Notes: a model not told the origin generated them from the letters alone. DNA of 64,000 nucleotides from an uncultured Hyphomicrobiales bacterium (GCA_964650885.1 CAZYXG010000002.1:86409-150408); one strand, 5' to 3'; shown: positions 1 through 64,000, counted from the first letter of the stretch. Program-made: numbers and translations.

Positions 1-602
1 ACAAAAAAAGCTACTTGCAACTTAAAGATACAATTAAGCACATTAAAGAACACCCAAAAGCAATGAAATTTTTAATTGCTTTCCTTTTTTATAACGATGG
101 AATTCAAGCAGTTATTACATTTTCATCTATTTTTGCTGCAATTGAATTAAAAATGGAACAAAGTGATTTGATAACTGCAATTTTGCTTGTGCAATTTGTT
201 GCTTTTTTTGGAGCATTGCTCTTCGGAAAGATTGCAAATAGGATTGGAGCAAAAAGGGCATTGATATATTCACTTCTCATTTGGATTAGTGCATTAATTT
301 CTTGCTATTTCTTTGTGCAAAATGGAAGCCATTTTTATTACTTAGCAATTGTTATAGCAATTGTGCTGGGTGGCACACAAGCTTTGTCTCGTTCCTTGTA
401 TTCAAGATTAATTCCTAAGAATAAGGAAGCAGAATACTTTAGTTTATATGAAATATCAGATAGAGGCACGAGTTGGCTCGGCACATTTTTATTTAGTTTT
501 TCATTGCAATTCACTCAAAGCTATAGAATAGCAATAGTATCGTTAATTATATTCTTTGTGATAGGTCTAACGTTACTTTGGAATTTCAAAGAAGAAGGTT
601 AG
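1..602 (+). CDS. MFS transporter, C-terminal part (UMF1/Atg22-like); 5' end lies outside the window
   Basis: Reading frame is open from the window edge. About 6 hydrophobic helices with a typical MFS loop (GKIANRIGAKRAL). Stop at 600-602. Confidence 0.6.
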   Translation, partial: KKSYLQLKDTIKHIKEHPKAMKFLIAFLFYNDGIQAVITFSSIFAAIELKMEQSDLITAILLVQFVAFFGALLFGKIANRIGAKRALIYSLLIWISALISCYFFVQNGSHFYYLAIVIAIVLGGTQALSRSLYSRLIPKNKEAEYFSLYEISDRGTSWLGTFLFSFSLQFTQSYRIAIVSLIIFFVIGLTLLWNFKEEG

Positions 603-734
603 TCTGCCAATTGGAAAGTAAACAAAGCCATTCCAAACTAAGCAAAAATATTCTGAAAAGTATTAAAAGAATTTTCATTCAACATAGGTCTGGTATCCAA
701 CCCCGAAATAAAAATAAATCTTATATAAATAAGT

Positions 735-766
735 AAAGCCCATAACTTAAGTTATGGGCTTTTTGT
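735..766. terminator. Intrinsic terminator hairpin between convergent genes
   Basis: AAAGCCCATAAC (735-746) / GTTATGGGCTTT (751-762), 12-bp stem, TTAA loop, T-run on the + strand. Confidence 0.7.
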
Positions 767-791
767 AAATACTTTAATTATGTCTTCTTAA

Positions 792-1673
792 TTATTCAGA
801 TTTCAACATATTCATTACTTCGTCAAGTTTAGGAGTAATGATAATATCTGTTCGTCTGTTTGATGAGCGAGTTTCTTTGGTTTCATTGCTGCTAATTGGG
901 TAGTATTCACTTTTCCCAGATGCTGTTATTCTTGTTGGTTCTACAGCTCCTTTTAGAGAAAGAAATCGAACTACTTCAGTGGAACGCAAAACGCTCAAAT
1001 CCCAATTGTCGTCGAATTTACCACCACCAGAAACTGGTTGATTATCCGTATGACCTTCCACCAAAATATTCAAATCTTGCTGTTGATTAAGTACTTTTGC
1101 AAGTTCAATCAGGGCTTCTTGTCCTGTTTTATCAATTGCAGTGCTGCCAGATTTGAAAAGTAATTGGCTTGAAAGTGAGACATAGACTTTGCCATCTTTA
1201 ATAGACACAGTTAAGCCACTTTCAGTAAAGCCAAGCAATGCTTTATTCAATCTTTCTTTTAGAGAATTCATAGCACGTTCTCTAGCTTTCAGCTTCTCAT
1301 TGATATCGTTTAATTTCAATTCATTTTTTTGAATTTGAGATTGTAATTTTAATTTATCCGATTCAAGCTGAGAGATTTTATCAATCAATTCCGAATTCTC
1401 TTTGTTAGAATTTTGTTTTAAAGATTCTAATTGAGACTTCAAACTTTCAACTATTTGTTTTTGTTTTACTAAATCATTCTTCAAAGTTTGAGCTTCAATA
1501 TTTTGTGCGAACACTTTATCTTCTGAATTTTTATAATTCAAAAGATAAGAATCAGCAACTCTTTGAAGTGAATCTCTTTTTGCAACCATTTCATCATAAG
1601 TTGATTGGCTAACACAAGAGCTTAAAGAAATTGTGACAAACAAAGCAAGAACAAATAAATAGTATTTTTTCAT
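792..1673 (-). CDS. OmpA-domain lipoprotein with a long coiled-coil
   Basis: Lipobox LSSC, heptad-rich Q/K/L/E segment, C-terminal OmpA-like domain (GHTDN...NRRTDIII). Its ATG overlaps the glnN stop (TAATG). Confidence 0.75.
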   Translation of the reverse strand: MKKYYLFVLALFVTISLSSCVSQSTYDEMVAKRDSLQRVADSYLLNYKNSEDKVFAQNIEAQTLKNDLVKQKQIVESLKSQLESLKQNSNKENSELIDKISQLESDKLKLQSQIQKNELKLNDINEKLKARERAMNSLKERLNKALLGFTESGLTVSIKDGKVYVSLSSQLLFKSGSTAIDKTGQEALIELAKVLNQQQDLNILVEGHTDNQPVSGGGKFDDNWDLSVLRSTEVVRFLSLKGAVEPTRITASGKSEYYPISSNETKETRSSNRRTDIIITPKLDEVMNMLKSE

Positions 1674-3859
1674 TAATTTAAGAATAATAATTCCCTGTAT
1701 TTAGGTAATGGCCAAGTTGCATCGTCAGTAGTTTTTTCTAATTCATCTGCGTGCTTTCTTATTAAATCGAAATATGGCTTCACTTTTTCAAAGAACGCTT
1801 TTGCAGTGTCCGATTCTTTTGGTAAGTGGTGAGCAATATGTTTTTCATGTTTCATTTCTTCAATTAATCTTTGCATTTCTTTTAAGCTATGAGAAATAGA
1901 TTTAATCATTGGCTTAATGATGTTCGCTTCTTCGTCCATACCAATTGAAATCAAGTCTTGCACATTGTGAATCAATTTACTTTGGTATTCTATAACAGCT
2001 GGAATAATTTGAGTTGTTGCCATTTCTGAAATTATTCGAGATTCAATGTCTAATTTTTTGATGTATTCTTCTACATAAACATTGTATCTAGCTATGATTT
2101 CAGATTCATTATAAATACCATTATCTATAAAGAGTTTTTTCGATTCTTCAGTCAAATAGATTTCTAAAGCTTCTGGTGTAGATTTGATGTTTTTCAATCC
2201 ACGGCTAGCAGCTTCATCTACCCACTCTTCGCTATAGTTATTGCCATTGAAAATGATATTATCAAGATCGGAAGCTAATTTTTTTAGCACTATTTTAATT
2301 GCAGAGTTAGTTTCTTCGCCAGATTCGATTAATACTTCAACTTCTTTTTTGAATTTAACCAATTGGTCTGCCACCATAGTATTCAAAATAGTCATTGGGT
2401 TAGATACATTCACAGAAGAGCCAACAGCACGGAACTCAAATCTATTTCCAGTGAATGGAAATGGAGAAGTTCTATTTCTGTCAGTTGTGTCAATGCTAAA
2501 TGAAGCAATTTTGCTTAAATTCATATCCAAACTTGCAATTTCATTTTCAGTATTTTCAATACCGTTTCTGAAATCATCAATAACTTTTTGAAGTGATTCA
2601 CCTGTATAAACAGAAATAATAGCAGGAGGAGCTTCATTTGCACCAAGTCTATGTTCATTGCCGACAGTAGCAATACTTGCTCTAAGTAAATCGCTATGAT
2701 TTTGAACTGCTTTAATAGTGTTTATAAAGAAAGTTAAAAATCTAAGATTTTGACTTGGGTTGTCGCCAGGTGAAAGTAAGTTTTCTTGTTTATCTGTGGC
2801 AATAGACCAGTTATTATGCTTTCCAGAACCATTGATACCAGCATAAGGTTTTTCATGGAGTAAAACTCTCAATCTATGTCTTTTTGCAATTTTATCAATA
2901 ATATCCATCAAAAGTTGATTGTGGTCGGCAGCGACATTTACTGTTTCAAACATTGGAGCGCATTCAAATTGAGTAGGAGCTACTTCATTGTGTCGTGTAC
3001 GAACTGGAATCCCCATCATTAAGCAATCGTCTTCAAAGTCGTGCATAAAGTCTTGTACACGTTCAGGGATAGAAGCAAAATAGTGATCGTCCAACTGTTG
3101 CCCACGAGCAGCATTGCTACCGAAAAGAGTTCTGCCACAAAGCATTAAATCTGGTCGTGCATTGAAAAGTGCTTCATCAACAAGGAAATATTCTTGTTCC
3201 CAACCAAGAGTTGGCGACACTTTTTTTACAGTAGAATCAAAATAACGACAAACATCGGTTGCTGCTTTATCAACTGCATTTATTGATTTCAATAAAGGCG
3301 TTTTTAAATCTAATGATTCGCCAGTATATGAAATAAAAATAGCGGGAATACATAGTGTTTTGCCGTGAGCAGATTCCGAAATAAAAGCATAACTTGAGGG
3401 ATCCCAAATTGTGTAGCCACGTGCAGTTGCTGTTCCTCTAAGTCCACCAGAAGGAAAACTAGAGCCATCAGTTTCTTGCTTAATTAAATCAGATCCATTG
3501 AAAGATTCAACTACGTTTCCTTTTGTATCGAAAGTGAAAAAAGAGTCATGTTTTTCAGCAGTTTTACCAGTCAATGGCTGAAACCAATGCGTGAAGTGGG
3601 TAGCACCATTATCCATAGCCCAATTTTTCATACCAACTGCCACAAAGTCAGCAGTTTTAGGGTCTATTTGTTCACCTGTTTCTATTGAGTTCATTAATGA
3701 ATCGTATGCTTCTCTCATTAAGTATTTTTTAATTGCTTCTGGCCCGAATACATTTTTACCAAAGTATTCAGAGATTGGTTTCCCTTGGAAGTTAGAAATA
3801 AAACGTGAATCAGAGCGGTCGGCATTTACCCTTTTAAGACTGTCGCTACGAATTGACAT
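1673..3859 (-). CDS. glnN: Glutamine synthetase type III
   Basis: 728 aa, the length and sequence character of GSIII (Bacteroides-type GlnN). Catalytic-domain stretches such as NGSGKHNNWS are conserved. Confidence 0.9.
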   Translation of the reverse strand: MSIRSDSLKRVNADRSDSRFISNFQGKPISEYFGKNVFGPEAIKKYLMREAYDSLMNSIETGEQIDPKTADFVAVGMKNWAMDNGATHFTHWFQPLTGKTAEKHDSFFTFDTKGNVVESFNGSDLIKQETDGSSFPSGGLRGTATARGYTIWDPSSYAFISESAHGKTLCIPAIFISYTGESLDLKTPLLKSINAVDKAATDVCRYFDSTVKKVSPTLGWEQEYFLVDEALFNARPDLMLCGRTLFGSNAARGQQLDDHYFASIPERVQDFMHDFEDDCLMMGIPVRTRHNEVAPTQFECAPMFETVNVAADHNQLLMDIIDKIAKRHRLRVLLHEKPYAGINGSGKHNNWSIATDKQENLLSPGDNPSQNLRFLTFFINTIKAVQNHSDLLRASIATVGNEHRLGANEAPPAIISVYTGESLQKVIDDFRNGIENTENEIASLDMNLSKIASFSIDTTDRNRTSPFPFTGNRFEFRAVGSSVNVSNPMTILNTMVADQLVKFKKEVEVLIESGEETNSAIKIVLKKLASDLDNIIFNGNNYSEEWVDEAASRGLKNIKSTPEALEIYLTEESKKLFIDNGIYNESEIIARYNVYVEEYIKKLDIESRIISEMATTQIIPAVIEYQSKLIHNVQDLISIGMDEEANIIKPMIKSISHSLKEMQRLIEEMKHEKHIAHHLPKESDTAKAFFEKVKPYFDLIRKHADELEKTTDDATWPLPKYRELLFLN

Positions 3860-3954
3860 AAAAATTGTAGTAATTAGTTGAAAAAATGTTTACTAAATTA
3901 ATTTAAAATTTTAAAAAATAAACCGTATAATTAGCTTATTTATTAACACTACAA

Positions 3955-4467
3955 TTAATCATCGTTTGCATCAGAAAAATATTTTTTAGGAAATTCAATT
4001 GCTTCAAGTTGTCCAATTGAATTTGAAATTTCAGACCAAAACTCAGTATCAAATGAAATTTTAATAATTGTACAAGTAGGCACATGCCCAACTATATCTT
4101 GAATAAGATCATTAGCTAAAAGGGTAATATCTGGATTATGACCAAAAACTGCTACTGAATCTATTGAATCATCGAGTTGTGAAATGATTGTAGGAATTTC
4201 CTTTTGCCCATTGGAATAGATATCTCTATTGAAAGTGATTTCGTTGGAATCAATACCAAATTCATCAGCAAAAAAGTTGGCTGTTGTCATAGCTCTAACG
4301 GCAGGGCTAGAAATAATTTTTTGTGGAATTTCAAATAATTCTTTGAATTTAGCTGCCATAAAAGGTGCATCTCTCAAACCTCTTTTGCTAAGTGTTCTTT
4401 CAAAATCTTTTAATTGAATATCGCCCCAATCCGATTTGGCGTGTCTTATTAAGAATAGGAATTTCAT
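3955..4467 (-). CDS. sixA: Histidine phosphatase family protein (SixA-like phosphohistidine phosphatase)
   Basis: N-terminal LIRHAKS (RHG-type motif) and FGHNP second histidine motif. 170 aa. Confidence 0.65.
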   Translation of the reverse strand: MKFLFLIRHAKSDWGDIQLKDFERTLSKRGLRDAPFMAAKFKELFEIPQKIISSPAVRAMTTANFFADEFGIDSNEITFNRDIYSNGQKEIPTIISQLDDSIDSVAVFGHNPDITLLANDLIQDIVGHVPTCTIIKISFDTEFWSEISNSIGQLEAIEFPKKYFSDANDD

Positions 4468-5373
4468 TTAACGGTTTAGCCCGAATCTATTAATGAATAA
4501 TTTTATTGATAGCCAATGCTTCAATGCAATAAGTATTTTGTGGAAACCATTCACTTTAATTTTCTTTTCGAAAACATTATAGTTGTTTAACTCAATCTTT
4601 TCTAATAATCTATAGTAAATCGAATCCATAATTTCAGCAGGAAATAATCTATATTTCTCATCTGGTCGTAGTGAAGTCCTTGCTTTATGGTAGTAATCTC
4701 TTACTCTTTGACATTCAAATTTCATAAGATTTATAAAATTATCATTGTAAAGTTCTGAGATTAGGTCTTCTTCTGAATAATGAAATCTTTCCAAATCTTC
4801 TTTAGGCAAATATATATAACCTCTATCTTTATCAACTTTTATATCACGAAGAATATTTGTTAGTTGCAAAGCATAACCCAAGTTGATTGCATAGTTCTTT
4901 GTTTCTTCATACTTATACCCAAAAATTTCAATTGCCATAAGACCAACAACTGAAGCAACATTATAGCAATATTCTTTCAATTCACCAAAAGTGTTGTATC
5001 TATTTTGAACCAAATCTCTTCTGCAACCATCAATTAAGTTAAGAAAATACTGCTTTGGAATAACAAAGCGTTCAATAACATTAGCAAGTTTTAGTATGAT
5101 TGGATTGTTATCCTTAAATAGATATATCTTATCAATTTCTCTTTCCCACCAAGCTAATCGAGCAAGTTTTTTTTCTAATACTGTTGTATCGGGTGTAGGA
5201 GTGCTATCTACAATATTATCAATATAGCTACAAAAAGCATAGATAGAAGTGATAGCTCTTTTTTCTTCGAGTGGGAGAAATGAAAACGAATACAAAAAGT
5301 TAGAACTCTCCAACTGTGGCGGAGAGACATTTTCGTAGGATGCTAATTCTATTTGAGTAACTACTTGATTCAT
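4468..5373 (-). CDS. hpnD: Presqualene diphosphate synthase (squalene/phytoene synthase family, HpnD-like)
   Basis: SFLPLEEKRAITSIYAFCSYIDNIVD (first DxxxD) and RDIKVD (second Asp-rich motif). Confidence 0.7.
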   Translation of the reverse strand: MNQVVTQIELASYENVSPPQLESSNFLYSFSFLPLEEKRAITSIYAFCSYIDNIVDSTPTPDTTVLEKKLARLAWWEREIDKIYLFKDNNPIILKLANVIERFVIPKQYFLNLIDGCRRDLVQNRYNTFGELKEYCYNVASVVGLMAIEIFGYKYEETKNYAINLGYALQLTNILRDIKVDKDRGYIYLPKEDLERFHYSEEDLISELYNDNFINLMKFECQRVRDYYHKARTSLRPDEKYRLFPAEIMDSIYYRLLEKIELNNYNVFEKKIKVNGFHKILIALKHWLSIKLFINRFGLNR

Positions 5374-5380
5374 TTAGATA

Positions 5381-6340
5381 TCATCTCGATAGAATTTTTT
5401 GATGCAATAAAACGTTAGTAATAATTATGATTAAGTCAAATTTAACTAATTTAGGTCTTATTTCAAATATATTTTTAGTTTTTCTTAGCTTTTTAATCAT
5501 TAAAAAGCCACTTTCTATAATTATAGCAATTTCCAGTTTCAAACGATAGCTTTTTAAATTCTTAACTAATTGAGTACCATCTAATAGCAAAGACTCAGTA
5601 TAATTATAAAGTTCATCGAGCATTGCTTCGGAATTGTTTTCTTCGTCAGTCAAAACAAACAAGTCATCAGTCATTGCTATTTGAATATTGTATTCATTCA
5701 TTATTTGCTTAGGAATGAAGAGTCGTTTGTTTCTTAAATCAATGCTTAAATCTTGCCAAAAGTTAATTAGTTGCAAGGCGGTACAAATCTTATTGGAAAA
5801 AGCTATGTTGGATAATAAATTTTCACCGAATAAACTGAGGACTAATTCACCTATAGGATTGGCAGAATTATCGCAGTAATCTAATAAATCGTCATAAATA
5901 TTAGCTTGGAAATCAGCATTCCCATTTTCTCTTTCTATATCCCAAATAAAAGCAACTATTAGTTTTTTGAATAAGTTAATATCAATCAGTTTTTTATGTA
6001 TTGTATCAGCTAATGCATTGAAGATTGGATTGTTACTTTGATTACCTAAATAGACCTTCTCTAAATTATTAACGAAATTATTCAAACAATCTATTTTATC
6101 GCTTGAGCTTATTTCTTTCAATTCATCTGAAATATCATCTGCTATTCTAGCAAATGAATAAATTGCATAGAAATGTTTTCTTTCTTTTTGGGGTATAAGC
6201 ACACTTGCGACAGGGAAATTCTCATAGTGAGATGTTGCAATTTTTTCGCAAAACGAATAACTTTCACTAATGTTATTGGAGCTGAAATTAGAACAGTTTA
6301 ATTCAGTTAAAGATATATATTCTTGACTACTAAATTGCAT
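5381..6340 (-). CDS. hpnC: Hydroxysqualene synthase (squalene synthase HpnC-like)
   Basis: HYENFPVASVLIP signature, YSFARIADDISD and QDLSID Asp-rich motifs. Confidence 0.7.
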   Translation of the reverse strand: MQFSSQEYISLTELNCSNFSSNNISESYSFCEKIATSHYENFPVASVLIPQKERKHFYAIYSFARIADDISDELKEISSSDKIDCLNNFVNNLEKVYLGNQSNNPIFNALADTIHKKLIDINLFKKLIVAFIWDIERENGNADFQANIYDDLLDYCDNSANPIGELVLSLFGENLLSNIAFSNKICTALQLINFWQDLSIDLRNKRLFIPKQIMNEYNIQIAMTDDLFVLTDEENNSEAMLDELYNYTESLLLDGTQLVKNLKSYRLKLEIAIIIESGFLMIKKLRKTKNIFEIRPKLVKFDLIIIITNVLLHQKILSR

Positions 6341-6342
6341 AA

Positions 6343-8049
6343 TTACTTTTCAATCACTGAAAGCTTACCTGAAACAACATCATCTTTAAATGCAACGGTG
6401 TAATAGTAAACACCAGAATTTAAATATTTTTCTGGGTTTGACAGCCTAATCACTTTTTTGCCATCTATTAATAACGTTTCACCAATTCCAGAAAAAGCAA
6501 CAGAAAAGTCCAAGTTCATAATTTTGAGAGTTGGCATTTCAAAATCGAAAGGTTTATAGTTGCAAGGAGCTGAAAAATAGATTGAATTATCTAAATTCAA
6601 TTTGATTGGGCTTGGAAAAGAATATGAAAAACAATCACTTTTTACTCCTGTTCTACTATAACTTTCAAAACAAGTATTGTCCGAACTTTCAATATTACAG
6701 TAATAATTTAAGTTTTTGACCTTACTAAAGCCATTTTGATCGAAGTTTTGTAGTATAACCTTAGTTGCTGGATAGCCAGGTCTTTGAGTCATATCTGAGG
6801 AAATGTTTCCTAACTTTGCTTTTGCTAAATCAGAATTAGAGATAACAATATCTATAGTATCATTAGTATTAGTGTTGTTACTGATAACAATCTTTCTATA
6901 TGCAAAAAAAGACATTGGCATAAGTTTGCGAGAGTAATTTTCAATTGGGGGTGCGAAGAATATGTTGTTATTGTAATTAGCAGTATCGAGCAAATTATCG
7001 TATCTCATTGCTGGCATCAAATCAGCATTGGCAAAATAGTTACCTTTAATGCTTTGTTTTCCAGTATGGTAAATCCATTCAGTATATTTGCACCAATAGT
7101 AGTCCAATCGTTTCCCGCTAATCGAATAAGCAGCAGAATCCATACTGATAAATAAAGGGATTTTATTTGAAGATATTTCCCAAGTAAGTTTTAAGAAATT
7201 ATCGCCAAGCAATTCGTACATCATCGTCCCAAAGGTAGCCAATGAATAACCTGAAATGAAATCACCATCTGCCAATGAGATAGAAGTTGAATTTTTCATT
7301 AAGTAATTCATATACGAAGTGAAATCAAGCGATTCTGGGAAAAGTCTATTTTCCATGTGAGAGCTAGACATTTCAGGAATATTTCTATTCTCGTTTTGCC
7401 ATGCATATCGGAATTGAATTGCGTGGTGAAACTCATGTGCAATCGTAATTTTTAAGCAAGTAATTGGTTCTTCAAAATAAGTTTTTGCATTTTTTCCAAA
7501 TTCTATTAGACTTGAATCCGTTTCACTATAATTGTTGTCCAAAATTATATAAGAATAAACTTTTTTGAAGTCTGCACTGCCAGAGTTGTCATCTGGAAAA
7601 GTAACTCCGTAATAACCACCATAAGTAACACCCAAATCAACTAAGTAAATATCGTAAGCTTTGCTCCCACCCAAGCCAGAGTCTGGAATAGGGGAGTTAT
7701 AACCAATTTCAAGTACTTCTACTTGATAAACATATTCTAAATAAAAGTCCATAGAGTCAATATAGTCAGGAACTCCATTTGAATTTTCATCAATAGTGAT
7801 TATGCTATTTAAACCAGTTTCTGTATAATGGATTAGAAAGTTTTTATTTGAAGTTTCATGCCTTTTTTCTAAAAAATCCATATTGCCGCGAAATGCCAAA
7901 TCTTGTATAGATTGAACTTGAAGATTATTAGATTTTGAAGGTAGATTCAAATAAGTAGCACACTTCTTTGGAAGAGATTGAGTGTTTAAGCACAGCAATA
8001 AGGAGTTCATTAATACTAATAAAACTAATGAACGTAAAGCATTAAACAT
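6343..8049 (-). CDS. Secreted putative zinc metalloprotease with T9SS-type C-terminal domain
   Basis: Signal peptide, HEFHH (HExxH) at ITIAHEFHHAIQF, C-terminal beta-sandwich tail (GVYYYTV...KLSVIEK). Confidence 0.5.
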   Translation of the reverse strand: MFNALRSLVLLVLMNSLLLCLNTQSLPKKCATYLNLPSKSNNLQVQSIQDLAFRGNMDFLEKRHETSNKNFLIHYTETGLNSIITIDENSNGVPDYIDSMDFYLEYVYQVEVLEIGYNSPIPDSGLGGSKAYDIYLVDLGVTYGGYYGVTFPDDNSGSADFKKVYSYIILDNNYSETDSSLIEFGKNAKTYFEEPITCLKITIAHEFHHAIQFRYAWQNENRNIPEMSSSHMENRLFPESLDFTSYMNYLMKNSTSISLADGDFISGYSLATFGTMMYELLGDNFLKLTWEISSNKIPLFISMDSAAYSISGKRLDYYWCKYTEWIYHTGKQSIKGNYFANADLMPAMRYDNLLDTANYNNNIFFAPPIENYSRKLMPMSFFAYRKIVISNNTNTNDTIDIVISNSDLAKAKLGNISSDMTQRPGYPATKVILQNFDQNGFSKVKNLNYYCNIESSDNTCFESYSRTGVKSDCFSYSFPSPIKLNLDNSIYFSAPCNYKPFDFEMPTLKIMNLDFSVAFSGIGETLLIDGKKVIRLSNPEKYLNSGVYYYTVAFKDDVVSGKLSVIEK

Positions 8050-8081
8050 AGCTTAATTTGAATTGATTATTGAAGAATTGA

Positions 8082-8504
8082 TTATTTAAAAATTTCTTTT
8101 AACATACCCCAAGTTCTCTTGATGCTATTCACATTGTGAGTAACAAATGTCACATCGGAGTAATTGGAAGAGTTATCAAAATTGACTGTCTTGATTCTGT
8201 AAGTGTAAAGATTACCTTCTACAGAAGCACCGCCGTTGTTTGCTTGTAAAAAAGCATCTTGATCGGCATACTTATAAATAGATCCGTCATTCTTTGATTT
8301 ATGTGTTGAAATTTTTCGGAAAGTATAGTTATCGTTAGATCTTTCAATTTCGTAGTAGTTGACAGCGGCATCACCAGCGAATTTCCATTCTATGTTTATA
8401 GCACTTCCTGTTGATTTTGCAGTAAATAAATCGAAGTTTAAATTTCCAGCAAAAGCAAAAACGCTAGCTATAAATAGCAATATTATTATTTTAAAGTTCT
8501 TCAT
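8082..8504 (-). CDS. Small secreted Fn3/Ig-like protein, function unknown
   Basis: Signal peptide, beta-rich 140 aa, codon usage consistent with neighbours. Confidence 0.4.
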   Translation of the reverse strand: MKNFKIIILLFIASVFAFAGNLNFDLFTAKSTGSAINIEWKFAGDAAVNYYEIERSNDNYTFRKISTHKSKNDGSIYKYADQDAFLQANNGGASVEGNLYTYRIKTVNFDNSSNYSDVTFVTHNVNSIKRTWGMLKEIFK

Positions 8505-8620
8505 AATTGATAGACTTTTAGTTTACGAATACAAAATTATTTAATTTTGTTGTAAAATTCAAGTAGAATATTTACTAAACTGTAAAAAAGCTCAATAATG
8601 ACAACCCTAATTAGAAAAAC

Positions 8621-9952
8621 ATGACTAGTTTATTTAACGAAAAAGATGAAAAGCTATTGCAAATATATGAAAAAAATTTGCAAAATAAACCTTTACCCGA
8701 AAGAGTTAGACCTTTGGTGCTTGATGATATCATAGGCCAATCCCACTTAATAGGGGAGAATGGAGTAATTTCAAAGCAAATCAAACAAGGCAAAATTCAT
8801 TCAATGATTCTTTGGGGAGAACCTGGAACAGGCAAAACTACTTTGGCAAACATTATTGCAAATAGCTTGGACTTGGAATTTCTTTCACTTTCTGCTTTGG
8901 ATTCGGGTGTGAAAGAATTGCGGCTTGCTATTAGCAAAGGTGAAGCTAACTTCAAACGAGGCAAACGCACTTTACTTTTTATTGATGAGATTCATAGATT
9001 CAATAAATCCCAACAAGATGGTTTGCTATCAGCTGTGGAAAAAGGTTTTGTAGTTTTAATCGGAGCTACCACAGAGAATCCTTCGTTTGAAGTGAATTCG
9101 GCTTTATTGAGTAGAAGCACTGTTTTCAAACTTAACTCTCTCACTAATGATGACATTAGGCAAATCCTTCAAAATGCAATTGCAAAAGATTCTTTGTTGA
9201 AAACAAAGAAAATTGAATTTGAAGACATTGAAATAATGATTGATTTATGTGGAGGAGACGCTAGAAGAGCTTTGGTTTATTTGGAAAATATCATTTCTCA
9301 AATGAGCGATAAAGATGAAATATATATTTCAAATAAGTTAGTGAAAAGCGTAATCAATAAAAGTATTTCCAAATACGATAAAAAAGGCGAAAACCACTAC
9401 GACACAATTTCTGCTTTTATTAAGTCGATGAGAGGCAGCGACCCCGATGCTGCAATATTTTGGTTAGCAAAAATGCTGGATGCTGGAGAAGATGCAATCT
9501 TTATTGCTCGTAGAATGGTGGTGTTCGCAAGTGAAGATATTGGAAATTCCGACCCTCAAGCTATTCAAGTGGCGATAAGTGTTTTCCAAGCTTGTCAATT
9601 AATTGGCTTACCTGAGTGTAGGATTAACTTAGCACAAGGAGTTACTTATTTGGCTTCTACAAACAAATCCAATGCTGCATATATGGCAATAGAAAAAGCT
9701 AGTGGTGAGATTCAAAAAGGAATTGATACAACTGTACCATTGCACTTAAGAAATGCACCTACGAAATTAATGAAAGAAATGAATTATGGTGTGGAATATC
9801 AATATCCACATTCTTTTCCATATAATTTCATAAAACAGGATTATTTCCCAAAAGGAATGAAAAGGAAAAAATATTATGAGCCAAGTTCGAATGGTTTTGA
9901 GAAAAAGCTTAAAGAAAGGTTGGAAACACTTTGGCAAGAAAAAATTGATTAG
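8621..9952 (+). CDS. rarA: Replication-associated recombination protein A (AAA+ ATPase)
   Basis: Walker A GEPGTGKTT, Walker B LFIDEIHRFNK, conserved MgsA C-terminal domain (YQYPH). Confidence 0.9.
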   Translation: MTSLFNEKDEKLLQIYEKNLQNKPLPERVRPLVLDDIIGQSHLIGENGVISKQIKQGKIHSMILWGEPGTGKTTLANIIANSLDLEFLSLSALDSGVKELRLAISKGEANFKRGKRTLLFIDEIHRFNKSQQDGLLSAVEKGFVVLIGATTENPSFEVNSALLSRSTVFKLNSLTNDDIRQILQNAIAKDSLLKTKKIEFEDIEIMIDLCGGDARRALVYLENIISQMSDKDEIYISNKLVKSVINKSISKYDKKGENHYDTISAFIKSMRGSDPDAAIFWLAKMLDAGEDAIFIARRMVVFASEDIGNSDPQAIQVAISVFQACQLIGLPECRINLAQGVTYLASTNKSNAAYMAIEKASGEIQKGIDTTVPLHLRNAPTKLMKEMNYGVEYQYPHSFPYNFIKQDYFPKGMKRKKYYEPSSNGFEKKLKERLETLWQEKID

Positions 9953-10022
9953 TTTGGAAACTTACTTGAAAATCTAACGTTTTTATAATTGATTATTTTT
10001 AATTTTGTAATTGTAACTATTG

Positions 10023-10030
10023 TAATTTTG
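10023..10030 (+). promoter_or_regulatory. Bacteroidota-type -7 box (TAnnTTTG) upstream of the ompA-family gene
   Basis: TAATTTTG lies 29 nt upstream of the ATG at 10059. Confidence 0.3.
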
Positions 10031-10058
10031 CAAAAAAATTAAGGAATTCTGTAAACTT

Positions 10059-11192
10059 ATGAAAAAATTTGTATTATCTATCTTCGTTGTACTTACTTTG
10101 TTTATGAGTGCAAATGCTCAGAATAATTTAATAGTTGGTGCTGGTGGAGGGTTGGTTTATGGCGTAAACGAATCTCCAAAAAGAGATTTGAATGGTGCTA
10201 TTAGATTCAATGCTGTGCTTACAAATGCTTTTGGTTCATTTTTATCGCCAGAACTAGGAGTAAACTTTTTAAGCTTAAGCTCTAAAGAATCAAGTGTTTT
10301 TAAAACTTCAATTGCAAATATTGATTTGGGATTGCGTTGGTATTTTATAGAGTTAGGTGATTTTAAACCATATATTTACGGTGGTATTGGTGTTGGTTCA
10401 TTCAATAGCAAATATAACTATTGGCATTCTGAATTCATTACAAAAGATGGTGCAGACTTAGATAAGGCAAATGGTACTGCTTATGGCAATCCAAATGAAA
10501 CAGTTTTGCGTGGCGAAAACTATAACGAAATGAGAACTGACATTTTGAGCAAAGCTGGTGGAAGAGATGCATTCTATGTTAATGGCGATAGAACTTCATT
10601 GGATGGTGCATCTAAAGGTACTGTACTTTTAATTCCTATTGGTGGTGGGGTTACTTATCAAGTTTCAAGAGATTTTAATGTAAATCTTGCTATTTATAAT
10701 TATTTCACAAATAGCGATGAAATTAATCCTTATGCAGACGGTGTTAAAGATGCTTTTTGGTCTGGATTACTAACAATAAACTATAACTTTGGGAATATCT
10801 TCGGCGATAACAACGATGAAGAAGATACTCCATTTCCAAATTTCATAATGGGAACAAGTTTGAATTTGGAAACAGTTACTTTTGAAACTGGTAGCAGCAA
10901 ATTAGATAAAGAATCTAATAAAATCTTGCGAAGAGCTTTTGTTACTATGAACGATAACCAAACTATTGAAGTTAAAATCGAAGGTCATACCGATGATGTT
11001 GGAGATTCACAAATGAATATGAATTTATCGATTGAAAGAGCTGAAGTTGTAAAAAAATGGCTTGTTGATAAAGGAATTTCGCCAAGTAGAATATCTGCAA
11101 GTGGTTCTGGTTCAACTAAACCATTACTTTCAAATGATTCTCCTGTTAATAGAGCTAAAAATAGAAGAATTGACTTTATTAGAACTAAATAA
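10059..11192 (+). CDS. OmpA family outer membrane protein (beta-barrel plus OmpA-like domain)
   Basis: Signal peptide, beta-barrel-like N-terminal half, C-terminal GHTDDVG...NRRIDFI. Confidence 0.8.
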   Translation: MKKFVLSIFVVLTLFMSANAQNNLIVGAGGGLVYGVNESPKRDLNGAIRFNAVLTNAFGSFLSPELGVNFLSLSSKESSVFKTSIANIDLGLRWYFIELGDFKPYIYGGIGVGSFNSKYNYWHSEFITKDGADLDKANGTAYGNPNETVLRGENYNEMRTDILSKAGGRDAFYVNGDRTSLDGASKGTVLLIPIGGGVTYQVSRDFNVNLAIYNYFTNSDEINPYADGVKDAFWSGLLTINYNFGNIFGDNNDEEDTPFPNFIMGTSLNLETVTFETGSSKLDKESNKILRRAFVTMNDNQTIEVKIEGHTDDVGDSQMNMNLSIERAEVVKKWLVDKGISPSRISASGSGSTKPLLSNDSPVNRAKNRRIDFIRTK

Positions 11193-11221
11193 TTCACTAT
11201 TTAGTTTTCAAAATTTAATTG

Positions 11222-11255
11222 ACCCATTTGACTTTATAGACAAATGGGTTTTTTA
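11222..11255 (+). terminator. Intrinsic terminator
   Basis: ACCCATTTG / CAAATGGGT stem followed by TTTTTT. Confidence 0.7.
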
Positions 11256-11311
11256 TTGAGGTAAGAAATAGATATTTTTACATTCAAAAATCAATCTAAT
11301 TATGAATTTGT

Positions 11312-11947
11312 ATGAAACTTGGTATATTTCCGCTTAATCTTGTTTTGTTTCCCCAATCTCTTTATCCTCTTCATATTTTTGAAGAGCGTTATAAGGAATT
11401 GATTAAAGAATGTATAGATAATGAATTAGAATTTGGAGTTAATCTTGTTTCAAATTCTAAATTCTTTGAAATTGGCTGCACTGCCAAAGTTGTAGATGTT
11501 TTCAAAAAGTACGACGATGGAAAATTAGATATAACAATCGAAGGTGTTAGGAAATATAAACTTATTAGTTTTTCCGAAGAAGAAAGAAGTTTCTATACAG
11601 GCGAAATTGAATTGATTGATGAAGATGAAAGCACAGTGCTTGATTATCAGTTGTTTATGGATTGTGTGGAATTTTACAACAAAATTGTTGAAAGAATACA
11701 AGGTTTTCATTTAGAAAAAATTAAAATTGGCGGGCTACATACTAAACTTCCATCATATTTTATAGCTCAGAAAGCTGGTCTGACTCCCGAGCAGAAACAA
11801 AACTTGTTAGAAATCAATAATGAAAATAAAAGATTGGAGTTTATGCTCAAGCATTTGAAACGAATAGCACCTGTTGTGGAGCAAGCCGAAGTAACAAATA
11901 GAATTATACGATTAGATGGTTATATCAAACCAAATTTTAAAGAATAA
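11312..11947 (+). CDS. LON N-terminal (substrate-binding) domain protein
   Basis: FPLNLVLFPQSLYPLHIFEERYKELI matches the Lon N-domain start. No AAA+ or protease domain. Confidence 0.65.
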   Translation: MKLGIFPLNLVLFPQSLYPLHIFEERYKELIKECIDNELEFGVNLVSNSKFFEIGCTAKVVDVFKKYDDGKLDITIEGVRKYKLISFSEEERSFYTGEIELIDEDESTVLDYQLFMDCVEFYNKIVERIQGFHLEKIKIGGLHTKLPSYFIAQKAGLTPEQKQNLLEINNENKRLEFMLKHLKRIAPVVEQAEVTNRIIRLDGYIKPNFKE

Positions 11948-11952
11948 ATCCA

Positions 11953-12777
11953 ATGTCTAATTTATTTAAACAAATAAAATTTCCTAAAGTATTAGGTATA
12001 CTAAATGTAACACCTGATTCATTTTCCGATGGTGGTAGATTTTCATCTGTTAATAAATCTATTGAACACGCTATTGAAATGCTTGAAGATGGAGCCGATA
12101 TAATTGATATAGGTGGCGAAAGCACAAGACCAGGTGCGGAAAGTGTAAGTTCAAAAGAAGAATTGAAAAGAGTTATTCCAGTGATTGAAGGAATAATGAA
12201 ACTAAAGCCAAACGCAATCATATCAATAGACACAACCAAATACGAAGTGGCTAAATCGGCACTAGAAGCAGGGGCTAAATATATTAACGATATTAGCGGT
12301 TTGACATTTGAAGAAAGATTTATTGATTTGGCTGTGCAATTCAATGCAGGACTATTCCTTATGCACATTAAGGGTGAGCCACGAACTATGCAGCAGAACC
12401 CACAATATAATGATGTATTTAGAGAAGTGTTTGGTTTTTTAAAAACTCAAGCACTAAAAGCTAAAAAAGGCGGTGTCAAAGAAGTTATTATAGACCCAGG
12501 TATTGGTTTTGGTAAAAATCTTGAACACAACTTGACATTAATTGCTCACTCTGGGCAATTGAAAGAAACTGGTTTTCCAGTTCTGCTTGGTTTGTCAAGA
12601 AAATCATTCCTAAAAAGCTTACTTGGAATAGAAAATCCAGAAGAAAGAGATTTGCCCACAAACATAATTCATACAATGCTATTGCAATCGAATATTGATT
12701 ATATTCGAGTCCATAATGTGAAAAATATTACTCAAACCAAAAATATTTTAGTTGCTTTTAAAAAATTAACCAACTAA
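11953..12777 (+). CDS. folP: Dihydropteroate synthase
   Basis: GILNVTPDSFSDGG, DIGGESTRPG, GFGK motifs. Confidence 0.9.
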   Translation: MSNLFKQIKFPKVLGILNVTPDSFSDGGRFSSVNKSIEHAIEMLEDGADIIDIGGESTRPGAESVSSKEELKRVIPVIEGIMKLKPNAIISIDTTKYEVAKSALEAGAKYINDISGLTFEERFIDLAVQFNAGLFLMHIKGEPRTMQQNPQYNDVFREVFGFLKTQALKAKKGGVKEVIIDPGIGFGKNLEHNLTLIAHSGQLKETGFPVLLGLSRKSFLKSLLGIENPEERDLPTNIIHTMLLQSNIDYIRVHNVKNITQTKNILVAFKKLTN

Positions 12778-12925
12778 TTTTTTTTCCACTTTTTTTCCAC
12801 AATTATTGATTTTTGCGTGACCTTTTCCCTCCTCAAGTGTTTATCTAGGGAATAACAATTTATAAAAAAGTTTTTTAAAGATTATTCAAACTAAAAATTC
12901 ATATAATGATTTAGAACTTCTGGAA

Positions 12926-13474
12926 ATGCTAAAAGGTAGCCATAGCCAGAAAGAGCAAGCATTCGCAGATATTTATGCAAAATATTCTACGAGGATTTAT
13001 GCTTATTGCTTAAAAGTTTTGGGCGATGGCGATGATGCTAATGATATTTTTCAAGAAGTTTTTGTAAGGTTTTATAGCGGGGCTAAGGAAGGAAAATTTA
13101 TTGGGAATATTTTCCCTTTACTTTTATCCACTGCAAGAAACCTTTGCTTGAATTTTCAAAGAGATTTGAAAAAATACACTCATTATACTGAATTTGAACA
13201 TGGACAATCATCAGTTCCTGATTATGAAGGAAAAGAATTAGGTGAATTAATAGCAAAAGCTGTTGATTTGCTTGATTTTGAATATAGGGATTTGATAGTG
13301 CTAAGGCAATATCAAGGTTTAACCTATGAAGAAATTGCCAAAATGACAAACCAAACTGAAAATGGTGTCAAAACTAAATACTGGCGAGCAAAAGAAAAAC
13401 TTAAAAAAATCCTAACTCCATTTTTGGAAGGGAATTACAACACAGAAAGTAAAATAATTAAAAGTAAAAAATAA
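12926..13474 (+). CDS. ECF-type RNA polymerase sigma-70 factor
   Basis: Region 2 (FQEVFVRF) and region 4 HTH (LRQYQGLTYEEIAKMTNQTENGVKTKYWRAKEKL). Confidence 0.8.
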   Translation: MLKGSHSQKEQAFADIYAKYSTRIYAYCLKVLGDGDDANDIFQEVFVRFYSGAKEGKFIGNIFPLLLSTARNLCLNFQRDLKKYTHYTEFEHGQSSVPDYEGKELGELIAKAVDLLDFEYRDLIVLRQYQGLTYEEIAKMTNQTENGVKTKYWRAKEKLKKILTPFLEGNYNTESKIIKSKK

Positions 13475-14826
13475 TGACTGACTACTCAAAATTAATTCAT
13501 GATTATCTCGATACTGGGCTGAACCATCAAGGAGAAATGCAACTCTTTAATGGGCTGACTGATTCCGAAGAAATGAGACGTGAATTTTACAACGAAATCA
13601 AAATGATGAAAGCAGTTGCTTCCGAATCGAAAGTGATTGCACCACCAATTATGATTACAAACCAAATATTCAATACGCTTGGTTTTGCCATTCCTACTGC
13701 TGCAATTGTTGGGACAGCTAGCAGAGTTAATGAATCTGTTTGGTCCACTATGGCAATTGCATTTACGACTTTTTTCAAAGATTATTTCCCTGCAATTATA
13801 TCCTTTGTAGTTGGGACTAGTTTGGCTGTAGCGGTAATGTTAGGATTAAATAATAATTCTAATGCAAATTTGAAAGAAAGTGTTAAACCTGCAATAGCAA
13901 ATCAAAATCAGCAAAATCAAGTTTCACAACCAATTCAAAACAATAACAATCAGCAATCAAGTTTGGCAATTGTTAGCAATTTTGATAATAAGAAGCAAAC
14001 TGATAAGAAAGCTAGTGGCAAAAAAGAAAGAAAAATGAAAATCATTCCTATTTCTTCATCGAGCGAAACTGAAAGAAATGAATTCAAAAAAGAATTAGTT
14101 CGTACTATTATTACAAACGACAGAGCTACCTTAATTTCTGAACTGCAAAAGCTAAGCGATGAAGAAAAAACAAAAGTAATTGAAACTTTGACTAATGAAA
14201 AAAGCTCATTTTTGGCAGAATTGCAAAAGCAAGAAGCTGAAAAAGAAGTAGCTCAGGCAGTAATTACAAATGCGAATATGATGACAAATCAAGTTGTTAT
14301 GGCTAATAATAATAATTTACCTATTCAAATTCCTTTGAATCCAATCAGTCCTGCACATCAAGAAAATAGTTCAATGCTGCTTAGATATACTGGTATGACA
14401 AATATGACTGGTGCTAATTTAGTTTCTAGTTTGAGCAATATTTCTATTGGCTGGATGAATAGAATAACTGATTATTATTCTTTTGGTGGTGATATTGGGA
14501 ATGAAAATTTCAGTTTAGCTTCATCGGACGCTGCTGTTGGATTTGAGAAAAAAGATGTACTTTATTTTGATATTTCTAACAGATTCAACACCCAAAATTA
14601 TTTTTCATTGTTTAATAACTCTCTTTACTTAATAAGCGATATTAAAGTTGGGGGAGCTACAGTTGGCTTTTTAGCTAAAGCACAGATAGGAGTTGAATTC
14701 ACACCAGAAAGTAGAACCTCGATGTTCCTTGGCTATGAAAACGGCTTTCTTTATTATACAAATAGCAGAAATTGGAATTCATTAAACAAGAATTCAATAA
14801 TTTTTGGCTTAAGCTATCATTTCTAA
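13474..14826 (+). CDS. Putative anti-sigma factor: single TM segment, N/Q-rich linker, coiled coil, beta-rich C-terminal domain
   Basis: Start overlaps the sigma stop (TAATG). N-terminal LIHDYLDTGL resembles the anti-sigma YLDGEL helix. TM segment around AIISFVVGTSLAVAVMLGL. Confidence 0.5.
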   Translation: MTDYSKLIHDYLDTGLNHQGEMQLFNGLTDSEEMRREFYNEIKMMKAVASESKVIAPPIMITNQIFNTLGFAIPTAAIVGTASRVNESVWSTMAIAFTTFFKDYFPAIISFVVGTSLAVAVMLGLNNNSNANLKESVKPAIANQNQQNQVSQPIQNNNNQQSSLAIVSNFDNKKQTDKKASGKKERKMKIIPISSSSETERNEFKKELVRTIITNDRATLISELQKLSDEEKTKVIETLTNEKSSFLAELQKQEAEKEVAQAVITNANMMTNQVVMANNNNLPIQIPLNPISPAHQENSSMLLRYTGMTNMTGANLVSSLSNISIGWMNRITDYYSFGGDIGNENFSLASSDAAVGFEKKDVLYFDISNRFNTQNYFSLFNNSLYLISDIKVGGATVGFLAKAQIGVEFTPESRTSMFLGYENGFLYYTNSRNWNSLNKNSIIFGLSYHF

Positions 14827-14856
14827 TTAAAACACACCAGTTTATTTAGATTTACA

Positions 14857-14897
14857 AAGTGCCTTTTCTTCATAGCGATAAAAAGGCACTTTTTATT
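14857..14897. terminator. Hairpin terminator between convergent genes
   Basis: AAGTGCCTTTT (14857-14867) / AAAAGGCACTT (14881-14891), then a T-run. Confidence 0.65.
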
Positions 14898-15729
14898 TAT
14901 TTGCAATAAATAAAACAGCGGGGTAAGTAGCAACCCATATAAACAAGAATCTATTCAATCCCAATAAATAAGCATTTGCCAAATGGAAAAGGAAACCAAT
15001 TGTAAGAAAAATGATTGCAAAATTCGGACTTAAAAAAGCCAAAGGAAAGCTCAATTCCCAAATAATTGTGATTATAGATAAAATCCTTAAAATTAAAGGA
15101 CTATCAACAATAACTTCAGAAATTGAATTCTGTTTATAAATAGTATTCCCCAGAAATGCTTTAAGAGCTTTGCCATTTCGCCAATCTTTATTTTTCACTT
15201 TCACTAAGCCAGCTAAAAAATATGAACTTGCAACTTGAAAACACAAATAATAAATAGCTGCATATTGGAATTTAGGATGAATAGATAAACTCGATATAAA
15301 TAAAGATATTAACACAATCAAGGTCATATAATCGCTACCGCCATTGAAAGTACCTCGCCAACGTATTGAAATCAAAAGTGAAATGACAATAAGTACACCA
15401 AAAATCAATGAACTAGAAAAGTTAATTAACAGTAATCCAAGCAACAAACGCAACCAAATTAAATAAATAAACTTATCATAAGAAAGTAGTTTCTCTATAA
15501 ATGTTTGAATTGATTTTGGGAATATCTCAAAATCTGTTTTTAGAATAAAACTTTGCCAAATTCCAAAGTCATTAAAAGTTTTACGAATCAATAGAAATTC
15601 AATTGATTGCAATGTCATAGCTATCGCTAGTAAGTACTTAATAAGAAGAATAGTTGATTCTAAATTAAGCGACATATAAATCTCTGGAATGTACTTTTGA
15701 AACCATAATGTCTTCTTCTTCAATCCCAT
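14893..15729 (-). CDS. Polytopic membrane protein, HTTM/SdpB-like
   Basis: About 7 predicted TM helices. RWRGTFNGGSDYMTLIVL resembles the HTTM-family core. The true start may be the internal Met at about 15675. Confidence 0.45.
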   Translation of the reverse strand: MGLKKKTLWFQKYIPEIYMSLNLESTILLIKYLLAIAMTLQSIEFLLIRKTFNDFGIWQSFILKTDFEIFPKSIQTFIEKLLSYDKFIYLIWLRLLLGLLLINFSSSLIFGVLIVISLLISIRWRGTFNGGSDYMTLIVLISLFISSLSIHPKFQYAAIYYLCFQVASSYFLAGLVKVKNKDWRNGKALKAFLGNTIYKQNSISEVIVDSPLILRILSIITIIWELSFPLAFLSPNFAIIFLTIGFLFHLANAYLLGLNRFLFIWVATYPAVLFIANK

Positions 15730-16111
15730 TCATTATTGCTATTTTGAATTGATAATAACAAAAGTCTTTATCAAATTTATCTGCATAGAATTTAACTAGA
15801 TTTTGTAAGTTTTTATAAGAAGTCAGCTCAACCAAAACAATTGAATTATTACTACTTTGGCTTTCGTATAAATCGCTATAGAAATGCTGTAAGGTGGATT
15901 CGCAAGCTAAAGCAATATTTCCATCGGGATTAAGAACAATTTGCATAAAATTACGATTCAGTTTCGGAGGGCATAACTGCCATTCTATTTGTGATATATC
16001 TTCATTCTCGCAAGCAAATCTATATTTGAGATAATACAAATAGCTACTCTCATCGAAGAATTTCCAAGATGGGAAGAAAAGTCTGAATAGAAATATAAAT
16101 TTTGAAAACAT
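15665..16111 (-). CDS. Hypothetical protein, overlapping upstream partner of the HTTM-like gene
   Basis: 148-aa ORF, same strand, 3' end overlaps the next gene. No motif recognised. Confidence 0.35.
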   Translation of the reverse strand: MFSKFIFLFRLFFPSWKFFDESSYLYYLKYRFACENEDISQIEWQLCPPKLNRNFMQIVLNPDGNIALACESTLQHFYSDLYESQSSNNSIVLVELTSYKNLQNLVKFYADKFDKDFCYYQFKIAIMNGIEEEDIMVSKVHSRDLYVA

Positions 16112-16160
16112 ACTTTCTTAAATACTCTTTGTTTACATTTTACAAAATAAGAAATGATTT

Positions 16161-16197
16161 AAAACAAAAAGACTCAATCGTTACGGATTGAGTCTTT
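16161..16197 (-). terminator. Intrinsic terminator of gcvH
   Basis: 12-bp stem AAAGACTCAATC / GATTGAGTCTTT, followed on the - strand by TTTTTGTTTT. Confidence 0.75.
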
Positions 16198-16224
16198 TCT
16201 TAAAATAACTTTTTCAAAGTAAAT

Positions 16225-16605
16225 TTATTGACCTACACTAGCTTTATAGGCATCAACATTCATTAATGCATCAATTTCACTTGGGTTAGATAATTCCATT
16301 TTAACCATCCAGCCATCGCCATAAGGATCTTTATTAACTACATCTGGGTTGTCGTTCAAAGCATTATTGATTTCAACAATTTTACCAGAAATTGGTGCAA
16401 ACATATCAGCTACTGTTTTCACAGCTTCAATAGTTCCAATTACATCACCTTGGTTCACATCGCCTAAGTTTCCATTAATTTCCACATAAACAACGTCTCC
16501 AAGTTCACCTTGTGCGTGGTCTGTAACGCCAATTATTCCAATATTACCTTCAACACGAACCCATTCGTGGTCGCTTGTGTATTTCAATTCCGATGGAAAA
16601 TTCAT
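16225..16605 (-). CDS. gcvH: Glycine cleavage system H protein
   Basis: Lipoyl-lysine motif EAVKTVADMFAPISG. 126 aa. Confidence 0.9.
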   Translation of the reverse strand: MNFPSELKYTSDHEWVRVEGNIGIIGVTDHAQGELGDVVYVEINGNLGDVNQGDVIGTIEAVKTVADMFAPISGKIVEINNALNDNPDVVNKDPYGDGWMVKMELSNPSEIDALMNVDAYKASVGQ

Positions 16606-16711
16606 TTTTTCTCCGAAAACTTTTTAAATTTTGTTAATATATAAAACTCAATTTATTGAATTTAGCATTAAATCCAATAGGGAGTAGAGAAAAATCATAA
16701 AATAAATTTCT

Positions 16712-17485
16712 TTATTTTCTCGCCTCTACAATTTTCATTATCTTATTCAAGAAACTTTCTGCTTTTGCAAGCTCCATTTGAGTAGCTGCATCGCTTTTTG
16801 CGTCTTTGGGATTGGGGTGAGTTTCAAAGAAAAGCCCATCAATTCCAACAGCGGCTGCTGCACTTGCTAAAGCATTGATAAATTGAGGTTGTCCGCCTGA
16901 TTCTGCTCCAATAGATGGTTGCTGCACTGAGTGAGTAGCATCGTAGACAACTGGATAGCCAAACTCCCTCATAATAACCAAGCTTCGGAAATCAACTACC
17001 AAATTGTTATATCCAAAGAATGTGCCTCTTTCAGTGAGCCAAATATTCTTGTTTCCTGTGGAAGCTACTTTTTCTGCTGCTTTTTGCATATCCTGAGGAG
17101 CCATAAATTGTGCTTTTTTTATGTTCACTATTTTTCCTGTTTCACCAGCGGCATAAAGCAAATCGCTTTGGCGAGCAAGAAATGCAGGAATTTGCAAAAC
17201 ATCAACATATTTAGCTGCGAGTTTTGCTTCTTCTACACTATGAATATCTGTAAGAACCTCTAAATTAAACTTGGTTTTGATTTGCTTAAGATAGTCCAAT
17301 GCAATTTCATCGCCCAACCCACTAAAAGATTTTGCTGAAGTGCGATTTGCTTTTCTATATGAAGCTTTGAAATAATACTTCACATTTGCATTTTTACAAA
17401 CAGGAATCATAGTTTCTGCAACTGTTTCAAGCATTTCATAGTTTTCCACAACACAAGGGCCAGCAATTACAAAAAAGTCTTTCAA
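16712..17485 (-). CDS. kdsA: 3-deoxy-8-phosphooctulonate synthase
   Basis: Overall KdsA sequence (AGPCVVE..., KASYRKANRTS, DATHSVQ). Confidence 0.9.
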   Translation of the reverse strand: MKDFFVIAGPCVVENYEMLETVAETMIPVCKNANVKYYFKASYRKANRTSAKSFSGLGDEIALDYLKQIKTKFNLEVLTDIHSVEEAKLAAKYVDVLQIPAFLARQSDLLYAAGETGKIVNIKKAQFMAPQDMQKAAEKVASTGNKNIWLTERGTFFGYNNLVVDFRSLVIMREFGYPVVYDATHSVQQPSIGAESGGQPQFINALASAAAAVGIDGLFFETHPNPKDAKSDAATQMELAKAESFLNKIMKIVEARK

Positions 17486-17538
17486 TTCATTTTCCGAAAA
17501 AATAATTACAATAATTTCACAAACTTAAGTAATTCAAT

Positions 17539-18366
17539 TTGTATTTTATAAGACTTATCATTATTTTTGATAAAATGATTTTAGAAACTATTCTTACAGC
17601 CGAAAGAGCAGCATCAATTTCGGCTAAAAAACAGGAATACACAATTGTATTTTCGTTGGATGTTTTTAGAGCAAGCACTAGTATAGTGCGGGCTTTTGCC
17701 AATGGTTTACATTCAGCATATACATTTGTGGACTTTGAAGAAATACTAAATTTAAAGCAAATTTCAAGTTTTGACTCTGCAAAAACAGATTTTGAGCGAT
17801 TTTTCTATGAAAATTCCGACAAAATTAAATTTGGAGGAGAAAGAGCTGGAATAAAAGTACAAGGATTCCATTTTGGCAATTCTCCTTTGGAATATACCAA
17901 AGAGAATATAGCTGAAAAGATACTTTTTTTTAGTTCAACTAATGGAACAAAAGCTTTTAAAAGTTTTCCAGAAAGTCAGAATAGATTTATAGTTGCATTT
18001 GGTAACACAAAAGCAAATATTGATTTGGCTGTAGATTTAACTAAAAAGCAAAAAATTGAAAAAATAGTAATTGTTTGTGCTGGCAATGAAGGTAAAGTTA
18101 GCGAAGAAGATACTTACTTTGCAGGGTATTTGGCAACTGAGCTAATGAAAAAAATTGATTTAGAACCAGATTATAACACAGGAATTGCTAGATTTACTTT
18201 TAAAAACTATAATTCAATTGAACAAGAATTCTTGTTTGAATCAGCTCACGGCAGTAAGCTCATAAGTATAGGATTTGAAAAGGATTTAACTTTTGCATTA
18301 GAAAAAAATTACACAGATTTAATCTTGAAAATAACTGATAATAAAATTTCAGTTTACGAAACATAA
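17539..18366 (+). CDS. comB: 2-phosphosulfolactate phosphatase family protein (ComB-like)
   Basis: LDVFRASTSIV motif typical of the ComB family. The likely real start is the Met at 17575. Confidence 0.65.
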   Translation: MYFIRLIIIFDKMILETILTAERAASISAKKQEYTIVFSLDVFRASTSIVRAFANGLHSAYTFVDFEEILNLKQISSFDSAKTDFERFFYENSDKIKFGGERAGIKVQGFHFGNSPLEYTKENIAEKILFFSSTNGTKAFKSFPESQNRFIVAFGNTKANIDLAVDLTKKQKIEKIVIVCAGNEGKVSEEDTYFAGYLATELMKKIDLEPDYNTGIARFTFKNYNSIEQEFLFESAHGSKLISIGFEKDLTFALEKNYTDLILKITDNKISVYET

Positions 18367-18402
18367 AGAAGAAGAAAAACCAATAATTCCGGGGGGAAGC
18401 AA

Positions 18403-21400
18403 ATGGAAGATGTATCTACTAATTCTAATTTTTTGTTTTTTACAAACAGAAACGAATACAAAGGCAGACTCAAAGCTCTTGCTATTTTCTGCATACTAGC
18501 TTCTATGCTAACTTTGATAGCTTTAATTTCTTACACAAGGCAGGACGAAGCAAACGCTCAAATATCTTTGTTTGATTTGTTTGGCTTATTCACTGGCGAT
18601 GAAATTATAAAAATCAAAGCTTTAAGCACTCACAATTGGCTTGGTATCTTCGGTGCTTTTCTTGCCGATAAAATCTATAATGGAACGTTTGGATTGTCGT
18701 TAATTCTATTGCCTGTATTTGCAATGGTATGGTTCTATGAAATCTTTAAAAACCTCACTTTAGAAAAGAAAACAGTCAAATACAGTATTTTCTACTTGTT
18801 CTCAATTATTACAATCGCAACTCTTTCTGGAGTTTTAAGACAAACAGAAACATTTGCTGCTTTGCCAAAAGAACTAAGCGGAAGTGTTGGTTATTTCATT
18901 GCAGATTTATGCCGCAATGTGTTCGGAATAATTGGTACTTTTAGTATTTTTGGATTCACAATGTTTGTGGCAGCTGTATATGCTTTCAGTTTGAAACCAG
19001 TAACAGCGGTTCGCAATTTCTTGATTTGGTTAAAAAAACATGGTTATTTCATCAGTTTCAAAGTGGTTGAAACCAGAGGCGAAAGAGAAGAATATGCAAA
19101 AGAAGAAAGTTTAGATTCAATCAATAATGAACTAAATATTGATGAAGATAACTTTGATGAAGCAGAAGTATTGGAAGCATCAGAAAGTAATTACACTCCT
19201 AACTTTGTGATTAATAATCAAGCTGTTCTCAATGAAACTGCCAATATTTTGCAATTAGCCACAGATAAAGCAGCCGATAGTTTCACAGAAGAGCAAATCC
19301 TTAAAAACAAATTCTCAAATTTGAATACATTGAAAAATGTTTCTCGACAAGAAGCTATTGAGCAACCAGCTCGCCGAAGTTTATCAATTACTATTAGAAA
19401 TAATAATGTTGCCACTGGCTTCGAAAGATATTTTGGCGAAGAAACTATTGATTATAATTCAGCACTTGTGCCACAGCATAATGAACTTGCAATTGCAGGT
19501 GAAGAATCAAATACTATTGAAAATAGAGTTGGCTTTGGCGGTGGAGCAAACAGTAATAAAAATGACTTTGGTTACTATAATAATTACAACGATAAAGAAC
19601 CAGAATTGCCAATAAATGGTGTGAATAATTATTCAAACGGCACAACTGATTTGCCATTCAATAGTTTCAATGAAATGGAAGATAATTTAATTGAAGATAT
19701 TTTCGATGAAGAACCAGAAACTCAAAATCAAAATACAAACAACACTTATAATGCTCAAAATCAGCAAATCAATAACAGTATTGAAAATAATGTAGTTGTA
19801 AATTATAATAAAGTAGAAATTAATAATTATGTAAATCCATCACAAATAGAATATGCCGATGTGGAATACGGCGAAATGCGTGATGAATACGTAGAAACTC
19901 ATATTGTGCCAAAAGATATGCCTGTTGTTGATATGGAAACTCCAATTTTAGGTGAAGAAGTAAAACCACAAGAACCAGAAATATTAGATGAATTCATGTT
20001 GGAATTTAATCAGATAGCTAATGAACTTAGTGGTCAGTCAGCTAAGATTGAAGAACATATTGAACTTGATAACTTACTTACAAATATCGAAAAAACTTTA
20101 CTCACTCAGCACAACAAGGAAATTGGTGGGGAAATAATTGATTTATCTAAAATTTCTATTCCGATAGAAAGACCTGCTAATAATTTGAACGCTATCACAT
20201 TCGATAATAGCGAACCAATAAGTATAACAAGTAAAGCTCAACTTGAAGCTATTGAAAATAAATTTATACCACAAGCTAAGATTACAGATTATGGAGCTAG
20301 CAAAGCTGCTGCACCATTAGCTGTTGCACCAATTTCTACTGCTTTGCTCGACGAGAAATTCCTTTATGTGATGCCTGGTATGAATTTGCTTCGCAAACAA
20401 GAAGTCAAAATTACTGTTGATGAAGTTGAGCTTAGAGAAAAAGCAACAATATTACAAAACAAGCTATTGCAATTCAAAATCAATATTTCGGATATCAATA
20501 TAATCCCTGGTCCTGTAGTTACTCAATATGAGTTTGCACTTGCCGATGGAATTAAAGTTAGCCGAGTGGAAGCACTTCAAGATGATATAGCAATGGCTTT
20601 GAAAGCTCGAGGAATTAGGATATTAGCTCCAGTGCCAGGAAAAGATAGAGTTGGGGTTGAAATTCCAAATAATAAACCGCAAATGGTTCTTTTCAGTGCA
20701 TTGGTAGATTCTTTAGAGTTTCGCCAAACAAATATGCAATTACCATTAGCACTTGGCAAAATGACTGATGGGAAAGTATTTGTTTCGGATTTAGCTAAAA
20801 TGCCACACGTATTGGTTGCTGGTGCTACTGGCTCTGGTAAGTCAGTTGGTATTAATACAATTATGGCATCATTGCTTTATAAGAAACGACCCGAAGAACT
20901 GAAATTCGTAATAATTGACCCTAAGAAAGTAGAACTTGCTCAATATCGCACTTTAGATAAACATTATTTGGCGACATCGCCAGATGTAAAAGATTTAATT
21001 GTTACTCAATCGCATGAGGCAGTTAGTATTTTGAAATCTCTTGTGCTTGAAATGGAATTACGCTATGACTTACTTGCTGATGTTTTCTGCAAAAATTTAA
21101 CTGAATACAACGAGAAAATTGACAACGGAAGAGTGAAAGATACAGAGAAGTATCTTCACAAAAAAATGCCATATTTGGTTGTAATAATCGATGAGTTTGC
21201 AGATTTGATATTAACAGCCAAAGAAGTGGAAGAACCTGTGCAAATGTTAGCTCAGAAAGCAAGAGCTATTGGAATTCATATAGTTTTGGCAACTCAAAGA
21301 CCTTCGGTTGACGTTATCACAGGTATTATAAAAGCGAACTTCCCAACTCGTATGGCTTATATGGTTACTCAGAAAGTGGATTCAAAAACTATTTTAGATA

Positions 21401-21828
21401 TGAACGGAGCAGAGCAACTTCTTGGAAATGGTGATATGCTTATAGTTCCAAATGGCTCATCAACTCCAATACGCTTGCAAAATGCTTATATTTCTAGCGA
21501 TGAATCGGAAGATTTGGCTAGCTTTATTGGTTCACAACCTGGATATTCATCTCCTTATATGTTGCCTTCTATAAATAAAGCAACCGAAGATGGATTGTTT
21601 GATATATCAAATGCAGATCCATTATTTATGGATGTAGTGCGAATGGTCATCCGTGAGCAACAAGCTACAGTATCTAACTTCCAGCGTAAGCTATCACTTG
21701 GTTTTTCAAGAGCAGGCAGACTAATGGACGATTTGGAAAGAGCTGGTATTGTTAGCCCTGCAAATGGCACAAAACCAAGACAATGCTTAATAGATTCAAT
21801 GGAAGAATTTGAAAGACTATTTATGTAG
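18403..21828 (+). CDS. ftsK: DNA translocase FtsK
   Basis: N-terminal TM helices, long low-complexity linker, motor domain with Walker A GATGSGKS, C-terminal gamma wHTH (FQRKLSLGFSRAGRLMDDLE). Confidence 0.9.
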   Translation: MEDVSTNSNFLFFTNRNEYKGRLKALAIFCILASMLTLIALISYTRQDEANAQISLFDLFGLFTGDEIIKIKALSTHNWLGIFGAFLADKIYNGTFGLSLILLPVFAMVWFYEIFKNLTLEKKTVKYSIFYLFSIITIATLSGVLRQTETFAALPKELSGSVGYFIADLCRNVFGIIGTFSIFGFTMFVAAVYAFSLKPVTAVRNFLIWLKKHGYFISFKVVETRGEREEYAKEESLDSINNELNIDEDNFDEAEVLEASESNYTPNFVINNQAVLNETANILQLATDKAADSFTEEQILKNKFSNLNTLKNVSRQEAIEQPARRSLSITIRNNNVATGFERYFGEETIDYNSALVPQHNELAIAGEESNTIENRVGFGGGANSNKNDFGYYNNYNDKEPELPINGVNNYSNGTTDLPFNSFNEMEDNLIEDIFDEEPETQNQNTNNTYNAQNQQINNSIENNVVVNYNKVEINNYVNPSQIEYADVEYGEMRDEYVETHIVPKDMPVVDMETPILGEEVKPQEPEILDEFMLEFNQIANELSGQSAKIEEHIELDNLLTNIEKTLLTQHNKEIGGEIIDLSKISIPIERPANNLNAITFDNSEPISITSKAQLEAIENKFIPQAKITDYGASKAAAPLAVAPISTALLDEKFLYVMPGMNLLRKQEVKITVDEVELREKATILQNKLLQFKINISDINIIPGPVVTQYEFALADGIKVSRVEALQDDIAMALKARGIRILAPVPGKDRVGVEIPNNKPQMVLFSALVDSLEFRQTNMQLPLALGKMTDGKVFVSDLAKMPHVLVAGATGSGKSVGINTIMASLLYKKRPEELKFVIIDPKKVELAQYRTLDKHYLATSPDVKDLIVTQSHEAVSILKSLVLEMELRYDLLADVFCKNLTEYNEKIDNGRVKDTEKYLHKKMPYLVVIIDEFADLILTAKEVEEPVQMLAQKARAIGIHIVLATQRPSVDVITGIIKANFPTRMAYMVTQKVDSKTILDMNGAEQLLGNGDMLIVPNGSSTPIRLQNAYISSDESEDLASFIGSQPGYSSPYMLPSINKATEDGLFDISNADPLFMDVVRMVIREQQATVSNFQRKLSLGFSRAGRLMDDLERAGIVSPANGTKPRQCLIDSMEEFERLFM

Positions 21829-21844
21829 TATTTATTTTGAAATT

Positions 21845-21876
21845 AAAAGGGTTGGCATTGAGCCAACCTTTTTTTT
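21845..21876. terminator. Bidirectional terminator between ftsK and the phnA-like gene
   Basis: GGTTGGC / GCCAACC stem, A-run before and T8 after. Confidence 0.75.
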
Positions 21877-21878
21877 GC

Positions 21879-22103
21879 TTATTTCTTTTTGACAAATTCA
21901 GTTCTCAAAACCAAAGATTGTCCTTCAATTTTGCAATCAATCTCATCGGGATTGTCTGTCAATCTAATTTTCTTAACTACTGTGCCTTGCTTCAAATTTA
22001 GTGACGAACCTTTCACTTTCAAATCTTTAATCAATTGAACAGTATCTCCACTTGCAAGTGTTTTACCATTTGCATCTTTAACTACGATTTCGTCATCAGC
22101 CAT
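21879..22103 (-). CDS. PhnA/YjdM C-terminal-domain protein (lacks the N-terminal zinc ribbon)
   Basis: [15 protein letters not shown]...[19 protein letters not shown] matches the PhnA C-terminal domain. 74 aa. Confidence 0.6.
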
Positions 22104-22193
22104 TGTGTTATTTCTATTTGTATGGGAAAAGAATGTAAGTTAATAATTACAAATAATAAAAATTATGACTTAAGTTAGGTTCGCAAATTTTTC

Positions 22194-22224
22194 AGCAATA
22201 AAATCTCATTTAGATTTTATTGCT
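22194..22224. other. Perfect 12-bp inverted repeat in a long non-coding gap
   Basis: AGCAATAAAATC (22194-22205) / GATTTTATTGCT (22213-22224), 7-nt loop, no flanking T-run. Confidence 0.6.
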
Positions 22225-22612
22225 TGCTATTATTACAACTAATTAAATATAAAATGAGAGATTAAATCCAGCAAATTGCTAAAGGACTTATAATTATCTA
22301 AGTTAAATATGAAATTATGTAACACAAAATCTATTTCATATATTCCAACGACTTACGTTAAATATATACAATACTAGAGAGTTGTTTTACGTCTGAGAGC
22401 TATAATAAAAATAAGAATCGCAAAAACGAATTAATCTTCAAATTTCTGTGTTCCTTTTATAAACAAATATTGAATCCCAACTAGTAAAAATCTTAAAATG
22501 AATTAGAAAGCAGCAACATTAATTCATAACTCATAAAGATAAAACTTGTTTATTTGCTCAGAAAATTCGATATTTGCACTTAATATCAAACAAAATTCAA
22601 TAAAGGTGAAAA

Positions 22613-22909
22613 GTGTTGAATAAATTAAAATCAAAATATATGCTAGGAGCATTATTGATAGTGGGCTTGGCTTCAAGTTGCACTCCAATGATTACACCTG
22701 AGCAACTTGCTAAGTTGCAAGAATTGAGAAAAAGAGAAGTTGTTATTAATGATGAAATTTCATCAATTAATAGAGATATTCAAAAAGTTCAAATTGAATT
22801 GAATGGTAGAATGTCTGAACTTAAAGATTGCAACGATAAAAAAGATTACTTAACAAAGAAACTTGCTAACTGGCCAAATGTTTGGCCCGAAGGTACTAAC
22901 AAAAAATAA
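22613..22909 (+). CDS. Coiled-coil lipoprotein
   Basis: GTG start preceded by AAAGGTGA, lipobox LASSC, heptad-rich body. Confidence 0.5.
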   Translation: MLNKLKSKYMLGALLIVGLASSCTPMITPEQLAKLQELRKREVVINDEISSINRDIQKVQIELNGRMSELKDCNDKKDYLTKKLANWPNVWPEGTNKK

Positions 22910-22926
22910 TTGAGGAATAAAAGAAA

Positions 22927-23709
22927 ATGAAAATCAAAAATATAATGTTAGGCATTGCCTTAATTTCTACAGTTACATTTGCTCAAGTAGCTCCAGATAG
23001 CAAACCAGATGCTGAACTTACTAAAAAAGAAGCAGAGCTTCGTGTTTTAGATTGGGAAGGAAGAATCAAATCTTTGGAAGACAAACTTGCTTCTGTTAAA
23101 AATGATCAAAATAAAATTAGAACTCAATTGCAAGATGCAGTGCAATCTTTAAAAGATTGCAAAGATGCTTATAGCAATTTGATTGGTGCTACTGAAGCAG
23201 ACATCAATAAATTCAGAGAAGATTTAGGTAAATTGGAAGGTAGAGTTCGTGAGTTGCAAAAACTTAGCAACGATGAATTAGCGGACAAAAGAGCTGATGT
23301 TGAATTGTTACAATCTGACTACTTGAAATTCAGAGATACAAAAATTGCTGTATTGCCAGAATTCTATGATAGAGTAGTTAAATTAGGAACTGACATCAAT
23401 GGTCTTTACAGAGAAAAATTAATAAAAACATACACAGTTGGTACTTGGGAAGAAAACAAAGACTGTCTATGGAATATCGCTGGAAGAACTGAAATTTATG
23501 GAGATCCTTTCTTATGGCCAAAAATTTGGCAACAAAATAAAGACATCATCAGAAATCCAGATATCATCCACCCAGGTCAAGTTTTAACTTTGCCTGTGAA
23601 AGCTGAAAAAACTAGCGATGAAATGAAAGCTGAGAGAAAATACTTTAGAACAAAACGTGCTGCAATGGAAAAAACTTCCGAAGAAAAAACAGCACAAACT
23701 GGAAAATAA
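22927..23709 (+). CDS. LysM domain protein with N-terminal coiled-coil
   Basis: Signal peptide. LysM-like DCLWNIAGRTEIYGDPFLWPKIWQQNKDIIRNPDIIHPGQVLTLP. Confidence 0.7.
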   Translation: MKIKNIMLGIALISTVTFAQVAPDSKPDAELTKKEAELRVLDWEGRIKSLEDKLASVKNDQNKIRTQLQDAVQSLKDCKDAYSNLIGATEADINKFREDLGKLEGRVRELQKLSNDELADKRADVELLQSDYLKFRDTKIAVLPEFYDRVVKLGTDINGLYREKLIKTYTVGTWEENKDCLWNIAGRTEIYGDPFLWPKIWQQNKDIIRNPDIIHPGQVLTLPVKAEKTSDEMKAERKYFRTKRAAMEKTSEEKTAQTGK

Positions 23710-23740
23710 TTTAAAATGTTTAAAAGTAATTTTTAATATT

Positions 23741-23776
23741 AAAGCCTCAGCAATTAAATTGCTGAGGCTTTTTATT
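23741..23776 (+). terminator. Intrinsic terminator
   Basis: GCCTCAGC / GCTGAGGC stem followed by TTTTT. Confidence 0.75.
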
Positions 23777-23787
23777 TAAGAGTTGAA

Positions 23788-24828
23788 ATGGAATTTGCAG
23801 AAAAGAAATTAGTTTTAGAAAATAAGTATTTAATAAACCTTTTTGGTGCTAACGACGACATTTTGAATTTGATTGAAAATCACTTCAATGCATCAATTAT
23901 AGTGCGTGGTAATCTTGTTACTCTTAAAGGAAACCCTGAAGAAGTAACTGCTATTGAATCTATTCTGAAAGAACTTACCTATATTATTGAAAAAAATGGT
24001 AATATTAGCGAAAGAGATGTTAGGACTACGATTAGCTTAGTGGAAATTAACCACAATCACAATCAAACTTTCTCATTAAAGAATGCTGGAAATGTAATCT
24101 ATCAAGGCAACAAGGAAATAATCCGTGCTAGAACTGATAGACAAATGGAGTATTGGCAGAAAGTTAATCATAACGATATAGTGTTTTCTATTGGGCCTGC
24201 TGGTACTGGTAAAACTTTCCTTGCTGTGGCTATGGCACTTGCTGCTTTAAAGAAAAATGAAGTTAGTAAAATTATATTAGCTCGACCTGCAATTGAAGCA
24301 GGTGAATCATTGGGCTACTTACCTGGAGATTTGGTGGACAAAATAGATCCATACTTACGACCACTCAATGATGCATTGCAAAGTATGATGAGTCCAGATA
24401 AATATAAATCGCTTAAAGAAAAGAATGTGCTTGAAATCAGCCCTTTGGCATATATGAGAGGTAGAACTTTAAGCAACTCATTCATTATTTTGGATGAAGC
24501 TCAGAATGCAACTCGCACCCAAATGAAAATGTTCTTGACTAGATTAGGCGAGGGATCTAAAGTTGTCGTTACTGGTGACGTTACTCAGATAGATTTGAAA
24601 TACTCAAGCGATTCTGGTCTTATAGAAGCTGCTCGCTTGTTCAAAGGTATTAAAGGAATAGATTATGTCTATTTCGATGCAGGCGATGTGGTTCGACATA
24701 GATTAGTTGCTGATATAATTAGAGCTTATGAGAAAAAAAGAGCAATGGAAGATAATCAATCTAATAGCGATGAATTACAAAAACCAGAAGTGAATACAAA
24801 ACCAAAACTCAGAAAACCAAAGGCATAG
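23788..24828 (+). CDS. phoH: PhoH family ATPase
   Basis: Walker A GPAGTGKTFLAVA, ILDEAQN, VTGDVTQIDL. Confidence 0.85.
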   Translation: MEFAEKKLVLENKYLINLFGANDDILNLIENHFNASIIVRGNLVTLKGNPEEVTAIESILKELTYIIEKNGNISERDVRTTISLVEINHNHNQTFSLKNAGNVIYQGNKEIIRARTDRQMEYWQKVNHNDIVFSIGPAGTGKTFLAVAMALAALKKNEVSKIILARPAIEAGESLGYLPGDLVDKIDPYLRPLNDALQSMMSPDKYKSLKEKNVLEISPLAYMRGRTLSNSFIILDEAQNATRTQMKMFLTRLGEGSKVVVTGDVTQIDLKYSSDSGLIEAARLFKGIKGIDYVYFDAGDVVRHRLVADIIRAYEKKRAMEDNQSNSDELQKPEVNTKPKLRKPKA

Positions 24829-24834
24829 CATAAT

Positions 24835-25611
24835 TTGTTTGAATTATTTAAAATAGGATTTCTTTCTATAACTTTAGTGGATGTGTTAGACATTTCTTTA
24901 GTTACTTTAATCTTCTATGGTTTATATAGAGCATTGAAAGATACTATTGCTGTGCAAATTTTGTTTGGCTTAGTTATATTGATTGGCTTAAAGTTCATTA
25001 CCGAAGCTATCAATTTGAAATCAATAAATTGGATACTCAACACAATACTCGAAATTTGGCTTTTAGCATTTATTATTCTATTCCAGCCAGAGTTAAGAAA
25101 ATTATTACTTTTGATTACCAAATCAAGATTATTCCAACTCTTTGTTCGCAATAGAATACCTGGCACTATCTATGATGTAATTGAAGCTGTAGAAGAGCTG
25201 GCCGAGAAAAGAACTGGTGCATTGATAGTTTTCCCAAATTCCCAAAATGTTCAAATGACAATTGACACTGGTATTCCTCTGCAAGCTGTGGTTACCAAAG
25301 AGTTGATTATGTCTATTTTCTCTACCAAATCGCCCCTTCACGATGGTGCTATTGTAATTGAAAATCAAACTATACTTGCTGCAAGATGCGTTTTACCATT
25401 GTCTGGCGAAGTAAAGTTAAATAATAGAAACTTAGGTACTCGGCATAGAGCAGCACTTGGCTTGACAGAGCAAGTAGATGCTGTGGTTATTGTCGTTTCC
25501 GAAGAAACTGGGTGGATTTCTCTTGCAGATAGCGGACAATTGATGAGCAAACTTTCTATTGAAAAATTGCAATCTGAACTGAAAGCAAGATTATTCGACA
25601 ATAATAGATAG
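24835..25611 (+). CDS. cdaA: Diadenylate cyclase (membrane-anchored CdaA/DisA_N type)
   Basis: Three N-terminal TM helices. DGAIVI and GTRHRAALG motifs. Apparent TTG start. Confidence 0.85.
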   Translation: MFELFKIGFLSITLVDVLDISLVTLIFYGLYRALKDTIAVQILFGLVILIGLKFITEAINLKSINWILNTILEIWLLAFIILFQPELRKLLLLITKSRLFQLFVRNRIPGTIYDVIEAVEELAEKRTGALIVFPNSQNVQMTIDTGIPLQAVVTKELIMSIFSTKSPLHDGAIVIENQTILAARCVLPLSGEVKLNNRNLGTRHRAALGLTEQVDAVVIVVSEETGWISLADSGQLMSKLSIEKLQSELKARLFDNNR

Positions 25612-26556
25612 ATGATTAAAGATAAAATAGATACTTTAGTTATTTGTGGGGCTACTGCTTCTGGCAAAACACAACTTTCACTTGATTTATCAAATCTTTT
25701 CGATATTGAATTAATTTCGGCAGACTCTCGACAGCTTTTCAGATATATGAATATTGGCACTGCCAAACCAAGTAAAGAAGAATTGGCTTTAGCTCCTCAT
25801 TGGTTTATTGATTGGAAAAATCCTGATGAGTTTTATTCGGCTGGACAGTTTGGTAGGGAAGCTCTTGCTAAAGTAAAAGAAATAAATTCTAAAGAGAAAT
25901 TGCCAGTAGTTGTTGGCGGCTCTGGTCTTTACATTCAAGCTTTAGTGGAAGGAATACAAAAAGAAATCACAGATGCTACAACTCTTACCAATAGAGAATT
26001 ACTAAATAATAGATTAGCAATTGAAGGAATTGAAATTCTTTTTAAAGAATTGCAAAAAGTAGATAATGATTCAGCTGAGCTTTACAAATCAAAAAATCCA
26101 AGGCGTGTGATTAGGGCATTGGAGTACTATTTGACGTATGGAAAGAAATTTTCTGAGAATATAGAAGAAAGTGAGAATTCGAGTTTAATCAATCCAATTT
26201 ATATATTCGTTGATAAACCAAGAGATAAACTTTATTTGGATATAAACAATAGATGCGACCAAATGTGGCAGAATGGACTACTTGAAGAAACACAAAAGTT
26301 ACTTGATATTGGGTATGGAAAAGAGTTGAATTCTATGAATACTGTTGGATATAAGGAAGTAATTCAATTTTTCGAGAAAGAATTGACAGAAAATGAGGCG
26401 ATTGAAAAGTTCAAGAAAGTAACAAGAAACTATGCAAAAAGGCAAATTACTTGGTTCAGAAGGATAGAAAATAAGTATAATTATGAGCAAAATACTAATT
26501 CTTTGCAAATTCTTAATAACTACGTAAATAAATTATTGCTTAGTAAAAATAAATGA
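25612..26556 (+). CDS. miaA: tRNA dimethylallyltransferase
   Basis: P-loop GATASGKT, SADSRQLFRYMNIGTAKP. ATG immediately follows the cdaA stop. Confidence 0.9.
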   Translation: MIKDKIDTLVICGATASGKTQLSLDLSNLFDIELISADSRQLFRYMNIGTAKPSKEELALAPHWFIDWKNPDEFYSAGQFGREALAKVKEINSKEKLPVVVGGSGLYIQALVEGIQKEITDATTLTNRELLNNRLAIEGIEILFKELQKVDNDSAELYKSKNPRRVIRALEYYLTYGKKFSENIEESENSSLINPIYIFVDKPRDKLYLDINNRCDQMWQNGLLEETQKLLDIGYGKELNSMNTVGYKEVIQFFEKELTENEAIEKFKKVTRNYAKRQITWFRRIENKYNYEQNTNSLQILNNYVNKLLLSKNK

Positions 26557-26596
26557 GTTAAATTGCTTTTGCAGTATAATAAAAACCCCACCAAAA

Positions 26597-28216
26597 ATGA
26601 AAAATATAAAATTGTTAGCAATAACGATAGCATTGCTGTTATTGAACTTTACTTTTCTGGGTATATCAAGGAATAATACTCAGCCAAAAGAGTATTACAA
26701 TATCCATAAGTCAATCTATAATATTGATTCTACGGCAGTTAAGCTAAAAATAGTAATTGATAACATACTTGAAAAAAACGCAAACATACTTAAAAAAACA
26801 AACTACGGAATTGCTATATTAGATTTGGAAGAAGCTAAATATATCTACGGACGCAATGTTGAATTGCCTCTTACTCCAGCTTCCACCACCAAACTTTACA
26901 CTACATTCTATGCTATTGCCACTCAGCCAACTATTCGTACATCTATCTATCACGATGGAATTATACAGAACGGAATGTTAAAAGGCAATTTATATTTATT
27001 TGGCAGAGGCGATGCTTTGCTTAATTCAAATGATTTAGACTTATTAGCACAAGAAATAGCGAATAAAGGGATTACAAAAATTGAAGGAAATTTCATCATT
27101 GATGATAGTTTCTTCGATAAACAGTCTAATCGTAGTGTTTATAGTGGCGACTTTGAAATTGTGCAACCTTTACCCGAAATTAAACCATTTATATTAAACA
27201 AAAACTCTTTAGCTTTACATATATCTTCGAGTGGTAATTTTGGGGATAAAGTAATTGTATCAATGGATCCTCCTTCCGATAGATTTTCTGCAAATGTAAC
27301 AGCTACTGTGAAACAAACAGTGGTCAGAAAGCAGCTACGCAAAAAAAGTAAATCTCGTAATTTTGCCGTGAAAGGTAAGAAAGGCAAAAATGGCAAAAGA
27401 AATAGGGTCACTAATGAAAATTTAGGAGATTATGAAACAAAAGTTGTTTCTGCTCCTACTGGAATTAGAGTTAGCTCTCTTATTGACCCAAGTGGGAAAC
27501 AAGTATTCAATGTGGTTGGCAGTTTAGCTCCGAACAAAAGAATTTCGCAATATTATGTAATTAAAAAACCTGAATTCGCTATAGCAGGTACAATTCTAAC
27601 TAGTTTGAGAAAGCGAGGAGTAAATTTCACAGGAACAACAATTTTAGGAAATCTTCCAGTTTCTGGTTATAACATTTTAGCAGAAGTGAAACGTCCAACT
27701 CAAGATATAGCAAAAATCATTAATAAATATAGTGATAACTATGTTGCTGAGCATTTATTTAAGTTCAATGGAGCGAACATCAATAAAATGAATAATGCAG
27801 AAGGTGCAAGATTAAGCTTAGGTAAATTCTGTGATAGTTTACAAATTCCATTTGCCAACTGCCGATTGAATGATGGATCTGGACTTTCGAGAAGAAATTT
27901 AGTTACTCCATCTTCTGAAATTAGATTATTGCAAATAGCAAATTCAAATCAGCAATTGAAATTCGACTCTACTCTTGCTATAGCTGGGGTAGATGGTACT
28001 CTTCGCAATAGAATGATTGGCACGAAAGCTCAAGCAAACTTGCATGGGAAAACAGGGACACTTCGCAATGTTAGTGCTTTATCTGGCTATGTAAAGAATC
28101 TTGATGGAAATAAAATTGCATTCACTTTCATTTTCAATGGACCGAACGTAGGGGCTTACAAACAATTGGAAAATCAAATTGGTGTTGCATTAGCTAATTT
28201 CAACTATGAAAAGTAA
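26597..28216 (+). CDS. dacB: D-alanyl-D-alanine carboxypeptidase/endopeptidase (PBP4, S13 family)
   Basis: SxxK motif PASTTKL, KTGTL near the C-terminus (GKTGTLRNVSALSGY). Confidence 0.8.
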   Translation: MKNIKLLAITIALLLLNFTFLGISRNNTQPKEYYNIHKSIYNIDSTAVKLKIVIDNILEKNANILKKTNYGIAILDLEEAKYIYGRNVELPLTPASTTKLYTTFYAIATQPTIRTSIYHDGIIQNGMLKGNLYLFGRGDALLNSNDLDLLAQEIANKGITKIEGNFIIDDSFFDKQSNRSVYSGDFEIVQPLPEIKPFILNKNSLALHISSSGNFGDKVIVSMDPPSDRFSANVTATVKQTVVRKQLRKKSKSRNFAVKGKKGKNGKRNRVTNENLGDYETKVVSAPTGIRVSSLIDPSGKQVFNVVGSLAPNKRISQYYVIKKPEFAIAGTILTSLRKRGVNFTGTTILGNLPVSGYNILAEVKRPTQDIAKIINKYSDNYVAEHLFKFNGANINKMNNAEGARLSLGKFCDSLQIPFANCRLNDGSGLSRRNLVTPSSEIRLLQIANSNQQLKFDSTLAIAGVDGTLRNRMIGTKAQANLHGKTGTLRNVSALSGYVKNLDGNKIAFTFIFNGPNVGAYKQLENQIGVALANFNYEK

Positions 28217-29027
28217 GTTAAATAAAATAGCTCTCAACGCCATATTATTTATTTTTACATTGGCTGTTCTTTATCCATTAGCTTGGATGGTCTTGCTATC
28301 ATTCAAATCAAATCCCGAAAAGTTCTCTTCTTTCAGTGAATTAGTTTTTTCTCAATTCACATTGCAGAATTTTCAAGAGACTATAAATAGCGATAAATTC
28401 TATTTATATATTTTTAATTCAGCATTAATAGCTACAATAGTTACTTTAGGCAACGTCCTTTTTTGCTTTATGACTGCTTATGCCTTAGTTCGCCGAGATT
28501 TTATTGGTAGAAATTTTACTATCACAATGATAATGGGACTATTATTAGTTCCTGCTTTTGTTACTATGATTCCTGTATTTAGCTTGATGGTTGATTTTGG
28601 GTGGATTGATACTTATTGGTCTTTGATTCTGCCTTGGTTGGTATCACCATTTGGAGTGTATTTAGTTTATCAGTATATGAAAGGTATTCCATTTGAAATA
28701 GAAGATGCTGCCAAGATTGATGGTGCAAGTGATTTCAAAATAGTATTCCAAATTATAATGCCGCTTTGCAAACCAATTCTAACTGTGCTAGCTATTTATA
28801 CATTTTTGAGCAATTGGAATTCATTCCTTTACCCATATTTGCTTACTAACTCAGAAAATTTAAGAACCCTTCCAGTTGGTTTAGCATTCTATTTCGGAAA
28901 GCAATCAATTGATTGGGGGAATTTAATGGCAGGAGCTACAATTTCTGCTTTACCAATAATTATTTTATTTATTTTCTTTCAAAACAGTATTATAAAAGGA
29001 CTCACTGCTGGAGCTTTGAAAGAATAA
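28206..29027 (+). CDS. Carbohydrate-type ABC transporter permease (MalG/UgpE-like)
   Basis: Six TM helices and EAA loop (EIEDAAKIDGAS..IFQIIMP). Overlaps dacB by 11 nt. Confidence 0.8.
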   Translation: MKSKLNKIALNAILFIFTLAVLYPLAWMVLLSFKSNPEKFSSFSELVFSQFTLQNFQETINSDKFYLYIFNSALIATIVTLGNVLFCFMTAYALVRRDFIGRNFTITMIMGLLLVPAFVTMIPVFSLMVDFGWIDTYWSLILPWLVSPFGVYLVYQYMKGIPFEIEDAAKIDGASDFKIVFQIIMPLCKPILTVLAIYTFLSNWNSFLYPYLLTNSENLRTLPVGLAFYFGKQSIDWGNLMAGATISALPIIILFIFFQNSIIKGLTAGALKE

Positions 29028-29046
29028 TTACTACTTGGAGTAATAA

Positions 29047-29388
29047 ATGGAAATTTCTGAAATAAGACAACTTGCCAAAATGTTAGTGGACGAAATGGAC
29101 TCTCGGCATAATGCAGATTTAGCTCCAAAATGGGACAATGCTACATTGAAGTTTGTTCCTTCGGATAAATCAATGAAAGAGCATGAAATGCCCATTGAAA
29201 AGCTGCTACATAAAGTAGTTATGTTAAGAGATAATCTACGAGTTTTGGAAATGCAAATTAATAGCAATAAAGAAATTAGCGACTCAGAAAAAGTTAAATT
29301 GCAAAGCTATATCACCAAATGCTATGGCTCTATGACCTCGTTTAATTTTTTATTCTATAACGAAGAAGATAAATTTAGTTCAAAGTAA
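29047..29388 (+). CDS. Hypothetical protein
   Basis: 113-aa ORF filling an otherwise empty gap, helical/charged. No motif recognised. Confidence 0.4.
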   Translation: MEISEIRQLAKMLVDEMDSRHNADLAPKWDNATLKFVPSDKSMKEHEMPIEKLLHKVVMLRDNLRVLEMQINSNKEISDSEKVKLQSYITKCYGSMTSFNFLFYNEEDKFSSK

Positions 29389-29448
29389 TATTGTTGAATG
29401 TCAATCGTATTCATTTATAATTGTTAAATATTTAAAGTTTGATGAGTT

Positions 29449-30132
29449 ATGAAAAGAATTGGAGTTTTACTTTCTGGCTGTGGTGTTTTCGATGGTGCAG
29501 AAATACAAGAGTCTGTTTTTACATTGCTAGCTATTGACCAAAATGGTGGTAAAGCTGTATGTGTAGCACCAAACATTAACCAACATCACGTTGTGAACCA
29601 CATAAATGGCGATGAAATGTCGGAAAATCGCAATGTTTTAACCGAAGCAGCTAGAATTGCGAGAGGAAATATTCAAGATTTAGCTAAAATTAGCTCAAAC
29701 GATTTTGATGCTTTGGTTATACCAGGTGGCTTTGGAGATGCTAAAAATTTAACAAAATGGGCTTTTTCTGGTGCTAATGGTGAGATTAATTCTGATGTGA
29801 AAAGAATTATTAATGAAATGCTGGCGGATTGTAAACCTATTGTGGGACTTTGCATGGGCCCTACAGTTATTGCAAAAGCTCTTGAAGGCAAACTGGATGG
29901 TGGAGTTTTAACAGTGGGCAATAATACTGACCAATCACCTTATGATATTGCAGAAGTGCAAGGAGAAATCAAGAAGCTTGGTTTTTCAACTAAAGAAAAT
30001 AAAATTACTGAAATCACAATAGATAAGAAAAATAAAATAATTACTGCTCCTTGTTATATGATGGAAGTATCAATTTCACAAGTTTACGATAATGCCAAAC
30101 AAGCTATTGATGAGCTTTTTAGAATGATGTAA
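29449..30132 (+). CDS. elbB: DJ-1/PfpI family glyoxalase ElbB
   Basis: Collinear similarity to E. coli ElbB (IGVLLSGCGVFDGAEIQE..., LVIPGGFG.AKNL). Confidence 0.85.
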   Translation: MKRIGVLLSGCGVFDGAEIQESVFTLLAIDQNGGKAVCVAPNINQHHVVNHINGDEMSENRNVLTEAARIARGNIQDLAKISSNDFDALVIPGGFGDAKNLTKWAFSGANGEINSDVKRIINEMLADCKPIVGLCMGPTVIAKALEGKLDGGVLTVGNNTDQSPYDIAEVQGEIKKLGFSTKENKITEITIDKKNKIITAPCYMMEVSISQVYDNAKQAIDELFRMM

Positions 30133-30186
30133 ATCAGTTGTGAAACTTTTGTGAAATAACTTTGCCAATCATGCAAAATAATTAAA

Positions 30187-31260
30187 ATGCGAATTACAAA
30201 ATTAATTAAATATATTTTGCTGTGTTTTGTAATTATTACAAACGATTCAAGTGCAAATGATTCATTAACATTTAATGGTTACATTGATTCTTATTATGCA
30301 ATAGATAACGATGCAAATGAAAGCAATAGAAAATTACTAAGCATTTTAAATCCAACCAAAGAGAGTATCAATTTGAATGTAGTTCTATTTAGAGTGAATT
30401 ACAATTCAGAATCACTTAGAGCAATCGCTACTTTTCATTTTGGAGATATGCCAAATGTAGCCTGGCAGACTAAATTAAACTTTATCCAAGAAGCTTATAT
30501 TGGAGTAAAATTAAGTGATAAGTTTTGGTTTGATGTTGGAAATTATCTAACCCATATTGGAATAGAAAGTGTGAATCCAAAAGATAATTGGCTTTCAACT
30601 TTATCACTTTTAGCCCAAAATGAACCATTTTATCAAGCTGGTGCAAAACTAACTTATGAGCCAAATAATTTATTAAAATTACAAATTCAATTGCTCAATG
30701 GCTATAATTTGTTTGAAGATAATAATAAAAATAAGTCAATTGGATATTTGGTTTCTTACAAGTTATTAGAAAATTTAAATCTAAGTCTAACTGGAATAAT
30801 AGGTAATGAAGCTTATTTAGGATTAGTAAATCCAAAATTTAAATATAGCCAAGGTAATAAAATATTAAATAGTTTACTAATTGAATGGGATTGTAGTAAT
30901 TCATTTAAAATTAAATCATTGATTGATTTAAGCAGTCAAGAAATTGATGTAACAGATTTGAATAATAATATATCCAAAGGTTTTTCAAGAATCGTAGCTT
31001 CATCTATTGCTTTTAAGTATTTATTCTCAGAGTCAATATCTTTGAATAGCAGAATAGAAATGTATAACACATTTTTGAAAGTAGCAGAAACATTTAACAG
31101 CAAAGCTCTTGCCTATACTATTGGCTTAGAATACAAACCAATGAAAAATGCCTACATCAGATTAGAGGATAGATTTATGAATTATAATAACACAATTAAT
31201 TCAATCATTCCATTTAAGTCAAGAAATGAAGTTATATTTGGTGTCGGTGTTTACTTCTAA
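30187..31260 (+). CDS. Putative outer-membrane beta-barrel porin
   Basis: Signal peptide, alternating beta pattern, terminal ...GVGVYF. Confidence 0.5.
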   Translation: MRITKLIKYILLCFVIITNDSSANDSLTFNGYIDSYYAIDNDANESNRKLLSILNPTKESINLNVVLFRVNYNSESLRAIATFHFGDMPNVAWQTKLNFIQEAYIGVKLSDKFWFDVGNYLTHIGIESVNPKDNWLSTLSLLAQNEPFYQAGAKLTYEPNNLLKLQIQLLNGYNLFEDNNKNKSIGYLVSYKLLENLNLSLTGIIGNEAYLGLVNPKFKYSQGNKILNSLLIEWDCSNSFKIKSLIDLSSQEIDVTDLNNNISKGFSRIVASSIAFKYLFSESISLNSRIEMYNTFLKVAETFNSKALAYTIGLEYKPMKNAYIRLEDRFMNYNNTINSIIPFKSRNEVIFGVGVYF

Positions 31261-31261
31261 A

Positions 31262-32101
31262 TTATTGGCACCAAACAAAGTAGTTTGGAAATATTGATTT
31301 GATTTCTTCTTTTTTATAGTCTTTTGGAAATAAACCAAAAACACTTGCCCCACTTCCTGAGAGCAGTGTGAAATCTGCCCCTAAACTATATAGTTTTGCT
31401 TTTATTTCTTCAATTTCTGGATAATCTTTAAGTACTACTTCTTCAAAATCATTTATCAGAAATTCTTTAAAAAGCGTTGCGTTGCCATCTGCATTGATAA
31501 GCACCATTGGCAAATGTATTTTTGGGCGTTCTTTTTCAGTCCTGCTTAGCTTTCTGTATGCTTCTGGAGTGCCAATGTGAATATTGGGATTGACAATCAC
31601 AATTGAGTAAGGCAATTCATAATCAAAATAGGCCAAACTTTCGCCTCGGCTTCCTGCTACAGCAGTTCCATATTTAAGAAAGTATGGAATGTCCGAACCA
31701 AGTGATTGAGCTATAATTAACAAATCGTTATAGCTAGCTCTCGAGCCAGAAAGTTCATTGATTGCATTGAGTGTTATTGCAGCATTGCTACTTCCGCCGC
31801 CAAGTCCACCGCCCATTGGAATGTTTTTTTCAATGTGTACGTCAACTCCAAAGTCTAATGGAAATTTTTTAGCGAATTTTTCGATAGCTTTATAGATCAA
31901 ATTATCTTCTTTGGGTATTCCAAAATCGACATTGCTAGAAATGTTCAAATCTTTTATGGAAGTTTTTTTAAATGTTAAAATGTCCGCAAGCTTAGTTAAA
32001 TAGAAGACAGTATTGATGTTATGGTATCCGTCTGCTCTTTTATTTAGCACTTGCAAGCCAAGGTTTATTTTGGCAAATGATAGTTTTTTGATAGAATTCA
32101 T
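31262..32101 (-). CDS. ispE: 4-(cytidine 5'-diphospho)-2-C-methyl-D-erythritol kinase
   Basis: AKINLGLQV start, GHMP motif PMGGGLGGGSSNAA. Confidence 0.85.
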   Translation of the reverse strand: MNSIKKLSFAKINLGLQVLNKRADGYHNINTVFYLTKLADILTFKKTSIKDLNISSNVDFGIPKEDNLIYKAIEKFAKKFPLDFGVDVHIEKNIPMGGGLGGGSSNAAITLNAINELSGSRASYNDLLIIAQSLGSDIPYFLKYGTAVAGSRGESLAYFDYELPYSIVIVNPNIHIGTPEAYRKLSRTEKERPKIHLPMVLINADGNATLFKEFLINDFEEVVLKDYPEIEEIKAKLYSLGADFTLLSGSGASVFGLFPKDYKKEEIKSIFPNYFVWCQ

Positions 32102-32132
32102 TATTTTTGAGTTTATTTAGATTTACAAAAGT

Positions 32133-32792
32133 ATGGACAATTCGATAACTTACAAAAATGAATTATACAGAAAGGGAATTCACCTTTGCTCTCTGACGAT
32201 TCCAATTGCCTATATTTTCACTTCGCACCAAAAAGCATTGCTAATAATTCTACCAATAACTATAATAATGTTATTGGCTGATATACTAAGCACTAGAGTT
32301 GCTTTTGTAAATAAAATTATTTTTGGCTATATGGGTGCTTTGCTTAGGGAACACGAAAAAGAGAACAAAAAATTTGTTCTCAATGGTGCTTCTTGGGTTT
32401 TGATTTCAGCAAGTTTGTGCATACTGATTTTCCCTAAAGTAGTGATGATACCAGCTTTTACAATATTAATCATTTCGGATATGCTTGCTGCATTGGTAGG
32501 AAGAAAATTCGGGAAAACCCCATTATTTGATAAATCTTGGGAAGGAACTATTGCTTTTATAGTTTCAGCTATTGGAGTTGTACTCTCTTTTGGCTTTGCT
32601 TTTTCTGCACCAATCACATTCTTTGCCTTTGGAATATTGGGGGCAGTAATTGGTGGTTTTGTGGAAGCTGGCTCTAAAGTTTTGAATATTGACGATAATC
32701 TTTCCATTCCACTTTCAATAGGGTTGATTCTTTGGTTGGGTGCATTCTATGCACAGTCCATTAATATGCCTTATTTAGATTTGATAAAATAA
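32133..32792 (+). CDS. CTP-dependent polyprenol/phytol/diacylglycerol kinase family membrane protein
   Basis: Multi-TM protein. ISDMLAALVGRKFGKT motif of the CTP_transf_1 / dolichol-kinase-like family. Confidence 0.55.
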   Translation: MDNSITYKNELYRKGIHLCSLTIPIAYIFTSHQKALLIILPITIIMLLADILSTRVAFVNKIIFGYMGALLREHEKENKKFVLNGASWVLISASLCILIFPKVVMIPAFTILIISDMLAALVGRKFGKTPLFDKSWEGTIAFIVSAIGVVLSFGFAFSAPITFFAFGILGAVIGGFVEAGSKVLNIDDNLSIPLSIGLILWLGAFYAQSINMPYLDLIK

Positions 32793-32800
32793 TTAATAAA

Positions 32801-33823
32801 ATGATAGATTTAAGAAGCGACACACTCACAATGCCATCGAAAGAAATGCTTGATTCGATTTATTCGGCTCAGCTTGGCGATGATGTCTATGCAGAAGATG
32901 TGACAACAAATTTATTTCAAAAGAAAATTGCAAATTTCTTTGGCAAAGAAGCAGGGCTTATCGTTCCTTCTGGCACTATGGCAAATCAAATAGGAGTGGC
33001 TGTGCATACTGCCACTGGCGACGAAGTGATTTGCGAAAGCAATGCACATATCTACTACTATGAAACAGCTGGACCTTCCATTATTTCTCGTGTGCAAATG
33101 CGTCCAATTGAATCTGAAAAGGGCGAACCTGATTTGAATAAAATTGAGTCTGCTATTCGTGAAGATATTTACTATATGCCACGCACTAGTTTGATTTGTT
33201 TGGAAAACACACATAATCGCCACGGTGGCACTATTATCAGCTTAGATTATTGCCAATCAGTTTCAAAATTAGCGAAAGCAAAAGGAATAGCAACTCATTT
33301 AGATGGGGCTAGAGTTTGGAATGCAATACTTACAAATAAATCTTTAGCTCAAGATTATGGTAAATGTTTCGATACTATAAATGTTTGCTTTTCTAAGGGC
33401 TTAGGCACTCCTGCTTTATCTATGATTTTAGGCACTGAAGTTCAAATAGCAAAAGCACTTAAATGGAGAAAAATCTTGGGTGGAGGAATGCGTCAGACAG
33501 GCGTTTTCGCTGCTATGTGCGATTTTGCTTTTGAAAATAATTTGCCCAAATTAGAACTTGATAATGCCAATGCTACTTTGTTTGCTTCTTTAATTGCCAA
33601 TGAGCCAAAGATTAGTTTGGATTTGAGCAGAGTGCAAACCAATATAGTGCTTTTTGAAATTACAAATGAAATTGATTTGAATAAATTTCAAAACGATTGC
33701 CAATTAAATGGATTAAAAATCTCTTCATTTGGTGGTAAAAAATTCAGAGCTGTTTTCCATAGCCAAATGGACAAAAACACAATTACAAAAGCAGCAGTAA
33801 TTCTAATTTCTACTCTTAATTAA
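32801..33823 (+). CDS. ltaE: Low-specificity L-threonine aldolase
   Basis: DLRSDTLTMPS start, PSGTMANQ, PLP-lysine context CFSKGLG. Confidence 0.85.
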   Translation: MIDLRSDTLTMPSKEMLDSIYSAQLGDDVYAEDVTTNLFQKKIANFFGKEAGLIVPSGTMANQIGVAVHTATGDEVICESNAHIYYYETAGPSIISRVQMRPIESEKGEPDLNKIESAIREDIYYMPRTSLICLENTHNRHGGTIISLDYCQSVSKLAKAKGIATHLDGARVWNAILTNKSLAQDYGKCFDTINVCFSKGLGTPALSMILGTEVQIAKALKWRKILGGGMRQTGVFAAMCDFAFENNLPKLELDNANATLFASLIANEPKISLDLSRVQTNIVLFEITNEIDLNKFQNDCQLNGLKISSFGGKKFRAVFHSQMDKNTITKAAVILISTLN

Positions 33824-33837
33824 AAAAGGTAAAGAAT

Positions 33838-34293
33838 ATGAAAAAATTCATTCTGACATTATTATTGACTTTTAGTTTCAATTGCTTTGCAGATGATTTG
33901 ACCGCTGAGCTAAGATTGATTAACTCGAATTTATTCCTTTGCTATTCGCAATTGAATATTATTTACGATGGATACAACAAGAAAGAATATTCTGATATTG
34001 AAAAGTACCACAAAATGCTATCAATTAGTTTGAATGATTCTGAAAGATTATTAAAAAAACTTGTTGCAAAAGAAACTGAAAAGCCATTGGACAATGAAAA
34101 TAATCAACTTTGGTTCACTCGCCTGAAAGAAATGAATACTGAGCTGAAGGATATGAATATTATTTTGAAAAAATATGTTCTTCTTGGCAAACAGGAAGAT
34201 AGAATTAATTTTTCCGAACGCAATAAAGCTTTCATCGAAAAATTCAAATCAGTGATTGATGCACAAATAGAGAAATTAAAAGAGAATGAATGA
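33838..34293 (+). CDS. Hypothetical secreted helical protein
   Basis: Signal peptide, 151 aa. No motif recognised. Confidence 0.4.
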   Translation: MKKFILTLLLTFSFNCFADDLTAELRLINSNLFLCYSQLNIIYDGYNKKEYSDIEKYHKMLSISLNDSERLLKKLVAKETEKPLDNENNQLWFTRLKEMNTELKDMNIILKKYVLLGKQEDRINFSERNKAFIEKFKSVIDAQIEKLKENE

Positions 34294-34762
34294 GATAGAA
34301 ATTTTAGCTGGGCGACTTAATGAATTCAAACATAAGTTCAATGGTAGAGTAGAGTTTAGCGATGTAGATTCATTTTCTGTAGTGCATAATTTGACTTATC
34401 TTTATTGGCTGGAATGGGCTAGGACTGATTATTTATTCTCTCTTGGATTAGAAAAGAAGATTGATTTTTTCAAAAGAGAATTACCAATAATGACAGTACA
34501 CCACACAGTGAATTATTTCAGTTCATTGAATTTCCCAGATAACTATGAAGTGCTGACTAAAGTACCAAAAATAGGTGAATCTTCTATAGTTTTTGAGAAT
34601 ATTATTCGCAAAACACAAAATAAAGAAGCAAATATTGTGCTTTATGCAAAATCAGTTTTAGTATATGTGGACTTCGAAAGTAAAGTACCTCAACGTATGC
34701 CAGATTTAATTAGAAATTTAGTATCTGAATTTGAAGGTACGGGGGATGAAAATTTCAGATAA
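34286..34762 (+). CDS. Acyl-CoA thioesterase (hotdog fold, YbgC/4HBT-like)
   Basis: VEFSDVDSFSVVHNLTYLYWLEWAR matches the 4HBT catalytic region. Confidence 0.6.
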   Translation: MNEIEILAGRLNEFKHKFNGRVEFSDVDSFSVVHNLTYLYWLEWARTDYLFSLGLEKKIDFFKRELPIMTVHHTVNYFSSLNFPDNYEVLTKVPKIGESSIVFENIIRKTQNKEANIVLYAKSVLVYVDFESKVPQRMPDLIRNLVSEFEGTGDENFR

Positions 34763-36305
34763 AGCAGAAAAAGCATTTTCTAAATTATTAGAAAATGATG
34801 ACAAAATTGTGGCTCAGCTACTTTTCCCAAGATTAAATATTAACGACTATTTAACAGACGTTGATTATAAAGAAGACATTCAAAACCTTGTGAAAGCGGG
34901 AGTTGGAGGATTTTGTTTGTTCAAAGGCAATGTGGAAGAAACATTTAAAGTAATTAAAGAACTAAAGCCACTTGCCACTATTCCATTGCTGTTTTCTGGC
35001 GATTACGAAAATGGTGTGACTATGAGGCATTCGGGAGGCACTGAACTGCCCCACGCAATGGCTCTTGGCAAAACAAATAACCCTGAAATTTTAGCAGAAG
35101 CTGCTAAAATAATTGCCGATGAGTCTATTGCCATTGGCACAAAATGGATATTTTCGCCAGTTTGCGATATTAATTCCAATAAATTAAATCCTATCATCAA
35201 CATCAGAGCTTACGGCGAAGATAGTAATTCAGTTTCCACATCAATTCAAACAGTCGTTACTACATTCGATGCAGCTGGTGTATTAGCTTGTGCAAAGCAT
35301 TTCCCTGGACACGGCGATACAAGTCAGGATTCACATTTAACTTTGCCAACACTCAATAAAACAAAAGCCGAGCTTTACGAACTTGAATTAAAGCCATTTC
35401 AAATTGCTATTGAAAAAAAAGTTGCTTCAATAATGGTTGCACATTTGGCTGTACCAGAGTTAGATAGAAGTGGTTTGCCTGCTTCGCTTTCTGCAAAAAT
35501 AATTACAGATTTGCTTAAAAATGAACTATGTTTTGAAGGAATTGTCGTTACCGATGCACTTGAAATGAAAGCAATTTCCAACACTTGGAAATCAGATGAA
35601 GCTGTGAAACTTGCAGTAAATGCTGGAGTTGATGCCTTGCTTATGCCAGAGGATAATAATTTAGCTCTTAATGCTTTGTCTGACGAATATTCAAATATAG
35701 ATTTCAAAGAAAAAGTTCATAAAGCAGTTGAAAAAATTATCTATTATAAAGATAAACTTAATTTATTTGATACTGCTGCTTATTTGCGACCAGCTCAATT
35801 CAAATTGAATGTGCAGGAAGAAGCCGCATTTGAAATTGGCAAGCAAACAATAGACTCTATTGGCGACCCAACTGAATTGCGTTTGAAAGAAAATACTAAA
35901 ATTGCAGCGTTTGCTTTTTTGCAAAAAGATTCGGATTTCGATAAAGCTTCGGAATTCTTCAATTTCTTGCAGCAAGCTATCCATCAGGATATTGACTTTG
36001 CTTATATAAACGACAATGCAGATGACGACCAAATATCTAACTTCTTAGTGAACACTAAAGATGCCGATTTAGTAGTGATTGCTTTGTTTTATAGAAGCAG
36101 GGCATACCATGGCGACATTGGGAACCACGAAAGTTTAAAAAGTAGAGTGGCAAAACTTAGCAACTACAACCCAAATGTAGTATTTTATTTTGGCAATCCA
36201 TACTTAGTTGAAGAAGTAAAGCAAGATTTAGCTATTTTAGCATATTCCGATGCGACTCCATCAATTGCATCGGCAGTACTAAAATTCAAATTATTAGTTG
36301 ATTGA
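34731..36305 (+). CDS. nagZ: Glycoside hydrolase family 3 (NagZ-like beta-N-acetylhexosaminidase) with an extra C-terminal domain
   Basis: KHFPGHGDTSQDSH motif, VVTDALEM. The start may be the Met at 34746. Confidence 0.75.
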   Translation: MKVRGMKISDKAEKAFSKLLENDDKIVAQLLFPRLNINDYLTDVDYKEDIQNLVKAGVGGFCLFKGNVEETFKVIKELKPLATIPLLFSGDYENGVTMRHSGGTELPHAMALGKTNNPEILAEAAKIIADESIAIGTKWIFSPVCDINSNKLNPIINIRAYGEDSNSVSTSIQTVVTTFDAAGVLACAKHFPGHGDTSQDSHLTLPTLNKTKAELYELELKPFQIAIEKKVASIMVAHLAVPELDRSGLPASLSAKIITDLLKNELCFEGIVVTDALEMKAISNTWKSDEAVKLAVNAGVDALLMPEDNNLALNALSDEYSNIDFKEKVHKAVEKIIYYKDKLNLFDTAAYLRPAQFKLNVQEEAAFEIGKQTIDSIGDPTELRLKENTKIAAFAFLQKDSDFDKASEFFNFLQQAIHQDIDFAYINDNADDDQISNFLVNTKDADLVVIALFYRSRAYHGDIGNHESLKSRVAKLSNYNPNVVFYFGNPYLVEEVKQDLAILAYSDATPSIASAVLKFKLLVD

Positions 36306-36336
36306 AATAAAACTATATTAAAATAATGGGGCATCT

Positions 36337-37638
36337 ATGAGAAACTTCAATCTTACAAACAAATTTAAAGTAGTGCTTTTAGCTACTTTCTTGCTCTTTA
36401 TGAGCCATAATCTTCACGCCCAATACAAACTTGAACTTGAGTGGCAGAAGACAATTGCTAATGGTTATTTCATTTCTTCACTTACAAAATCTGACAATGA
36501 TAGTTTACTATATACCTCAGGTGGTGAAGGAACAGAAGGTCCATTTACAAACTATATTCTAAATTCAAAAGATGGAACGATTATAGATAAATTTGCAAGT
36601 GATTTTGCTTATTACCCTATGTATGCCAAAAAAGATGGTAGTTTAATCGCTGTAGGCACTACAAATGCTTCTTCAATTGGAATAGTAGACCCTAAAACTT
36701 TTGAAATAACTTTTTGGTCGAAAGTACCAAATTATAGATTTTTTACATATAACGAAAAACAAAACAAAATTGTTGCAAATAGTAGTGCAAGTTTGATAAG
36801 GGTTTATGATTTAAATACAAAAGAAATAGTTAAAGAATTTACTTCTTCTTACTTTAAATTTAGTGACTTATTCATAGAACAGGCCAATATTACAGACGAT
36901 GGGAAAAATATAATTTACTCATACTGGACATCATACAGGAAACAAGATAGAACTCAAGGCATAATCAATTACATAAGAATCATAGATATGGAAGGTAATG
37001 TACTCAAAAAGATTGATTCAACAAGTAGCACCAAATTTACGATTACAAACGATGGTAAGACTTTGGTTTATTTCGACCCGAATGGAACTCAATTGTTGGA
37101 TTTAGAAACAATGAAGTTAAAAGAAGGAATAACAAGTGCTGTAACAGGGTATGGTGATGATCCAAATTGTATTGAACTAAGCAATAACGATAAATTTATG
37201 TTAATAGCTGGAGGAGTTACATTTTTAGATTTAATTGATAAAAAAAGAATTTGGTTACATGGTGGCAATGGTTTTACATGGATGAAGCTGAATTCAACAA
37301 ATTCAAGTTTGTATTGTAATGCTTCTGCATTTATAATGAAATTTAATTTTCAACAAACTTCTTCTGTTAATTCTTATCAGGACAAAGTTGATTTCCAAAT
37401 TCAAGTTTTGGAGAATAATATTATGTTATCTACTCAAAAAGAAATATCACCGAATTTAAAATTTAGAATAATTAGTTTAGATGGAAAAATACAGAAGCAA
37501 ATCTTGCCACACCAGTTAGATATTACTACTAACACAATCACAATTAACATTTTATCTCTACTTTCAGGAATTTATTTCTTAGAAATTACTGACAATCAGT
37601 CGATAGTTTATTCTTCTAAATTTTCAAAAACAAATTAA
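36337..37638 (+). CDS. Secreted beta-propeller-like protein with T9SS-type C-terminal domain
   Basis: Signal peptide, repeated DG(K/S)xxI(V/A) blades, C-terminal SGIYFLEITDNQ... Confidence 0.5.
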   Translation: MRNFNLTNKFKVVLLATFLLFMSHNLHAQYKLELEWQKTIANGYFISSLTKSDNDSLLYTSGGEGTEGPFTNYILNSKDGTIIDKFASDFAYYPMYAKKDGSLIAVGTTNASSIGIVDPKTFEITFWSKVPNYRFFTYNEKQNKIVANSSASLIRVYDLNTKEIVKEFTSSYFKFSDLFIEQANITDDGKNIIYSYWTSYRKQDRTQGIINYIRIIDMEGNVLKKIDSTSSTKFTITNDGKTLVYFDPNGTQLLDLETMKLKEGITSAVTGYGDDPNCIELSNNDKFMLIAGGVTFLDLIDKKRIWLHGGNGFTWMKLNSTNSSLYCNASAFIMKFNFQQTSSVNSYQDKVDFQIQVLENNIMLSTQKEISPNLKFRIISLDGKIQKQILPHQLDITTNTITINILSLLSGIYFLEITDNQSIVYSSKFSKTN

Positions 37639-37655
37639 TTAAATCTTTCCCAAAA

Positions 37656-37690
37656 AAAGTCCGATGAAATAATTCACCGGACTTTCTTTT
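37656..37690. terminator. Hairpin terminator between convergent genes
   Basis: AAAGTCCG / CGGACTTT stem, with A-run and T-run flanks. Confidence 0.6.
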
Positions 37691-37699
37691 AAATAACTC

Positions 37700-39328
37700 T
37701 TATATCTTCGGCCCTGCGGCTATCACTTCTACCGAAACTCCACTTTCATATTTTTTGAAGTTTGCAGCAAACTTTTCTGCTAAGTTTCTATAAGTTGCCC
37801 AGTATTCATCTTGGTTTGCCCAAGCAGTAGCTGGATTTAAAACTTCACTTGGCACATCTGGACAGCTTTGCGGAATCATAAATCCAAAGATTTCATCACG
37901 TTTGAATTCAACATTATCTAAAGCACCTGAAAGAGCAGCATTCAAAACTGCACGAGTATGCTTAATGCTTATTCTTTTCCCAACTCCAAATTTGCCACCT
38001 ATCCAGCCAGTATTTACAAGCCAAACATTTGAGCCAAATTTTTCAATTTTTTCTTTCAGTAAGTTAGAATAAACAAATGGGTGATGCACCATAAAAGGAG
38101 CTCCAAAGCATGCCGAAAATGCCATTTTAGGTTCATTGCCCAAACCTTTCTCTGTGCCTGCTATCTTTGATGTATAGCCAGTGATGAATTGATACTGAGC
38201 TTGATATTGGTCTAGTTTTGAAATTGGTGGCAAAACTCCTGTGGCATCGCAAGTTAAGAATATTACATTTTTTGGATGTGAATTCACCATTTTCTCTGGT
38301 AAGGAATTTGGAATAGTTTCCAATTTGTATGAAGCTCTTGTGTTCTCAGTCAAACTTCCATCGAATAAATCTGTTTCTCTCGTGATAGGATTCAATACCA
38401 CATTTTCCAGCACAGTACCAAACATTTGGGTTGTAGCATAAATTTCTGGTTCGCTTTCTTTCGATAAATTAATAACCTTTGCATAGCACCCTCCTTCATA
38501 GTTAAAGATACCGTCATCGCTCCAGCCATGCTCATCGTCACCAATTAAAAAGCGATTTGGATCGGCAGAAAGAGTAGTTTTGCCTGTACCCGAAAGCCCA
38601 AAGAAAAGTGCTGCATCGCCATCTTTGCCCACATTTGCAGAGCAGTGCATAGACATTACTTTTTCGAGTGGTTTGAAATAATTCATCAAAGTGAAGAAAG
38701 TTTTCTTAGTTTCGCCAGCATAGTTTGTGCCAGCCACTAATGCCATTTTCTTAGCAAAATTCAAAGTGATTACAGTTTCAGTGCGAGTGCCATCAATCTC
38801 TGGATTTGCAGAGAAACCTGGAATTGCAATTAATGTGAATTCAGGTTTATGTTTCTTATATTCATCTTGATTTTTTGGATTGATAAACATATTATACACA
38901 AAAAGACTTTGCCAAGCAGAATCAGTAATGATTCGAATTGGAATTTGATAACGAATGTCTGCTCCCACAAATGCATCTACAACAAATAAATCCCTACCTT
39001 GGCAGAAAGCTTGAGCACGCTTCATCAAAGTATCGAAATTATCCTCTGTTAATGCTTTGTTATTGTCCCACCAAATGTGTTCTTGGCTTGAGCTTTCTCT
39101 AACAATAAATTTATCATCGGCTGAGCGAGCTGTATGCTTACCAGTAGTGACTTGCAAAGCACCACCCTTAGCAATATTTGCCTCGCCACGGAAAACAGCT
39201 TCTTCATAGAGAGCTGGCACAGGCAAGTTCCAATAAACTGTACCAAGATTGTACAATCCGTGATTATCTAAACCAAAATTACATTGATTTGCATTTGCAA
39301 TTGAGTATGCGGGGGAATTAAGAGCCAT
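37700..39328 (-). CDS. pckA: Phosphoenolpyruvate carboxykinase (ATP)
   Basis: GLSGTGKTT kinase motif, DDEHGW. 542 aa. Confidence 0.92.
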   Translation of the reverse strand: MALNSPAYSIANANQCNFGLDNHGLYNLGTVYWNLPVPALYEEAVFRGEANIAKGGALQVTTGKHTARSADDKFIVRESSSQEHIWWDNNKALTEDNFDTLMKRAQAFCQGRDLFVVDAFVGADIRYQIPIRIITDSAWQSLFVYNMFINPKNQDEYKKHKPEFTLIAIPGFSANPEIDGTRTETVITLNFAKKMALVAGTNYAGETKKTFFTLMNYFKPLEKVMSMHCSANVGKDGDAALFFGLSGTGKTTLSADPNRFLIGDDEHGWSDDGIFNYEGGCYAKVINLSKESEPEIYATTQMFGTVLENVVLNPITRETDLFDGSLTENTRASYKLETIPNSLPEKMVNSHPKNVIFLTCDATGVLPPISKLDQYQAQYQFITGYTSKIAGTEKGLGNEPKMAFSACFGAPFMVHHPFVYSNLLKEKIEKFGSNVWLVNTGWIGGKFGVGKRISIKHTRAVLNAALSGALDNVEFKRDEIFGFMIPQSCPDVPSEVLNPATAWANQDEYWATYRNLAEKFAANFKKYESGVSVEVIAAGPKI

Positions 39329-39493
39329 ACGATAAATATCCTTATGATAGAAATTTGATAACTCAATTTAGCAAAATTGTTCTTATATTTATAATCTAAT
39401 TTTTCAGAAAAGATTGATTTAAATCACATATAAAATTAGTTAGTCAGAGTGAGCACATTCGGAGCTATTGGTTTTGTGTGGTTTTGATTTATT

Positions 39494-39528
39494 AAACCTT
39501 ACGAAGCTTACAAACCTTCGTAAGGTTT
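39494..39528. other. Perfect 13-bp stem hairpin in an unassigned intergenic segment
   Basis: AAACCTTACGAAG (39494-39506) / CTTCGTAAGGTTT (39516-39528), 9-nt loop. Confidence 0.6.
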
Positions 39529-39686
39529 CGGTTTTGGAGAATTGGAAACCAGACATCTCTGGGATTAGAAAACATTTATTCTGTTATTCATTTAATCCTG
39601 TAATCTTGTTGAGTCAATTAGTGTATTGTTTGGCAGTCCTTTGGATTCTTCACTTTGTTCAGAATAACACATAAATATTTTTCAAT

Positions 39687-39749
39687 CATAATTCACAACT
39701 CATAATTCACAACTCATAATTCACAACTCATAACTCATAACTCATAACT
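39687..39749. repeat. Tandem repeat: 3 x CATAATTCACAACT followed by 3 x CATAACT (nine degenerate 7-mers, CAYAAYT)
   Basis: Read directly from the sequence. The units are contiguous with no spacers. Confidence 0.95.
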
Positions 39750-39762
39750 CTGTTTCTTTTCT

Positions 39763-39770
39763 TATATTTG
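39763..39770 (+). promoter_or_regulatory. Bacteroidota-type -7 box (TAnnTTTG) for the beta-helix T9SS gene
   Basis: TATATTTG lies 42 nt upstream of the ATG at 39812 and 13 nt downstream of the repeat tract. Confidence 0.35.
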
Positions 39771-39811
39771 CAATAGATTAATTTAATGTTCAATAAAACA
39801 CATAAAATGCA

Positions 39812-41569
39812 ATGAAAACACTTATTTTAACTTTAGCACTAATTTCTATTAATTGCTTTGCTCAAATTATTCCTGCTAATCGTACTTATGATTTCAAGTC
39901 TGCTGGTTTTGGTAGGGGACAGAAGCCCGTCATTTCCAAAACATTAAACATAATGGATTTCGGTGGCGATGCTAATGGTGGAAAGTCCAACAATGAAGCA
40001 CTCAATAGTGCTATAAAGTCTAAAGGTATTCAGGCAGCTAGAATTTATTTCCCCGCTGGAATTTATAATTTCGATAAAACCATTGTTTTGCCAGATTCAA
40101 CAGTATTGGTTGGAGATGGAATTCAGGGAACTTTTTTTCGAATGAATCCAGATTTTGGTAATGATTGCATTAGTATTAATGGCTCAATTGAAAGTAAAGA
40201 ATATTCAATAGCAGGGAATGTAAATAAACATTTCGATAAATTTGCTATCAAAGATAAATTCAATTTAGCACCTCCTTTTTGGATTAAAATTTATCAAAAA
40301 TCATTTACTAATCTTACTTCCGATTGGGCAAAAAATTCTATTGGTCAAATTATTAAAGTTAAAAGTATAGCAGCTGATTCTTTGATATATATAAATCAAA
40401 ACTTTAGAATGAATTTTGATGAAAAAGATACTTTAGTGGCTACTATATTAAAACCTGTTCAATGTGTTGGAATTGAAAATATGACAATTACTCGACCAAG
40501 CACCAAATCATTTCAAACATCGAATATAGCTATAAACTATGCTGTGAATTGCTGGGTGGAATGTGTGGAAAGCATAAATGCAAATTTCGGCAATGTAACA
40601 ATTTCTAATTCAAGCAATGTGTCTGTTACTGGCTCTTATTTCCACGATCCTGTGGGATTTGGCGGAGGTGGAGAGGGCTATGGGGTAGTGCTTCAATTTA
40701 CATCTGGCGAGTGTTTAGTAGAAAATAATTTTTTCAAAAAATTACGACATTCTATGCTTTTGCAATCAGGTGCAAATGGAAATGTTTTTGCTTATAATTA
40801 TTCTACAGAACCATTTTGGACAGAAACTAGTTTGCCAAGTAATTCATCAGGCGATTTAGTTTTACATGGGAATTATCCATTTGCAAATTTATTCGAAGGG
40901 AATTTATGCCAAAATATTGTGATTGATAATTCACATGGGCTTAACGGACCTGACAATACTTTTTTGAGAAATAGAGCTGAGCTTTATGGAATTTTTATGA
41001 ATAGTTCCCCTGCTTCCAATGGACAAATCTTTGTTGGGAATGAAGTTACCAATACGCAACTATTTTTCGGACTTTATGTACTTGCAGGTTCAAATCATAT
41101 TGAATATTCCAATAACATCAAAGGGACTATCACCCCAGCAAATACTAATGTGATGGAAATCAAATCGTTATTCTATAATAGTAATCCATATTTCTTCAAT
41201 AGTGGATTTACAACATTTCCAAGCTTTGGCTATCCGAATGTTGGCAATAAAAATGAATTTCCAATTAAACGAAGAATTCAGCAGAATGCAGAATTTACTT
41301 TATGTGGCTCGCCTATGACTAACATAGAAGAATCTAATAAATCCCCTAAGTTTGAAATTTATCCAAACCCAGTTAATGATTTATTGATTTTAAATACTTA
41401 CCAAAAAACAAATGCAATTGTTACTGATGTTAATGGAAAAGAATTAGATTTTCTTAATTTTGAAAATACAATTAGTTACAACACACAAAAACTAAATAAT
41501 GGCACTTACTTTATCGTCTATTTTGTGGGCAATGAAAAAGTAACATTGAAGTTTATAGTTAATAGATAA
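39812..41569 (+). CDS. Secreted right-handed beta-helix (pectate-lyase-3/tailspike-like) protein with T9SS C-terminal domain
   Basis: N-terminal MDFGGDANGGKSNNEALNSAI...IYFPAGIY motif, repeated N/G-rich coils, C-terminal FEIYPNPVNDLLIL...NGTYFIV. Confidence 0.65.
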   Translation: MKTLILTLALISINCFAQIIPANRTYDFKSAGFGRGQKPVISKTLNIMDFGGDANGGKSNNEALNSAIKSKGIQAARIYFPAGIYNFDKTIVLPDSTVLVGDGIQGTFFRMNPDFGNDCISINGSIESKEYSIAGNVNKHFDKFAIKDKFNLAPPFWIKIYQKSFTNLTSDWAKNSIGQIIKVKSIAADSLIYINQNFRMNFDEKDTLVATILKPVQCVGIENMTITRPSTKSFQTSNIAINYAVNCWVECVESINANFGNVTISNSSNVSVTGSYFHDPVGFGGGGEGYGVVLQFTSGECLVENNFFKKLRHSMLLQSGANGNVFAYNYSTEPFWTETSLPSNSSGDLVLHGNYPFANLFEGNLCQNIVIDNSHGLNGPDNTFLRNRAELYGIFMNSSPASNGQIFVGNEVTNTQLFFGLYVLAGSNHIEYSNNIKGTITPANTNVMEIKSLFYNSNPYFFNSGFTTFPSFGYPNVGNKNEFPIKRRIQQNAEFTLCGSPMTNIEESNKSPKFEIYPNPVNDLLILNTYQKTNAIVTDVNGKELDFLNFENTISYNTQKLNNGTYFIVYFVGNEKVTLKFIVNR

Positions 41570-41573
41570 TATT

Positions 41574-41972
41574 ATGAAAACAAAAGACTTACACTTGGAA
41601 GTGGTATTCAATTCGATACCAGAAGAAATTTATGAAGCACTAATGGATAGTGAAAAACATTCCTATTTCACAAAATCGGAGTGCATAATATCGCAAGAAG
41701 TTGGCGGTTTTTTCTCTGCTTACGATGGGTATATAAACGGGCAGAATGTAGAGTTAGTTCCAAACAAAAAAATAGTTCAACTTTGGCGAGCCGACGAACC
41801 AAATTGGCCCAAGGATTTGTATTCAAAGGTTACATTTGAATTTATGCCTCCTGTGGAAGGAACAGTTGTGAAATTTTCCCACGAAGGTATTCCTTTGGAA
41901 TATGCTGAAACATTCAGGAAAGGTTGGGAAGATTACTATTGGGCACCACTTGCCGATTATTTAATGGATTGA
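41574..41972 (+). CDS. SRPBCC/Aha1-domain protein
   Basis: 132 aa, EIYEALMD...HSYFT...GW..YYW pattern of the AHSA1 family. Confidence 0.65.
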   Translation: MKTKDLHLEVVFNSIPEEIYEALMDSEKHSYFTKSECIISQEVGGFFSAYDGYINGQNVELVPNKKIVQLWRADEPNWPKDLYSKVTFEFMPPVEGTVVKFSHEGIPLEYAETFRKGWEDYYWAPLADYLMD

Positions 41973-41973
41973 T

Positions 41974-42615
41974 ATGTTTACTGGATTAATTGAAGAAATA
42001 GGAAAAATCAAGGCAATCACCAAGCTAAATGGTGGACTAAAAATAACCGTTATAGCTGATTTAATCATGAACGATGTAAAAATTGATGATTCAATCGCTA
42101 TTGAAGGGGTTTGCCAGACAGTTGTTGCGTGCAATAGCAATTCATTCGATGTTGTGGCAATAGAAGAAACTATGCGGAAAACTAATTTTGCGAAACTGAA
42201 AGCCAATTCTAAAGTAAATTTGGAACGAGCATTGACTTTAAACACTAGACTTGGTGGACATTTGGTGCAAGGACACGTGGACTGCATTGGTACTGTTGAT
42301 TCGGTAGTGAAAGAAGGAACAAGTTACTTGGTTTCTATTAAATTCCCAAATGAATTTCAGAAATATATTATTCCTGTTGGTTCGATTTGTATAAATGGAG
42401 TAAGTTTAACTGCCGCAAGAGTGGAAGGAACAAAATTTACTGTCGCTATTATACCACACACTTGGGATGTAACCACAATTGGTAATTTAAAAACTGGTGA
42501 TATTGTTAATCTTGAATTTGACCTAATTGGCAAATATATAGAAAAGCAAATGCAATTTGGCAATATAAAAAAAGAAAGTATTTGGGAGCAATTCGCAAAT
42601 CAACCAAAAATTTAA
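41974..42615 (+). CDS. ribE: Riboflavin synthase
   Basis: MFTGLIEEIGKI start, duplicated lumazine-binding halves (GVCQTV / GVSLTA). Confidence 0.9.
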   Translation: MFTGLIEEIGKIKAITKLNGGLKITVIADLIMNDVKIDDSIAIEGVCQTVVACNSNSFDVVAIEETMRKTNFAKLKANSKVNLERALTLNTRLGGHLVQGHVDCIGTVDSVVKEGTSYLVSIKFPNEFQKYIIPVGSICINGVSLTAARVEGTKFTVAIIPHTWDVTTIGNLKTGDIVNLEFDLIGKYIEKQMQFGNIKKESIWEQFANQPKI

Positions 42616-42635
42616 TTTAGTAATGAAATATAAAA

Positions 42636-44258
42636 ATGAAACAATTAATTGAATGCGTACCTAATTTTTCTGAAGGAAGAGATAAAGAAACTATTGAAGC
42701 AATAGCTTCGGCTATTCGCAATACTCAAGGTGTTAATCTTTTAGATGTTGACCCAGGCTATTCGACAAACCGCACAGTTTACACTTTTGTGGGCGATAAA
42801 AAAGCAGTCGTGGAAGGTGCATTGAATGGGGCAAAAGTAGCTCGTGAGCTAATTGATATGCGAACACAGACTGGCGAACACCCAAGAATGGGTGCATTAG
42901 ATGTTTGTCCTTTCATTCCAGTTTCTGGTGCTACTCAGCAGGACTGTATAGATTGTTCTTTGGAATTCGGTAGAAGAGCAGCGGAAGAAATAGGCATTCC
43001 AATTTATTTATACGAGCAATCGGCAAAGCAGGATTACAGACGCAGTTTGTCGGACATTCGCAAAGGTGAATATGAGGCATTTGCTGAAAAAATCACAAAA
43101 CCCGAATGGAAACCAGATTTCGGCGAAGCAAAGTTTATACCTGAATGGGGAGCAACAGTTACTGGCGCGAGAAATTATTTAATCGCTTATAATGTGAATG
43201 TACTTGGCACAAATAACCAAGCCCACCGCATAGCATTGAATTTGCGAGAAGCAGGTAGAGGCGATGGCGATATTGGAATGCTAAAAGAAACTAAAGCAAT
43301 TGGCTGGTTTGTTGATGAATACAAAATGGCACAAGTTTCTATGAATTTGACAGACTATGTAATAACTCCACCCCACATTGCATTTGAAAGTTGTGCAAAT
43401 GAGGCAAGAAAATTAAATGTTGGAGTAGCTGGTTCGGAATTAGTAGGTTTGATTCCATTGAAAGCACTTTTAATAGCAGCTGACTATTATATTGAAAAAG
43501 AGAAATTATTCATAATAGATGAAGCTCAAAAAATTCGATTAGTAGTGGAAAGATTAGGTTTGAACTCTATTTCCAACTTCGACCCTAAAAAACGCATTAT
43601 AGAATATTTGATAGCCGAAGAAAGAAATGAACCTTTGGCAAATATGACTCTACGTGGTTTTATAGAAGAAGTGGCAGCCCGCACAGCAGCACCTGGCGGT
43701 GGTTCGGTAGCGGCAGCAATAGCGAGTATGGGTATGGGACTTGCATCAATGGTGGCTTGGCTAACTTATGGAGTAAGAAAATTCGAGCATTTGGATTCTG
43801 AAATGCGAGCTATCATTCCAAATTTGCAAGAAACAACTTATGCACTAATTCCTAAAATAGACGAAGATACAAATGCTTTCAATGATTATATAGATGCAGT
43901 GCGTTTGCCAAAAGATACTCCAGAGCAACAAGCATATAGAGATACTGTTTTGCAAGCTGGGCTTAAAAAAGCTGTACTAACACCACTATCAGTAATGAAA
44001 ATAGCTTCGCAAGCTTGGAAAGAAGTTGAATCCGCAGCCAAACACGGAAATATAGCAAGCAAATCCGATGTAATGGTGGGAGCAAGAGCAATAGAATTAG
44101 GAATTTGGGGTGCATATCAAAACGTATTAATAAATTTAGAACTAGTAACAGATGAAAAATTCAAACAAGAAACTACTTTAGAAGCTACAGATATAGCAAA
44201 CAAAGCAAAAGTTAGAATGGATCAAATATTGGAATTATTAATTAATAGAAAAGAATAA
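42636..44258 (+). CDS. ftcD: Bifunctional glutamate formimidoyltransferase / formimidoyltetrahydrofolate cyclodeaminase
   Basis: ECVPNFSEGR start. C-terminal cyclodeaminase part (APGGGSVAAAIASMG). 540 aa. Confidence 0.85.
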   Translation: MKQLIECVPNFSEGRDKETIEAIASAIRNTQGVNLLDVDPGYSTNRTVYTFVGDKKAVVEGALNGAKVARELIDMRTQTGEHPRMGALDVCPFIPVSGATQQDCIDCSLEFGRRAAEEIGIPIYLYEQSAKQDYRRSLSDIRKGEYEAFAEKITKPEWKPDFGEAKFIPEWGATVTGARNYLIAYNVNVLGTNNQAHRIALNLREAGRGDGDIGMLKETKAIGWFVDEYKMAQVSMNLTDYVITPPHIAFESCANEARKLNVGVAGSELVGLIPLKALLIAADYYIEKEKLFIIDEAQKIRLVVERLGLNSISNFDPKKRIIEYLIAEERNEPLANMTLRGFIEEVAARTAAPGGGSVAAAIASMGMGLASMVAWLTYGVRKFEHLDSEMRAIIPNLQETTYALIPKIDEDTNAFNDYIDAVRLPKDTPEQQAYRDTVLQAGLKKAVLTPLSVMKIASQAWKEVESAAKHGNIASKSDVMVGARAIELGIWGAYQNVLINLELVTDEKFKQETTLEATDIANKAKVRMDQILELLINRKE

Positions 44259-44273
44259 TTTATTTATTTTCAA

Positions 44274-45074
44274 ATGAAAATTACATTAGTACAAAACAAT
44301 CCAATTTTCGAATCTAAAATCGAAAATACAAATAATATATTACGAGTTTGCTCTAATGAAAGCAATAGTATAATTGTTTTTCCTGAACTCACTACTTCAG
44401 GTTATTTCTATCTTTCAGTCAAGGAGATTGGAAATAATGCCATTTCACAAAACGATGATTTCTTCAATAAATTAAAAGAAATTGCAATTACTAATCAATT
44501 AATTATTTGTTTGGGCTATGCTGAGAAATCAGAAAATAATATATTTAACTCTGCTGCTTTGATTTTCCCAAATGGTAGTTTCCATAACTATAGAAAAACT
44601 CATTTATTCTATAAAGAGAAATATGTATTTAGTCAGGGCGATACTGGATTCAATGTATTTGAATATAAGCCATTGGATGTAAAAATAGGTGTAATGATTT
44701 GCTATGACTGGCGATTCCCCGAAGCAGCCCGAAGCTTAGCTTTGCAAGGAGTTGATTTAATATTATGTCCAAGCAACTTAGTTACCGACTTATGGTTTGA
44801 CGTAATGAAAGCAAGAGCAATAGAGAATAATGTTTTTATTGCAGTAGCAAATAGAATAGGAACTGAAACTAGAGAGATAAATGGGGAAATTGAAACTCTC
44901 AAATTTAAAGGGCAATCTGTAATATTTAGCCCTAAAGGTGATACGTTAGCAATTGCAAGTGCAGATGAAAAGGCTATGATATCTTGTGCAATTGAACCAT
45001 TTGAAACACGAAATAAAGCTTTTAATTCTGAAAATGATATATTTTTGGATAGAAGACCAGATATGTACTTATAA
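44274..45074 (+). CDS. Carbon-nitrogen hydrolase (nitrilase superfamily)
   Basis: E-K-C triad contexts FPELTTSGY, YRKTHLF, MICYDWRFPE. Confidence 0.8.
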   Translation: MKITLVQNNPIFESKIENTNNILRVCSNESNSIIVFPELTTSGYFYLSVKEIGNNAISQNDDFFNKLKEIAITNQLIICLGYAEKSENNIFNSAALIFPNGSFHNYRKTHLFYKEKYVFSQGDTGFNVFEYKPLDVKIGVMICYDWRFPEAARSLALQGVDLILCPSNLVTDLWFDVMKARAIENNVFIAVANRIGTETREINGEIETLKFKGQSVIFSPKGDTLAIASADEKAMISCAIEPFETRNKAFNSENDIFLDRRPDMYL

Positions 45075-45076
45075 AA

Positions 45077-45114
45077 AAAGCTCAACTAATCTTAAATTTA
45101 GTTGAGCTTTTTAA
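45077..45114. terminator. Bidirectional terminator
   Basis: AAAGCTCAACTA / TAGTTGAGCTTT stem, T-run after and A-run before. Confidence 0.75.
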
Positions 45115-45133
45115 AATTAAAAATAATTTAAAA

Positions 45134-45754
45134 TTATTTAGCTAATTGTAACGAAACGTTTAATGTGAATTCATTGTCAATAGCTTTATCTCCAAGTCCT
45201 TCAAAGAAGTTTTTTGAACCATATTTAATTTCATAGTTAGTACGGTCAACTTTTATAAAAGCATAAACTTCAGCTTTATCGCCTAAATCTTTAACTTGTA
45301 CATCGAAAGTAGTTGGTTTAGTAATTCCTTTAATTGTCAAATCGCCATTAACAGTATATCTTAATACTTTTGTACCACTTTCCATCTTGTTGCTTTTCAA
45401 TTTTGCAGATTTCATTTTGAAATTTGCTGTATTGTGTTTTTCAACAGAGAAAAAGTCATCAGACTTTAAATGTCCAGTCAATTTACCAAGACCTTCATTG
45501 TCCGATTTTAAATCTAAAACTTGAATAGATGTCATATCAACATTGAAAGAAGCAGCTGTAAGATTGTTGCCATCAAGAGTGATGCTACCATCTTTCACGT
45601 TTACGATGCCATTATGTTCGCCTACAACTTTTTTAGCTACCCATTCCACTTTAGAAGTAGAAGAATTAGCGTTAAAAGTATTTCCAGCGAAAGAGTTAAT
45701 TGAAGTTGCAAACAAGATTGCACAAACAACTATCAGAGATAATAGGTTTTTCAT
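45134..45754 (-). CDS. yceI: YceI family periplasmic protein
   Basis: Signal peptide. W.AKKV.GEHNG.V......L.......F.VDM.S motif pattern typical of YceI. Confidence 0.75.
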   Translation of the reverse strand: MKNLLSLIVVCAILFATSINSFAGNTFNANSSTSKVEWVAKKVVGEHNGIVNVKDGSITLDGNNLTAASFNVDMTSIQVLDLKSDNEGLGKLTGHLKSDDFFSVEKHNTANFKMKSAKLKSNKMESGTKVLRYTVNGDLTIKGITKPTTFDVQVKDLGDKAEVYAFIKVDRTNYEIKYGSKNFFEGLGDKAIDNEFTLNVSLQLAK

Positions 45755-45966
45755 AATTGTACCTTATTTAATGATTAAAAAAAAATAAATATTGTTATCA
45801 TTTCTGGATTAGTTAACGCATTAACTAAAATTCTATTTTAAGAATTTAAAAAAAAGTGCAAAAAACTTATAATTACCAAAAATTCTATCCACAAAAGCGT
45901 TTTATAATTGTTTAAAACCTTATAAAACCTTAATTTGCGGATTAATCTTTTGTAAAATATACAACA

Positions 45967-47349
45967 ATGGCTTTGCAAATGTTCGCAACAGTAAAAAATA
46001 TTCATTTTGTTGGAATTGGTGGTATCGGAATGAGTGGTATTGCTGAGATTCTCCTTAAAGAGGGCTTTATCATTACAGGTTCGGATATGGCAAAATCCGA
46101 AAATACAGATTATTTAGAAAAACATGGTGCAAAAATATTCATTGGGCACAATGAAGACAACGTACAAAGTGCAGAAGTGGTTGTTTATTCGAGTGCCGTT
46201 AAACCACTTGAAAATCCAGAGACTGCTTTTGCTTTGCAACATAACATACCCCTTATACGTAGAGCAGAAATGCTTTCGGAAGTTGCTCGATTAAATTATT
46301 GTTTGGCTGTTTCTGGTACACACGGAAAAACAACAACTACTTCAATGGTTTCATTGATTTTAATTAGAGCTAATTTCGACCCAACTGTTATAGTTGGTGG
46401 CAGATTGAAAGATTTTGGTGGCACAAATGCTCGATTAGGAAAAGGGAAATGGACAATATTGGAAGCAGATGAATTCGATAGGTCTTTTCTTCAGCTTTTC
46501 CCAACTGTTGCCATATTAAATAATATAGAAGCAGAGCATTTGGATATTTATAAAGATATCGAAGATTTGAAAGATACGTTCCTTGAATTTGCAAATAAAG
46601 TTCCTTTCTATGGTTTTGTTGCTTTGGGCTTGGACGATGCGCGCAATAGAGAGATTATGTCTGTAATCAATAAAAAAGTAGTTACTTATGGACTTTCTCG
46701 CCATTGCGATGTGAGAGCCGATAAAATAGTTTACGATGAAAAAAGAACTGATTTCGATGTTTACCAAAATGGAATATTACTTGGCAGAATGTTAATAAAC
46801 ATACCAGGCACTCACAATGTTAAAAATGCTTTGGGTGCTATTACAGTCGCTTTGGGCTTGGGTATTGACTTTGAAACAATTAAGTTAGCACTTGGTGAAT
46901 TCAATGGCGTTCAGCGTAGATTTGAATTTAAAGGTAATTATAAAGGTGCAATGGTAGTTGATGATTATGCACATCATCCATCGGAAGTAGCAGTAACTCT
47001 TCAAGCAGCAAGAAATGGCTGGAACAGGAGAGTAATTGGTGTTTTCCAACCCCATACCTACACTAGAACAAGAGATTTATATAAAGAGTTTGGTCAATGT
47101 TTCGATGATGCTGATATAATTATCATAACTGATGTTTATGCAGCAAGAGAAACTCCAATTGAAGGAATAACAGGAGAATTGATTGCAAATTCTGCTAAAA
47201 AATATGGTCACAAAAATGTGATATATGTAGAAAATTTCGACGATATTCTTCCAATAGTTGAAAAAATTGCAGAAGAAAATGATATAATCTTGACTTTGGG
47301 TGCTGGTAGCATCTATAAAGTTGCAAATGACTTAGTAAATAAAAAATAA
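45967..47349 (+). CDS. murC: UDP-N-acetylmuramate--L-alanine ligase
   Basis: GIGGIGMSGIAE, GTHGKTTTT, DDYAHHP. Confidence 0.92.
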   Translation: MALQMFATVKNIHFVGIGGIGMSGIAEILLKEGFIITGSDMAKSENTDYLEKHGAKIFIGHNEDNVQSAEVVVYSSAVKPLENPETAFALQHNIPLIRRAEMLSEVARLNYCLAVSGTHGKTTTTSMVSLILIRANFDPTVIVGGRLKDFGGTNARLGKGKWTILEADEFDRSFLQLFPTVAILNNIEAEHLDIYKDIEDLKDTFLEFANKVPFYGFVALGLDDARNREIMSVINKKVVTYGLSRHCDVRADKIVYDEKRTDFDVYQNGILLGRMLINIPGTHNVKNALGAITVALGLGIDFETIKLALGEFNGVQRRFEFKGNYKGAMVVDDYAHHPSEVAVTLQAARNGWNRRVIGVFQPHTYTRTRDLYKEFGQCFDDADIIIITDVYAARETPIEGITGELIANSAKKYGHKNVIYVENFDDILPIVEKIAEENDIILTLGAGSIYKVANDLVNKK

Positions 47350-47355
47350 TAAAAA

Positions 47356-49416
47356 ATGAGGAATTCAGTGAATTTTAAAAGAAATATAGTTGCTGCAATC
47401 TTTGCTATTGCTGTATTATCTAGCAATTTGATTAGCAAAGAAGATAATTCAGAAACAGTAATTGCTAAAGTAGGCAAAGAAGAAATCACTTATAAACAAT
47501 TGGAAAAAGCATTTCAAAAAAATATGAATCGTAAAAACGATTTATTGAAAAATGTCTCCAAAGATAGTGTTTTAAATTTTGTTGAGCTTTACACAAATTA
47601 TAGATTGAAAGTGCAAGATGCCTTAGATAGAGGATATGATAAAGATTCAGTTGTAATGGCTGACATTAAAAATAATAGAAAAACTTTGGCAGAAAATTAC
47701 TTTTTCGATATGAATGTGATGCAGCCAAACATAGATAATTATTTGGCACAAAGAAAAAGAGCTGTAAAATTTGCTTATATGTTATTTACTTATAACCCGT
47801 TGATGGCTCAGGAACACTTTAATTCCAAAATGGCAATGCCAAATGATTCTGCTTGGATTGTTGCCAACGATGTCCTTAAAAAATTAAAAAAAGGTGAAGA
47901 CTTTTCTGAATTAGCTAAGAAATATTCCAATGACAAAGAAACTGCTGAAAAGGGTGGAATTGTAAATAACTTCGTTACAATTGGTAAATTGCAAAGAGAA
48001 ATTGACAATGCACTATTCACTTTAAAGCCAGGTGAATATTTTCCAGAAGTAATCAAAACAAGCTATGGCTATTTCTTAATGAAAATGATAGAAGAAGAAC
48101 CAAGAGTTTTAGTTTTAGCAAGCCACATACTTTTATCGAATGAAAAAGATGATAAATTGCAAACTAAGAAAACAATTGATTCAGTTTATGCAAGACTTAA
48201 AGCTGGCGATAAATTTGTAACTTTGGCAGAAAAAATATCCGATGAATCATCTTCTGCTATCAATGGTGGAAGAATGACAGAATATTATGGTAGAACTTCT
48301 GGCTTTGAAAAAAGCGGTTCGCAATTAGTTGATGAATTTGTAAATCCTTTGATGAAATTGAAAAATGGCGAAATGACTGGTGTAGTTGAAACTCCTTATG
48401 GATATCACATAATTAGAAGAGATTCTTCCAAATACTACAATCAAGAATTAGAACAAGAAGACATTAAAAAGTTCTATAGAAGATTATACTTTGAAGATGA
48501 TAAAAAGAAATTTATGGAAAAAATTTCAACTAAGTATGGTTTTGCAATTGAGGAAAACGTATTTACTGAATTTAAATCTAAATTTGAAGTTAATAAAACT
48601 AATTTAGATACTGCGTGGGCTAAAAATATTGAAAGCGATTTGAAAAGAAAAGTCCTTTTCAAATATGGCAAAATGAGCAATACAGTTGGCGATTTTATCG
48701 AAATAAATAAAACTAATCCTAAATTCCGTGGCACTGCCAATACCGACGAAGGATTTAGAAAAACTATTAAAGCGTTAATTGAACCTTTGGTGATTGATGA
48801 TGCGACTAGAAATCTTGAAAAACAAAATCTAGATTTCGGTTCATTAGTTAAAGAATTCCAAGACGGAATGTTGCTTTTCAAAGTAGAATCGGTGGAAGTT
48901 TGGGAAAAACTTAAATTCGATTCCACAAAAGCAAAAGTTTATTGGGATTCAACTAGCTCTCGTTATAAAACAAACATAATGTATGACATTAGTGAAATAT
49001 TTGTACTATCTGATTCACTTGTAAACAACTTAAAATTGCAATTAGATGGCGGAGCAAATTTCGATGATTTAGCTGCGAATAATACTGTCCGCACAGGATT
49101 GAGAGAGAAAAAAGGAAACCATGGAGAATTGGATTCTAAAAGAAACAAGTTTTCTAATATCTTGCCGACTGAAATTAAAGCAGGAATGTTGGTTGGTCCA
49201 AAAAAATTAGAAAATGGTTTTGCAATTTTGAAAATAAACAAAGTATTACCAATTCGCATTAAAACATTCCCAGAAGCAATCACAGATTTTGCTCCTGCTT
49301 TCCAAGATCAGCAACAAAAGTTACTTTTGAAAAACTGGTTAGAGCGAGTGAAAACAAAACACAACGTACAAATTGACAAAGAGTTAATTGTTAAACTATT
49401 AGATCAAAAGAAGTAA
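47356..49416 (+). CDS. Periplasmic chaperone / PpiC-type peptidyl-prolyl isomerase (PpiD-like)
   Basis: N-terminal anchor, parvulin-like segments (ASHILL..., GYHIIRR). 686 aa. Confidence 0.65.
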   Translation: MRNSVNFKRNIVAAIFAIAVLSSNLISKEDNSETVIAKVGKEEITYKQLEKAFQKNMNRKNDLLKNVSKDSVLNFVELYTNYRLKVQDALDRGYDKDSVVMADIKNNRKTLAENYFFDMNVMQPNIDNYLAQRKRAVKFAYMLFTYNPLMAQEHFNSKMAMPNDSAWIVANDVLKKLKKGEDFSELAKKYSNDKETAEKGGIVNNFVTIGKLQREIDNALFTLKPGEYFPEVIKTSYGYFLMKMIEEEPRVLVLASHILLSNEKDDKLQTKKTIDSVYARLKAGDKFVTLAEKISDESSSAINGGRMTEYYGRTSGFEKSGSQLVDEFVNPLMKLKNGEMTGVVETPYGYHIIRRDSSKYYNQELEQEDIKKFYRRLYFEDDKKKFMEKISTKYGFAIEENVFTEFKSKFEVNKTNLDTAWAKNIESDLKRKVLFKYGKMSNTVGDFIEINKTNPKFRGTANTDEGFRKTIKALIEPLVIDDATRNLEKQNLDFGSLVKEFQDGMLLFKVESVEVWEKLKFDSTKAKVYWDSTSSRYKTNIMYDISEIFVLSDSLVNNLKLQLDGGANFDDLAANNTVRTGLREKKGNHGELDSKRNKFSNILPTEIKAGMLVGPKKLENGFAILKINKVLPIRIKTFPEAITDFAPAFQDQQQKLLLKNWLERVKTKHNVQIDKELIVKLLDQKK

Positions 49417-49421
49417 TTTAA

Positions 49422-50708
49422 ATGACAATCATAAAATTTGTTATCTCAATATTTTTATTAGCTAATCTTAGCTCATTTGCACAAATGAGTTCAGGCCAAT
49501 CTTTGGATAAAATTGTTGCAGTTGTTGGAAAAGAAATCATATTGAAATCAGAAGTAGATGGCTCTATTGCACAAATGCAGCAGCAAAATCCAAAAGTAAA
49601 CTTCAACGATGCAAAACTTAGAGAGCAAATTTTAGAAAGGTTAATCAGCGAAAAGCTAATTATTACTAGAGCATTGGAAGACTCGATTGAAGTTACAGAT
49701 GACGATGTGAACCAGCGATGGAATGAAGTGCTATCGAGAATGATAAATCAATTTGGCTCAGAAAAAAGAGTTGAAGAAGTTGTTGGCAAATCATTAAGCA
49801 GATTGAAATATGAATATCTTGATCAAATAAGGAAAAGACTTCTTTCAGATAAGCTAATTGGTACTAAATTCCAAACATTAGCCGTTACTCCGACTGAAGT
49901 GCAAGAGTTCTATAAAATCTATAAAGATTCTTTGGAATTTATTCCTGATAGAGTTACTCTACATCATATTGTGAAATTTGTCAGTACGAGTAAAAATGCT
50001 AAAGAAGAAGTATATAACCTTGCTAAAAGAGTTAGAGACTCAATAATTAATGGTGGGGACTTCGGCGAATTTGCGAAAAGATATAGTGGCGATTATATGT
50101 CTGCAAAAGATAACGGAAATCTTGGTTGGTTCGATAAAGGAAAGTTAGTAAAAGAATTTGAAAAAGCTGCTTTTGCTTTGCAAAAAGGGGAGACATCTCT
50201 TCCAATTGAAACACCATTTGGTTTTCATATTATTCAAACACTGGATAAAAAACCTGAAGCAATAAGCACACGCCATATTCTTTTTAAATTAGGTCAGTCC
50301 AACGATGATAAAGATAAAACAATTGCAGAACTTAAAACAATTTCAGAAAAATTCAAAGCTGGTGCAAATTTTGAGGAATTAGCTAAAGAATATTCCGATG
50401 AAAAAGAATCAAAAGGTTTTGGTGGATTTATTGGTACTCTTAGTTTGGCAGATTTTCCGCAAGATGTTAGAATTGCAATTGAAAAAATCAACGTAGGTGA
50501 AATAAGCGAACCACTTATCTACGGTAATGACCCTTCAAAGCAAGGTTATCAGTTGTTTTGGAAAAAAGAAATAATTAAAGAACATAAGCCAACTTTAGAA
50601 TTAGACTATAAACTTTTAGAAATTAATGCTACAAATTACAAACGTAACAATGAAATTCAAAAGTATATTGCTGAATTGAAAAATGAGATTTATTGGGAAT
50701 TGAAATAG
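49422..50708 (+). CDS. surA: SurA-like peptidyl-prolyl isomerase
   Basis: Signal peptide, SurA N-domain (LDKIVAVVG.EIILKSEV), two parvulin domains (FGFHIIQ). Confidence 0.7.
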   Translation: MTIIKFVISIFLLANLSSFAQMSSGQSLDKIVAVVGKEIILKSEVDGSIAQMQQQNPKVNFNDAKLREQILERLISEKLIITRALEDSIEVTDDDVNQRWNEVLSRMINQFGSEKRVEEVVGKSLSRLKYEYLDQIRKRLLSDKLIGTKFQTLAVTPTEVQEFYKIYKDSLEFIPDRVTLHHIVKFVSTSKNAKEEVYNLAKRVRDSIINGGDFGEFAKRYSGDYMSAKDNGNLGWFDKGKLVKEFEKAAFALQKGETSLPIETPFGFHIIQTLDKKPEAISTRHILFKLGQSNDDKDKTIAELKTISEKFKAGANFEELAKEYSDEKESKGFGGFIGTLSLADFPQDVRIAIEKINVGEISEPLIYGNDPSKQGYQLFWKKEIIKEHKPTLELDYKLLEINATNYKRNNEIQKYIAELKNEIYWELK

Positions 50709-52106
50709 TTATTTCTTAACTCTGAAATTACTTACTTCAATTTCGTATTTTCTAATCTTATTATGTAATGTCTCCCTACTTATCGCTAGTAATGCAGCTG
50801 CTTTACTCACGTTTCCGTTTACTCTATCCAATGTGGATTCAATTTTCTTTTTGTCAACCTGTGCCAAATCCTCTTTCAAAGTTCTATCTTCCGAAAGCAC
50901 ATTGTATGGTTTAGTATCAGAATCCAAACTACCAATGTTAGGTTTAATCATTTTATGAAGTTCACGTACTTCAATTTCATTACCTTTCACAGTTTGCAAG
51001 ATTACTCTCACAACACTAGACAGCTCTCTAACATTGCCATACCATTTTTGTTCGCTCAAAAATTCTAAAGCAGATGGAGAAAATACTTTGAACTCAGAAT
51101 ATTGTTCATTGTGATATTTGGTGTAATAGTTAACAATTTCCACAATGTCTTCTGCACGCTCTCTCAAAGGTGGAAGAAATATTTCACATTCTCTCAATCT
51201 ATGATAAAGTGGCTCACGGAATTTATTTTCCTTCATAGCCACAATCAAATCCCTATCCGTAGCAGAAAGAAATCTAATATCTACAGCTTCATTTTCTATT
51301 GAACCAATTTTTCTAACATACTTTTCCTCTAAAGGAATAAATAAATTCGACTGCAAATCAAGAGACATATCACCAATTTCATCTAAGAAAAGTGTTCCTC
51401 TGTTTGCTTTTTGGAAAAGCCCAGTTTTGGTTTCTGTTGCACCAGAGAAAGCACCTTTTGTGTGCCCGAATAACTCACTTTGGAAAAGTTCTTTGGGAAT
51501 GTTTGGAATATCTACAGTTACAAACTGACCTTTCACTCTGCGGCTTACATTATGAATTGCTTTAGCTACAAGACGCTTTCCAGTACCAGTTTCACCAGTA
51601 ATTAATATATTTAAGTCCGTCCTTCCATATCGGATAATACTATCACCAATTTCAATTAACACTTTGCTTTTGCCAATAATTCCATTAGAATTTAAAAACT
51701 TAAGTATTTCTTTGCTTTCGCCATCAGTTCCAAGTTTTTCAATTGCAGAATCTAAAACAGATTTGATTTTATCTTTAGAAACAATACTTTTTTCAATGAA
51801 ATTGATTGCACCTAATTTTGTTGCACGTACTGCTGTTTCAATTGAGCCTTTCCCAGAAATCATTACGACAGGAATTTGTGGAAATCTTCTGCGGCTATGC
51901 TCAAGCACATCTAGTCCAGTAAGCTTTACGCCAGTCCCAAACTCAATATCGAGCAATATTAGATTTATTTCAGATGCGTGCCTATCAATATAATTAATGG
52001 CATCTGTTGGCAAATGAAGTGTGTGTGTTTCAAATCCAAGGGAAGTTACAATCTCTGCAATAGTGGTACAAAAGTCCACATTGTCATCAACAACTAGTAT
52101 TTTCAT
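50709..52106 (-). CDS. Sigma-54-dependent response regulator (NtrC family)
   Basis: REC domain (DD..., LILLD), AAA+ GETGTGK, GAFSGA sigma-54 contact loop, C-terminal Fis-type HTH. Confidence 0.85.
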   Translation of the reverse strand: MKILVVDDNVDFCTTIAEIVTSLGFETHTLHLPTDAINYIDRHASEINLILLDIEFGTGVKLTGLDVLEHSRRRFPQIPVVMISGKGSIETAVRATKLGAINFIEKSIVSKDKIKSVLDSAIEKLGTDGESKEILKFLNSNGIIGKSKVLIEIGDSIIRYGRTDLNILITGETGTGKRLVAKAIHNVSRRVKGQFVTVDIPNIPKELFQSELFGHTKGAFSGATETKTGLFQKANRGTLFLDEIGDMSLDLQSNLFIPLEEKYVRKIGSIENEAVDIRFLSATDRDLIVAMKENKFREPLYHRLRECEIFLPPLRERAEDIVEIVNYYTKYHNEQYSEFKVFSPSALEFLSEQKWYGNVRELSSVVRVILQTVKGNEIEVRELHKMIKPNIGSLDSDTKPYNVLSEDRTLKEDLAQVDKKKIESTLDRVNGNVSKAAALLAISRETLHNKIRKYEIEVSNFRVKK

Positions 52107-52159
52107 TTGTAAGTTTTTAATTATTTAATTTTAATAATTAGAATATACAAATAAAATTT

Positions 52160-52663
52160 TTATTTATATAAATCTTTCAGAGATTCTAAACGAATATAAA
52201 AAATTCTGTAATCTCTATTCAGTAAATCTGGTCTATCGAACTTGTTATTCCAGATATATCTTTTCACAAAATCATTAGTCGGATTCTCAAAAATAATGTA
52301 AGTCATTGTATCTGCTGTGACATTGAGAGTTTCATTACGTAAAATTAACTTTGTAAAGTCTGGCAAAACAGAGCAATAGAGAGAATCTGGTATTTTTGTA
52401 ACAAAAACACCAGATGTGTCAGTAATTGAAGTGATTGATTCTACAACACCATTTGTTTTGAGAATATAACTATTGAAAATTTTCTCTGTTTTCCTGATTA
52501 AGCTACCCCACTTTAGAGTTGTCTTAGTATTCATGGAATCAACACATTTTGTGATTGGATAGTTCACTATTATAGCTTCTTTAGTTGCAGTGTTGGTGCA
52601 AGAAGCTGCAATTATTATCAATACAAAGGGGACAATCAAAAAATTAAAGATTGATTTTTTCAA
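52160..52663 (-). CDS. Hypothetical lipoprotein
   Basis: Lipobox AASC. The 5' end overlaps the gltX stop by 4 nt. Confidence 0.4.
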   Translation of the reverse strand: MKKSIFNFLIVPFVLIIIAASCTNTATKEAIIVNYPITKCVDSMNTKTTLKWGSLIRKTEKIFNSYILKTNGVVESITSITDTSGVFVTKIPDSLYCSVLPDFTKLILRNETLNVTADTMTYIIFENPTNDFVKRYIWNNKFDRPDLLNRDYRIFYIRLESLKDLYK

Positions 52664-54111
52664 TTGAAATAACCTGAATCAAGTTTTACAAAAAATTCAT
52701 TCATTCTTGCTTCACATTCTGCCTTGCCTAACAACGCCATAGTTTCATAAAGACTAGCTCCTACTGCTTTTCCAGTCAGCACCAATCTTAACGGGTTCAT
52801 AATTTCGCCGAATTTTAATTTCTTATCATTTATGAAAGTTTTTACAGCATTTTCAATTGGGTCGTGTGTGAATTCTTCCAAAGCAAACAAAGCATAAAAC
52901 AATTCTTTAGCAGTTTCACTAGTCGTTTCTTTCCAACATTTTGCAAAATATTCTTTGTCGTAGTTTGGTTTTCCAAACATATAATCACCAAACACTGGTA
53001 ATTCATGCAAAAAGTGAATTCTTTCTCTAAGCAATTTTATTACTTTAGCAATGTAATCCTGTTCGAATTCAACTGCTGTGCTTTCTATATAAAGCTTTGC
53101 TAAATAGTTCACATCCATTGAGCGGAAATATTGTCCTTGCACCCAAAGCAATTTTTCTCTATCGAATACAGCACCTGCTTTATTTACTTTTTCCAGATTA
53201 AATTCAGCTATTAGTTCATCAATTGTAAATATTTCTCTATTATTTGTTGGATTCCATCCAAGCAATGCTATGAAATTAACAAAAGCTTCTTTCAAAAAGC
53301 CAGCTGAATTAAATTCTTCTACTGAAACTGAGCCTGTTCTTTTTGATAATTTTGATTTATCTTCGTTCAAAAGCAAAGGCAAATGTGCAAATGTAGGTGC
53401 AGTCCAATTAAATGCTTTATAAAGCAAAACGTGTTTAGGAGTAGAAGGAAGCCATTCTTCACCTCTGATAACGTGGGTAATTTCCATAAAGTGGTCGTCA
53501 ACTACGTTTGCTAAATGGTAGGTAGGGAATCCATCGGACTTTAATAAAATTTGGTCGTCAATATCTTTTCCAAGCACTTTAACTTCGCCACGGATTACAT
53601 CTGCGAATTTCACTTCTTCATTGTAATCTACTTTTAATCGAATTACATATTCAGTGCCTGCTTCAATAAGCTTTTTAGTTTCCTCAGCTCCAAGAGTGAA
53701 GAAGTTCTTCATTGTAGTTCTGTCATATTTTGGTGAAAGACCAGAGTTTTTTTGTCTTTCACGCATAGCTTCAATTTCTTCAGAAGTGTCGAATGCAAAA
53801 TATGCAGAGCCATTATCAATTAATTCATAAGCATATTTTTTATATAAATCGAAACGCTCAGATTGTATGTATGGTCCGTAATCGCCACCAACGTGTGGTC
53901 CTTCATCAAATTCAAGCCCAGCCCAATTTAAAGATTTAATCAAATTCTCTTGTGCATCTTCTACAAGTCTTGTTCTGTCGGTATCTTCAATACGAAGAAT
54001 GAACTTCCCATTGTGGTGTTTAGCGAAAAGATAATTGTAAAGTGCAGTACGCAGACCACCTACGTGTAGAAATCCAGTTGGCGATGGAGCAAATCTAACT
54101 CTAACAGACAT
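52660..54111 (-). CDS. gltX: Glutamate--tRNA ligase
   Basis: HIGH-type PTGFLHVGGLRTA and KMSKS-type KLSKR. Confidence 0.92.
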   Translation of the reverse strand: MSVRVRFAPSPTGFLHVGGLRTALYNYLFAKHHNGKFILRIEDTDRTRLVEDAQENLIKSLNWAGLEFDEGPHVGGDYGPYIQSERFDLYKKYAYELIDNGSAYFAFDTSEEIEAMRERQKNSGLSPKYDRTTMKNFFTLGAEETKKLIEAGTEYVIRLKVDYNEEVKFADVIRGEVKVLGKDIDDQILLKSDGFPTYHLANVVDDHFMEITHVIRGEEWLPSTPKHVLLYKAFNWTAPTFAHLPLLLNEDKSKLSKRTGSVSVEEFNSAGFLKEAFVNFIALLGWNPTNNREIFTIDELIAEFNLEKVNKAGAVFDREKLLWVQGQYFRSMDVNYLAKLYIESTAVEFEQDYIAKVIKLLRERIHFLHELPVFGDYMFGKPNYDKEYFAKCWKETTSETAKELFYALFALEEFTHDPIENAVKTFINDKKLKFGEIMNPLRLVLTGKAVGASLYETMALLGKAECEARMNEFFVKLDSGYFN

Positions 54112-54314
54112 TTTTAACTTTTAAATTGTAATAAAAATAATCTCAAAATTAATCATTTTAAAGTAGAATATTTCAATAATAGATTAACAAAAGTGAATAT
54201 TTAAACTTCAATAGGCAAGATATTTGCTATAAACTAAGCATTGAAACATTATTTGGTTTTTATTTAATAAGTTTTGAAGTATATTAAGTTTTTGAAACTA
54301 ACATTTGATAGAAA

Positions 54315-55649
54315 GTGGACTTTCTCATTAATATAGTAAAATTAAAAGCACAATTAGATTCTTTGCGACCGCTCAAACCAGAGCTTGAGCAAAAACTGAT
54401 GACAAGCTATAAAGTATTCTGGAATTATAACTCAAATAATCCAGAAGAAAGTCCATTAAATTTTGAAGAATCAAGAGATTTCACTCTCACTGGCAAAGTA
54501 TCAAACCCAAAAGAATTCCATAAATTCTATTCTCAGCGTGGACATAACGAAGGAATAAAAATAATTGAACATGCTGTCAAAGATAATACACCTTTGACAG
54601 AAGAATTAATTAAAAAATTGCACGTTGCTGTTATAAAAGAAGCAAATGACTACTTAATGTCTCTTCCAATCAATAAAGATAAGAAGTTGAAAATCTATGC
54701 TGGCAAGTACAAAACTATCAAAAACTTAGTTAAAACTAGAACAGGCGACACCTTTAATTTTGCTTTACCAGTGGAAACTCCTCACAGGATGGAAGAATTA
54801 CTCAAATGGTACAACGAAGTAGATAAATTAGAAAAGTTCAGTAAATTTTTTTTGGCTGTGAATTTCCATTATAAGTTTTTATGTATCCACCCATTCGATG
54901 ATGGCAATGGAAGAACAGCTCGACTTTTAATGAATTATATTCTAATGAAAGATGGTTTTCCACCAGTTATTCTAAGAAAAGAAGAAAAAATAAACTACTT
55001 GCTTGCTATTCAGCAATCCGATAGAGGTTCGATTTACCCACTGATTGAATTTCTTGGCAATAATTTAGTAAAATCTTTAGAGCTTTTCCTTAAAGGTATA
55101 GTTAAAGGGGCTATTAGCGAACAAGATATAAGTGAAATATTACCTATTGAAGATGTTATAAATCACGCATTACATCCAGTGATGGCAAATAAAATTATAT
55201 ATAGATCTACTGATTCATTGCTTTATTTATTCGATTTTTGTATCTCTCCATTGATCAATAAATTTGTCAATGGTTGCCAAAAATTCTTCAAATATTATGA
55301 CGAAATACACATCTCGCACACAAGCGACCCTCATTCAAGATTTGTATCTATCAATGACACAATAATTATAGCTAGACGTTCAATTGATGTGAAAAGAGAA
55401 TATTTCAACTTGAAATTTGATTTTAAGAAAATCAAAATTAGCGGAATAGAAGTTCATTTCACTGCCGTTATTTCATTTCATTTCGGCGGAATGTCATATC
55501 AAGTTTTCACTGGTCCAAAAGAAGTACATTTTGAAAAACAACTAAGTGAAAACTTAACAGATGTTGAAATCAATAAACTTGTACTAGCTGAAATGAATAG
55601 ACACGAAATTGAAATAAAGAGAAAAATTGCTGCAAAAAAGACATACTAA
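54315..55649 (+). CDS. Fic family protein, long form (copy 1)
   Basis: Active site HPFDDGNGRTAR (54888-54923). The GTG start is the only start that keeps the N-terminus (LDSLRP) conserved among the paralogues. Degenerate inhibitory motif SNNPEE. Confidence 0.85.
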   Translation: MDFLINIVKLKAQLDSLRPLKPELEQKLMTSYKVFWNYNSNNPEESPLNFEESRDFTLTGKVSNPKEFHKFYSQRGHNEGIKIIEHAVKDNTPLTEELIKKLHVAVIKEANDYLMSLPINKDKKLKIYAGKYKTIKNLVKTRTGDTFNFALPVETPHRMEELLKWYNEVDKLEKFSKFFLAVNFHYKFLCIHPFDDGNGRTARLLMNYILMKDGFPPVILRKEEKINYLLAIQQSDRGSIYPLIEFLGNNLVKSLELFLKGIVKGAISEQDISEILPIEDVINHALHPVMANKIIYRSTDSLLYLFDFCISPLINKFVNGCQKFFKYYDEIHISHTSDPHSRFVSINDTIIIARRSIDVKREYFNLKFDFKKIKISGIEVHFTAVISFHFGGMSYQVFTGPKEVHFEKQLSENLTDVEINKLVLAEMNRHEIEIKRKIAAKKTY

Positions 55650-55665
55650 ATTTGTTTAAGTCCAA

Positions 55666-56994
55666 ATGAACAACATATACAAAATAGAAAGACTACGCAA
55701 AGAGCTTGATTCGCTCCGCCCAATAAGCTCGGAACAAGAAAAGAGAATAATGCAAAAATTCCGATTAGATTGGAATTTCCACTCAAACAATAAAAGAGAA
55801 GATGCACTTTCTTATAGCGAAGTCAAAGCACTTATTTTGCATAGCTTAACAGCATCAGGCAAACCATTAAGATTGCACTATGAAGTGCGTGGACACAACA
55901 AAGCAATCAAATGGATTGAAAAATTAGTATTGGAAAATGAAGATATTTCCGAAGAAATGATAACTAAACTGCATACATATTTACTAAAAGAATCTTATGA
56001 AGTTGAAGCATTAACTAGTGAAGGATTTCCAATTAAAAGAAAAGTTCAAATTGGTAAATATAAAGCAGTTCCAAATAGAGTGAAAACTCGAACTGGAGAA
56101 ACTTTTCACTTTTCTTCTCCCGATGAAACACCACAAAGAATGCAAGAACTTGTAGCTTGGTATAAAGAAAAAGCATTAAAGAAAAAGTACAATGTAATTC
56201 TACTAGCAGCCGAATTTCATTATAAGTTACTTTGCATCCACCCATTCGATGATGGCAATGGTAGAACAGCCCGACTTTTAATGAACTTTATTTTAATGAA
56301 AGCTGGCTATCCTCCAATTATCTTCAAAAGAGAAGAAAGAATTAACTATCTCCTTGCTATCCAACAAGCAGATGGAGGGCATTTTCAAGCCCTACTGGAT
56401 TTTGTTTGCTCTAATCTTATTAAATCGTTAGAGTTTTATTTGCGTGCCGCCAAGGGTGGTGAAATTGAAGAATTTAATGACTTAGATTTGGAAATTGCTC
56501 GGCTAGAACAAAAGCTTGTTTTAGTAGCACTTCCACCAAAAGCAAAACCTAAAAACAAAGAAATAATGCTTAAAGTATATGACTTTACTGTAGCTCCACT
56601 ATTAACAAAGTTTATAAATAGCAGTTTAAAGTATAATAAGTTTTATTTAGATATTAAAATTTCACCAACAAGTAACAATATCAATAAATTCATATCTTTA
56701 GAAGATTCTATAGAAACTGGCAGAAAAATGATAGATGTTAAAAATGAATATTTCGTAATGAAATGCGAATATAGAAAATTCAAAACTGCTCAAATAGAGC
56801 TTTATTTCATTAGTTCTATCTACTTTTCTTTTCAGCCAACCATCTATAAAGTTTATAATGGCAATAAAGACATTGTTTTTGAAAAGTACTATACAGAGAA
56901 TCTAAAAGACGAAGAAATTGAATTACTTGTTATGTCTGAAATGAAAAGACATAAAGATGAAATTGAAAAGAAAATAAATTTGATAACTACCTAA
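55666..56994 (+). CDS. Fic family protein, long form (copy 2)
   Basis: Active site HPFDDGNGRTAR (56239-56274). The inhibitory motif position reads SNNKRE, with Arg where Glu is expected. Confidence 0.85.
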   Translation: MNNIYKIERLRKELDSLRPISSEQEKRIMQKFRLDWNFHSNNKREDALSYSEVKALILHSLTASGKPLRLHYEVRGHNKAIKWIEKLVLENEDISEEMITKLHTYLLKESYEVEALTSEGFPIKRKVQIGKYKAVPNRVKTRTGETFHFSSPDETPQRMQELVAWYKEKALKKKYNVILLAAEFHYKLLCIHPFDDGNGRTARLLMNFILMKAGYPPIIFKREERINYLLAIQQADGGHFQALLDFVCSNLIKSLEFYLRAAKGGEIEEFNDLDLEIARLEQKLVLVALPPKAKPKNKEIMLKVYDFTVAPLLTKFINSSLKYNKFYLDIKISPTSNNINKFISLEDSIETGRKMIDVKNEYFVMKCEYRKFKTAQIELYFISSIYFSFQPTIYKVYNGNKDIVFEKYYTENLKDEEIELLVMSEMKRHKDEIEKKINLITT

Positions 56995-57013
56995 TAAAAT
57001 AAGCTAATTTGGC

Positions 57014-57838
57014 GTGATGGAAATATTTGAGAAAATAGATAGCTTAAAATCTGTTTTGGATTCACTAAAGCCCTTTAACAAGGAAAAAGAAACCAAAATT
57101 AAACATAGATTTAGAATTGATTGGAACTATCACTCCAACCATATGGAAGGCAATTCTCTAAGTTTCCACGAAGTGAAAGCATTGATAGCATTGGGTATGA
57201 ATGTGCCTGGCAAACCACATAGAGATCATTTGGAAATTAAAGGACATAATGAAGCTATCAAATGGATTGAACTATTAGTAAGAATGGACTACCCGATTAC
57301 TGAAGATTTCATTAAAGAAGTCCATAGAATGATTCTCAAAGAGCCCTATGACATCCAACTAAGAACAGAATCTGGACACATAACTCATAGACAAATTTGG
57401 ATTGGGCAATACAAAGCAATGCCAAATCACGTAATTGCATCGAATGGAAGATCATTTACTTTTGCATCGCCACAAGAAACAACTTCCAAAATGGCAGAAC
57501 TTGTGAAATGGGTTCAAGAAACAGCAAAAGATGAAAGTGTACATCCAATTGAATTAGCAACTGAACTGCACTACAGATTTATTGCTATTCATCCGTTCGA
57601 TGATGGTAATGGTCGCAGTGGTAGAATACTACTTAACTTCATACTAATGAGAGCTGGATTTCCGCCAATAATAATACGCACCACAGACAAAAAGGCCTAC
57701 TTTAAAGCCCTGCAACAGGCCGATAATGGAGATTTATTCCCTCTAAGAGATTATTTTGGTGGGTATTTGATTGAGTCTATTGAATTAATGATTTCAATGC
57801 TTAAAGGTGAAATAAGTATTGAAAATTATGAATACTAA
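57014..57838 (+). CDS. Fic family protein, short form (copy 3) with intact N-terminal inhibitory motif
   Basis: Active site HPFDDGNGRSGR (57590-57625). SNHMEGN (57134-57154) equals (S/T)xxxE(G/N). The likely start is the ATG at 57017. Confidence 0.85.
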   Translation: MMEIFEKIDSLKSVLDSLKPFNKEKETKIKHRFRIDWNYHSNHMEGNSLSFHEVKALIALGMNVPGKPHRDHLEIKGHNEAIKWIELLVRMDYPITEDFIKEVHRMILKEPYDIQLRTESGHITHRQIWIGQYKAMPNHVIASNGRSFTFASPQETTSKMAELVKWVQETAKDESVHPIELATELHYRFIAIHPFDDGNGRSGRILLNFILMRAGFPPIIIRTTDKKAYFKALQQADNGDLFPLRDYFGGYLIESIELMISMLKGEISIENYEY

Positions 57839-57850
57839 TTAGTTAAGATT

Positions 57851-58570
57851 ATGTCAAACAAGATGCCACTTGTAAAAGAAGAATTAAAGTATCTCTCAAT
57901 CAAAGAATGGGACAAAAGGGATAGACCAAGAGAAAAACTTCTTAATAGCTCAGCTGAAGATTTAAGTGATGCTGAACTCTTGGCAATATTATTGGCAACA
58001 GGTTACAAAAGATTATCTGCACTTGATTTGGCAAAACAGTTACTTGCTCGCTTCGACAATGATTTAGAGAAGTTTCTAACTGCTCCTCCTGAAGAACTAA
58101 TGACTATAAAGGGAGTAGGGGTAGCCAAAGCAATAACAATTAAAGCTGCATATTCACTCTCAAAAAGAGTAATTATCACTGATTTCAAAAGCAAAGTGCA
58201 AGTAAATTCTACACTAATTATTTTGAAAAAGTATGTTCCAAAATTAATTGATTTAAAAGTAGAGCATTTCTATGCTATTTATTTGAATTCAGCAAATCAT
58301 ATAATTAAAGAAACTAAAGTAAGCGAAGGAATACTCAATGCCAGTTTGGTTCATCCCAGAGAAGTGTTCAAAGATGCAATACTAAACACTGCAGCTCGAA
58401 TTATACTAATTCATAATCATCCAAGTGGCAATCCACAACCCTCGGTGCAAGACAAAGAAATTACTAAGCAATTGCAAGATGCAGGCAAAATTATGGGAAT
58501 AGAAATCTTGGATCATATAATTATAGCAGGGAACAGACATTTTAGCTTTGCTGAGATGGGTTTAATTTAA
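57851..58570 (+). CDS. radC: RadC-family JAB/MPN-domain protein
   Basis: HhH segment IKGVGVAKA, JAMM motif HNHPSGNPQPSVQD. Confidence 0.85.
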   Translation: MSNKMPLVKEELKYLSIKEWDKRDRPREKLLNSSAEDLSDAELLAILLATGYKRLSALDLAKQLLARFDNDLEKFLTAPPEELMTIKGVGVAKAITIKAAYSLSKRVIITDFKSKVQVNSTLIILKKYVPKLIDLKVEHFYAIYLNSANHIIKETKVSEGILNASLVHPREVFKDAILNTAARIILIHNHPSGNPQPSVQDKEITKQLQDAGKIMGIEILDHIIIAGNRHFSFAEMGLI

Positions 58571-58574
58571 CTTC

Positions 58575-58602
58575 AAAAAAAAGCCATCACAAAGTGATGG
58601 CT
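58575..58602 (-). terminator. Intrinsic terminator of atpG; also the only hairpin after radC
   Basis: AGCCATCAC / GTGATGGCT stem with a 3-nt loop, followed on the - strand by T8. Confidence 0.75.
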
Positions 58603-58633
58603 AAATAAAAGTTATCTATTTTTTTTTAATTTC

Positions 58634-59527
58634 TTATGCTTTGGTAAGAGCTTCTGCCCCACCAACTATTTCAAGCATTTCAGTTGTAATAGCAGCTTGA
58701 CGTTTTGAGTTGTATTGTAAGTTCAATACGCCAATTAATTCATTTGCATTGCGAGAAGCGTTGTCCATAGACATCATCCTAGCAGCTTGTTCAGCAGCAT
58801 TTGAATCAAGTAATGCTCTCCAAACAGTCAAATTTACAAGTTTAGGAAGCAAATCATCTAAGATGGCTGCAACACCTGGCTCATAAACATAATCTAATTT
58901 GAATTTAGAAGCAACTTCATCTATCTTTACGCTTGGTACTAAAGGAAATAGTTGTTTTGCATTCGGAATTTGTCTAACTAAATTTACAAATTTATTGCCA
59001 AGAACATAAACTAAATCTACTTCACCAGAATTAAATTTTGATTTCATTGAATCTACAATTTCAACAGCAGTTTCAAATTTCAAAGCAGCAAAAACACCTG
59101 GGAAAGAATTAGGCATACTGTAAGCATCTTTATTATAATAAGATACTGATTTTTTCCCAACAGCTACAAAATGAAAATTTGCACCAGGAAATTGAGTTTT
59201 CAATTCATCTTTAATGAAATTATTTGCAAATTTCAATAAGTTAGAATTAAAACTACCACACAAACCTCTATCGGAAGCAACAACAATAATCCCAATGTTT
59301 TTAACCTCTTTGTGGTTTTCCAAAATCGGGTTTGTATAGCTATCGCCAACATTAGCAATTAGATTTGAAACTAATTCATCAAATTTATTGAAATATGGTC
59401 TTGCCGATTCAATAGCTTCCTGAGCTCTTCTAAGTTTAGAAGCAGAAACCATTTTCATAGCTTGTGTAATTTTAACGGTGTTTTTCACACCTTTTATTCT
59501 AAGTCGTATGTCTCTTAATGTAGCCAT
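58634..59527 (-). CDS. atpG: F0F1 ATP synthase subunit gamma
   Basis: MATLRDIRLRIKGVKNTVKITQAMKMVSASKLRRAQ and a conserved C-terminal helix. Confidence 0.92.
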   Translation of the reverse strand: MATLRDIRLRIKGVKNTVKITQAMKMVSASKLRRAQEAIESARPYFNKFDELVSNLIANVGDSYTNPILENHKEVKNIGIIVVASDRGLCGSFNSNLLKFANNFIKDELKTQFPGANFHFVAVGKKSVSYYNKDAYSMPNSFPGVFAALKFETAVEIVDSMKSKFNSGEVDLVYVLGNKFVNLVRQIPNAKQLFPLVPSVKIDEVASKFKLDYVYEPGVAAILDDLLPKLVNLTVWRALLDSNAAEQAARMMSMDNASRNANELIGVLNLQYNSKRQAAITTEMLEIVGGAEALTKA

Positions 59528-59536
59528 TATTTAAAG

Positions 59537-60499
59537 CTATAAGTATTGCGAATTTGTATTCAAATAGTTCAACAAATAATCGGAAACTGAATCTTCCAAA
59601 GAAGTAAATTCAAAGTTACCTATTGTTGATGTTAATTTTGTCAAGTCAGCTTGAGTAAAATTTTGATATTGATTTGCCAAATTTGTAGGCATATCTATAT
59701 ATTCAATTTCAGGTGAAATCTCAAGCGAAGTAAAAACAGAATTTGCTAAGTCATTCCAAGAGCGTGCTACACCAGTACCAACATTGAAAATCCCTTTCGC
59801 TTTGTTTTTATATAGTTTCATTATAACATTAGTTACATCTTTCACATATATAAAATCTCTACTTTGCATACCATCTGCAATTGCAGCATCATTGGATTTG
59901 AATAGCTTAATGTTCTTTTCATTCTTAATTTGATGAAAAGACTTATAAACCATTGAAGCCATTGAGTTTTTATGATATTCGTTTGGACCAAATACATTAA
60001 AGAATTTTAGTCCTGTAAAATATTGGTCGTAGCTATTTTTAAGTACCCACAAATCAAATATATGCTTTGAGAAGCCATAAGCATTGATTGGGCGAAGTTC
60101 TTCAAAAATATTATCTACGTATCCATATTCACCAAGTCCATAAGTGGCGGCACTACTAGCATAGAAAAAAGGAATGTCTTTATCCAATGCAAATTTAGCT
60201 AATGTTTTGCTATAGTTATAGTTATTACTAAGCAAATAATTAGAGTCGATTTCTGTAGTGTCAGTACAAGCACCCAAGTGGTAAATACTTGTAATGGTTC
60301 TTGCAAAATAGTTCTGTTTTATTTTTTCAAGGAACTCTTCTTTACCGAAAATTTCAGCGTATTTTTTTCCTAATAGATTCTTCCACTTAGCGGTACTGCC
60401 CAAATTGTCAACAATAACAATATCGTCAACTCCTAACTCATTAAATCTATGCAATAAGCAAGACCCTATGAAACCAGCACCGCCAGTAATAACAATCAT
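59537..60499 (-). CDS. hldD: ADP-L-glycero-D-manno-heptose 6-epimerase
   Basis: Collinear with E. coli HldD/RfaD: TGGAGFIGS, VDNL, ASSAATYG, YGFSK, QADLTKL. Confidence 0.85.
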   Translation of the reverse strand: MIVITGGAGFIGSCLLHRFNELGVDDIVIVDNLGSTAKWKNLLGKKYAEIFGKEEFLEKIKQNYFARTITSIYHLGACTDTTEIDSNYLLSNNYNYSKTLAKFALDKDIPFFYASSAATYGLGEYGYVDNIFEELRPINAYGFSKHIFDLWVLKNSYDQYFTGLKFFNVFGPNEYHKNSMASMVYKSFHQIKNEKNIKLFKSNDAAIADGMQSRDFIYVKDVTNVIMKLYKNKAKGIFNVGTGVARSWNDLANSVFTSLEISPEIEYIDMPTNLANQYQNFTQADLTKLTSTIGNFEFTSLEDSVSDYLLNYLNTNSQYL

Positions 60500-60500
60500 T

Positions 60501-62054
60501 TTAAGCTAAAGTACGTTTAAAATTTTCAACAAATTTAGATAAAACTTCGTCTAACTTAGCTTTATTTTCATTTGTCATTTCTTTTTTAATTCTCAAATCT
60601 TCTAAGATTTCTTTATGTTGAGTATCAATTAATTCGAAAAATTCAGATTCGAATCTGTGAAGTGATTCAACAGGAAGAGCATCTAAGTTTCCACTGGTAG
60701 CACAATAAACAAGAAGAACTTGTTTAGATACTTCCATTGGTTTATATTGTCCTTGTTTCAAGATTTCTGTCAATCTTGAACCACGAGTAAGTTGTTGTTG
60801 AGTGCTTTTATCCAAATCAGAACCAAATTTAGCAAATGCTTCCAATTCACGGAACATAGCTAATTCAAGTTTCAATGGACCAGCAACTTTTCTCATAGCT
60901 TTAATTTGAGCATTACCACCAACACGAGATACAGAGATACCAACGTTCAATGCAGGTCTAACACCTTGATTGAATAAGTTTGTTTCTAAGTAAATCTGAC
61001 CGTCAGTGATAGAAATCACGTTAGTTGGGATATATGCAGAAACGTCTCCAGCTTGAGTTTCGATGATTGGAAGTGCAGTCAAAGACCCTCCACCTTTAGC
61101 ATCGGAGAACTTAGCAGCTCTTTCAAGCAATCTACTGTGAAGATAGAAGATATCCCCAGGATATGCTTCACGTCCTGGTGGACGACGTAATAATAATGAA
61201 ACTTGACGATAAGCCGCAGCTTGTTTAGTTAAATCATCATAAATAATTAAAGCGTGTTTTCCGTTATCACGGAAGAATTCACCCATTGATGCACCACTAT
61301 ATGGAGCAATAAATTGCAAAGGAGCTGGATCGGAAGCATTTGCAGCCACGATAATTGTATATTCCATTGCACCGCTTTTTTCTAAAATACTAACAACTTG
61401 AGCTACGTTTGCACCTTTTTGTCCAATCGCAACATAAATACAAAAAACTGGATCGATACCAAGTCTTTTTGCTTCTTCAGAGTGAGTATATTTTTGATTA
61501 ATGATAGTATCAATTGCAACAGCTGTTTTACCAGTTTGTCTATCGCCAATGATTAGCTCTCTTTGTCCTCTACCAATTGGAATCAAAGCGTCTACAGCTT
61601 TAATACCAGTTTGAAGTGGTTCAGTTACAGGTTGTCTATCAATAACACCAGGAGCAGCACGTTCGATAGGATACATTTTATCACCTTTGATATCGCCTTT
61701 TCCATCAATTGCAATTCCAAGAGGATTTACAACACGACCAAGCAATGCATTACCAACAGGCACAGAAGCAACTTTACCAGTACGTTTTACTGTGTCGCCT
61801 TCTTTTACTAAAGTATCACTACCAAAAAGCATTACCCCAACGTTGTCTTCTTCAAGATTCAACACCATACCGATAACACCGTTTGGAAACTCAACCAATT
61901 CAGAAACCATTACTTTGGTTAAGCCATAAACACGTGCAACACCATCACCAATTTGAAGAACAGTACCAACTTCGTAAATGTCAGCTTCGTTCTCAAAGCC
62001 GGCAAGCTGGCGGCGTAATATCGCCGATATTTCTTCTGGTCTAACGTCAGCCAT
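60501..62054 (-). CDS. atpA: F0F1 ATP synthase subunit alpha
   Basis: Walker A GDRQTGKT. 517 aa, highly conserved throughout. Confidence 0.95.
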
Positions 62055-62077
62055 TTTTTAATTACCTTTTATTTTGT

Positions 62078-62620
62078 TTAATTTCCAGATTTTAGATCAT
62101 TATAAAGTTGTTTCAATTGATTAGCCACAGATCCATCATAAACCCAGTCATTAATTTGAACTGTAACGCCACCTTTAATTTCAGGTTTCACAGAATATGC
62201 TGCGATAACTTTTTTATTTGTGATGCTATGAAGCTTTGCTTCAATTTCTGATTTCATTGTCGCATCAATATCGATAGCAGTAGCTATTTCAACATTTATG
62301 ATGCCTTTTTTCTCATTATATAAATTTTTGTATTCAACAATAATATCTACAATCAAAGATTCTCTATGTTTGCTAGTTATTAAGTTTAAAAAATTTAAAG
62401 TGAGAACATTAATTTCTTTAGCAAACAATTCAGAAATTACGATTTGTTTTTTGTCGTATCGGATGACAGGACTTTTGAAAAAAGTACGTAATTCTTTTGA
62501 ATGCGAAATAGTGCTTGAGACATGGTTGCAATCATTTAATACAACATCTTCAATATTCAAATCTTTTGCAGTATTGAATAAAGCTCTAGCATATCTTATG
62601 GAGACGCGTTTCTCGCTCAT
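62078..62620 (-). CDS. atpH: F0F1 ATP synthase subunit delta (OSCP)
   Basis: RYARALF N-terminal motif, plus size and operon position. Confidence 0.8.
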   Translation of the reverse strand: MSEKRVSIRYARALFNTAKDLNIEDVVLNDCNHVSSTISHSKELRTFFKSPVIRYDKKQIVISELFAKEINVLTLNFLNLITSKHRESLIVDIIVEYKNLYNEKKGIINVEIATAIDIDATMKSEIEAKLHSITNKKVIAAYSVKPEIKGGVTVQINDWVYDGSVANQLKQLYNDLKSGN

Positions 62621-62622
62621 AA

Positions 62623-63114
62623 TTAATTATTTGAAATTTGAGATATTGAGTCATTGATCATTTTCAAATGAGCATCTTTATCTAATTTTTGATTCAAAAT
62701 CTTTTCAGTTGCATCTAGCACTAAGCCAGCTACTTCTTTTCTTAATTCAATAATAGCAAGATCTTTGCTACGTTCAATTTCTTTATTTGCATCAGCAAGT
62801 TTAGCTACTTTAGCTTTTTCTGCTTCTTCAATAATAGATTGTTTGATTACTTCTGCTTGTTCTTTGCCTTTAGCAATCATAGCTGAAACTTCCATTTGAG
62901 CTTGAGCTAATTTATCATTTGCTTGTGAAAGTAAATGCTGAGATTGCGTGTTTGCATTGTTAGCAGCATCAATAGAAGATTGAATATGATCTTCACGTTC
63001 TTTCAAGCTACCTAAAATAGCTGGCAAAGCAAATTTAATCATTATAAAAGCTAATACAGAAAAGCTTACTAATGTCCAGAAAAACAAACCGGGTTTTACT
63101 GCTAAAACATCCAT
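62623..63114 (-). CDS. atpF: F0F1 ATP synthase subunit b
   Basis: Single N-terminal TM helix, then a long charged helix. Operon position fits. Confidence 0.8.
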   Translation of the reverse strand: MDVLAVKPGLFFWTLVSFSVLAFIMIKFALPAILGSLKEREDHIQSSIDAANNANTQSQHLLSQANDKLAQAQMEVSAMIAKGKEQAEVIKQSIIEEAEKAKVAKLADANKEIERSKDLAIIELRKEVAGLVLDATEKILNQKLDKDAHLKMINDSISQISNN

Positions 63115-63168
63115 TTTTTTTAACCTTAATGAAAGGGTGAATATTCCTATCCACCCTTATTAAAAAAA

Positions 63169-63387
63169 TTACTTGCTAATTAAAGTGAAGCAAATGAATA
63201 ATGCGAAGAATGCAGCACCTTCAATTAGGGCAGCTGCAATAATCATCATTGTTTGTAATTTACCGAATGCTTCTGGTTGTCTTCCAGCTGCTTCCAATGC
63301 AGAAGCTGCTAATTTTCCAATACCAATACCAACTCCAATAAGTGCGATACCAGCGCCAATACCTGCTGCAAGATGAGCTAAATTCAT
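63169..63387 (-). CDS. atpE: F0F1 ATP synthase subunit c
   Basis: 72-aa hairpin proteolipid, GxGxGxG helix 1, carboxylate in AALIEGAAFF. Confidence 0.9.
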   Translation of the reverse strand: MNLAHLAAGIGAGIALIGVGIGIGKLAASALEAAGRQPEAFGKLQTMMIIAAALIEGAAFFALFICFTLISK

Positions 63388-63447
63388 TGTATTCTCCTAG
63401 GATAAAAAATTATTTTTATGTTTAAAAAAGTTGTTTCAATTTCAAAT

Positions 63448-64000
63448 TTAATGATGTGCTGCTTCTTCTTCTGAATGATCGCCAATAGCTAAACCTGTAA
63501 AGATACAAGTTAACATTGTAAATACAAACGCTTGTAAAAAGCAAACTAATACTTCCAATAACAAGATAAAAACTGAGAACGGAACTATAGGAAGCGCGGC
63601 AAAAACAGCTTTGTTTACTATTATTACGCCAGTAAGTGCTGCCAATATTAAGTGACCAGCAGTCATATTTGCAAATAACCTCATTGTCAAAACAAATGGT
63701 TTGATTACAAAGTTAGACAATACTTCTAATGGAAACATTATCGGAAACATATACCAAGGAGCACCACCTGTAGCTAAATGGGCTACATAATGTTTAACCC
63801 CCCCTTCTTTGATACCAACGACATTTATTACTATAATAGAAATAAATGAAATAGCTCCGTTTATCCAGAAAGCAGAAGTTGCGGTGTGTCCACCAGGCAA
63901 CATACCAATATAATTCATTGTAGCAATAAAGAAAAATAGCACCACAAAGAATGGTAAGTATTTATCTGCGATTCTATTTGAAGGTAAATTTGGTCGAACA
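63448..64000 (-). CDS. atpB: F0F1 ATP synthase subunit a; 5' end lies outside the window
   Basis: MRLFANMTAGHL with the essential Arg. The frame stays open to the window edge. Confidence 0.85.
   Translation of the reverse strand, partial: VRPNLPSNRIADKYLPFFVVLFFFIATMNYIGMLPGGHTATSAFWINGAISFISIIVINVVGIKEGGVKHYVAHLATGGAPWYMFPIMFPLEVLSNFVIKPFVLTMRLFANMTAGHLILAALTGVIIVNKAVFAALPIVPFSVFILLLEVLVCFLQAFVFTMLTCIFTGLAIGDHSEEEAAHH

Follow-up and report, generated by a model that had tools for sequence, protein, structure and literature searches.

Do three consecutive fic genes on a bacterial chromosome encode three independent enzymes, or a module in which one Fic protein holds the other two in check? 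The question is raised by a locus in a 64,000-nt stretch of DNA (the window) from an uncultured microbial-mat bacterium, where a tandem triplet, fic1-fic2-fic3, is followed by radC and then by a hairpin, with all genes on the + strand. The first gene, fic1 (54315-55649, +), begins with GTG and encodes 444 aa, and fic2 (55666-56994, +) encodes 442 aa; both products comprise a Fic core and a C-terminal domain. The third gene, fic3 (57014-57838, +), encodes the Fic core only, 274 aa when read from GTG. Gene callers and the orthologue in a second lineage (L001) start it at the ATG at 57017, probably the true start, which gives 273 aa and a fic2-fic3 gap of 22 nt. The radC gene (57851-58570, +) encodes 239 aa with UPF0758 N-terminal, HhH and JAB domains. 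The intergenic gaps are 16 nt (fic1-fic2), 19-22 nt depending on the start (fic2-fic3) and 12 nt (fic3-radC). In the HMM check proposed by the first-pass annotation, the Pfam Fic model (PF02661, cutoff 24 bits) recognized all three proteins, with 72.8 bits for Fic1 (E 4e-20), 77.9 for Fic2 (1e-21) and 76.5 for Fic3 (3e-21), and the Fic domain alone was matched in the Pfam scan of the three. The ORFs, gaps, Pfam matches and motifs thus bear out the initial description of three + strand Fic genes with short gaps and radC next to them. The divergent gltX upstream was also correctly noted; a 203-nt spacer (54112..54314) separates it from fic1 and is the presumed promoter/operator of both the fic array and gltX. 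We found no tRNA and no compositional break, and no integrase among the Pfam-annotated neighbours, in agreement with the earlier view of a chromosomal paralogue expansion devoid of island features.

The array is retained in L001, which keeps the order gltX, fic-fic-fic-radC, atpG at ~83% DNA identity. As the same flanks have been preserved at this distance, the array is neither strain-specific nor decaying, and the objection that it might be a strain-specific duplication with pseudogenised copies fails. In the comparison with L001, dN/dS was 0.046 for fic1, 0.031 for fic2 and 0.022 for fic3; these values (0.02-0.05, with dS >1) are at the level of gltX and atpG, and indicate strong purifying selection on each of the three fic genes. 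The gltX-fic1 region of the window is 84% identical to that of L001 and promoter-type spacers overall 84-91%, against 58-65% for third codon positions and 35-64% for the intergenic gaps of the array (35% between fic3 and radC). A small palindrome, GCAAGATATTTGC, is conserved in the gltX-fic1 region near 54213-54228; searches of this region for Rfam families, supported RNA structures and conserved small ORFs found none.

We infer that fic1-fic2-fic3-radC are co-transcribed, in keeping with both the gene spacing and the contrast between conserved and unconserved spacers. The genes have the usual attributes of an operon, i.e., a common strand, short gaps, no strong internal terminator and a hairpin at the end. 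This hairpin (58582-58602), located in the convergent radC/atpG spacer and already singled out in the first-pass annotation, proved to be the strongest terminator-like site found and ends the unit with a 9-bp stem containing 5 G-C pairs. Its T-run is on the minus (atpG) side and an A-run precedes it on the + strand, so it looks bidirectional. The spacer itself is 48% conserved, and compensatory substitutions have preserved the stem (window, GCCATCAC/GTGATGGC; L001, GCCAACTC/GAGTTGGC). Weak terminator-like sites were observed inside coding sequence at 56376-56393, the only internal one on the + strand, and, at the 3′ end of radC, at 58538-58558. Synonymous sites form a conserved island across the fic1-fic2 junction (55619-55707), which could be an internal promoter. 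Small contigs (library type unstated) cross the fic2-fic3 and fic3-radC junctions; since they also cover the promoter spacer, they are probably DNA.

On the evidence of profile and structural matches, Fic1-3 are members of a widespread class II family of ~440-aa proteins, BtFic(3CUC)/FICD-like and normally single-copy. Fic1 and Fic2 are collinear over their full length with hundreds of proteins (33-39% identity over 95-100% of length). The closest solved structure is 3CUC, matched by the family profile at E 2e-98 (profile positions 4-275) and by Foldseek at E 4e-19 with a TM of 0.83 on the target; FICD was matched by the profile at ~1e-39 and the CdFic-type class II protein 4x2e at E 2e-25. 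The C-terminal domain of ~150 aa is encoded at 55191-55646 (+) in fic1 and at 56542-56991 (+) in fic2, and its profile matches 453 representative clusters. Fic3 matches the family core only and stops at the core/linker boundary, without the C-terminal domain; its closest non-orthologues are full-length family members (51-56% identity).

Results of the motif analysis showed that HPFDDGNGR(T/S)(A/G)R is intact in all three proteins, at residues 192, 192 and 193 of Fic1, Fic2 and Fic3, respectively (fic1, HPFDDGNGRTAR, nt 54888-54923, +; fic2, HPFDDGNGRTAR, nt 56239-56274, +; fic3, HPFDDGNGRSGR, nt 57590-57625, +). The complete HxFx(D/E)GNGRxxR motif claimed for each copy is therefore present, and all three copies also keep it in L001. 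The inhibitory motif is a different matter. Fic3 carries a canonical class II motif, SNHMEG (nt 57134-57151, +; residues 41-46), which is kept in L001 and satisfies (S/T)xxxE(G/N). Fic1 and Fic2 fail this definition: fic1 encodes SNNPEE (nt 54432-54449, +), with a Pro in the helix and G changed to E, fic2 encodes SNNKRE (nt 55783-55800, +), with the inhibitory Glu changed to Arg and the same G to E change, and no strict (S/T)xxxE(G/N) motif was found anywhere in either protein. A Glu remains at the canonical position in Fic1, and in Fic2 a Glu sits one residue further on, so that both may retain a degree of autoinhibition or deAMPylation. The shared N-terminal DWN(Y/F)HSN attributed to all three copies was found in Fic2 and Fic3, but reads FWNYNSN in Fic1.

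The altered motifs stand out within the family. Canonical SNx[L/I]EG is present in 117 of the 120 best family members, the sole deviants among them being Fic1 (from the window and from L001) and the Fic2 orthologue, and 76 of 80 family loci in other species, nearly all single-copy, retain both motifs. At 142 positions conserved in at least 90% of 196 outside family members, Fic1 deviates at 59, Fic2 at 34 and Fic3 at 32 (outside mean 3.5, maximum 20). Deviations cluster in the inhibitory-helix region and spare the catalytic core; in Fic1, the most diverged copy, they affect 23 of the 35 conserved positions of that region. The AF2 model of Fic1 has a pLDDT of 80.5 and is of low confidence in the inhibitory-helix region. 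The earlier suggestion of differentiated regulatory and C-terminal parts across catalytically intact paralogues, intact as judged by motif, is thus well founded. A search for a small antitoxin ORF with an inhibitory motif revealed no conserved ORF of at least 20 aa upstream, and the gaps in the array are at most 22 nt; a 41-aa ORF of L001 has no conserved counterpart in the window and is without the motif. Lacking an adjacent small motif-bearing ORF, the locus does not fit the class I layout, in which a Fic toxin is paired with a small antitoxin.

How old is the triplet? The first-pass annotation had raised recent duplication, an idea refuted by the divergence of the paralogues, which share 40-47% protein identity, are saturated at synonymous sites and show gene-wide codon identity at the level of chance (z = 0.6). 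The 26-nt run at 54885 and 56236 on which this idea drew is an exact match with no third site in the window, and its eight identical codons have P ~0.004 given identical peptides. The L001 fic2 orthologue has two synonymous differences within the run, and the run cannot count as a sign of recent duplication. Gene conversion, also raised in the first-pass annotation, would have involved no more than some tens of nucleotides (local z = 2.15 in the window, 0.58 in L001). Several derived residues are without match in 196 outside members: F243L in all three proteins, T53V in Fic2 and Fic3, and G45E in Fic1 and Fic2. In the NJ tree, Fic1 and Fic2 are sisters (95% bootstrap) with 7 common derived residues including G45E, and the three-copy clade has a bootstrap of 71%. 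The shared derived residues point to two duplications within the lineage. Fic2 and Fic3 are each closer to outside members (53-56%) than to one another (47%), and Fic3 may have been acquired independently of Fic1/Fic2.

The answer that we favour, tentatively, is that the locus is a lineage-specific, operon-like chromosomal array of three functional Fic paralogues that form a Fic-Fic regulatory module, Fic3 restraining or reversing Fic1 and Fic2. Two copies without the safety catch and a third with it suggest that Fic3 controls Fic1 and Fic2. The array would have arisen from one single-copy class II BtFic(3CUC)/FICD-like gene with a C-terminal domain through two successive tandem duplications. 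One daughter, Fic3, would have lost the C-terminal domain and retained the autoinhibitory helix SNHMEG, and the other would have exchanged the final Gly of the motif for Glu before duplicating in turn. After this second duplication, Fic1 would have gained its helix-breaking Pro and Fic2 would have exchanged the inhibitory Glu for Arg, so that both are predicted to be AMP-transferases without the usual self-inhibition. Co-expressed Fic3 could restrain them by forming a Fic-Fic complex in which its own inhibitory helix acts in trans. Alternatively, it may take off the AMP that Fic1 and Fic2 have added, because Fic enzymes with this Glu act as deAMPylases. Target choice or signal sensing would fall to the C-terminal domains of Fic1 and Fic2, and radC would simply be the next gene on the same transcript.

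The same observations could reflect plain subfunctionalisation, an explanation that we regard as rather unlikely, if still a serious competitor. Here the three proteins would be independent enzymes with differing targets or signals, co-expressed merely through their tandem origin, and the altered helices would mark other modes of self-regulation (by the C-terminal domain, oligomerisation or metals). Each copy is indeed strongly and separately constrained, the N-terminal and post-core regions on either side of the active site have diverged heavily, and Fic1 retains its canonical-position Glu. Other modes of control have precedents as well, since the toxicity of SoFic is regulated by its C-terminal domain (PMC12249575) and regulation of Fic proteins via oligomeric state and metals is documented (PMC6408439). 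Yet, independent enzymes leave unexplained why the canonical motif, lost in none of 117 other close members, was lost only beside a co-encoded canonical copy, and why the sole canonical copy is the one that lost the C-terminal domain.

Improbable, in our view, is an abortive-infection module of the SoFic or PADLOC PDC-S04 type, in which one or more Fic toxins are freed on infection and a paralogue acts as antitoxin. The top PADLOC matches were PDC-S04 (E 1e-27 to 1e-35) and SoFic (1e-18 to 1e-26); they cover the generic Fic core and, as the models have no curated cutoffs, may merely reflect the Fic fold. SoFic defends by AMPylation; a small antitoxin lies next to it and its C-terminal domain has a regulatory role (PMC12249575). 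The C-terminal domain found here is elsewhere also fused to ParA-like and AAA-ATPase-like N-termini. This domain, however, is not that of SoFic, since neither Pfam nor a PDB fold search matched it. The NCBIfam SoFic equivalog scored 28-41 bits against a cutoff of 550. The context argues against defence too: the array is placed amid housekeeping genes (gltX, radC, ATP synthase), its surroundings are free of defence and mobile genes, and restriction-modification genes account for 2-3 of 143 immediate neighbours of family members elsewhere, no family occurring more than 4 times. A PDC-S04 gene has been put to a published test once, without showing defence activity (PMC12409345).

The proposed membership of radC in the array holds for its position next to fic3, not for a functional link. 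RadC is recognized by NCBIfam PRK00024 (237.4 bits, cutoff 180), TIGR00608 (225 bits, cutoff 134) and Pfam RadC PF04002 with UPF0758_N PF20582; the gene is of the housekeeping type and probably a positional passenger on the transcript. A functional Fic-RadC unit, with RadC as partner or target of the Fic proteins in, e.g., a DNA-repair or DNA-processing pathway, would explain why radC lies 12 nt downstream on the same strand. It is in line with the adjacency retained in L001 and with the lack of a conserved promoter-like or synonymous island before radC, where the gap is 35% conserved, but is highly improbable given that radC is near none of the 80 family loci in other species, that RadC orthologues (50-56% identity) occur in unrelated contexts without Fic, next to cutA in two lineages, and that RadC here has the ordinary full-length housekeeping form.

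Among known systems, SoFic and PDC-S04, the latter an unverified defence candidate (PMC12409345), resemble the present proteins in HMM similarity and in joining N-terminal elements and a C-terminal accessory domain to a Fic AMPylase core, and SoFic toxicity is countered by the product of an adjacent gene (PMC12249575), as proposed here. They differ in the C-terminal domain; the array lies in no defence island, and in place of a small protein its putative regulator is a Fic paralogue. BT_2513/BtFic (3CUC) and the FICD/HYPE/Fic-1 group, class II enzymes that bear the Glu and both AMPylate and deAMPylate, share the N-terminal inhibitory-helix architecture. The conserved Glu of EfFIC and FICD both represses AMPylation and is needed for deAMPylation, and BtFIC (3CUC) bears the equivalent residue (PMC6408439); Fic3 retains this Glu and could use it likewise. 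In contrast to this group, Fic1 and Fic2 are without the canonical motif, and their C-terminal domain has no solved counterpart. FICD, moreover, has a membrane anchor, TPR repeats and BiP as its target, none of which was seen in Fic1-3. The class I pairs VbhT-VbhA and Fic-1-AntF provide the inhibitory Glu in trans to a Fic protein without its own, as in our proposal, but they use a small antitoxin, while the candidate donor here is a full Fic enzyme. According to its title, a 2026 paper describes the Fic-1-AntF complex as a functioning deAMPylase (PMC13327609), which would link trans-inhibition to deAMPylation.

The closest parallel is the Fic1-Fic2 tandem of Campylobacter fetus subsp. venerealis (Sprenger et al. 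2017, PMC5651007), in which the class II Fic1 binds and neutralises the adjacent motif-less Fic2 in a manner that needs the Fic1 motif. The claim that the triplet is not a described system must thus be narrowed, since a neutralising Fic-Fic pair has been shown; the three-gene form remains new. In both cases, adjacent fic genes lie on the same strand, one with (S/T)xxxE(G/N) and its neighbour without; the C. fetus pair works without a small antitoxin. The differences are several. There are three genes here and two in C. fetus, and the motif-bearing copy comes last here and first there. The catalytic motif is perfect in the motif-less copies of the array and degenerate in C. fetus Fic2 (G191T, without the final Arg). 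Unlike in C. fetus, the motif-less copies here also carry a C-terminal domain absent from the motif-bearing copy. The C. fetus pair resides on a T4SS pathogenicity island and the present array, known from sequence alone, on a housekeeping chromosome, where its paralogues, in contrast to the C. fetus pair, are probably derived from one another. The array would be a variant of the two-gene Campylobacter arrangement, new in having three genes, in the intact catalytic motifs of its motif-less copies and in the split of the C-terminal domain.

Four tightly spaced genes on the + strand form the array, much as the first-pass annotation had described, with small corrections: fic1 (54315-55649, 444 aa, with a GTG start), fic2 (55666-56994, 442 aa), fic3 (57014-57838, 274 aa counted from GTG) and radC (57851-58570, 239 aa). 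Gene callers and the orthologue place the start of fic3 at the ATG at 57017, giving a protein of 273 aa, and the gaps between the genes are 16, 19 (22 from the ATG) and 12 nt. The gltX gene (52660-54111) is divergent from fic1 across a 203-nt spacer, while atpG (58634-59527) lies downstream of radC in convergent orientation. All three Fic proteins passed the proposed check against Pfam PF02661 (73-78 bits vs. a cutoff of 24) and carry a complete HPFDDGNGRxxR motif; no further Fic motif was found in the window beyond the array. RadC matches the NCBIfam equivalog PRK00024 (237 bits vs. a cutoff of 180) and has UPF0758 N-terminal and JAB domains. The array is surrounded by housekeeping genes (Mur ligase, SurA-type rotamases, a sigma-54 response regulator, gltX, ATP synthase and an epimerase). 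As noted before, tRNA genes and breaks in GC content are absent from the window, and there is no integrase among the Pfam-annotated neighbours; a mobile island was rejected on these grounds.

The nearest solved structure to the array proteins is BT_2513/BtFic (PDB 3CUC), detected by profile search (E 2e-98, profile positions 4-275) and by Foldseek (E 4e-19, TM 0.83 on the target), followed by FICD/HYPE/Fic-1 (~1e-39) and then CdFic. Their family is the class II, Glu-bearing Fic group. Fic1 and Fic2 align collinearly from end to end with ~440-aa 'Fic family proteins' of Bacteroidota, Acidobacteriota and other groups (2963 matches, 33-39% identity, 95-100% coverage). Fic3 represents the family core and ends at the core/linker boundary; its nearest non-orthologues, with 51-56% identity, are full-length. 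The family census comprised the 80 loci listed (L005-L084) from other species-representative genomes. The gene is nearly always single among them, the multi-Fic exceptions being one tandem and two divergent pairs, and one more locus (L076) holds a distant Fic fragment; both catalytic and inhibitory motifs are present in 76 of the 80. The tandem pair is found in a Latescibacterota MAG (L078, 7992-10530) and the divergent pairs at L045 (6619-9347) and L049 (1908-4682); in all three, both copies retain the inhibitory and catalytic motifs, contrary to the array in the window. The genes next to family members vary widely: 143 immediate neighbours represent 190 Pfam families, of which the most frequent occurs 4 times, and type I restriction-modification genes account for 2-3 of the 143. 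NAD-dependent DNA ligase and DnaJ-family genes each directly adjoin the family gene in 3 of the 143 cases; the numbers are small, and the DnaJ adjacency is of note because the known target of FICD is an Hsp70 (BiP).

In class II and III Fic proteins the glutamate of the (S/T)xxxE(G/N) motif blocks productive ATP binding, and its mutation de-represses AMPylation, often with toxic effect (PMC5651007, PMC6408439). FICD and EfFIC also need this glutamate for deAMPylation, and an equivalent residue is present in BtFIC (PMC6408439). The family consensus of this inhibitory helix is HSNNLEGNSL, and SNx[L/I]EG is preserved in 117 of the 120 best family members. The three deviants are Fic1 of the window, Fic1 of L001 (a metagenomic contig of a second lineage with the same array) and the Fic2 orthologue, and no others. 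Fic1 of both lineages reads SNNPEE, with proline at the conserved L/I position and a G to E change; Fic2 reads SNNKRE, with arginine in place of the inhibitory glutamate plus the same G to E change; Fic3 retains SNHMEG. The motif state of each copy is the same in the window lineage and in L001. We then scored divergence at 142 positions, each at least 90% conserved in 196 single-copy outside members. Fic1 deviates at 59 of these, Fic2 at 34 and Fic3 at 32 (10 of which are linker or C-terminal-domain positions missing from Fic3), vs. a mean of 3.5 and a maximum of 20 for outside members. These changes cluster in the inhibitory-helix region (23, 10 and 12 of 35 positions in Fic1, Fic2 and Fic3, respectively) and in the post-core helices, and few of them (3-6 of 31 conserved positions) fall in the catalytic core, which is spared.

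Fic1 and Fic2 end in a C-terminal α/β domain of ~150 aa (55191-55646 and 56542-56991, respectively). Its structure was predicted with high confidence (pLDDT 90.6, pTM 0.85) and has a long helix at each end and, between the two, a five-stranded sheet interrupted by one helix. The domain gave no match in Pfam and no fold match in the PDB (best E 0.29, TM at most 0.34), and an exhaustive profile search recovered it in 453 representative clusters only, mostly as Fic fusions. It also occurs behind a ParA/MinD-like P-loop N-terminus (protein P0251) and an AAA-ATPase-like N-terminus (P0266), and is a portable module. Residues Y328, K408, L414, E418 and H430 (Fic1 numbering) are invariant. Recurrent matches of ~186 aa resembling stand-alone domains begin at an internal methionine within the Fic core, and probably stem from gene calls that were cut short.

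The paralogues share 44% (Fic1/Fic2, full length), 40% (Fic1/Fic3) and 47% (Fic2/Fic3) identity. Recent duplication, one of the explanations offered earlier for a shared 26-nt run, is not borne out: gene-wide, the fraction of identical codons at paralogue-conserved residues equals the codon-usage expectation (z = 0.57, -1.48 and 1.27), so synonymous sites are saturated and the duplications old. The run itself is exact at 54885 and 56236, as reported, and occurs nowhere else in the window. It encodes the invariant peptide IHPFDDGNG, and its eight identical codons have P ~0.004 if codon choice is independent. The only local excess of codon identity surrounds this motif (z = 2.15 in the window, 0.58 in L001), and fic2 of L001 has two synonymous changes within the run, which leaves room for no more than a conversion tract of very short length or a nucleotide-level constraint. 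Ongoing gene conversion was rejected, as the excess by the catalytic motif is marginal and absent in L001.

L001, a 25-kb contig of a related but distinct lineage, has the order gltX / fic1-fic2-fic3-radC / atpG as in the window. Over nine genes of the region, proteins are 85-96% and DNA 78-89% identical. The dN/dS values of fic1, fic2 and fic3 (0.046, 0.031 and 0.022, with dS >1) are in the range of those of the flanking gltX (0.036), radC (0.044) and atpG (0.063), indicating that the three fic genes are selectively maintained. The array, with the same flanks and low dN/dS, is therefore neither strain-specific nor decaying, and values of 0.02-0.05 exclude pseudogenised copies. No third lineage with the array was recovered in protein searches with Fic1 and Fic3, which gave one orthologue cluster each beyond the window. 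As to the order of duplication, F243L is common to all three copies, T53V to Fic2 and Fic3, and G45E to Fic1 and Fic2, each being absent from 196 of 196 outside members, and in the NJ tree Fic1 and Fic2 are sisters (95% bootstrap) within a three-copy clade (71%). These shared residues and the tree support the history (Fic3,(Fic1,Fic2)), in which two tandem duplications within the lineage would have been followed by a burst of divergence and later by stabilisation. Yet, the Fic2 and Fic3 cores, 47% identical to each other, are closer to outside members (53-56%), so Fic3 may instead be a separate acquisition.

Gaps within the array are all 22 nt or shorter, no strong internal terminator was found in it, and the three gaps are unconstrained (35-64% identity to L001), while conservation reaches 84% in the gltX-fic1 spacer and 91% in another promoter spacer, against ~60% at third codon positions. 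Judged from sequence, this pattern and the preserved hairpin at the end of the array favour a single transcription unit. The hairpin, at 58582-58602 as in the first-pass annotation, is the best terminator-like site; with a T-run on the atpG side and an A-run preceding it on the + strand, it looks bidirectional. Although the radC-atpG spacer (58571-58633) is only 48% conserved, the 8-9-bp stem is kept by compensatory substitutions in L001, good comparative evidence that the terminator is real and probably acts in both directions. Sigma-70-type promoter matches were not enriched (19 vs. 20.5 in shuffled sequence) and are thus uninformative on internal promoters. Three islands of synonymous conservation (third positions 90-95% identical to L001, background 60%) cover the inhibitory-helix region of fic1 (54383-54455), its catalytic-motif region including the 26-nt run (54881-54950) and the fic1-fic2 junction (55619-55707); no such island precedes radC. 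They possibly reflect nucleotide-level constraints (internal promoter, translation initiation or a conversion tract), and the junction island in particular could mark an internal promoter or a translation-initiation constraint.

The gltX-fic1 spacer (54112-54314) keeps its 84% conservation though synonymous sites are saturated between the lineages, and contains, beside its only variable patch, a conserved small palindrome, GCAAGATATTTGC (~54213-54228), that might serve the divergent promoters as an operator. The spacer gave no Rfam match, supported RNA structure or covariation, and a small upstream antitoxin was dismissed, as no conserved small ORF occurs in these 203 nt. The 91% conserved spacer (52107-52159, 53 nt) separates the sigma-54 response-regulator gene from a 167-aa ORF (52160-52663) of lipoprotein-like look without Pfam match. 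This ORF overlaps gltX by 4 nt and, being conserved in L001 with dN/dS 0.135, is taken as a real gene that seems to be coupled to gltX.

Taken together, we are confident that the locus is a functional, old, lineage-specific, operon-like array of three Fic genes with the motif differentiation described. Fic1 and Fic2 are predicted to be catalytically competent and free of canonical self-inhibition. Fic3, the sole canonical copy, would be co-expressed with them and may inhibit them in trans or reverse their modification, and the C-terminal domain retained by Fic1 and Fic2 only may confer target or signal specificity. An experimental precedent comes from C. fetus, in which Fic1 of a tandem pair, a class II protein, binds the adjacent motif-less Fic2 and neutralises it, dependent on the Fic1 motif (PMC5651007). 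Such cross-regulation in our array is proposed tentatively, at somewhat short of even chances. The main rival, independent sub- or neo-functionalisation of the copies without cross-talk, seems rather unlikely to us. An improbable, more novel reading is a FICD-type bifunctional enzyme split over paralogues: Fic2, and perhaps Fic1, lacking the glutamate that activates the catalytic water, would be dedicated AMPylation writers aimed by the C-terminal domain, and Fic3, Glu-bearing but devoid of this domain, a dedicated deAMPylating eraser. If true, one operon would hold a complete reversible AMPylation switch, a bacterial writer/eraser circuit made purely of Fic paralogues. An anti-phage role of the SoFic/PDC-S04 kind, for which the array proteins give PADLOC matches, is weakly supported, since these matches come without a cutoff, the genomic context is housekeeping and the one published test of PDC-S04 was negative (PMC12409345).

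A functional tie between the Fic array and RadC, to which their adjacency in both lineages might point, is disfavoured by the census, with radC near the family gene in 0 of the 80 loci listed, and by RadC orthologues (50-56% identity) that lie in other contexts without Fic, in two lineages beside cutA. A conserved Fic-Fic-Fic-radC linkage, raised previously as a matter for synteny survey, was accordingly rejected outside the lineage; the single-copy census and the RadC contexts indicate that both triplet and radC adjacency are specific to a narrow FCB-group lineage. The host belongs to a widespread, poorly sampled lineage of this group that inhabits microbial mats. Metagenomes of microbial mats, sediment, freshwater, glaciers and 'outdoor' samples contain low-depth sequences at least 99% identical, and the nearest RadC beyond the two lineages (56% identity) is among matches named Ignavibacteriae, Kapaibacteriales, Bacteroidota and Calditrichia. 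Four further DNA metagenomes contained the same species only (at least 99% identity), with no deletion joints. The search for RNA libraries with this organism found none; runs of unknown library type gave only low-depth contigs of 150-240 nt, which extend over the promoter spacer as well.

The locus is a natural experiment in which a motif otherwise near-invariant in the family was dismantled in two copies, and only where a canonical third is co-encoded; all three were then kept under strong selection. From this pattern of motif loss comes a prediction open to direct test, that one paralogue controls the others through trans-inhibition or deAMPylation, which bears on how bacterial Fic enzymes restrain dangerous AMPylation in the cell. 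The locus also singles out the portable C-terminal domain as the part that probably confers specificity or senses a signal in a family of thousands of proteins. Should the prediction be borne out, the single experimental precedent of C. fetus would be extended to another phylum and architecture; otherwise the locus is simply a common enzyme family's old tandem expansion. The array offers a well-defined question for experiment more than anything that would surprise specialists. Fic enzymes have mostly been studied as single genes, and Fic paralogue expansions are known, e.g., the Bep effectors of Bartonella. The earlier suggestion that the triplet is not a described system stands in part: Fic genes, class II autoinhibition and tandem Fic-Fic regulation are already known, whereas the three-gene form with motif differentiation is new, namely a conserved array whose parent family is normally single-copy, loss of the canonical inhibitory motif within the array only, intact catalytic motifs in the motif-less copies, and a reciprocal division between copies, in which inhibitory helix and C-terminal domain are kept apart.
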